DNA of 32,000 nucleotides from Crocosphaera subtropica ATCC 51142 (GCF_000017845.1 NC_010546.1:1080001-1112000), one strand, 5' to 3'; counted from the first letter of the stretch, positions 1 to 32,000 are shown. Numbers and translations are program-made. Notes: a model not told the origin generated them from the letters alone.

Positions 1-1
1 T

Positions 2-442
2 CCTAATGACCCAGAATTAAACTTACTGAAGGGTTATCTAGATTTAATTTTATCGGTTAATTTGCCCTTCTCTTCCCCAGAAGATGCGATCGCCCGTTTT
101 GAACAATATGCAGCTCCTAATTATATGGTGGATCGGGCTTTATTTGCAGCTTATCGGGACTTGGATCAATACGATACCGCTATGCAATACATTAACCAAG
201 CGTTGGCCAATAGTCCTCATAACCCTGAATTACAGTATTTTAAAGGTCAACTGTTGCGTAAGAAAGGAAGAACTAAAGATGGTCAGCCTAAAGATTTAGT
301 CCTACTCAAAGAAGCTTATACTTACTTTGAACAAGCGATGACTAAGGTGGATCAACTTCCTAAAGGGGTTCAAATACCATTACGTCACGATCATCGGGCC
401 GTACAAGATGAAATTTCTAAGTTAAGTATGAATCCTAATTAA
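2..442 (+). CDS. TPR-like helical-repeat protein, C-terminal part (5' end lies outside the window)
   Basis: The frame of the 62..442 ORF stays open back to base 2 (PNDPELNLLKGYLDLILSVN...), so the TTG at 62 is not the true start. The repeated pattern (AYRDLDQYDTAMQYINQALANSPHNPELQYFKGQLL) is TPR-like. Confidence 0.6.
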   Translation, partial: PNDPELNLLKGYLDLILSVNLPFSSPEDAIARFEQYAAPNYMVDRALFAAYRDLDQYDTAMQYINQALANSPHNPELQYFKGQLLRKKGRTKDGQPKDLVLLKEAYTYFEQAMTKVDQLPKGVQIPLRHDHRAVQDEISKLSMNPN

Positions 443-564
443 TGTAAATTACCCCAACTAAACCCTGTTATGGTTGGGGACTTTCATCTACATCGTTAAA
501 TTGCCTTACATTGGGTATTCTCTTAACTCATAACAATGTAATTTTTTTCAGACTGAGGTTATTG

Positions 565-1215
565 CTATCCTTGTTGATTTGGTTCTCTTATCCATTGTCT
601 AACTCGCTTTAATGTTGCTGTTTCCCCAATGATTAATCTTTGTTGTAACCATTGAGGAATTAAGGTAATATCTAAGCCAGGAAAAGCCAAACTTTGGCTT
701 ATTTGTTCATAATTTTGTTGCTTTAAATTTAAACCATAAATTTGTAACATTTCCCCATTATATCGCCATATTTCTGTTACCCCTAATGCTGCATAAATGG
801 GTAACTTATTCAAAGAACCACTGGTAATATCAACTTCAATGGCTAAGTCTGGGGGTATATCTCCTTGATTTAAGTCAATATTTTGCTTATTTCTAACTTC
901 GGGTTCATGTTTCAAATAAAAACAAGCATCGGGTTCTATTCCTTTTTCAAGGTCATCTCTTTTTAAGGTAAGGGAACCAAAACTTTTAATATTCATCTCC
1001 CATTCTTCAGCCATAACAAAAATAAGGCGCGCAATAAACCAATTATTATTCTCATGCTCTCCCAAAGGACTCATTATCTGTAAATACCCTTCATCATAAG
1101 TAAGGCGTTTTCTGGGACTTGGACTTATTTCTTCACTGATACGCACAAAGGTTTCCCAACTAATAGGATGCAATACTATATAGTTTTCTGCTTGGGGTTT
1201 GATGAGGGTTTCCAT
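565..1215 (-). CDS. Uma2 family (DUF820) putative endonuclease
   Basis: 216 aa with the typical Uma2 layout (ISWETF...RLTYDEGYLQIMSP...H...PDLAIEV.S......K...Y...GV.E.W). This family is highly expanded in cyanobacteria. Confidence 0.8.
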   Translation of the reverse strand: METLIKPQAENYIVLHPISWETFVRISEEISPSPRKRLTYDEGYLQIMSPLGEHENNNWFIARLIFVMAEEWEMNIKSFGSLTLKRDDLEKGIEPDACFYLKHEPEVRNKQNIDLNQGDIPPDLAIEVDITSGSLNKLPIYAALGVTEIWRYNGEMLQIYGLNLKQQNYEQISQSLAFPGLDITLIPQWLQQRLIIGETATLKRVRQWIREPNQQG

Positions 1216-1590
1216 TATCTTTTTTATTACACTTATTATTTATAGTTTGTCTGTTCTAGTGAAAAAAATGGGTTTAAGTCGTTAAAATTTAAGCGATCGC
1301 AGACAACTTTAGACACTAAAAGTTAGATATAGATTAGGTTTCAGGACTTAGTAGTAATTTTGGTTACAATAAGACTCATCATATATCATCACTACCATAA
1401 AATAAAAATAACCAAAAGTCAAGAATTGGGTAAATTTTGGCAAAATCAACGAAAATACAAATTTCATTAACGTTTGTAACAAGAGTTTTGAGTTCAATAT
1501 ATTAAATATTTTTAAGAAAAATAATAAGTTGAGTTTATTCTTCATTAGATTAGATAGCAATACTTGAAATATTTTGCTATCACTAATATT

Positions 1591-1649
1591 GTAACCTGAG
1601 TTCGACGAAAGAGAATCTATGGAAAACTGACAACCAACAAGAAGTCTCA
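1591..1649 (+). repeat. Copy A of a ~60-nt dispersed repeat core (gtaacctgagttcgacgaaagagaatctatggaaaactgacaaccaacaagaagtctca)
   Basis: Near-identical to the reverse complement of 28212..28271, with only a few substitutions or indels by eye. It lies inside a spurious low-complexity ORF (1348..1650). Confidence 0.75.
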
Positions 1650-1804
1650 AACCCTGCTTTCCCCGTTAAAAAAATTCTAACTCCGTTGCGTAGCACGACG
1701 TAGTCGCACTCCGAACTCCTAACACCGAACTCACGTTATTGTAAGGTCAAATAATCTAATCTAATGATTAGACCTTCAAGGTAAATCTTTAAATAAAAAA
1801 AATT

Positions 1805-2383
1805 ATGTTAACAATGACAGTTAATTGGACTAAACTAGCAAAAATAAGAGAGTTAGAAGAATATTTTAAAGAAGATTTTGATGGGTTTAAAAAGTTGATA
1901 GGAGAAAAAATAGAAGAATTTGGACATTTTTCTGATGAAGCTCTAGATAAATTTGCGAAACTGCGTGTATTGGAAGTAACTAATGGTTGCACTCAATGGG
2001 CATTTCGTCGAGGGGATAAAGAATGTTTATCAGTAGAACAAACCCGTGAATGTATGAATTTAGTTATGGGATTTATAAAACAAGCGGAATTATATTTCCC
2101 CAGCGAAGGGAAAATAGAATTTGATGATGAACAAAAGGCTTTTATTGAAGCAGGGCGTAACTTATATATAAATGCTTTCAAAAAACATAATAAAGACTCT
2201 GAACGAGAATATTATGCAGCATCAACTGCTCAGTTTATTGTTTATGGAAAGAAGCGTATGCAATTAGCATTTAATATAGTAAAACAAGACTACGAAATGC
2301 TGTTTTCCCCCTATTATATTGAGAGGGGACAAAAATATATTATGCCTTATTTGGAGTGTTTGGAAAGTAAGGAGAATGAATAA
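1805..2383 (+). CDS. Hypothetical protein (192 aa), no family recognised
   Basis: Clean ATG ORF in an AT-rich stretch between a Uma2 gene and purD. I recognise no motif. Confidence 0.5.
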   Translation: MLTMTVNWTKLAKIRELEEYFKEDFDGFKKLIGEKIEEFGHFSDEALDKFAKLRVLEVTNGCTQWAFRRGDKECLSVEQTRECMNLVMGFIKQAELYFPSEGKIEFDDEQKAFIEAGRNLYINAFKKHNKDSEREYYAASTAQFIVYGKKRMQLAFNIVKQDYEMLFSPYYIERGQKYIMPYLECLESKENE

Positions 2384-2430
2384 TAGGCTTAAATGATTCT
2401 TGTACTTCTGTATTAGTTTGTCGTGAATGA

Positions 2431-3690
2431 TTAACGAACCCGATGACCAATATCACGACGATAATATTTACCAGAAAAATCAATGGCTTCGATGCAACTA
2501 TAAACTTTCTCAATAGCTTCGTTAAAATCTTGACCCCTAGATGTCACCCCTAATACTCGCCCCCCGTCGGTTAATAAGCGGTTATCTTCTAACTTTGTAC
2601 CTGCTTGAAATACCGTCGATCCCAAATTTTCAGCTTCAGTGATCCCTGTAATCACTTTTCCTTTTTCATAGCTTCCAGGATAGCCCTCAGAAGCCGCTAC
2701 CACACACACCGCACTCCCGTCATACCATTGTAATGGGGGAAACTCATTTAAACGGCCTTCAATACAAGCCATCAACAACTCAGCTAAGGGAGTTTCTAGA
2801 AGAGGTAACACCGCTTGAGTTTCAGGATCACCAAAGCGACAATTATATTCTAGAACTTTGGGATCACCTTCGGGTGTGACCATTAACCCGGCATAGAGTA
2901 CCCCACAATAGTTAATCCCTTGTTGACGTAAAGCGGACACCGTAGGTTCTAAAATCTCTTTTTGCACCCTTTCTAATAACTCAGGGGTGGCGATGGGTGC
3001 TGGTGCATAAGCCCCCATTCCCCCAGTATTAGGCCCAGTGTCTCCTTCTCCGATGCGTTTGTGATCTTGTGCTGGTAATAAAGCCCGTACGGTTTTACCA
3101 TCGGTGAGGGCTAATATAGAGACTTCTTCCCCTTGTAAACATTCTTCGACCACAATTAAATTAAAGCCTGTTTGCATCAACTCATCTACGGCATTGTAAG
3201 CTTCTTCGACGGTTTGAGCGACGATCACCCCTTTTCCAGCGGCCAAGTTATCCGCTTTTACCACAATAGGCGCACCTTGTTGGGTAATATAAGCTTTAGC
3301 TGCTTGTGCATCGGTAAAGGTTTTTCCTTGGGCGATCGCAATACCTGACTCAGCCATCAATTTTTTAGCCCAAGACTTGCTTGACTCAATTTGTGCGCCG
3401 GCTTGAGTCGGACCAAATACTTTAAGATTGTAGCGTTGTAAATAATCGGTGATACCTTTTGATAAGGGAACTTCTGGGCCAACTACCACGAGATCAATGT
3501 TATTTTGCTGTACAAACTCAGCAATATTGCCAAAGTCATCCACTGCATAGGGAAGATTTTCGCATCCTTCTAAAGAAGCTGTTCCTCCATTGCCAGGGGT
3601 ACAAAAACATTGTTCTACTTGAGGCGACTGAAGTAGTTTCCAAGCTAGGGCGTGTTCTCGCCCTCCATTTCCCACAACTAAGACTTTCAC
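2431..3690 (-). CDS. purD: Phosphoribosylamine--glycine ligase
   Basis: 419 aa starting at a GTG. The N-terminus MKVLVVGNGGREHALAWKL and the ATP-grasp core (GPNTGGMGAYAP, VLYAGLM, EYNCRFGDPE) are diagnostic of PurD. Confidence 0.95.
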   Translation of the reverse strand: MKVLVVGNGGREHALAWKLLQSPQVEQCFCTPGNGGTASLEGCENLPYAVDDFGNIAEFVQQNNIDLVVVGPEVPLSKGITDYLQRYNLKVFGPTQAGAQIESSKSWAKKLMAESGIAIAQGKTFTDAQAAKAYITQQGAPIVVKADNLAAGKGVIVAQTVEEAYNAVDELMQTGFNLIVVEECLQGEEVSILALTDGKTVRALLPAQDHKRIGEGDTGPNTGGMGAYAPAPIATPELLERVQKEILEPTVSALRQQGINYCGVLYAGLMVTPEGDPKVLEYNCRFGDPETQAVLPLLETPLAELLMACIEGRLNEFPPLQWYDGSAVCVVAASEGYPGSYEKGKVITGITEAENLGSTVFQAGTKLEDNRLLTDGGRVLGVTSRGQDFNEAIEKVYSCIEAIDFSGKYYRRDIGHRVR

Positions 3691-3806
3691 GCTTTAATCA
3701 TACATAAATAAACCCATAGACATCATAAGTCTGTCAGTGCTAACATTGCAATCTAATTGTCATAGACTGATCACGGATAACTAATCACGGGTCACTCAAA
3801 AAACTG

Positions 3807-4916
3807 ATGTTTCGCATTTATACCGCTCATTCATTAGGACAAAAATGGGTTGAAAACTATCAAGAATGTTCAGCGATTTTTGCTTGTATTGTAGGCTTTA
3901 CTGAGACGGGTTTAATTCCTGGTATTTCGGCAGCCGGTGCCACTCCAGAAGCGAGAAAATATACAGCGATCGCCGATGCAGAATTTTTAATTAATGGGGT
4001 TCAATCTTCTTATCACTATCCTTTACCGCCTTTAAGTCAAGGGGTTTCTCCTGTTTTTATTACTCGTGCGGTGGTAGAAGCTTGTAATATTCCTATCTAT
4101 TTATTTAATGCTGGTTTACCTACGCCTCCGTCTGTTCCTTACATTGATTTGAAGGGAAAATCAGCTAACTGTTTAACCACAGGAAAAGCTTTACCCTTAC
4201 CATTAGTTTATGAGTTATTTCAACAAGGATTAAAGTGGGGTAAAAAATTAGCAAAAGATCATACAAAAAATTATTTAATTCTCAGTGAATGTGTTGTGGG
4301 TGGTACAACCACGGCCTTATCTATTTTAACAGGATTAGGAATTAATGCCACAGAAAAAGTGAATAGTAGTCATCCTCATTGTAATCATAAACAAAAAGAA
4401 TTAATCGTTAAAGAAGGCTTTAAAAATGCTGGTTATTCTTATAATTTAAAACCAATTAATCCTTTTGAATTAGTGGCTGCTGTGGGTGATCCAATGCAAA
4501 TAGTCGTCGCAGGAATGGCGATTAGTGCGAGTCTAAAAACAGGAGTAATGTTAGCTGGAGGAACCCAAATGTTAGCAGTTTATGCTTTAATTAAAAGCAT
4601 TATTAATACATCTAAATACCAAGGTAACTTAGATAATATTATTGTCGGTACAACTCGCTGGGTAGCCGAAGATTTAACAGGGGATACTGTTACTTTAGCT
4701 GAGTCTATTGGGACGGTTCCTTTATTCGCAACTCAACTAAATTTTTCTAGTTCTTCTTATCAACAATTACAAATGTACGAACAAGGTTATGTTAAAGAGG
4801 GTGTAGGTGCTGGGGGATGTGCGATCGCTGCTTCTTTATCTTACAATTGGACTCAAGAAAAGTTATTAAATCGTATTGAAAATTTGGTCAATAATTATCA
4901 CAGAATAAGAAACTAG
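3807..4916 (+). CDS. CobT-like / UPF0284 (TIGR00303-type) protein
   Basis: 369 aa. TGLIPGISAAGATPE ... ECVVGGTTTA ... GDPMQ match my recollection of the cyanobacterial UPF0284 / nicotinate-nucleotide-DMB phosphoribosyltransferase-like family. Confidence 0.65.
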   Translation: MFRIYTAHSLGQKWVENYQECSAIFACIVGFTETGLIPGISAAGATPEARKYTAIADAEFLINGVQSSYHYPLPPLSQGVSPVFITRAVVEACNIPIYLFNAGLPTPPSVPYIDLKGKSANCLTTGKALPLPLVYELFQQGLKWGKKLAKDHTKNYLILSECVVGGTTTALSILTGLGINATEKVNSSHPHCNHKQKELIVKEGFKNAGYSYNLKPINPFELVAAVGDPMQIVVAGMAISASLKTGVMLAGGTQMLAVYALIKSIINTSKYQGNLDNIIVGTTRWVAEDLTGDTVTLAESIGTVPLFATQLNFSSSSYQQLQMYEQGYVKEGVGAGGCAIAASLSYNWTQEKLLNRIENLVNNYHRIRN

Positions 4917-4985
4917 ATATATTTTGATTAGCTAATTCAACACTATTATAATCAATATCTGCTATGTTTTTAATATATTAATTAT

Positions 4986-6764
4986 CTACTGGCTATAGTG
5001 ACGATTTAAAATTTTTTCTATTATTTCAAAAACTTCTTTAAATGCAGTAAAATCAAAATCATTAAACCCTTCTTCTTTATCATAGATATAGGTTGCAAAG
5101 TCATCTTTTGGCAATGCTACATTATTATTATCAGAATCAAAAACTTTACCATCTATGATTTTGAGTTGATTAGATTTGAATTTATTGTCAGTAGTAGTTA
5201 ATTGAGGTTTAGATAAATGTCTACCACTCTCTCGGTGAAATTCGTTGCTTAGAAAAAGTCTTTTATTTTTCTTGTCTGTGCGTTTAATTTCTGAATCTTG
5301 ATAATAATGTTCGATACAAATTTCTTTAACATCTTGACGATGTTTAGGGATAGGTAAAGCAAAAGAATAAACACCATTATCCCAATCTTTGAAACCTTGA
5401 GAATCATCATGAATTTTTTTTATTATATTAGGTTCATCTCGATCAAAAATAGCAATCAGAGGAATATTTCGCTTCTCCTTACAAAACTGTTTGCATACGT
5501 CAAAAAGTTGACTACTACCTTGCTTATCAGGCTCTAAATCGTCTTTATAGTCTAAGTCAAAATAATCAACTATCTTTTTATTGATTAACCATTTCCAAGC
5601 AACTTTTAAATGTTTAATATCTGTTTTTCCTTCAGTCCAAATAATAGCTTTATGTAAGTTATTTGATGACTTGATCTCTGAAAGTTTACTGGTAATAAAA
5701 TTAATTTTTGAATCATCCGCTAAATCAGGGACAAGAACTTTTAATTGTTTTAAGAACTTCAAATAAATATGATCAGTGTCTCCTCGAACTAAGCCAATAA
5801 AATTTATTTTTCCTTGAACCATTTTTCTAAAGCAATCTCGACTTTTCATATTATTATTGTTTTCATTAAATCCCTTATAAAATTCAGCTTCTGCATTTTC
5901 TAAACCATATTTTTTCCAAGCATGAAGAATAGCACGAACCTGTCGGATATACTTACGCTTAACATTAAGTTTCTCATTAACAATAATTCCAGTCACTTCT
6001 TGCCGTTGATATCTATTTTGTAATCTTAGTTTTGATAAATTAACTGAAAATCCATTATCTTTAATAACTGTTATCAATTCGTCTGCAAGAACAAAGGTTT
6101 CAGAATCTTGAGAAAAATAGGCAAGACGATGAGGAAATTTGAATCGAGAAGTTGAAAAGGTAATATCGTCTGCATATCTAGTATAAATACACCGATATTT
6201 CTTTGCCAATTTTTGAAGCTGAGAATCTAATCTGGCGCAAATCATATTTGATATAATTGGTGAGGTGGGTGCGCCTTGTGGTAATTGATTATTATAACAA
6301 CAAATTTGTGCTAATATAGTAGCAACTTCTTGAGTACAATTATAAGGTTTTGCGATAAAAAGTCCTCGAACTCTTCCAAAGTTAATAGATGGAAAAAAAT
6401 CTTGATCTTCAAGATTTAAAATGTATCGTTGTTTGAGATGTATTTTGGCATTAGTAACAATACTTTTTTGAATAGCAAAACCATGTACTGATGGTTTTAC
6501 TTGATATACGCTACTCAAAACTTGATTAAGTTTGTGTTGAATTATTTTTAAAGATGTTTGAGGAGTAGTAATTAATCTGTGTCCACCCGACTTTTTAGGG
6601 ATTTTAAAAGTAGTATATGCTTTATCTCTAGGGTGAATATACAAATGATAGCGTAATTGATAGTCACTAACTTGGAGTAATCTAGCAACATCCTGGCGTG
6701 TTTTTAATTGCTCAAAGTGTTTTTTTAATTCTTCTTGTGGTAAATCTAAAGAAGTTGTCCCCAT
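4986..6764 (-). CDS. Retron-type reverse transcriptase fused to a C-terminal TOPRIM-like domain
   Basis: RT motifs: KKSGGHRLITTP, SIVTNAKIH (retron NAxxH), FFPSI, QGAPTSPIISN, YTRYADDITFS, and RQEVTGIIVN (retron VTG). The C-terminal ~290 aa carry IIWTEGKTDIKH (TOPRIM Glu) and IAIFDRDEP (DxD). I place the start at ATG 6764 (MGTTSLDLPQ...). The ORF-track TTG at 6824 would overlap the a2 repeat of the ncRNA. Confidence 0.8.
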   Translation of the reverse strand: MGTTSLDLPQEELKKHFEQLKTRQDVARLLQVSDYQLRYHLYIHPRDKAYTTFKIPKKSGGHRLITTPQTSLKIIQHKLNQVLSSVYQVKPSVHGFAIQKSIVTNAKIHLKQRYILNLEDQDFFPSINFGRVRGLFIAKPYNCTQEVATILAQICCYNNQLPQGAPTSPIISNMICARLDSQLQKLAKKYRCIYTRYADDITFSTSRFKFPHRLAYFSQDSETFVLADELITVIKDNGFSVNLSKLRLQNRYQRQEVTGIIVNEKLNVKRKYIRQVRAILHAWKKYGLENAEAEFYKGFNENNNNMKSRDCFRKMVQGKINFIGLVRGDTDHIYLKFLKQLKVLVPDLADDSKINFITSKLSEIKSSNNLHKAIIWTEGKTDIKHLKVAWKWLINKKIVDYFDLDYKDDLEPDKQGSSQLFDVCKQFCKEKRNIPLIAIFDRDEPNIIKKIHDDSQGFKDWDNGVYSFALPIPKHRQDVKEICIEHYYQDSEIKRTDKKNKRLFLSNEFHRESGRHLSKPQLTTTDNKFKSNQLKIIDGKVFDSDNNNVALPKDDFATYIYDKEEGFNDFDFTAFKEVFEIIEKILNRHYSQ

Positions 6765-6780
6765 ATCTGTTAGTAGAAAC

Positions 6781-6938
6781 AAAAAAGCTAGATACTTTGC
6801 ATTATATTCTAACTTATTGCCCAACCCAGATTTGTCCTAGGTGAGCCAAAGTGTAAGGGCATATATCTTATCCATTGAAACATAACCTCCGCAGTATCAA
6901 CAGAGGGAATCAATAAGCTACAAGTATCTAGCTTTTTC
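6781..6938 (-). ncRNA. Retron msr/msd non-coding RNA (candidate)
   Basis: On the minus strand, a1 GAAAAAGCTAGATACTTG (6938..6921) and a2 CAAAGTATCTAGCTTTTTT (6799..6781) are inverted repeats (17 bp, one bulge). a2 ends 16 nt before the RT ATG. a1 is followed by TAGC, a candidate branching G at 6918. A second closing pairing is CTTATTG/CAATAAG. An msr-like hairpin CCTCTG-8nt-CGGAGG is also present. Confidence 0.7.
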
Positions 6939-7080
6939 GAGTATAGATCATCTGTTCGGAAATTACAAATTTTTTCTCAGTGCAATAGCAGATATTGTAG
7001 GATACATTAACCTTAATCTAAAAAGGTTAAAGGATTGATCATGAGGTAAACTAAAGATAACAAGTAAAGTCAATACAACC

Positions 7081-7329
7081 ATGATGAATAATCAAACAGA
7101 AATTAAAATTAAAGTCCCTTTAGATATTGCTGAAACTTATTGGAATGCAACGGAAGAAGAACGCAAAAAAATAGAAAAAAGAATTGCCTTTTATCTTAAA
7201 TTATCTACCTTATCGAGACAAGAATCACTCAATCAATTATATAAAACAATGGATATTATTGGAAAAAAAGCACAAGAAAGAGGTTTAACTCCTGAAATTT
7301 TAGAATCTCTCTTAAATGAAGATGAATAG
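7081..7329 (+). CDS. Putative antitoxin of the PIN toxin-antitoxin pair
   Basis: 82-aa charged protein whose stop overlaps the start of the downstream PIN gene. I recognise no specific family. Confidence 0.55.
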   Translation: MMNNQTEIKIKVPLDIAETYWNATEEERKKIEKRIAFYLKLSTLSRQESLNQLYKTMDIIGKKAQERGLTPEILESLLNEDE

Positions 7330-7732
7330 ACGATTTGTTCTGGATACTAATATTATTATCAGTTCCGTTCTATCGCTAAACAGTAAACCCAATACTGCTT
7401 TAAAAAAAGCTCAACAATTAGGAATTGTTATTGCATCCCCTGCTACTTGGAAAGAACTAGAAAGCGTCTTATTTCGTTCAAAATTTGACCGTTACATTAC
7501 CGTTGAAGAACGCCAACAGTTTTTATTAGATTTATCCCAAACTGTTGAATATATCCTAGAAATGAGTTTTAAGACAGACATTTGTCGAGATCCTAAAGAT
7601 AATAAATATTTAGAATTAGCAGTTAATGGTCAAGCAGAATCCATTATCACAGGGGATAACGACTTATTAATTTTACACCCTTTTCAATCAATTAATATTC
7701 TTACAGTTCATGATTTTTTACTTAGTCATTAA
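7316..7732 (+). CDS. PIN-domain toxin (TIGR00305-like putative toxin-antitoxin system toxin)
   Basis: FVLDTNIIISSVLS ... CRDPKDNKYLELAVNGQAESIITGDNDLL is the characteristic pattern of this PIN subfamily. It overlaps the upstream small ORF. Confidence 0.8.
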   Translation: MKMNRRFVLDTNIIISSVLSLNSKPNTALKKAQQLGIVIASPATWKELESVLFRSKFDRYITVEERQQFLLDLSQTVEYILEMSFKTDICRDPKDNKYLELAVNGQAESIITGDNDLLILHPFQSINILTVHDFLLSH

Positions 7733-7774
7733 GTAAAAATCATCCTATAATCTCTAATACAGGGGATAATCTCA

Positions 7775-8290
7775 ATGTTGCAATTACTATCAACTTCTTT
7801 TGTATTAATTTCTTTGAGCTTTTATGAGCAATCATTGAACCATTCATCAATGACTCGTTATCAACCAGTTGAAAATAATAAAATACTCGCTCAAAATAGA
7901 GAAAATAATCAACAATTTAATCAGTTAAAACAAGAATTAGAAAAAGCAGGATTTGAGGTAATTCTTGCTTTACCACCGAAAAGAGGGGCTTATGGACTCT
8001 TACAAGTTACCACAAAAAAAATATGGATTAATCCTGTTGTTTTCGATCTTCATATTGCCCTACCAACCATTATCCATGAATCAGTTCATGCATCGCAATT
8101 GTGTGCAGGAAAAGGAGAAATAACCGCATTAGGATTAACCCTAGAACCGATTAATCAAGCCCGTCCTTTTTTTCAAGGTTATCGAGATATTCATCGTAAA
8201 GACTTAGAAAGAGAAGCTTACACCGTACAAACCCAACCCAATCGTTTTGAATTAGCTTTATCTTTACTTAGAGAAAAGTGTCAACTATAA
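7775..8290 (+). CDS. Hypothetical protein with N-terminal hydrophobic segment and an HExxH motif (IIHESVHAS)
   Basis: 171-aa ORF. The HExxH is the only recognisable feature and the start codon is uncertain. Confidence 0.45.
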   Translation: MLQLLSTSFVLISLSFYEQSLNHSSMTRYQPVENNKILAQNRENNQQFNQLKQELEKAGFEVILALPPKRGAYGLLQVTTKKIWINPVVFDLHIALPTIIHESVHASQLCAGKGEITALGLTLEPINQARPFFQGYRDIHRKDLEREAYTVQTQPNRFELALSLLREKCQL

Positions 8291-8295
8291 GTGCT

Positions 8296-10542
8296 TCAAT
8301 TTTCCCCTAATACTTCTTGGAAATTAAACTCAGGGGCAGCTAACACAAAAACAGTGGTAGGTAAATCTTGAGTCCATTGTTGTAATCTTTCGTAGTTAGA
8401 AACAAACAACTTATCATCACTCGGAGAGGGCATTCCCAAAAAGATAAAGTCAGCCCCTTTCGACGACTGTTTAAGAATGGTAGCAAAGCTTCGCCCATTG
8501 GCTAAAATGACCTCAGATACTGCGTCAATGCGCAAATCTTGGACTAATTTATCTAAGTTACTTTGAGCTTCATTGACAGCCGTTTCATCGGTTACCACTA
8601 ACTTAAGATGAATCTGTCCCTTTTGCCATTTAGGATTAGAGTGGAGTAGATAAGCCAAAATTAACATTAAACTACCGTTGCCTTGTATTCCACCACCCCA
8701 CCAAACGTCAATACGAAACCGACGATTTTTTGACTCGTGCCAGGGATCATAGGATAAATTAGGATTTTCTCGTAGAACGATCACATTCCGTTGCGCTTTA
8801 TGTAGATTAGCAATCATTTGACAATAGCGATCGCGATGGCTGGTTTGTTGAGAATCACCCAGTAAAATCGTATTAGGCACAATCGACCCTAACCCATAGG
8901 TTTCGACGAGTCTTTCAGCCCCATCAAAGGGATCGGGTGCGGTAATTAACCTAACTAACGCTTGTACCCCACGGCGTTGTAAATAATCTCGAATGCGCCT
9001 TTCTAACACTGCTTGACGGGCAACATCCCGTGATCCTTGAGGTAAAACACTTGAAACCGTAATTAATCCTCGATCATGGGTTAAAGCTTGGGCTAACTGA
9101 ATTAACGGCCAGCGTTTGGTTGGTGCGCCAGACAAGACCAAAAATTGAGGCCGCCAGTTCTTTGTATCATCGGTGTGATCCGTCTGTAAAATGGCCATCC
9201 GTAACAAAGCCATCCAAATACCCCGTCTTACATCCCCCCACGTCACCATTAATTCTCGTTGACGGACCCAAAAATAGATGGCAATGACCACAATAGCAGC
9301 CACACAGGTAGCCACTGCATCGATGAGAAACATCACCCCTAAACACCCTACCGCCCCTAGTATAGATAAAGCCCAATGGACCTTAAAAGAAGGACGAAAA
9401 GAAGGACTATTTAACAACCCTTCTACCCCGGCCGAAATATTTAAGACGAGATAAGTGGTCAAAAAAAACATGGTTAAGACTGGGGCAATTAAATTTAAGT
9501 CCCCAATACAAACAGCAGCGATCGCTACGGCAAAGGTTACCAATGTCCCTATTTTTGGTTCATCGTTGGGCCCACTACCCTGGCCTAAAAAGCGCATCCA
9601 CGGGGGAAAAATGCCGTCTCTGGCCAACGCTTGAAGGATACGAGGGGCCCCTAAAATACTACCAATGGCACTGCTGAGGGTTGCCCCCCAAACTCCTAAG
9701 GATATGGCCGGTCCCCATAACGCCATTCGTTGCATAATCAAGGGTTCTGCGATTAAGGTGCTACTATTAGCTCGCATGGCTAGGAATATGGGTAAAATCA
9801 TATAAATTAAAAACCCGGTTCCTACTGCAGCCAGGGTTCCAATAGGTAGGGCTTTAATGGGGTCCCTTAAGTCTCCTGACATATTCACCCCGGCCATGAT
9901 CCCAGTTACCGCCGGAAAAAAGACAGCAAAGACAGCCCAAAAGGGTTCTTTGTTGTTAACCCAAAGTTCGATATGGGTTTCTTCGACGGAATGACCAAAG
10001 AAAAAAGAGAATAAGGAGAGGGCAATGGCTGCCATGATAAAGTATTGGGCTTTAATGGCAATATCGGCCGAGGTAAACGCTAAAATCCCCACCCCAACGG
10101 TAACAATCAAAGCGATGTAGAGTTGACTCAGACCCAAGTCAGGAAAGGCTGTGACCACACTTTCAGCAAAACCAATGGTATACAAAGCAACGGAAAGGGC
10201 TTGAGCAAAATAAAGGGGAATCCCTACTGCGCCCCCGGTTTCCACCCCCAAAGACCGACTAATCATATAATAAGCCCCTCCGGTTCTGACCACACGATCA
10301 GTGGCGATCGCACAAACGGAAAGGGCGGTTAAAAAGGTAATACTGTTGGCTAAAACAACGATTAAAATCGTCCCAATTAACCCTGCATTTCCTACGACCC
10401 AACCAAAGCGCAAATACATAATTACGCCCAGGATAGTCAAAATAGAAGGGGTATAAACACCCCCAAAGGTTCCTAAACCGGATGGATTTTCTTCTACGGG
10501 AGGCTGAGGGTTCGGGGGTTGCGATCGAAAGGGCAATTTCAC
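8296..10542 (-). CDS. Cation-chloride cotransporter-like / APC-superfamily amino acid permease with large cytoplasmic C-terminal domain
   Basis: 748 aa with a GTG start. About 12 predicted TM helices are followed by a ~270-aa soluble tail, the architecture of bacterial SLC12-like transporters. Confidence 0.8.
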   Translation of the reverse strand: MKLPFRSQPPNPQPPVEENPSGLGTFGGVYTPSILTILGVIMYLRFGWVVGNAGLIGTILIVVLANSITFLTALSVCAIATDRVVRTGGAYYMISRSLGVETGGAVGIPLYFAQALSVALYTIGFAESVVTAFPDLGLSQLYIALIVTVGVGILAFTSADIAIKAQYFIMAAIALSLFSFFFGHSVEETHIELWVNNKEPFWAVFAVFFPAVTGIMAGVNMSGDLRDPIKALPIGTLAAVGTGFLIYMILPIFLAMRANSSTLIAEPLIMQRMALWGPAISLGVWGATLSSAIGSILGAPRILQALARDGIFPPWMRFLGQGSGPNDEPKIGTLVTFAVAIAAVCIGDLNLIAPVLTMFFLTTYLVLNISAGVEGLLNSPSFRPSFKVHWALSILGAVGCLGVMFLIDAVATCVAAIVVIAIYFWVRQRELMVTWGDVRRGIWMALLRMAILQTDHTDDTKNWRPQFLVLSGAPTKRWPLIQLAQALTHDRGLITVSSVLPQGSRDVARQAVLERRIRDYLQRRGVQALVRLITAPDPFDGAERLVETYGLGSIVPNTILLGDSQQTSHRDRYCQMIANLHKAQRNVIVLRENPNLSYDPWHESKNRRFRIDVWWGGGIQGNGSLMLILAYLLHSNPKWQKGQIHLKLVVTDETAVNEAQSNLDKLVQDLRIDAVSEVILANGRSFATILKQSSKGADFIFLGMPSPSDDKLFVSNYERLQQWTQDLPTTVFVLAAPEFNFQEVLGEN

Positions 10543-10614
10543 AGACGACTATGACCTTAATCTAGTTGCTCATGGTTATTATGCCAGATTTTTGAGTTTA
10601 AGCCACGGCGAAGG

Positions 10615-10989
10615 CTATACGGAATCGTTGCTGGTCAGCTTCGGATATTTCTCAGCAAAATATTCACTTAAGAAAGTGTTAACGAAAGATAAGATCACAG
10701 GAGCAAGGAAGAAAGACAGCAGACCACTGACTTGAAACCCAGGGGCAAATGCAGAAGCTAACCAAAAACAAAAGCCGTTAACCACTAAAGAAAAAGCCCC
10801 TAATGTAATGAAGTTGAGGGGTAAACTTAAAAAAGAGATGACAGGTTTCACTGAAACGTTAATTAAACCAATAATTAGCCCTGCAATTAAGGCAGAAGGG
10901 AAATTAGCTAAATTGACTCCAGGAAAAATAATATCAACCACTAATAAACTTAGAGCAGTCCCTAATAATGTCAATAGATTCCTTAACAT
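10615..10989 (-). CDS. Four-TM membrane protein, phage holin family IV-like (YvlD/PF04020-type)
   Basis: 124 aa. GLIIGLINVSVKPVISFLSLPLNFITLGAFSLVVNG resembles PF04020 proteins. Confidence 0.65.
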   Translation of the reverse strand: MLRNLLTLLGTALSLLVVDIIFPGVNLANFPSALIAGLIIGLINVSVKPVISFLSLPLNFITLGAFSLVVNGFCFWLASAFAPGFQVSGLLSFFLAPVILSFVNTFLSEYFAEKYPKLTSNDSV

Positions 10990-11197
10990 ATTGATCTCCT
11001 AAACTTTAACAAAAATATATTTTTTCTAATGCTAGACACTAATAGCTTAACAAACTATCAATAATAGTTTATCTGTCTAACGAAATAGTAATTATTGATG
11101 CTCCGTTGCTCATCTTTTTTCTCTGTCTTGAGAAGGATGATTTCTTATATATTTTTTTTATGATTAAAGAAGTCGTAATGGTTATTGAAGTACCAAG

Positions 11198-11374
11198 ATG
11201 CAAATTTTAAAATTAATTCTATCCATTCTTGTTCCTCCCCTTGGTGTATTTCTCATGGTGGGAGTCAATGTTACTCTTTTGATCAATATTTTGTTAACTC
11301 TTTTGGGTTGGCTTCCAGGAGCAATTCATGCTGTTTGGATCTACTCTAAACAGACAGAACAAGTCAATCCTTAA
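11198..11374 (+). CDS. Pmp3/YqaE (UPF0057) family small membrane proteolipid, 58 aa (missed by the ORF track)
   Basis: My translation is MQILKLILSILVPPLGVFLMVGVNVTLLINILLTLLGWLPGAIHAVWIYSKQTEQVNP. LPPLGV...LL..LGW.PG..HA is the family signature. Confidence 0.75.
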   Translation: MQILKLILSILVPPLGVFLMVGVNVTLLINILLTLLGWLPGAIHAVWIYSKQTEQVNP

Positions 11375-11410
11375 TCACTCCGTTCGAGGGGTATGGCACA
11401 AAAGTTAGAC

Positions 11411-11483
11411 TAGATCCGCTTTAGACATTAGACAATCATCTTGAGAAGGCAGAGGGAGCAGAAGAGGCAAGGGGAGAAAAAAG
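11411..11483 (+). repeat. Copy B of a second repeat module (gatccgctttaga + purine-rich tract)
   Basis: The 13-mer gatccgctttaga (11413..11425) is identical to the reverse complement of 28194..28206. It is followed by a purine-rich run (gagaaggcagagggagcagaagaggcaaggggagaaaaaag), as in the 28138..28174 copy. Confidence 0.6.
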
Positions 11484-11610
11484 ATTACTCTACGATGATA
11501 AGCGGATTTGGTATTAGTAGGGGCTTAATAATATTAAGCCTCTCTTTATTGTTTTTATACTACAAAAATACCACAAAATACAATTTTTGTGTTACGATAC
11601 TACAAGACAA

Positions 11611-11717
11611 GGCGGGAAGTTCCTTGTTTACCCTTTGCCTAATCAGGCCGAAAAATGAGGATTATCGTTGGATACAATGCTGAAAAGTGTTAAGGTGTTC
11701 AAATTCCCCTCCCGCCG
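11611..11717 (+). ncRNA. Y RNA-like unit 1: acceptor stem + Ro60-binding-type hairpin, no D arm, degenerate T arm
   Basis: 7-bp terminal stem GGCGGGA/TCCCGCC. The conserved hairpin is TTCC-TTGT-TTAC-CC-TTT-GCC-taatca-GGC-CG-AAA-A-ATGA-GGA-TTATCG. The T-arm-like GGTG-ttcaaatt-CCCC is imperfect. Confidence 0.55.
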
Positions 11718-11757
11718 TCTTTTAAAATCCGTAATCATAAAAATTAACACAAGTCCC

Positions 11758-11788
11758 TTGACATTATTTTGTAGTATGTATTATAAAA
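11758..11788 (+). promoter_or_regulatory. Candidate sigma70-type promoter for Y RNA-like units 2-3 (and possibly rsr)
   Basis: TTGACA at 11758..11763 and TATAAA at 11783..11788 (19-nt spacer; alternative -10 hexamers overlap). This would give a leader of roughly a dozen nt before unit 2 at 11808. Confidence 0.4.
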
Positions 11789-11807
11789 GTAATATGCAAT
11801 TGATTAT

Positions 11808-11935
11808 GACGGAGTAGCTCAGTTGGTAGAGCAACTTAACATCCTTATTCACCCCTTGCCTTTTAGGCCGAAGAATGAGGGTTATCGACCTAAAAGCGAA
11901 GTCTGACACGGGTTCGAGTCCCGTCTCCGTCACCA
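11808..11935 (+). ncRNA. Y RNA-like unit 2: complete tRNA frame with Ro60-binding-type hairpin replacing the anticodon arm, encoded 3' ACCA
   Basis: Acceptor GACGGAG/CTCCGTC, U8, and D arm GCTC-AGTTGGTA-GAGC. T arm ACGGG-TTCGAGT-CCCGT, then discriminator A plus CCA (11932..11935). The central hairpin is ATCC-TTAT-TCAC-CC-CTT-GCC-tttta-GGC-CG-AAG-A-ATGA-GGG-TTATCG. Confidence 0.75.
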
Positions 11936-11938
11936 CTT

Positions 11939-12059
11939 GGCGAAGTAGTTTAAACGGATAGAACATTATATCCTTGTTCATCCCTTGCCCTTTGGGCCGA
12001 AGAATGAGGGTTATCGACTACCTACTCGAAAGGTGTGGGTTCGACTCCCACCTTCGCCG
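11939..12059 (+). ncRNA. Y RNA-like unit 3: complete tRNA frame (with hairpin-forming long variable region) and Ro60-binding-type hairpin replacing the anticodon arm
   Basis: Acceptor GGCGAAG/CTTCGCC, U8, and D arm GTTT-AAACGGATA-GAAC. T arm GTGGG-TTCGACT-CCCAC with discriminator G. There is a possible extra arm ACCT-actcgaa-AGGT (12020..12034). The central hairpin is ATCC-TTGT-TCAT-CC-CTT-GCCC-ttt-GGGC-CG-AAG-A-ATGA-GGG-TTATCG. Confidence 0.75.
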
Positions 12060-12082
12060 TGTCTTTTTTTGCCTATGTAGGC
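12060..12082 (+). terminator. U-run (T7, 12064..12070) plus small hairpin GCCTA-tg-TAGGC after unit 3; possible partial terminator/processing signal before rsr
   Basis: Seven consecutive T directly follow the stable acceptor/T-arm helices. The Shine-Dalgarno GAGGAG (12084..12089) and the rsr ATG at 12096 follow. Confidence 0.3.
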
Positions 12083-12095
12083 CGAGGAGATAACT

Positions 12096-13700
12096 ATGAA
12101 TTATCAATTTTTTACCCATAAACAGAAAGGAACGCCCCAAACTCAGCCTATTTCTAAGCGTGAAGCAGAAATGATTCAAGGCCGTTCTGGCGGTTGGATG
12201 TTTGATGCAGGGTTGTGGAAACTATTACGGCGTTGTCTCCTCGTGGGTACGGCACAAAGTACCTATTATGCTGGAAAACGGGAACTAACGGACGACTTTA
12301 TTGATGTTCTCAAAGAAGGGGTAAAAAGCGATCCCAGTCGGGTTGCTTCGGAAATACTTTATGCTAGTGATGGCCGAGCGATCAATAATAGTGCACCGTT
12401 GTTAGGATTAGTTTTACTGTCTATGGGTAAGACTGCTGAAGCAAAACAGGCATTTCGGGAGATTTTCCCTCAAGTTGTCCGCACCGGTAGCCATTTTTAT
12501 GAATGGTTAAGTTATAGCAAATCGTTGCGAGGCTTTGGTCAAATCATTCAAGAAGTGGGGACACAATGGTTATCACGGGAGGATGTGAAGGGGTTAGCTT
12601 ATCAACTGTTGAAATATCAACAACGGTATGGTTTTTCTAACCGAGATGTCTTGCGTTTATTCCATGTTAAACCCCCTACTGATGACCATCAACAGCTATT
12701 TAACTGGGTGATAAAAGGATGGGATGAGTTACCGAATGACATACCTTCAGAAGCGTTAACGCAGGTATGGTGGTATGAATGGTTAAAACATCATCCTGAC
12801 CAAACCCATCAGGCGATCGCAAAAGGGCGTTTAACCCACGAAATGGCTGCCCCTGTGGGAAAAATGGATAAAAAAGCCTGGCAACTACTGTTTAACGAGA
12901 TGCCTATCGGTGCGATGTTGCGTAACTTGGGATCGTTGACGGAGTTAGGGGTATTACGAACCGATGAACCGAAAAATTTAGATCGGGTTGAAAAGATTCT
13001 TAATGATGTTAACCGTCTCAGAAAAGGGCGCATTCATCCCATTGATGTCCTCAAAGCCCTAAAAACCTATCAGTCTGGGGGAAAACTGGGAAAAAGTAAG
13101 AAAAACTGGAAACCGGTTCCTCGTATTGTGGAAATATTGGACAAAGCGGTAGAATTATCCTTTGATACAGCCCAACCCACAGGGAAGGTGTTTCTTCATG
13201 CGGTGGATATTTCGGGGTCAATGTCTTGGGGTGTGGTGGACTCTGTGGGGTTAAGTTGTTGTGAAATTGCAACAGCAATGGCGTTAGTCACAGCAAAAGC
13301 GGAGAAAAACTACGTAATTCGGGGATTTTCTACTAAATTTATTGATTTAGGAATTTCTCGGAAAGATAGTTTTCAGTCTGCGCTGAAAAAAACTAGCGAT
13401 CGCAACTTCGGAGGAACAGATGCTTCTGTGGCCTATGATTGGGCGATTAAAAACAAGTTTAAAGCAGATGTGATCTGTTTTTGGACCGATAGCGAAAGTT
13501 GGGCAGGATATAGCCATCCTTGTGAAGCTTTAGCACAATATCGTAAAAAAGTCAACCCCAAAGTAAAGGCGGTTTATGTTACGTTGGCACCTTATCGTAT
13601 CAGTTTAGTTGACCCGAAAGATCCCTTATCTTGGGACTTGGGAGGGTTTGATCCAGGGACACCTCGTTTAATTTCAATGTTAGCACAAGACCAACTTTAA
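12096..13700 (+). CDS. rsr: Ro60-related protein (Rsr): TROVE domain + C-terminal vWA domain
   Basis: 534 aa. The N-terminal TROVE-like region (RCLLVGTAQSTYYAG..., HPIDVLKALKTY) is followed by a vWA domain with MIDAS DISGSMS. A strong SD, GAGGAG, lies 6 nt upstream of the ATG. Confidence 0.85.
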   Translation: MNYQFFTHKQKGTPQTQPISKREAEMIQGRSGGWMFDAGLWKLLRRCLLVGTAQSTYYAGKRELTDDFIDVLKEGVKSDPSRVASEILYASDGRAINNSAPLLGLVLLSMGKTAEAKQAFREIFPQVVRTGSHFYEWLSYSKSLRGFGQIIQEVGTQWLSREDVKGLAYQLLKYQQRYGFSNRDVLRLFHVKPPTDDHQQLFNWVIKGWDELPNDIPSEALTQVWWYEWLKHHPDQTHQAIAKGRLTHEMAAPVGKMDKKAWQLLFNEMPIGAMLRNLGSLTELGVLRTDEPKNLDRVEKILNDVNRLRKGRIHPIDVLKALKTYQSGGKLGKSKKNWKPVPRIVEILDKAVELSFDTAQPTGKVFLHAVDISGSMSWGVVDSVGLSCCEIATAMALVTAKAEKNYVIRGFSTKFIDLGISRKDSFQSALKKTSDRNFGGTDASVAYDWAIKNKFKADVICFWTDSESWAGYSHPCEALAQYRKKVNPKVKAVYVTLAPYRISLVDPKDPLSWDLGGFDPGTPRLISMLAQDQL

Positions 13701-13703
13701 TGA

Positions 13704-14111
13704 TTATTGTAGGATATCTTCTATGGCAAAAGGACAACTTTCTGGGGCTATTAAATTAGTCTTTTCTTTAAAATCTTGAGCAGCTTCTTGATAAATTTCT
13801 TGCCAATTTTCTATCAGCTTGTTTTTAATAGAGGTTGAGAGATTCTTTTTCAAAAGAATACGAAAGTTATAAACTTCTCGTTGCCAATGCTTTTCATTAT
13901 ATTCTTTTTCTACCTCCCAATAATTAATACACAGTAAATGTATAATAATCAGAATAGTATAAGAGCGACAAGTTTTATATTCACTCTTACCCAAGTCTTC
14001 TACCTCCTCAATTAAATGTTCTATATCAAGCTCATGAAATTTACCTTCTCGTAGTAATTGAGCTTGTTTTTTTGACCAAAGATTAAAATCAATATCATAT
14101 AACTTATTCAT
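13704..14111 (-). CDS. DUF29 domain-containing protein
   Basis: LYDIDFNLWSKKQAQLLREGKFHELDIEHLIEEVEDLGKSE is the canonical DUF29 N-terminus common in cyanobacteria. Confidence 0.8.
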   Translation of the reverse strand: MNKLYDIDFNLWSKKQAQLLREGKFHELDIEHLIEEVEDLGKSEYKTCRSYTILIIIHLLCINYWEVEKEYNEKHWQREVYNFRILLKKNLSTSIKNKLIENWQEIYQEAAQDFKEKTNLIAPESCPFAIEDILQ

Positions 14112-14176
14112 AACTATCTATATTTTAGTTTGAGCCACAAAGTAGTTATTAAACCCATATTGTAGCATAAGTTTCT

Positions 14177-14455
14177 CTAGTTACGGGGACGAGTTTGTAA
14201 CCACATTATAACCCCTGTTACTCCTAATATTAATAAACCAAACCCATTAAAAAAAGGATAAATCATTTCTAAGTTAATACGTCCAAATTTTCCCCGATGT
14301 AATTCTAATAACCAAGTAAAATTATTAGCATTTCCTGTTACTACTGCAACTTGGAATAGGGTTCCTGTGAAGACAGTTAATAACAGAGGAAAGATCATAA
14401 AAGGGACAAATTTATAGTGAAGTTTACGTAAATAATTAACATTTATTCGATTCAT
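14177..14455 (-). CDS. Small two-TM membrane protein (PepSY-associated-TM-like)
   Basis: 92 aa with two hydrophobic helices flanking LLELHRGKFG. The family call is weak. Confidence 0.45.
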   Translation of the reverse strand: MNRINVNYLRKLHYKFVPFMIFPLLLTVFTGTLFQVAVVTGNANNFTWLLELHRGKFGRINLEMIYPFFNGFGLLILGVTGVIMWLQTRPRN

Positions 14456-14489
14456 GATTTTTGTTTAATAATTTTTAGATTTGTAATTT

Positions 14490-14554
14490 GTAGGGTGGGC
14501 AAAGTTTTCTATTTTATAGGTAGTCTAGATAAATTTTTAATTTGCCTACCCTAC
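14490..14554. repeat. Palindromic hairpin element (GTAGGGTGGGCAAA ... TTTGCCTACCCTAC)
   Basis: 14-nt inverted arms at 14490..14503 and 14541..14554. The arms are related to the hairpin at 24707..24748. Confidence 0.7.
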
Positions 14555-14592
14555 CATTTTGTATTATAGAATGCGTAACCCATAAGATAGTT

Positions 14593-14928
14593 CTATAATA
14601 GTTTTTGTTTAATCATTTTTAGAACAACAGGACTAGCAACTAGCAATAAAAATATAATTTCTGATGTTCGGGGGATAAACTTAAATTGATTAGTTTCTTG
14701 CAAAGTAACCTCAATAGTTTTGTTTTCTAATTTTTGAGGTTGTTTAGTTTCAGAAGTTGGAGAAGATTGTATATTTTCTTGTTCTATTTTTGTATTTTGG
14801 GGTTCAGGTTGAGAATGATCATGACCAGTATGGGCTAAGATAGGTTTTATAGATGAAAATAATGTAATTAAACCTATGATAGTGAGAGATAACGTTATTT
14901 TTTTTGTCGTTAATCGATTCATAAGCAT
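14593..14928 (-). CDS. Hypothetical secreted/membrane-anchored protein with His-rich HTGHDHS motif
   Basis: 111 aa with an N-terminal signal-like helix, HTGHDHSQ immediately after it, and a C-terminal hydrophobic helix. Confidence 0.45.
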   Translation of the reverse strand: MLMNRLTTKKITLSLTIIGLITLFSSIKPILAHTGHDHSQPEPQNTKIEQENIQSSPTSETKQPQKLENKTIEVTLQETNQFKFIPRTSEIIFLLLVASPVVLKMIKQKLL

Positions 14929-14999
14929 TAAAAAATTTTTTAGCTATTTTATCATAACAAGTTTATTTCAATTTTATAATAGTACGAAAATTTGTAGAG

Positions 15000-15064
15000 T
15001 AGGGTGGGTTAGACGGCTATAATTTAGATTATCATCGGACTATAATAATCCGTCTTAACCCACC
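15000..15064. repeat. Palindromic hairpin element (GGTGGGTTAGACGG ... CCGTCTTAACCCACC)
   Basis: Inverted arms at 15003..15016 and 15050..15064. The 30-mer agtagggtgggttagacggctataatttag (14998..15027) is the exact reverse complement of 25449..25478. Confidence 0.8.
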
Positions 15065-15509
15065 ATTTTAGTAGAAATATTCCTTATTTAATCTTTTCTT
15101 GAGTAAGAGGCAATAATTATTGATACTTCAATTTCATATTAATTTTTTTAAACAATCTGGGGAAAATTGTCTGTAAAGTGAACAATGGAGTAAATAATAA
15201 AATTAGGCGAGTTTAATCACTACATTATCCGAAGGAAGTTAAATGTCTCGTTTATTAATTAGTCAGTATCAGACAGAAGTTGAACGCATTATCCAATATG
15301 GGGGAAGTCGTCATGAAAGTTCTATTAGAAATGCGTTTCAAAGTTTATTGAATGAATATTGTAAAACTAGGGATTTTTTGTTAATTCCTGAGTTACAGTA
15401 TAAGGATCAAAATATTCGGCCCGATGGTACAGTAAAGGATGCGTTACGGTTAGATTGGGGTTATTGGGAAAGTAAGGATCAATATGATAATTTAGATGAA
15501 GAAATTGAG

Positions 15510-15671
15510 GTTCTACCGAACCTGTCATGTAAAACTATTAGAAATAACATCTTGAAAGCTTGATTGGGCAAATATTTTAGTTTTTAACAGTTTGCTTTTG
15601 ACTGAATTCCTTGCCAAGTCAGGCTTAGTTAGGGTTTGAGCGATTTTTACCACACTAAGTTCAGTAGAACC
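15510..15671. mobile_element. 162-bp MITE inserted in the RM gene, flanked by 9-bp target-site duplication GAAATTGAG
   Basis: Terminal inverted repeats are GTTCTACCGAACCT (left) and AAGTTCAGTAGAAC (right), matching at 12 of 14 positions. Direct repeats gaaattgag lie at 15501..15509 and 15672..15680. Removing element plus one TSD (171 bp) restores ...LDEEIEKKLSKGYPNDNILFED... in frame. Confidence 0.85.
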
Positions 15672-17500
15672 GAAATTGAGAAGAAATTAAGCAAAGGATA
15701 CCCTAACGATAACATTTTATTTGAAGATTCTCAAACCGCCGTTTTAATACAAGGAGGAGAAGAAAGATTACGGGTTTCCATGAAGGATAGTGAGGGGTTA
15801 GATGGGTTAATTAATCAGTTTATTAATTATGTTCGTCCAGAGGTTAAAGACTTTCGAGAAGCAATAGAAAGTTTTAAGGAAGATTTACCGACTATTTTAG
15901 ATTCTTTACGGGAAATTATCGCTAAACAGTCTCAAGAAAATAAGAAGTTTATTGCAGCAAGGGATAAGTTTTTAACCATTTGTCAAGAGTCTATTAATCC
16001 TGAGATTGCTGTTGAAGATGTGAGAGAAATGATCATCCAGCATATTTTAACTGAAGACATATTTCTGACTATTTTTAATGAGTCTCAATTTCATCGAGAG
16101 AATAATATTGCTAGGGAGTTACAAGGGGTTATTAATACGTTTTTTACGGGGAGTGTAAGACGAAATACATTAAGTAGTATTGAACGGTATTATGGGGTAA
16201 TTCGTCGAACTGCTGCGAGTATTTATAATCATCATGAAAAACAGAAGTTTTTGAAAGCAATTTATGAGAATTTTTATAAAGCATATAATCCGAAAGCAGC
16301 AGATAGATTAGGAATTGTTTATACTCCTAATGAAATTGTTCGCTTTATGATCGAAAGTGTGGATTATTTGGTACATAAACATTTTGGTAAGTTATTGTGT
16401 GATTCTGGGGTAGAAATTTTAGATCCAGCAACGGGTACGGGGACGTTTGTGACGGAATTAATTGAATATTTACCGAAGGATAAATTAAAGTATAAATATC
16501 AGAATGAGATTCATTGTAATGAGGTGCAAATCTTACCTTATTATATTGCGAATTTGAATATTGAATATACTTATCAGCAGAAAATGAATGAGTATGAGGA
16601 GTTTAATAATATTTGTTTTGTGGATACATTAGATCATACTTCCTTTACGGGTAAACAGTTAGATTTGTTTGCATTGACCATTGAGAATACAGAAAGAATT
16701 AAAAATCAAAATGATCGTCAAATTTCTGTGATTATTGGGAATCCTCCTTATAATGCAAAACAAGAAAACTTTAATCAAAATAATGCTAACCGTTTTTATG
16801 AGGGGATAGATAAAAGAATAAAAGAAACTTACATTAAACAGGGAACTGCACAAAATCAGATTGTAATTTATGATATGTACACCCGTTTTATTCGTTGGGC
16901 CTCTGATAGATTAAGTAAAAATGGTATTATTGCTTTTGTTTCTAATAATTCTTTTATTGATGCTTTAGCTTATGATGGGTTTAGAAAAATTATTTCACAA
17001 GAATTTAATGAAATATGGATTATTAATACTAAAGGAAATGCAAGAACAAGTGGAGAAAGAAGAAGGAAAGAAGCAGGTAATATATTTAGTGATCAGATTA
17101 GGGTAGGTATTGCTGTTTATTTCTTGGTTAGAAATGAAAATGCTGAAGGATTTAAAGTTTTTTATAATGCTATTGAAGATTACAAAAAAGCTGAAGATAA
17201 AAAAGAATATTTAAGAATCCATAAAATAAATACTTTAAATTTTCCTCATATTAAACCTGATAAACGTCATAATTGGTTAAATCAATCAGATAATAATTTT
17301 GATGAGTTATTACCTTTGATGGATAAAGAGGTTAAAAGAGGAAAATCTCAAGAAGCTGTGTTTAAATTGTTTTCTAGAGGAGTAGCAACACAAAGGGACG
17401 AATGGGTTTATGATTTTTCAAGAGAAACATTAGACATCTCCATAATTTAATAAAATCAAGAAATATAGTATAATAAAATGAATAATTAGTTCAAAAAAGA

Positions 17501-18544
17501 ATGGAAACTTACACTTGGAGCTATCTAAAAAAATATCCTAAACAAACCAAAAGATTATTAGGAATTGATGACAATCAATTGGAACAATTGATTGCTCTAG
17601 GGAAGCTTCTTCATCAGAAAAAAAAGAAGAGAACGAAAAAACAAAAATTAGAATTAATCAACCTGGTGCGGGAAGTCCATCTTTATTAGCAGAAGAAGAA
17701 CAAATTGTTCTAACGTTAGTTTATTTAAGACATAATATAAGTTTTCAACTCTTAGGACTACTTTTTCAAGTAAGTGAGTCAACGGCTCATAATATTTTTA
17801 CTTATTGGCAAACACTTTTTGAAGGAGAGTTACCACCAAGTTTATTAGAACAAATAAAAAAGTTTCAAGAAGAAAAAGAAATAGTTCTTGAAATGTTAAC
17901 TGATTATGAATTGATTGTAGACAGCGCAGAACAGGCTATTGAAAGACCTTCAGATTATCAAGAACAAAAAAAATATTATTGCGGTGCGACCCCGGCGATT
18001 CGTAATCGCCTAGGGAACGCGCACCAAGAGACAGGGTAAGCAGAAAAGACATACTTTAAAAAGTCAATTCGTTGTCTTGCCAAAAGCTGAAGATATTATT
18101 GATGTAGTAATTGGAAAACCTGGGCCGACAAGTGACATTAACATCTGTCGGCAAACTTTAAATAAATTCAAGATAAACCAAACTTTTAGTGCTGATAAAG
18201 CCTACATTGGAGAGACTCAAATTATCACTCCGCATAAAAAAACTAAGAAAAGAGAATTAACTGAAGCTCAAATAAAAGAAAATAAAGCTTTATCATCTAA
18301 TCGGATTTTTGTTGAGCATTTAATTCGAGTTGTCAAAGTATTTAAAGTAGTTCAAGAAAGATTTCGCTTACATAAGAGTCGATATAAATCGGTTTTGTTA
18401 ACCGTTTGTGGATTAGTTCGGTTGAGAATTAGTTCCTTGATTTTGAAAATAATAGAATCCTCCCAATCTGGAGAGGTAATTGACGTTATAATGAGCCATA
18501 GTTTTATGTCCAAATTAGAGTTAATTCCTTCAACCCCTTATTAA
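17501..18544 (+). pseudogene. IS transposase OrfAB (-1 frameshift site at A8G run), additionally interrupted by a GC-rich hairpin insertion
   Basis: OrfA (17501..) shifts to the -1 frame at A_AAA_AAG (17620..17626), continuing ...EENEKTKIRINQPGAGSPSLLAEEEQIVLTLVYLRHN...QEQKKYY. The frame is then broken at 17980..18035. It resumes as GKQKRHTLKSQFVVLPKAEDIIDVV... (ORF 18077..18544). Confidence 0.7.
17983..18025. repeat. GC-rich 43-nt hairpin (part of a ~52-nt insertion) inside the transposase ORF
   Basis: GGTGCG-a-CCCC-GGCGATT-cgt-AATCGCC-ta-GGG-aac-G-CGCACC gives about 17 bp of stem. Its composition contrasts sharply with the AT-rich IS. It introduces a TAG and a frame change. Confidence 0.7.
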
Positions 18545-19470
18545 TTCGTTCTGAAGGCTAATTTTGACTTCAAGTTTAATCTGCCTGTTTTCATTGCTGT
18601 AACTGGGTTATGGATTCTTGGAGATGTCTAATTGGTTACTCAAAACCGTTTCAATGTCTTGCATCTAATTTATTAATAGGTTTAGATACCTTAGAAAAAA
18701 CACAATGTTTACCCTTATATTATTATGACGAAAATGGAAACAAAATAGACAATATAACCGACTGGGGACTAACCCAAATACAAAGTCATTATCAAGACAA
18801 AACTATCACTAAAATAAACATCTTTCATTATACTTATGCAGTGTTACATAACCCCAACTATCGCAAAAAATACGAACTCAACTTAAAACGAGACTTTCCG
18901 AGACTTCCTTTATATGACAACTTTTTTCAATGGGTAAACTGGGGACAACAATTAATGGAATTACACCTAAACTATGAAACCATAACCCCATTACCCCTTA
19001 ACCGTATTGATATCCCATCCGTAGAGACGTTTCATGAAACGTCTCTACAAAATACCCCCAAACCCAAACTAAAAGCAGATAAAACCAAAGGAAAAATAAT
19101 CTTAGATACTGTCACCACATTAGACGGAATACCATCCATTGCATGGGAATATAAACTAGGAAACCGATGTGCATTAGAATGGATTTTAGATCAATATAAA
19201 GAAAAGAAACCCAGAGATAAAACCATCGCCGAAAAATTCAATACTTATCGTTTTGCAGACTATAAAGAACAAGTGATTGACTTATTAACAAGAGTGTGTA
19301 CTGTTAGCGTAGAAACCATGAAAATTATCCAAGAAATGGAAAATAGTTAATCAATAAATAAAGTTTAATGGGTTGAACCGTGTTAAATCCCTACGAGATG
19401 ATAAAATACAAGATAAGATATAATCAACTTAGGATAATTCTTATCAACAGTTTGTAAGTAGGTTTAAGCG

Positions 19471-20061
19471 ATGGTTGATCCTTTAGAAATCGCTAAATAC
19501 TTCATTATTAGGGCTTACGAAGACGGTAGAGAATACCAAATGACCAATATGAAGGTTCAAAAACTTCTCTACTATTCCCAATGTTTACACCTTGCGCTTT
19601 ATGATGAACCCCTATTTTCCCAAGAAATACAAGCTTGGCGATATGGTCCCGTTTGTCCTCCTGCTTATCGATTTTATAGTGAATTTGAAGCCAAGCAATT
19701 ACCCATTCCCCAACAAGATAAATTAGAGACATTAACACCAGAAAAAAAAGAACTTTTAGAAGAAGTTTGGCTATATTTTGGGGAGTATCATGCTTATTAT
19801 TTAAGCGACATGACACACCTAGAATTTCCTTGGAAAAAAGCCCGTAAAGGGTTATCTAGTTATGAACGTTCAACTAATACTATTGATCTCAAAGATATGA
19901 AATTATTAGGAGAAGAAAAGTTATTAGAAATCGAAAAAAACCATCCTCATTATCAACCAACAATTCGTTATCTTTTGAAAGAAGCCTTTAAACCAGAAAA
20001 AACACCTCAATATATCAAAAAAGAAGAAATAGATGAGTGGCTTGAGTCCCTTCTCCCTTGA
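19471..20061 (+). CDS. Panacea (DUF4065, SocA/GepA-like) domain antitoxin
   Basis: MKVQKLLYYSQCLHLALYDEPLFSQEIQAWRYGPVCPPAYRFY matches the DUF4065 core (KLQKLLYY...AW..GPV...Y). Confidence 0.8.
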   Translation: MVDPLEIAKYFIIRAYEDGREYQMTNMKVQKLLYYSQCLHLALYDEPLFSQEIQAWRYGPVCPPAYRFYSEFEAKQLPIPQQDKLETLTPEKKELLEEVWLYFGEYHAYYLSDMTHLEFPWKKARKGLSSYERSTNTIDLKDMKLLGEEKLLEIEKNHPHYQPTIRYLLKEAFKPEKTPQYIKKEEIDEWLESLLP

Positions 20062-20425
20062 GAAATCAGAACAATTTGAACGCAGTTTTAAAAAGCTAAT
20101 TAAATCCTATAAATCTACGTCTCAAAGACAAGAGTTTAAAGAATTAATTGCTACATCTTTAAAAGAACTGATGGTTAATCCTTATCCGCTTAAAAGCCGT
20201 TCTGAACCCTTACCTAGTGGATTAAAATTACCCAATAATTGGAAATTATATAAATTAGTTATAGTAGCTACTAAAGGAGCATCTGGACAAATCAGAATTA
20301 TTTACTTAGTCAACGAAATTGAAAGAATTATTAAACTTTTATGGATTTATAATCATCAACAATTTCAAAAACGCCCTCCTGATAAAGATATTAGAGAAGT
20401 TATCAAAAATATATTTGAAGGTTAA
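20033..20425 (+). CDS. RelE/ParE-superfamily-like toxin partner of the Panacea antitoxin
   Basis: 130 aa overlapping the upstream gene by 29 nt. FERSFKKL...L..NP......EPL...L.....YKL.......G..RIIYLV......I.LL.IYNH resembles RelE/ParE-type toxins. The exact start is uncertain. Confidence 0.55.
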   Translation: MSGLSPFSLEKSEQFERSFKKLIKSYKSTSQRQEFKELIATSLKELMVNPYPLKSRSEPLPSGLKLPNNWKLYKLVIVATKGASGQIRIIYLVNEIERIIKLLWIYNHQQFQKRPPDKDIREVIKNIFEG

Positions 20426-20552
20426 ATAAATAGCTTGATTATATGAAAACTTCTTAGAAATAGAGACTATTTTATTACTTAAGTTATGACACAGTATGTT
20501 TTATTTTATGTTAAAATTATAAACAGTTATTATCCTTACATAAATTCCCAAA

Positions 20553-22616
20553 ATGTCACCCAAGTTTTCTTATCCAACCACTTCACAACAAGACGTTACC
20601 GATACTTATCATGGTGTCGAAATAAAAGATCCTTATCGTTGGTTAGAAAACCCTGACTCAGAGGAAACCAAAGCATGGATAACCGCACAAAATAAAGTAA
20701 CTTTTGACTATTTATCCACCATTTCAGCAAGAGAAAAAATAAAACAACGCTTAACTAAACTCTGGGATTATGAAAAATATGGGACTCCCTTCAAAAAAGC
20801 TGAAAGATACTTCTATTTTAAGAATAATGGCTTACAAAATCAAAGTGTTTTATATACTCTCAAAAATCTTGAAGATGAACCCACTATCTTATTAGATCCT
20901 AACACCTTATCTGAAGATGGAACCATTGCGTTATCTGGTTTATCCGTCTCAGAAAATGGTCAATATTTAACCTATGGTTTATCCACATCCGGATCAGATT
21001 GGGTAGAATGGAAAGTAAAAGAAATAGAAACAGGAAATGACTTATCAGATCACCTAAAATGGACAAAGTTCACAGGAACATCTTGGACAAAAGATAATCA
21101 AGGTTTCTTCTATAGTCGTTATAATGAACCTAACGAAAAAACAAAACTAGAAGACACAAACTACTATCAAAAACTCTATTATCATAAGTTAGGAACCTCC
21201 CAAGATAATGATGTATTAATTTATGATCGTCCTGACGAAAAAGAATGGGGGTTTAGTGGAGGAGTTACCGAAGATGGACAATATTTAATCATCAGTGTTT
21301 GGAAAGGAACCGATTCTAAAAACCTCGTTTTTTATAAAGATTTAAGTCAAAAAAATGCCCAAGTTGTCGAACTTATAAACGAATTTGAAGCAGATTATAG
21401 CTTTATTGATAATGAAGATTCAATCTTCTATTTTCGCACTGATTTAAACGCCCCCAAAGGGAAAGTGATTGGTGTTAATATCAATAACTCAGATAAAGAA
21501 AATTGGACAGAAATTATCCCAGAAACAGAGGAAACTTTAGAAGGAGTTGGTATTTTGAATAATCAATTTGTTTGTGATTATCTTCAAGATGCAAAATCTG
21601 CTATTAAAATTTATGATTTACAAGGTAATTTTATCCGAGATGTCAGTTTACCTGGAATTGGTTCAGCCGGTGGCTTTAACGGCAAAAAAGAGGATACTGA
21701 AACCTTTTATGCTTTTACCAGTTTTACAACACCTACAACCATCTACCGCTACGATATGGTAACAGGAGAAAGTACCATCTTTCGTCAACCAACCGTAGAC
21801 TTTAATCCTGATGACTACGAAATAAAACAAGTATTTTATGAGAGTCAAGACGGAACTAAAATTCCTATGTTTATCACTCATAAAAAAGAATTACAACTGG
21901 ATGGGAATAACCCCACCTATCTCTATGGTTATGGGGGTTTTAATGTTTCTTTAACCCCTAGTTTTTCTATTAGTAACTTAGTTTGGATGGAAATGGGAGG
22001 CGTTTATGCCGTTCCTAACCTCAGAGGTGGCGGAGAATACGGAGAAGAATGGCATCAAGCAGGAATGAAAGATAAGAAGCAAAATGTCTTTGATGACTTC
22101 ATTGCTGCTGCTGAATGGTTAATCAAAAATAACTATACTTCCTCGCAAAAATTAGCCATTGGAGGCGGTAGTAACGGTGGTTTATTAGTAGGGGCTTGTA
22201 TGACACAAAAACCCAATTTATTTGCTGCTGCATTACCCGCAGTTGGAGTATTAGATATGCTACGTTTTCATCAATTTACAATCGGTTGGGCTTGGTGTCC
22301 AGAGTATGGAAGTTCCGAAAATGAAGAAGACTTTAAGACACTTTTAGCCTATTCTCCTTTACATAATTTAACCTCAAATACCCCTTATCCTGCTACTATG
22401 ATTACTACAGCCGATCATGATGATCGTGTAGTTCCAGCCCATAGCTTTAAGTTTGCAGCAGCCTTACAAAAGGCTCATAATGGAGAAAAACCTGTCTTAA
22501 TTCGTATTGAAACAAAAGCCGGTCACGGGGCAGGAAAACCCACTACTAAAGTAATAGAAGAAATTGCTGATAAGTGGGCTTTTTTAGTTGATAATTTAGA
22601 CATAAATATGATATAG
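20553..22616 (+). CDS. Prolyl oligopeptidase (S9A family serine peptidase)
   Basis: 687 aa. The N-terminus is DTYHGVEIKDPYRWLE. There is a beta-propeller region and a catalytic domain with GGSNGGLL (Ser), DDRV (Asp) and AGHGAGKP (His). Confidence 0.9.
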   Translation: MSPKFSYPTTSQQDVTDTYHGVEIKDPYRWLENPDSEETKAWITAQNKVTFDYLSTISAREKIKQRLTKLWDYEKYGTPFKKAERYFYFKNNGLQNQSVLYTLKNLEDEPTILLDPNTLSEDGTIALSGLSVSENGQYLTYGLSTSGSDWVEWKVKEIETGNDLSDHLKWTKFTGTSWTKDNQGFFYSRYNEPNEKTKLEDTNYYQKLYYHKLGTSQDNDVLIYDRPDEKEWGFSGGVTEDGQYLIISVWKGTDSKNLVFYKDLSQKNAQVVELINEFEADYSFIDNEDSIFYFRTDLNAPKGKVIGVNINNSDKENWTEIIPETEETLEGVGILNNQFVCDYLQDAKSAIKIYDLQGNFIRDVSLPGIGSAGGFNGKKEDTETFYAFTSFTTPTTIYRYDMVTGESTIFRQPTVDFNPDDYEIKQVFYESQDGTKIPMFITHKKELQLDGNNPTYLYGYGGFNVSLTPSFSISNLVWMEMGGVYAVPNLRGGGEYGEEWHQAGMKDKKQNVFDDFIAAAEWLIKNNYTSSQKLAIGGGSNGGLLVGACMTQKPNLFAAALPAVGVLDMLRFHQFTIGWAWCPEYGSSENEEDFKTLLAYSPLHNLTSNTPYPATMITTADHDDRVVPAHSFKFAAALQKAHNGEKPVLIRIETKAGHGAGKPTTKVIEEIADKWAFLVDNLDINMI

Positions 22617-22644
22617 TTAAAGTTAGAATACTGGAATTTTTCCT

Positions 22645-22950
22645 ATGAGCGACTCCTCAGAAAAACCTAACCCTAAAAAACCCACCCCTGCAAACTGTTT
22701 GATGGGTGCAATGATTTCAGGGGCGTTAGGTTATGCACTCTACACCTTAACCGCTTCAATTATTCAAACTTTTGCCACCAAACCGTTAACCTCTTCTAAT
22801 ACTTTAGTGTTAAGAATTGGTTCTTTAGTGAGAACTTTAGTTACGGGTGTAGCTTCTTTAGCTACATTTGTTTTCTTTTTCGTTGCATTTGGCTTAATTT
22901 TATTAGCTATTCAATTGTTATTCCAGAAAGAAAAAACAACGGAAAGCTAA
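22645..22950 (+). CDS. DUF3082-like cyanobacterial membrane protein
   Basis: 101 aa with two TM segments. The pattern CLMGAMISGALGYALYTL... is typical of DUF3082 as I recall it. Confidence 0.6.
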   Translation: MSDSSEKPNPKKPTPANCLMGAMISGALGYALYTLTASIIQTFATKPLTSSNTLVLRIGSLVRTLVTGVASLATFVFFFVAFGLILLAIQLLFQKEKTTES

Positions 22951-22957
22951 ATAAATT

Positions 22958-23305
22958 TTAAGGGTTACGCCAATTATTATTAGCTTGTTCTAATACATAT
23001 TGAGATACCATTTTAATTTCATCTTGTGTCAGTCTTTCTTCGTAAGCTGACATATTATTTTTACCATAAGTTACGATATTAATAACAGCATCTAAAGTAT
23101 CAACTTTATTTCTTTTCAACGCCTTCATTTTTAAATTCTTCCCTCGTCTAATAATATTGTTACCATTAGGATGACATCCAGCGCAATGAACAGTAAAAAT
23201 TTTAGCCCCGTCTGTCGCTTCTTCTGCTAATGTTGAAGTTGGAGAAATTACCAGAAACAATAGTAAAATTACTGTAAAAAAAATCGAGTAAATTTTTAAT
23301 TGCAT
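22958..23305 (-). CDS. Cytochrome c6-family c-type cytochrome
   Basis: 115 aa with a signal peptide, the haem-binding motif CAGCH, and a distal Met region (YGKNNMSAY). Confidence 0.75.
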   Translation of the reverse strand: MQLKIYSIFFTVILLLFLVISPTSTLAEEATDGAKIFTVHCAGCHPNGNNIIRRGKNLKMKALKRNKVDTLDAVINIVTYGKNNMSAYEERLTQDEIKMVSQYVLEQANNNWRNP

Positions 23306-23489
23306 TGACTTTTAATATTAATAGCTAAATCTTTTTAAAAACCTATCTTTATTATTATACCAAATCTATTGAACAGATTGATAGATTTAATGATGATCTT
23401 ACCTAAAATACAAAATATAGGAATAAATTTGCTCATTGAGATAAGATAGGGAATAATTGAACAATAGATAATTAACTTTACCTCATCCT

Positions 23490-24698
23490 ATGGATACAAA
23501 AGCTTTTAAACGTTCTCTACAACAGTCTAACAACTATCATCGTAAAGGTTTTGGCCATGAAACCGAAGTCATGGGAACCATGAATACAGAGTACCAAAGT
23601 TCTCTTATTCAAAAAATTCGTGAAAATAATTATCAATGGCAAGAAGGAGATGTTACCATCAAATTAGCTGAAGCCTTTGGTTTTTGTTGGGGAGTAGAAA
23701 GGGCAGTTGCTATGGCTTACGAAACCCGTCAACATTTTCCTCAAGAAAAGATTTGGATAACTAATGAAATTATTCATAACCCCTCAGTTAATCAGCGTTT
23801 ATTAGAGATGAATGTTGGTTTTATTGAAGTGATTAATGGAAGTAAAGATTTTTCTGTAGTAGAAGCAGGAGATGTCGTTATCTTACCTGCTTTTGGTGCA
23901 AGTGTAACGGAAATGCAACTATTAAATGATAAAGGTTGCACTATTGTTGATACAACTTGTCCCTGGGTTTCTAAAGTTTGGAACTCTGTCGAAAAGCATA
24001 AGAAAAAAGATTACACTTCTATTATTCATGGTAAATATAAACATGAAGAAACCGTCGCTACCAGTTCTTTTGCAGGGACTTATTTAGTGGTTTTAAACCT
24101 TAAAGAAGCGCAATATGTCTGTGATTATATCCTCAATGGTGGTAATAAAGATGAATTTTTAGAGAAGTTTAAAAATGCTCATTCAGAAGGGTTTGACCCC
24201 GATAAAGATTTAATTCGTTTGGGTATTGCTAATCAAACGACTATGTTAAAAAGTGAAACCGAACAAATTGGAAAACTCTTTGAAACCACCATGCTTAAAA
24301 AGTACGGACCCACTGAATTAAATGAGCATTTTATGAGTTTTAATACCATCTGTGATGCGACTCAAGAACGTCAAGATGCCATGTTAAACCTAGTAGAAGA
24401 AGAGGTTGACGTAATGGTCGTCATTGGTGGGTTTAATTCCTCTAATACGACTCATTTACAAGAAATTTCTATTGAAAAAGGAATTGATTCCTATCACATT
24501 GATAGCGACAAACGGATCTTACCAGGAAATAAAATCGAACATAAACCCTTAGAAAAAGATATAGAAACTAAGGAAAATTGGCTACCTGACGGTAAAATTA
24601 TTGTTGGCGTTACCTCTGGTGCATCCACCCCTGATAAGGTAGTAGAAGCAGTTATCGAACGTATTTTTGAAGAAAAAAATGCTGGTGTTTTAGTGTAA
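23490..24698 (+). CDS. ispH: 4-hydroxy-3-methylbut-2-enyl diphosphate reductase
   Basis: 402-aa cyanobacterial long form. [24 protein letters not shown], and [12 protein letters not shown] with conserved Cys ligands. Confidence 0.9.
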
Positions 24699-24706
24699 GT
24701 TAACTG

Positions 24707-24748
24707 GTAGGGTAGGCAATTTTAAAACTATTATATAATTGCCTACCT
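24707..24748 (+). terminator. Hairpin GGTAGGGTAGGCAATT-15nt-AATTGCCTACC downstream of ispH (repeat-family member, possible terminator)
   Basis: An 11-bp perfect stem lies 9 nt after the ispH stop. The arms are related to the 14490..14554 element. No clear U-run follows. Confidence 0.4.
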
Positions 24749-24789
24749 TAGTTTATTCTGTAAAAAATTCTGAAAAAGTAGAGGTTAAT

Positions 24790-25377
24790 ATGGCAGTACA
24801 AATAGAGAAAAGATACTATACACCTGAAGAATATTTGAAGTTAGAAGAAATAGCAACAGACAAACATGAATACCGAGATGGAGAGATTATTCCCATGACT
24901 GGTGCCACCACTAATCATAATCTCATCGCTGGTAATTTTTATAAACAATTTCCCACTACAATAAATAATGAAAATTACTGGATTTTTATGAGTGATGTTC
25001 GTTTATGGATGTCAATATATCCCATCTATACTTATCCAGATGTAATGATCATTAAAAATCAACCTATCTATGAAGGTAAGGGAACAAATACAGTAACCAA
25101 TGCTTCAATCATTATTGAAGTGTTATCTAAATCTACGAGAGATTATGATCGAACTGATAAGTTCAAGTTTTATCGTTCTTTACCAACATTTCAAGAATAT
25201 TTACTCGTAGAACAATCAGCTTATTATATTGAGCAATTTTATAAACAAACCAACGGAGAATGGATTTTTAAAACTTACGAATCCGATACTGATATTCTAA
25301 ATTTTTATTCAGTTGATTTCTCAATTTCATTAACTGATATTTATCAAAGAGTTGATTTTAATTTAAAAGAAGAATAA
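24790..25377 (+). CDS. Uma2 family (DUF820) putative endonuclease
   Basis: YTPEEYLKLEE....HEYRDGEIIPM is a typical Uma2 pattern. I place the start at ATG 24790 (GAGGT 5 nt upstream) rather than the TTG at 24739, which lies inside the hairpin repeat. Confidence 0.8.
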   Translation: MAVQIEKRYYTPEEYLKLEEIATDKHEYRDGEIIPMTGATTNHNLIAGNFYKQFPTTINNENYWIFMSDVRLWMSIYPIYTYPDVMIIKNQPIYEGKGTNTVTNASIIIEVLSKSTRDYDRTDKFKFYRSLPTFQEYLLVEQSAYYIEQFYKQTNGEWIFKTYESDTDILNFYSVDFSISLTDIYQRVDFNLKEE

Positions 25378-25413
25378 AAGACTGTTTATAAAGTGAATTG
25401 TTTCAACAAAAAT

Positions 25414-25478
25414 GGTGGGTTACGACGGATTCTATATTCCTGTGATAACCTAAATTATAGCCGTCTAACCCACCCTAC
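25414..25478. repeat. Palindromic hairpin element, inverted copy of the 15000..15064 element
   Basis: Arms GGTGGGTTACGACGG (25414..25428) and CCGTCTAACCCACCCTAC (25461..25478). There is an exact 30-nt reverse-complement match to 14998..15027. Confidence 0.8.
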
Positions 25479-25539
25479 TGTAATGACCTAAATTAACTGA
25501 AATCATCCACTACTTAATGTTATTTTTAGGGACAGTCTC

Positions 25540-26280
25540 TTAAAGTGTAGGAAATTGAGTAATATCGGCTGCAGCAGAAAGCGTAATTTTATCAGCATCT
25601 ATATTAAGATGATTAATGCGTAAAGCAAGACCTTGTTTTTCAAAATGACTTAAATTAAGCATTTTTTTTGCTACTTCTAAAAAAGCTTCGGTTAAATCCT
25701 CTGATACTTCTTTTCCGACTGCGTAGTCAATATCCTTTAACATAATACTTCTACCCCCTTTAGCAATTTTCGGGGTGGTAGTAAAAGCAACTTCTTTTGT
25801 TTCTCCTGACGGTTGTAACTGGATCAGGGTTTCTACTGCTACGGTTCCGTTTTCATACAGTTTACATCTTTTTTCAGGAACAGTTACTTTTGTTTCTCCT
25901 CTGGATAAATAGGTATCTAACACATTAATCTTGTTTCTGAGATCACGGGAGTTAAAAGCGCGGTTGAGATCGGTTTGGGTTAAGGTTAAATGTGCAGTTC
26001 CTACGGTGGGTTGGGTTAGTTCAATATTACCAGTTAAAGCTTTGAGGGGATCGATCGCAATTTCTTTCATAGCGATTTCTAAACTTTCTACTCTTAAGTC
26101 TGTTTCAATGACCAATCCTTTTCCTTCGATTAAAAGAGATTCAACCTCACCATTGACGATTTTTTCTGGAGATGTTTTAATTGTGACATCTAAATGATCA
26201 CAATCTTTGAGTTGAGAAGATAACGCTAATTTAGCAATGGTGTTTAATGTCTGTTCTCCGAGGCTTTCTGTTCCTAACAT
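25540..26280 (-). CDS. DUF2993 / LmeA-like protein
   Basis: 246 aa. The repeated beta-rich pattern (LDVTIKTSPEKIVNGEVESLLIEGKGLVI...) resembles DUF2993 proteins. Confidence 0.6.
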   Translation of the reverse strand: MLGTESLGEQTLNTIAKLALSSQLKDCDHLDVTIKTSPEKIVNGEVESLLIEGKGLVIETDLRVESLEIAMKEIAIDPLKALTGNIELTQPTVGTAHLTLTQTDLNRAFNSRDLRNKINVLDTYLSRGETKVTVPEKRCKLYENGTVAVETLIQLQPSGETKEVAFTTTPKIAKGGRSIMLKDIDYAVGKEVSEDLTEAFLEVAKKMLNLSHFEKQGLALRINHLNIDADKITLSAAADITQFPTL

Positions 26281-27133
26281 ATTTATATTACTTTTGCTTA
26301 ACCCATAATTGTTAATCCTTTCTAGAGTACCTTAAAAAAGGATTAATTTTCCCTCTATCAGAGGAGAGAATTATTAAAATATAGAAATCTAAGCTATTAC
26401 TTGGAATAATAGCTTAGATAAGGTAAGTAAATTCCTTTGAAAGTCAGAAATGACCAATATTTTCTAAGGCTGTTCTCTCAATGCACACTTATGTATGAAC
26501 ATAGTGAGAAAGCATGAAAAAATAGTTGATATAACTGAGAAGGAAATGATAACTTCTTTTAAGGCTGAAATTGATCAAAAGTAGGTGAGGATGGGTTTTC
26601 ATGGTGGTTATATCTTTCGTCCAGAATGGTATTTATAATTAACAGCATGGATTCAGTTAAAGCGGGTATAGTCAGCACAAACTAGACAAATATAGACTTG
26701 CCTAAACTTATGGAGAGGGGTTATATTTAATAACTTCTCGAAAAGACTATTATTTCGCCGTTACGTCAGAAACTAACTTTCTCAGAAGATGAAAATTAGC
26801 TTTTTATTTAAAGTAACTAAATTATTTATCTGTTAGTTTTATTATAAAGGTTAAACTTAGATTCCGCAAGGGTTTATCTAATAATTCATAATAATCAAAA
26901 ACAATTGAAAATCGCTGTTAGAACATATTTATTATTCAAAAACTAGCAACGCACCTATAGGCGATCGCCCGTCGGTTAGTCAGTTGAATAATATTTTTTT
27001 TGTCAAGAGCAGTTAATAAAAGTTCAATATAATAGTCTTGGGTTAATTTGTTTTTTCTGTGGCCATGATTTTAATTTTAAATTTCTCCCTATTTAATAAA
27101 TCTGGAAAAAATTAATCACCCCTAATCATAATT

Positions 27134-28057
27134 TTAGGGACTTTGTAATAATAGAGGTAATTTATCCTCTCCCCCTCCAACAATAATCACTTTAGAATTT
27201 TCAGACTCAGCTAATTTTTGTGTTGCTTCTATTGCTTTTAGCTTAATTAATTGTTCAGTTAACCCTTGAGATAACAATTTTTGCGAGTCAGCAACCCCTT
27301 GCGCTTCAATTTTTTTACGAGTGGCTTCCTGTTGAGCTTTTTCTAATTCAAAAGCGATTTCTTGTCGTTCTTTTTCATTAATAAATTGTTGTTTTTGACT
27401 CGCTTGTTGAGCTTCTAATTTTTCTTCTATCGCTTTTTGAATCGTATCAGGTAAAATCACATTTCTCAGTAGGCTTTCATCCACAATAAATCCCAAAGGT
27501 TCTAAACTTTTATTGAGTTCATTTCTTAATTTTTCAGCCACCATCGCCCTTTTTTCTCCATAAATATCCCGTGCATCATAACTTGCCGTAATTTGACGAA
27601 TAATTGAGCGAAAGCGAGGAATTAATATATCGTCTTCTTGTGTGCCAATGGTTTTATAAACCGTAGAAACTTGTTGAGGATTAATCTTATATTGAAGACT
27701 TACATCTAATGTTAAATTTAAACCTTCTTTTGAAGTTGCATCAACCGTTTCTTTTATATCTTGTAAACGAGTGGAAAATTTTGTGACTTTTGCCAAAGGA
27801 CTAATCCAATGGATACCAGAATTTAACGGTTTATCCTGAACATTTCCAAAAATCTCTACCACTCCCACTTCTCCTGCTGGAAGAATCACTAAAAAGCGAA
27901 ATAGCATATTATAAACAGAAGATAAGACAGCCAAAAATCCGATTAATAAAGCAATTGTTTTTACTTTTTTTTGATGAACTTCTCCCCCCAAACTGGGATT
28001 TTGAAAGGCAATTAAAAAAGCAACTAAAGCCGTAATTAGAGAAAAAATAACAGACAT
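27134..28057 (-). CDS. SPFH/band 7 (prohibitin-like) membrane protein
   Basis: 307 aa with N-terminal TM helices, an SPFH core (PAGEVGVVEIFGNV...GLNLTLDVSLQYKI), and a coiled-coil tail. Confidence 0.85.
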   Translation of the reverse strand: MSVIFSLITALVAFLIAFQNPSLGGEVHQKKVKTIALLIGFLAVLSSVYNMLFRFLVILPAGEVGVVEIFGNVQDKPLNSGIHWISPLAKVTKFSTRLQDIKETVDATSKEGLNLTLDVSLQYKINPQQVSTVYKTIGTQEDDILIPRFRSIIRQITASYDARDIYGEKRAMVAEKLRNELNKSLEPLGFIVDESLLRNVILPDTIQKAIEEKLEAQQASQKQQFINEKERQEIAFELEKAQQEATRKKIEAQGVADSQKLLSQGLTEQLIKLKAIEATQKLAESENSKVIIVGGGEDKLPLLLQSP

Positions 28058-28137
28058 TTTAAGCTAAGTCATCAATTTCTATCATTGTCCCCAACTTAAG
28101 CTCATAAAAACCTTAAAATATGATTAAATATGTTCAA

Positions 28138-28271
28138 CCCCGCTCCCTTCTCCCTTCTCCCCTCTCCCTGCTTCGAGACTTGATACTATACTATCTAAAG
28201 CGGATCTCGTATGAGACTTCTTTTTGGTTGTCAGTTTTCCATAGATTCTCTTCCGTCGAACTCAGGTTTAC
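28138..28271 (-). repeat. Composite copy C: 60-nt core (28212..28271) + gatccgctttaga module (28194..28206) + 37-nt polypurine (minus strand) tract (28138..28174)
   Basis: The reverse complement of 28212..28271 matches 1591..1649. The reverse complement of 28194..28206 equals 11413..11425. The plus strand at 28138..28174 is pyrimidine apart from two G. The ORF 28120..28335 over this region is judged spurious. Confidence 0.75.
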
Positions 28272-28378
28272 AGTCTCAACTAAGGTTTTGCGCTTAAACG
28301 AGTTGTATTGGGGGAGGATGGGTTTGCAGCCATGATTTTAATGATGAGTCATTAAGCGGATTTCATATCACTAGGAAA

Positions 28379-29551
28379 TTAATTGTGTGTACTCTTTCTT
28401 ACGTCTTGCCAAAGACTAATATATTGTTCTTCAACTTGCTTCGATAAGGGTTGTAAAAATTCACATTGCTCGAAAATAGCGGGATCAATAAATAATAAAG
28501 GATTATTAATGACTTCGGAAGAAAGTTCTTTTTTATCTATCCTATCAATCATAGGGGAAGCAGCATCAGCAAATAAAGAAATAAGTTTTGCTGCTTGAGG
28601 TTGCCAACAAAAATTAAGCCATTGTTTAGCCGTTTCTGATAACTTATTTTGGCTTTCTTTTGCTTTGGGTTTCACCCAAACATCTGACCATATCGACGTA
28701 CCCGAAGTGGGAACCACTGCTTTAATATTACGGTTTTTAGTAACGAGAGGAATAATTTCATTTGACCATCCCACACTAACCCAAACATCCCCCACGACTA
28801 GGGGTTGTAAATAGTGATCAGAACTGTAATATTTGACTTGTTGATTTAAAGCTAACAGTTCTGTTTTTAACTGAGGAACTTGATCTAACTTTTCCGTATT
28901 GTAGGACTGTCCTAACTTTTTTAACGTTAACCCCATCACTTCTCTATATTGGTCTACTACAGAAATGCGATCGCTTAATCGTTGATCCCATAAATCGGAC
29001 CAGTCTTGGGGTTGCCAGTCTAGTTTATCAGAGCGATAAGCTATCAAGGTAGTTCCCCAACGATAAGGCGCACCCCAGATTAACCCATTGTCTTGTAACT
29101 GTCCTTGTTGATCCCGTTTGACTAATGTTTGCCAACGAGAAGGTAACTGATTCCAATTTTCAATCTGGGTTAAATTCAGGGGTTCAATTAACTCTTTTTT
29201 AATGGCATCAGCTAACCAAACATCCCCTAAAGTAACAAAATCACTCAGAGAAGGAGGGGGAGGGTTAATAACAGGAATTTTCGGTATCTCTTGCCACACA
29301 CCTGTCTCATTCTTATCTTTACCTTGCCAAGTTTCGAGGAGAGAAAATAACTCTTTTAATTGTCCTTGAGGTTTAAAATCAAGAGAGGGTTTTGAAGAGA
29401 GGTTTTGACGAAACGCCTTGAGTAATTGAGGCGGAATCGAGCCTTGCAACAATAAAACCCGTAAATCAACGTTAGAACTAGCACAGCTAGATAACAGATT
29501 CCCTAATGCTAAAATTCCTGCGGTAGTGAGAAAAGAACGACGGGTAAGCAT
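28379..29551 (-). CDS. Periplasmic/extracellular solute-binding protein, PotD (polyamine)-like
   Basis: 390 aa. There is a Tat/lipoprotein-like signal (MLTRRSFLTTAGILALGNLLSSCASS), and WGAPYRWGTTLIAYRSD is typical of PotD/PotF-type binding proteins. Confidence 0.7.
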   Translation of the reverse strand: MLTRRSFLTTAGILALGNLLSSCASSNVDLRVLLLQGSIPPQLLKAFRQNLSSKPSLDFKPQGQLKELFSLLETWQGKDKNETGVWQEIPKIPVINPPPPSLSDFVTLGDVWLADAIKKELIEPLNLTQIENWNQLPSRWQTLVKRDQQGQLQDNGLIWGAPYRWGTTLIAYRSDKLDWQPQDWSDLWDQRLSDRISVVDQYREVMGLTLKKLGQSYNTEKLDQVPQLKTELLALNQQVKYYSSDHYLQPLVVGDVWVSVGWSNEIIPLVTKNRNIKAVVPTSGTSIWSDVWVKPKAKESQNKLSETAKQWLNFCWQPQAAKLISLFADAASPMIDRIDKKELSSEVINNPLLFIDPAIFEQCEFLQPLSKQVEEQYISLWQDVRKSTHN

Positions 29552-29684
29552 AAACTTTACTGTATCGAGGGTTACGGTTAAACTTATCGATTAATTAAGA
29601 GTAGTGAAGTAATCGTTAAATGAATCAGGAATCTGTAACTATCTTTCTCAGGTAATTCTAGGATTAACAGTAGCACAGTTTTTA

Positions 29685-30092
29685 GTGATGGGCATTCTTA
29701 TGGATGGGTTACAACAACAAATTAATGAACTTAATCAAAAAGTTACGCAACTCCATCATATTGTAGAAAAGCTTAGCCTACAGATGGGGACATCTCACCT
29801 TCACAGTGAGGCCATGGTTAACGAAAAATCCCATAACCAATCCCCTTCTATAGCTAATGTTTCTGCTTCGGTTCCTCCGAATACACAGAAAAGCAGCCAT
29901 TATCAATCCGTGATGGAGCATAAAGATATTTTACTCGATGATAGTGCAAGTCACACTTTAATCGCCCCTGAAGAAGAACCTTTATTAACCACTGATCTTC
30001 AGGTCAGACGATTAACAGCACAACTAACGGCAGCTTATAACCGCATTGCTGCCTTAGAAGAACAATTATTAGCTTGTCGGATGATGCCTTGA
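29685..30092 (+). CDS. Hypothetical coiled-coil protein
   Basis: 135-aa ORF with heptad-like N- and C-terminal segments (LQQQINELNQKVTQLHHIVEKL; LTAQLTAAYNRIAALEEQLL). The start (GTG 29685 or ATG 29688/29700) is uncertain. Confidence 0.5.
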   Translation: MMGILMDGLQQQINELNQKVTQLHHIVEKLSLQMGTSHLHSEAMVNEKSHNQSPSIANVSASVPPNTQKSSHYQSVMEHKDILLDDSASHTLIAPEEEPLLTTDLQVRRLTAQLTAAYNRIAALEEQLLACRMMP

Positions 30093-30174
30093 AAGGGCAA
30101 ACAACCACGCACAAGGGGCGGAAAGTCCGTTACATGATCAGCCTCTGATAAATATTAAGGTTTTCTGTTAAGGG

Positions 30175-30846
30175 TTAATTATTGGGCGGAGTGGTTTGAG
30201 GAATAGGTGACCCGTTGGGTTGAGAAGGGAGTGCAGGATCAGTCGGATAATTATCTAGCCCGTTAGCAGGATTATTAGGCAGGGTTGAGGGAAAATTATT
30301 GGGATAACCGCCAGGTAGACCGTTTTGGGATGGTAAAGGACTTAGGGTCGGATCATTCCAAGTGTTGCTGGCTTCATTTTCCCCAGGTAACGTGGCTAAG
30401 GCAACGCGATCGCCCCCCACTTCTCGTAACATATCCAAAACTTCTATGACCTCGTTATAAGTGGCATTTCTAGAAGCATGAAGCACCATTAAACCTTCAG
30501 GATTCAATTGATGATAACTCTTAATTTGATTAAATAATTGATTATGAGTCACTAATTGTTTTTCGACATAGACTTGACCAAAATCATCCAAACTGACCAC
30601 CAACATCTCCCGCATTTGGGGAGTTCCTGATGCTGCTCTGGGTAAATCTAAACTGATAGCCTGTTGGCGAGATAAACCCACAGCACCGAGGATAAAAAAG
30701 GTCAAAATACAAAAGATCACATCGATCATGGGTAAAATTTCGATGCGGACTTCTTGGTTTGCTGAAGAATCTTGCCACAAATTGAGAGGACGGGAATGAA
30801 CAGAAGACTTATGGGATCTCTTCCGAGAGGTGTTACTAGCAGTCAT
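30175..30846 (-). CDS. exbD: ExbD/TolR family biopolymer transport protein with Pro-rich C-terminal extension
   Basis: There is a single TM (LPMIDVIFCILTFFIL), an ExbD core (SLDLPRA...VVSLD...VYV...), and a P/N/G-rich tail. Confidence 0.8.
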   Translation of the reverse strand: MTASNTSRKRSHKSSVHSRPLNLWQDSSANQEVRIEILPMIDVIFCILTFFILGAVGLSRQQAISLDLPRAASGTPQMREMLVVSLDDFGQVYVEKQLVTHNQLFNQIKSYHQLNPEGLMVLHASRNATYNEVIEVLDMLREVGGDRVALATLPGENEASNTWNDPTLSPLPSQNGLPGGYPNNFPSTLPNNPANGLDNYPTDPALPSQPNGSPIPQTTPPNN

Positions 30847-30880
30847 AGGTCAATATTTAAGAAAATGAGTATATTAGTGC

Positions 30881-31570
30881 TTATTGATCAAAAGTGTCTG
30901 TAAACTTTGAGGGAGTATTGCCAGAAAAAGCAGAGGGATTAACTTCGCTATCAGACCAGCGTTGACGATAAATTACTTCTAACTCACTACCGGCTTTACG
31001 AAAAATCCTTACCTGATTAGACCACAGGGACTGGAAAATCCGATAAAAGGTCAAACTAATAATGGCAACAATCAATCCTGTCGCAGTTGAAATAAGGGCT
31101 TCTCCAATACCCAGGGTAACACCTGTGGTTGAGGAAGTGCCGAGATCGCTAATTTGGATGTTGCCTAAAGAGGTAATCAGTCCCAATACCGTCCCCAGTA
31201 ATCCTAATAAGGGAGACAGAGCAATCACCGCTTCTAATACCTTATCCCCTCGTCTCATCAAGGCCAGTTCGTCATCGGCCGATGATTCTAGGGCTAAATG
31301 GAAAACCTCTGGATCGGGGTTATCTAATCTCAGAGGACCATAGAGAAAACTGCCCATAGGATGTTTACTATTCTCTTTAGCCACTTTCGGCGCAGCATCC
31401 CAATTGCGAGCAGCAGTTTCGAGGACTCGATTCAAGATTTTTCCTTCTTTGAGCAAAAATCGTATCCAAAATATAGAGCGTTCAATAATGGTACTTAAAG
31501 CTAATACTGACAAAATCAGAAGCGGCCACATAGCCACTCCGCCTTTTGTCATAATTTCTTGGATATTCAC
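30881..31570 (-). CDS. exbB: MotA/TolQ/ExbB proton-channel family protein
   Basis: 229 aa with three TM helices. The conserved [15 protein letters not shown]...[11 protein letters not shown] segment is present. The gene lies immediately upstream of exbD on the same strand. Confidence 0.85.
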
Positions 31571-31769
31571 AGTTTTGATTAACCTCCGTTGCTGATCCCC
31601 ATTGAGAAATACATTAACAGTTGTAATGATTTATTTACAATTTATTAGATTCATATTTAGCAATTAATTATATCCTCAAAGAAGGAGATATTGTTTATTC
31701 TCAAAGACACGACTCATAGAAATTATTACGCAGGTATTTATGCCAAGAGACATGGGACTTTTAACGGTA

Positions 31770-32000
31770 ACCACACTCAGAGATTACTCCGCCCTTCGGG
31801 TGCGCCAGTTGCGACCCTTAGGGAGATCCCAAGACCCTCTGGGTTCGGCAGTTGACGGCACTCACTACTCGGATACAAGCTCCGAGTCCGTGCCTCCTCT
31901 TGATGGGAACCACCAAGACCACACTGGACTCACCGCACTGGACTCACCGTACAACGATGGAACCTGATCTGGAGGACATGGGTGGCAAAATGGTTCGCCA
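31770..32000. other. GC-rich, stop-rich, highly self-complementary segment truncated by the window end (candidate structured RNA or mobile-element end)
   Basis: About 60% G+C by my count in 31801..31860, against an AT-rich background. There is a nested hairpin GGCAC-..-CTCGGA-tacaagc-TCCGAG-tcc-GTGCC (31857..31894), and an exact tandem 14-mer CACTGGACTCACCG x2 (31922..31949). All three minus frames hit a stop within this segment. The only long plus-strand ORF there (31740..31967) reads as low-complexity sequence. Confidence 0.4.

Follow-up and report, generated by a model that had tools for sequence, protein, structure and literature searches.

Directly upstream of rsr, the Ro60 orthologue gene of Crocosphaera subtropica ATCC 51142, lie three short units that we take, with a probability of about 0.8, to be genes for Y RNAs (the partner RNAs of Rsr/Ro60) in native tRNA order. 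The full layout comprises a free-ended acceptor stem, a D arm, a loop-capped helix of the Ro60-binding type, a variable region of 5 nt and a T arm. From their computed anatomy, conservation, covariation and topology, their linkage to Ro60 genes and the failure of the existing YrlA model to detect them, we infer that the units are transcribed, that their RNAs probably mature as tRNAs do, and that Rsr probably binds them at the hairpin. The window analysed is a stretch of 32,000 nt (GCF_000017845.1, NC_010546.1:1080001-1112000); the features below are numbered from its first letter.

11610–11718, + strand: unit 1, a variant lacking the D arm (covariance model R2, 40.4–40.6 bits over its full length)
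11611–11617 and 11710–11716, + strand: closing (acceptor-like) stem of unit 1, 7 bp, GGCGGGA/TCCCGCC (MFE fold)
11621–11667, + strand: Ro-type hairpin of unit 1; the T-like arm of this unit is degenerate
11758–11763 and 11779–11784, + strand: promoter-like hexamers TTGACA and TATTAT before unit 2, with a 15-nt spacer (a reading of the sequence only)
11808–11935, + strand: unit 2, a complete tRNA-order Y-like RNA (R2, 133.9 bits)
11808–11814 and 11925–11931, + strand: acceptor stem of unit 2, GACGGAG/CTCCGTC, 7/7 Watson-Crick pairs
11817–11832, + strand: D arm of unit 2, GCTC AGTTGGTA GAGC, with A14 and G18G19 (Rfam tRNA alignment)
11842–11887, + strand: Ro-type hairpin of unit 2, replacing the anticodon arm; lower stem UCCUUAUUC/GAAUGAGGG, internal loop containing CGAA, apical stem GCCU/AGGC with a UUU loop, conserved 3' tail UUAUCG
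11867–11873, + strand: GCCGAAG in unit 2, a GNCGAAG-type motif (motif after Chen et al. 2014)
11908–11924, + strand: T arm of unit 2, ACGGG TTCGAGT CCCGT (Rfam tRNA alignment)
11932–11935, + strand: 3' end of unit 2, encoded ACCA (discriminator A11932, CCA 11933–11935; body 11808–11932)
11939–12059, + strand: unit 3, a complete tRNA-order Y-like RNA (R2, 107.1 bits), with acceptor GGCGAAG/CTTCGCC, hairpin 11971–12016, T arm 12035–12051 and discriminator G12059
12060–12095, + strand: rsr leader, with a U-run (12064–12070), CG (12083–12084) and the Shine-Dalgarno sequence AGGAG (12085–12089)
12071–12074 and 12079–12082, + strand: small leader hairpin GCCU/AGGC, between the U-run and CG
12096–13700, + strand: rsr, Ro60 orthologue of 534 aa, with TROVE and vWA domains and the MIDAS sequence DISGSMS in translation

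The initial annotation had placed an Rsr orthologue 36 nt past unit 3, and both the assignment and the spacing hold: besides DISGSMS, the ORF matches vWA_Ro60 (2.8e-38) and TROVE (2.3e-14) in Pfam, and its best structure matches are Deinococcus radiodurans Rsr (PDB 2NVO, 3e-69) and Xenopus/human Ro60 (1YVP, 8.6e-69). Of 73 distinct cyanobacterial rsr leaders, 68 contain the leader element, with compensatory changes in the stem; the element's alignment to positions 42–71 of the unit hairpin is weak (7.2 bits, E 0.18).

Units 2 and 3 carry a full tRNA frame, as had been read from the sequence: acceptor stem, U8, D and T arms and discriminator all lie where they were first placed, and the Rfam tRNA model (RF00005, gathering score 29) matches unit 2 at 49.9 bits and unit 3 at 45.0 bits. 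Both alignments contain an insertion at the anticodon arm, of 63 nt in unit 2 and 61 nt in unit 3, so that a conserved hairpin stands where a 5-bp stem with a 7-nt loop belongs in a tRNA. ARAGORN called neither unit, nor any tRNA in the window, and on 60 of 80 related loci it reported no tRNA apart from three unrelated or atypical genes. U8A9 is present in unit 2, and the nucleotides that build the tRNA elbow (U8, A14, G18G19, a TTC of the T54-Psi55-C56 type, A58 and G53:C61) are conserved in the family consensus. The claim that all three units share one plan held for the acceptor stem and hairpin; it failed for the remainder of unit 1, in which the 16 D-arm positions are deleted in the R2 alignment. 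The MFE fold of unit 1 nevertheless closes the 7-bp stem (z = -3.4), and the same D-arm-less variant of about 107 nt was found by the R2 search in the Crocosphaera loci L001 and L003–L007.

No other part of the family consensus is as conserved in sequence as the hairpin. Its copies in units 2 and 3 contain GNCGAAG (as GCCGAAG) followed by GGGUUAUCG, which satisfies the bacterial Y RNA motif GNCGAAN0-1G (Chen et al. 2014, PMC4201824); the corresponding sequence of unit 1, GCCGAAAAAUG, fails the strict motif. Across the family 121 of the 281 units match the strict expression, and of the best 132, 86 do; per-position conservation of CGAAG is 83–97% among the best 150. The 'GGUUAYC' that follows the motif is common to actinophage YrlA and the Rfam sbRNA consensus; in the latter, for the nematode Y RNA homologues ('..GGUCCGGaGucgaUGGGUUAUCa'), the spacing of CCG.AG...GGGUUAUC is the same as in the units. 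A resemblance of the hairpin's 3' strand to the 5' end of human Y1 RNA had been proposed in the initial annotation. The view of the initial annotation that this is a hairpin of Y RNA type is thus supported by a bacterial Y RNA motif directly upstream of a Ro60 orthologue, and binding to Rsr would follow from it. The Rfam Y_RNA model gave no match in the window even at E <= 10, which is expected for a permuted arrangement, and hence the assignment to Y RNAs comes with no positive model match.

A covariance model built from the units (R2) was used to search 81 sources, namely the window and 80 cyanobacterial rsr loci. It returned 281 units in 77 of the 81, every one in the orientation of rsr; 262 precede the gene and 19 follow it closely. 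Two loci in which upstream sequence is present (L042 and L068) had no unit at E <= 1e-3. Copy number per locus runs from 1 to 11, with a single unit in ten loci, and in some loci the array spreads over more than 1.5 kb. In most related loci the rsr-proximal unit ends 32–40 nt before the rsr ATG. Inter-unit spacers range mostly from 40 to several hundred nt (median 65 nt), the longest exceeding 2 kb; in Nostocales they are rich in short tandem repeats. Adjacent units in a locus resemble each other. Away from the immediate neighbourhood of rsr, no unit was found in the 32-kb window or the roughly 700 kb of flanks searched, where the only other matches were two genuine tRNAs on the minus strand. 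A strict consensus promoter scan did not call the TTGACA/TATTAT pair ahead of unit 2; clearer promoter-like pairs, TTGAC(A/C)...TACAAT, precede units in the Prochloron-type loci L022 and L024. Plasmid pAQ7 of Picosynechococcus PCC 7002 carries three units.

The same tRNA-order architecture is found on uncultivated viral contigs (IMG/VR), beside Ro60 homologues that are 30–37% identical. In the viral units every acceptor pair is formed (100%), and single positions show up to five pair types. With members next to Ro60 genes in uncultivated phage genomes that hold large tRNA arrays, the class extends beyond cyanobacteria.

Comparison of these loci, which had been proposed as a check, shows covariation in the tRNA frame and, less fully, in the hairpin stems. 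In the 150 best units, with 149 distinct units behind the acceptor figures, all seven acceptor pairs covary within units and are 98.9% paired; the D stem (96%), the T stem (99.1%) and the anticodon-like stem (92–95%) are likewise paired and covarying. Overall, 94–96% of cells are paired, as against 77–78% in shuffles, and none of 500 shuffles reached the observed value, although the aligned sequences are related and these statistics therefore overstate independence. RNAalifold, applied to an unfitted MAFFT alignment of 30 cyanobacterial and viral units, recovered the acceptor, D, hairpin and T helices, with compensatory changes in 23 of 28 pairs. Within the hairpin, the pairing first drawn (UCC/GGG, UCAU/AUGA and CUU/AAG) fared less well than the hairpin itself, being formed in only 78–90% of cases. 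A lower stem of nine continuous pairs, UCCUURUUC/GAAUGAGGG, is 93.2% paired and the apical stem 93.6%; with this lower stem CGAA falls in an internal loop. The internal register is tentative, since such strong sequence conservation limits covariation there. In 131 of the 150 best units the variable region measures 5 nt. Of the 281 units, 108 (38%, against about 1.6% by chance) encode CCA in tRNA register; it is not encoded after unit 3. N-1 is able to pair with N73 in 78% of units (chance 37.5%), and this pair is mostly G-1:C73, a copy of the main identity element for histidyl-tRNA synthetase.

The closest known RNAs are the bacterial YrlAs (RF02553; PMC4201824; 10.1101/312249). Like the units, these adjoin rsr, hold a Ro helix at the position of the anticodon stem, run from a GNCGAA(N)G Ro-binding strand into a T arm, and have D and T arms with the conserved nucleotides of tertiary interactions. 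As stated in the initial annotation, and in agreement with both papers, the termini of YrlA form the Ro helix, its acceptor-like stem is loop-closed and its T arm precedes its D arm; in the units the Ro helix is loop-closed, the termini lie at an acceptor stem of 7–8 bp, often with encoded CCA, and the order of the two arms is D, then T. A unit is an exact circular permutation of YrlA, and its 3' half aligns to YrlA's 5' half. 'Permuted' is meant relative to YrlA: the units keep the native order of a tRNA, and it is YrlA that has been described as a permuted tRNA. A free tRNA-like acceptor end on a Y RNA is already known, because in Mycobacterium smegmatis YrlA a 7-bp acceptor stem is cut by RNase P and CCA is added in vivo (PMC4201824); that RNA is in two pieces after processing, its Ro helix being open as well, whereas the units would be one continuous chain. 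Yrn1 of D. radiodurans is likewise a Y RNA that resembles a tRNA in some features and whose order of arms relative to termini is unlike that of YrlA (PMC4201824), but it has a terminal Ro helix at the acceptor position and an anticodon-like stem-loop, where the units have a Ro helix at the anticodon position and a genuine acceptor.

Another relative by location is b7a-tRNA, a predicted tRNA-like non-coding RNA of RNA-repair loci that is said to occur occasionally beside Rsr (10.1101/312249, on Burroughs & Aravind 2016). In that summary it strongly resembles authentic tRNA, is linked to Band-7 and RtcB, and is mentioned with no Ro hairpin; on that description the units would differ from it. The ORFs checked beside rsr in the window include no Band-7 or RtcB gene. 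Metazoan Y RNAs (RF00019) and nematode sbRNAs (RF01656) share a Ro60-binding helix with one strand of the form CCG(A/G)AG ... GGGUUAUC; they are without a tRNA frame, their termini form the helix, and their Rfam models do not match the window. A parallel for the permutation is tmRNA, a tRNA-like bacterial RNA found in two circularly permuted gene orders (one-piece and permuted two-piece), which differs in its trans-translation function and in having no Ro module. The circularly permuted tmRNA family is listed in Rfam. We found no earlier description of the arrangement seen in the units, in a literature comparison that extended to neither the supplements of Chen et al. 2014 nor Burroughs & Aravind 2016 itself.

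If the drawn units were artefacts of phase, the locus would hold ordinary tandem YrlA RNAs, each spanning a junction of two units in the order Ro 5' strand, T arm, loop-closed acceptor stem, D arm, Ro 3' strand. Sub-threshold matches of the Rfam YrlA model do fall across junctions, the best in the window at 11878–11994, straddling units 2 and 3 (29.8 bits; gathering threshold 69), and another in a related locus (L015, 2782–2902, 40.5 bits, with a 20-nt 'acceptor loop'); neighbouring acceptors are alike, inter-unit pairing reaches 6/7 in Crocosphaera, and cyanobacterial YrlAs with a 'longer acceptor stem' are mentioned by Chen et al. 2014 (PMC4201824). Against this, differences between neighbours are compensated inside units and not across them: acceptor pairing averages 6.79 of 7 within units (perfect in 180 of 204), 5.0 between adjacent units in the canonical YrlA sense and 4.3 in random unit pairs. 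The Ro-type helix is capped by a loop of a few nucleotides in 144 of 150 units (5–7 nt from the last modelled pair), the spacers, mostly of the length given above, can hold promoter-like sequences, arrays open with an acceptor 5' strand and D arm and close with a T arm and acceptor 3' strand, and ten loci carry just one unit. Under the junction reading, two halves in the window, the 5' one of unit 2 and the 3' one of unit 3, would be orphans, yet each is perfectly complementary to a partner within its own unit. Controls behave as expected of the opposite topology: the Rfam YrlA model scores 92.2 bits on the canonical YrlA of a Rhizobium rtcR-rsr-rtcB locus, and the acceptor-like stem of Nonomuraea and Gordonia phage Cashline is closed by a loop, its pairs being broken in a tRNA-order alignment. 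No gathering-level YrlA match was obtained in 15 other cyanobacterial loci, six viral loci or two isolated-phage loci. The reversed connectivity and the prediction that canonical-order models would miss the units are thereby borne out, and tandem canonical YrlAs are very improbable.

Other readings keep the units as drawn and change their role. They might act mainly in cis, as Rsr autoregulatory sites or processing and stability elements of the rsr mRNA leader rather than as stable trans-acting RNAs. Strict linkage and orientation to rsr, the similar distance of the proximal unit from the ATG in most loci, the weakly aligned mini-copy of the hairpin apex that abuts the Shine-Dalgarno sequence, and the single precursor shared by Y RNAs and rsr in M. 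smegmatis (PMC4201824) all speak for this. Up to 11 copies over more than 1.5 kb, some downstream of rsr, and promoter-like sequences within some spacers do not, and a leader has no need of an L-shape-compatible tRNA frame with a 5-nt variable region and an encoded CCA under selection; a mainly cis role is improbable, and cis and trans roles are compatible with each other. That the units pass the Rfam tRNA threshold could instead indicate tRNA genes or pseudogenes interrupted in the anticodon loop by an intron or inserted element, and group I introns do occur in the anticodon loops of some cyanobacterial tRNAs. The insert of about 50–60 nt is far too short for a group I intron and, unlike a variable intron, is the most conserved part of the RNA; its removal leaves no 5-bp anticodon stem with a 7-nt loop, ARAGORN finds no tRNA at the units, and they occur only beside Ro60 genes, in arrays, in cyanobacteria and on viral contigs. 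Decaying pseudogenes are excluded because the helices covary. Interrupted tRNAs are therefore scarcely credible, and we give no more credence to a tRNA-derived repeat or mobile element accumulating near rsr by chance: variable copy number, similar neighbours and the repeat-rich spacers of Nostocales fit such an element, but the uniform orientation of all 281 units, their confinement to the rsr neighbourhood in the DNA searched and the preservation of every helix by compensatory changes do not.

As Y RNA genes in tRNA order, the units would be transcribed in the direction of rsr, in part from promoters of their own and probably with read-through into it. Release would fall to the tRNA maturation enzymes, with RNase P at the 5' end, and RNase Z plus the CCA-adding enzyme, or trimming to the encoded CCA, at the 3' end. 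The resulting RNAs of about 120 nt would bind Rsr through the conserved hairpin (the CGAA internal loop and GGGUUAUCG), and may offer the tRNA-like elbow and CCA end to an effector, either PNPase, by analogy with RYPER, or a tRNA-binding enzyme. A broader proposal, which we regard as rather doubtful when taken as a whole, joins four parts. The RNAs would be mature Y RNAs of tRNA form with CCA ends, made by RNase P and RNase Z cleavage and perhaps charged; Rsr would be coupled to the tRNA-handling or translation machinery and not to PNPase alone; the design would be the ancestral one for Y RNAs, with YrlA arising by circular permutation within tandem arrays; and Rsr would autoregulate by binding the mini-hairpin over its own Shine-Dalgarno sequence. 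Tandem arrays offer a simple route to YrlA, because the 3' half of one unit and the 5' half of the next have YrlA order.

The architecture is widespread beside rsr and escapes the existing YrlA model. Few YrlAs could be found in cyanobacteria by Chen et al. 2014 (PMC4201824), a scarcity we attribute to RNAs, often in arrays of 3–11, with a gene order to which the YrlA model cannot be aligned. Annotation with Rfam would mark them as tRNAs. For the published proposal that YrlA arose from tRNA or dimeric tRNA transcripts, the units also supply a concrete intermediate, because two adjacent units already contain a YrlA-ordered segment. Finally, with a Y RNA in one piece that has a genuine acceptor and its CCA encoded, processing by RNase P and RNase Z and CCA addition become directly testable, as do possible aminoacylation and the identity of a tRNA-binding effector protein; in Picosynechococcus PCC 7002 such units have a genetically tractable host.

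Three related units, each carrying a Ro60-binding-type hairpin, precede rsr (the Ro60 orthologue gene) in the window. The features referred to below are as follows.

11519-11543, + strand: terminator-like hairpin, tail rich in T, ~70 nt 5' of unit 1
11610-12095, + strand: sequence containing the three related units; the rsr ORF is next
11610-11718, + strand: unit 1
11808-11932, + strand: unit 2
11933-11935, + strand: encoded CCA of unit 2, directly 3' of discriminator A11932
11939-12059, + strand: unit 3
11807/11932 (unit 2) and 11938/12059 (unit 3), + strand: -1:73 sites
12060-12095, + strand: rsr leader, 36 nt (U-run 12064-12070, hairpin 12071-12082, CG 12083-12084, Shine-Dalgarno 12085-12089)
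12096-13700, + strand: rsr ORF, 534 aa, vWA_Ro60 and TROVE, 36 nt beyond unit 3
15636-17450, + strand: truncated-looking type ISP enzyme ORF, 604 aa, restriction-modification coupler and N6 methylase

Units 2 and 3 match the full Rfam tRNA model (49.9 and 45.0 bits, respectively, against a gathering score of 29) except at the anticodon arm, which is the site of insertions of 63 nt in unit 2 and 61 nt in unit 3. The tRNA frame proposed for both in the initial annotation is thus upheld: both pass the gathering score and their stems covary across relatives. The further proposal, that all three units share one plan, holds in full for units 2 and 3; unit 1 has a 7-bp closing stem and the hairpin, but its D arm is absent and its T arm degenerate. 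A ~107-nt variant of this kind, comprising acceptor stem, Ro-type hairpin and T-like arm without a D arm, is the conserved first unit of related Crocosphaera-type loci (L001 3527-3633, L003 695-801, L004 3381-3488, L005 1835-1941, L006 3513-3620 and L007 3232-3339), and may be an analogue of YrlB-type Y RNAs. An ORF overlapping unit 1 (11441-11683) has no Pfam match and was taken to be spurious.

The identification of the gene 36 nt after unit 3 as a Ro60/Rsr orthologue proved correct. Its product matches Pfam vWA_Ro60 (2.8e-38) and TROVE (2.3e-14) and contains a MIDAS-type DISGSMS; among solved structures its top relatives are D. radiodurans Rsr (2NVO, 3e-69) followed by Xenopus and human Ro60, and its nearest homologues are Crocosphaera TROVE proteins (88-91% identity). 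Further downstream, the ORF at 15636-17450, in which the C-terminal specificity domain is reduced to its first ~26 residues, looks like a truncated type ISP enzyme.

To survey relatives, 80 cyanobacterial rsr loci were collected using the Rsr protein, giving 81 sources with the window. With unit 2 as its only sequence and a structure drawn by hand, a first covariance model gave 218 matches; a second, built from the 150 best, gave 286 at E <= 1e-3. The 286 include 281 full-length units, all lying on the rsr strand and spread over 77 of the 81 sources, with 262 upstream of rsr and 19 just downstream; the only minus-strand matches are two ordinary tRNAs. Units have a median length of 125 nt and occur in 1-11 copies per locus, with a single copy in ten loci. 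One or two extra units closely follow the rsr stop codon, again on the rsr strand, in Nostocales and some other groups (at about 5590-6070 in L010, L013, L017, L028, L030, L033, L037, L049, L053, L055, L057, L059, L060, L064, L067 and L077).

Among the 150 best units, standard pairs fill 94-96% of pair cells, compared to 77-78% in shuffled alignments, and the observed value was not attained in any of 500 shuffles; when the 3' partners are shifted by 1-3 columns, pairing falls to 39-60%. Covariation is present at all seven acceptor pairs (98.9% paired, with as many as six pair types), and pairing is 96% in the D stem, 99.1% in the T stem and 92-95% in a short anticodon-like stem. Because this alignment had been fitted to a hand-drawn structure, 30 diverse units were also aligned plainly with MAFFT and folded with RNAalifold: this independently recovered the acceptor, D, hairpin and T helices, with compensatory changes at 23 of 28 pairs. 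Covariation upstream of rsr in other cyanobacteria, which the initial annotation had named as a check, is evident in the stems of the tRNA frame and, to some extent, in the lower stem of the hairpin.

The hairpin, which in unit 2 spans 11842-11887, is the most sequence-conserved part of the family, with the consensus UCCUUnUUCA..CCUUGCC-loop-GGCCGAAGAAUGAGGGUUAUCG. It contains GNCGAAN0-1G, the motif set out for bacterial Y RNAs by Chen et al. 2014 (PMC4201824); the CGAA bulge was still a hallmark of Y-like RNAs in a 2025 paper. The GGUUAYC that follows the motif is common to the units and to canonical YrlAs of Gordonia phage Cashline, and is found also in the Rfam consensus of nematode sbRNA, a Y RNA homologue, which aligned to the Cashline RNA. 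While a conserved hairpin does occupy the place of the anticodon arm, the pairing first drawn for it was partly wrong: the register UCAU/AUGA plus CUU/AAG (78-90% paired) was replaced by a lower stem of nine continuous pairs, UCCUURUUC/GAAUGAGGG (93.2% paired, with some covariation), a register that puts CGAA in an internal loop beneath a 3-4-bp apical stem. Motif, conservation and linkage together suggest that Rsr binds this hairpin, with CGAA and GGGUUAUCG as candidate contact elements.

In tandem arrays the linear order of elements is identical for units in tRNA order (acceptor ends free, Ro-type helix capped by a loop) and for canonical YrlA (Ro helix at the termini, acceptor-like stem closed by a loop); what discriminates is loop closure and strand pairing. 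A loop of a few nucleotides caps the Ro-type helix (in 144 of 150 units it measures 5-7 nt when counted from the last modelled pair), and in 131 of 150 the variable region has exactly 5 nt. Acceptor strands pair within units at a mean of 6.79 of 7 positions (perfectly in 180 of 204), whereas the 3' strand pairs with the 5' strand of the next unit at a mean of 5.0, against 4.3 for random pairs of units. Two acceptor pairs differ between units 2 and 3 of the window (A2:U71 to G:C and G5:C68 to A:U), and both changes are compensated within the unit. Spacers between units, some with promoter-like hexamers, measure 65 nt at the median and can exceed 2 kb; the first element of an array is an acceptor 5' strand and its last an acceptor 3' strand, which in most loci stops at a short and fixed distance (32-40 nt) ahead of the rsr ATG. 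Loop closure, acceptor pairing, compensation in the window units, and spacers and array ends all indicate tRNA order, as the initial annotation had read the connectivity, and a canonical YrlA lying across unit junctions was rejected on these grounds. An intron-containing tRNA or pseudogene, the other reading of a tRNA frame with an insertion, was rejected: ARAGORN called no tRNA at units 2 and 3, the hairpin is the most conserved part, and the stems covary.

Controls show that this approach tells the two topologies apart. The Rfam YrlA model (RF02553, gathering score 69 bits) scores 92.2 bits on a canonical YrlA from a plasmid-borne rtcR-rsr-rtcB locus of Rhizobium. The acceptor-like stem has its own local closure in Nonomuraea and phage Cashline (CCGGAG-uuccgg-CUCCGG; CACCC-UUCG-GGGUG), and the tRNA-order model fits these RNAs only when acceptor pairs are broken. 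In 15 other cyanobacterial loci the YrlA model never reached its gathering threshold, and its best sub-threshold matches straddle unit junctions (29.8 bits at 11878-11994 in the window; 40.5 bits, with a 20-nt 'acceptor loop', at L015 2782-2902), in keeping with the expectation that canonical-order models would miss the units. The Rfam families first suggested for the window divide: tRNA passes gathering, YrlA remains sub-threshold and Y_RNA gives zero matches at E <= 10. At the same cutoff, families besides tRNA returned only the sub-threshold YrlA and noise (mir-4637, TD-1, permuted tmRNA fragments). According to Chen et al. 2014, few cyanobacterial YrlAs were found, some had a longer acceptor stem, and matches overlapping annotated tandem genes for tRNA were dropped. 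Misalignment of tRNA-order units by the YrlA model probably accounts for the scarcity and the longer stem, and we infer a link between the discarded overlaps and such units.

Of 281 units, 108 encode a CCA in tRNA register, compared to ~1.6% by chance, following either 7 bp and N73 (49 units) or 8 bp and N (59); unit 3 of the window encodes none. Among 267 distinct units, N-1 and the discriminator could form a pair in 208 (78%; 37.5% expected), as GC in 139, UA in 30 and UG in 27, while pairing at -2:74 is at chance level (39%). The -1:73 pair resembles the eighth acceptor pair of tRNA-His, of which it is otherwise a signature. Encoded CCA and -1:73 pairing speak for selection on the acceptor end itself. 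They would fit units that RNase P and the tRNA 3'-end machinery mature; a precedent is M. smegmatis YrlA, reported to be cut by RNase P and to receive CCA in vivo (PMC4201824).

Of 73 distinct cyanobacterial leaders, 68 share the plan of the rsr leader (U-run, 4-bp hairpin, YG-GAG(G), the hairpin abutting the Shine-Dalgarno), and changes in the stem are compensatory (GCCC/GGGC, GCCU/AGGC, UCCC/GGGA, GUCU/AGAC). It resembles the apex of the unit hairpin (CUU-GCCY-loop-RGGC-CG-AAG; a weak alignment, 7.2 bits, E 0.18), and in some species includes GNCGAAG (L033; L078, GACGAAAA). The leader hairpin may be an Rsr autoregulatory site or a stabiliser of the rsr mRNA 5' end. A consensus scan found no promoter and, upstream of unit 1, a single terminator-like hairpin at 11519-11543; no + strand ORF with a family match precedes that hairpin, and 10990-11520 is a 530-nt unannotated stretch. 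The promoter-like hexamers were read by eye and are putative; position-specific signal upstream of units is limited to weak A/T richness and a conserved 'UG' at -2/-1. Spacers in three filamentous cyanobacteria (L013, L030, L048) are filled with short tandem heptamer-type repeats (such as AATTTTG, CCAAAAT and CATAACT).

Units are also found in viruses. A pattern scan of IMG/VR followed by the model yielded 29 full-length units of at least 60 bits on ~20 viral contigs, several with large tRNA arrays and some over 300 kb. On at least 11 uncultivated contigs (L153, L160, L102, L091, L151, L105, L123, L120, L126, L096 and L107) a Ro60 homologue, 30-37% identical to the window Rsr, adjoins the units on the same strand; the L153 homologue shares 44-47% identity with Ro proteins of actinophages. 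Pairing in the acceptor and T stems of this independent set is complete (100%), and a position can show up to five pair types. The Rfam YrlA model gave no gathering-level match on six viral and two isolated-phage loci. Microbacterium phage FuzzBuster and Gordonia phage Forza gave a weak match at best (27 bits) and no clear tRNA-order unit, and blastn of a viral unit against GenBank phages returned generic tRNA segments only.

Functionally the units belong to a known kind, bacterial Y RNAs with a tRNA-like module, and we annotate them with high confidence as tRNA-order Y RNAs. They fail both the defining topology and the model threshold of YrlA; they differ from Yrn1, in which the Ro helix takes the acceptor position, and from processed M. 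smegmatis YrlA, which is in two pieces. Wang et al. (10.1101/312249) liken YrlA to a circularly permuted tRNA, cite a model of origin from a dimeric tRNA transcript and speculate that some YrlAs might be processed into a tRNA-like form. The units are the un-permuted counterpart, encoded directly, and their tandem arrays give the dimeric context. Our confidence that the form is new is moderate: the full-text literature searched, which leaves Burroughs & Aravind 2016, Sim & Wolin 2018 and the supplements of Chen 2014 as places where an earlier mention is possible, holds no description of a tRNA-order Y RNA, and Rfam 15 has no family for the units besides tRNA. Burroughs & Aravind 2016, as cited in 10.1101/312249, predicted a 'b7a-tRNA' occasionally beside Rsr. 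TRNA-sized (~71-73 nt) tRNA-like genes lie inside arrays at L017 3348-3418, called by ARAGORN as tRNA-Ile with the unusual anticodon AAU, and L153 4291-4363; these may be hairpin-less units or 'b7a-tRNA'-like RNAs.

Anatomy, conservation, covariation, topology and linkage to Ro60 genes are shown by the computation, and from them we infer how the units would work. Transcribed with rsr or just ahead of it, they would be excised as tRNAs are, excision of the proximal unit also generating the 5' end of the rsr mRNA. Excised units would bind Rsr through the hairpin and offer a tRNA-like elbow and CCA end to an effector, perhaps PNPase by analogy with RYPER or, following the proposal of Wang et al. 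(10.1101/312249) for YrlA, a tRNA-binding protein. In Picosynechococcus sp. PCC 7002 three units lie upstream of a plasmid-borne TROVE gene (pAQ7, NC_010474.1; L081 3542-3665, 3690-3796 and 3822-3944), at positions where the PLSDB gene table, which carries no RNA genes, lists no feature. On the minus strand of pAQ7 these units occupy about 163424-163301, 163276-163170 and 163144-163022, and the TROVE gene follows at 162965-161364. Their host is a genetically tractable model cyanobacterium.
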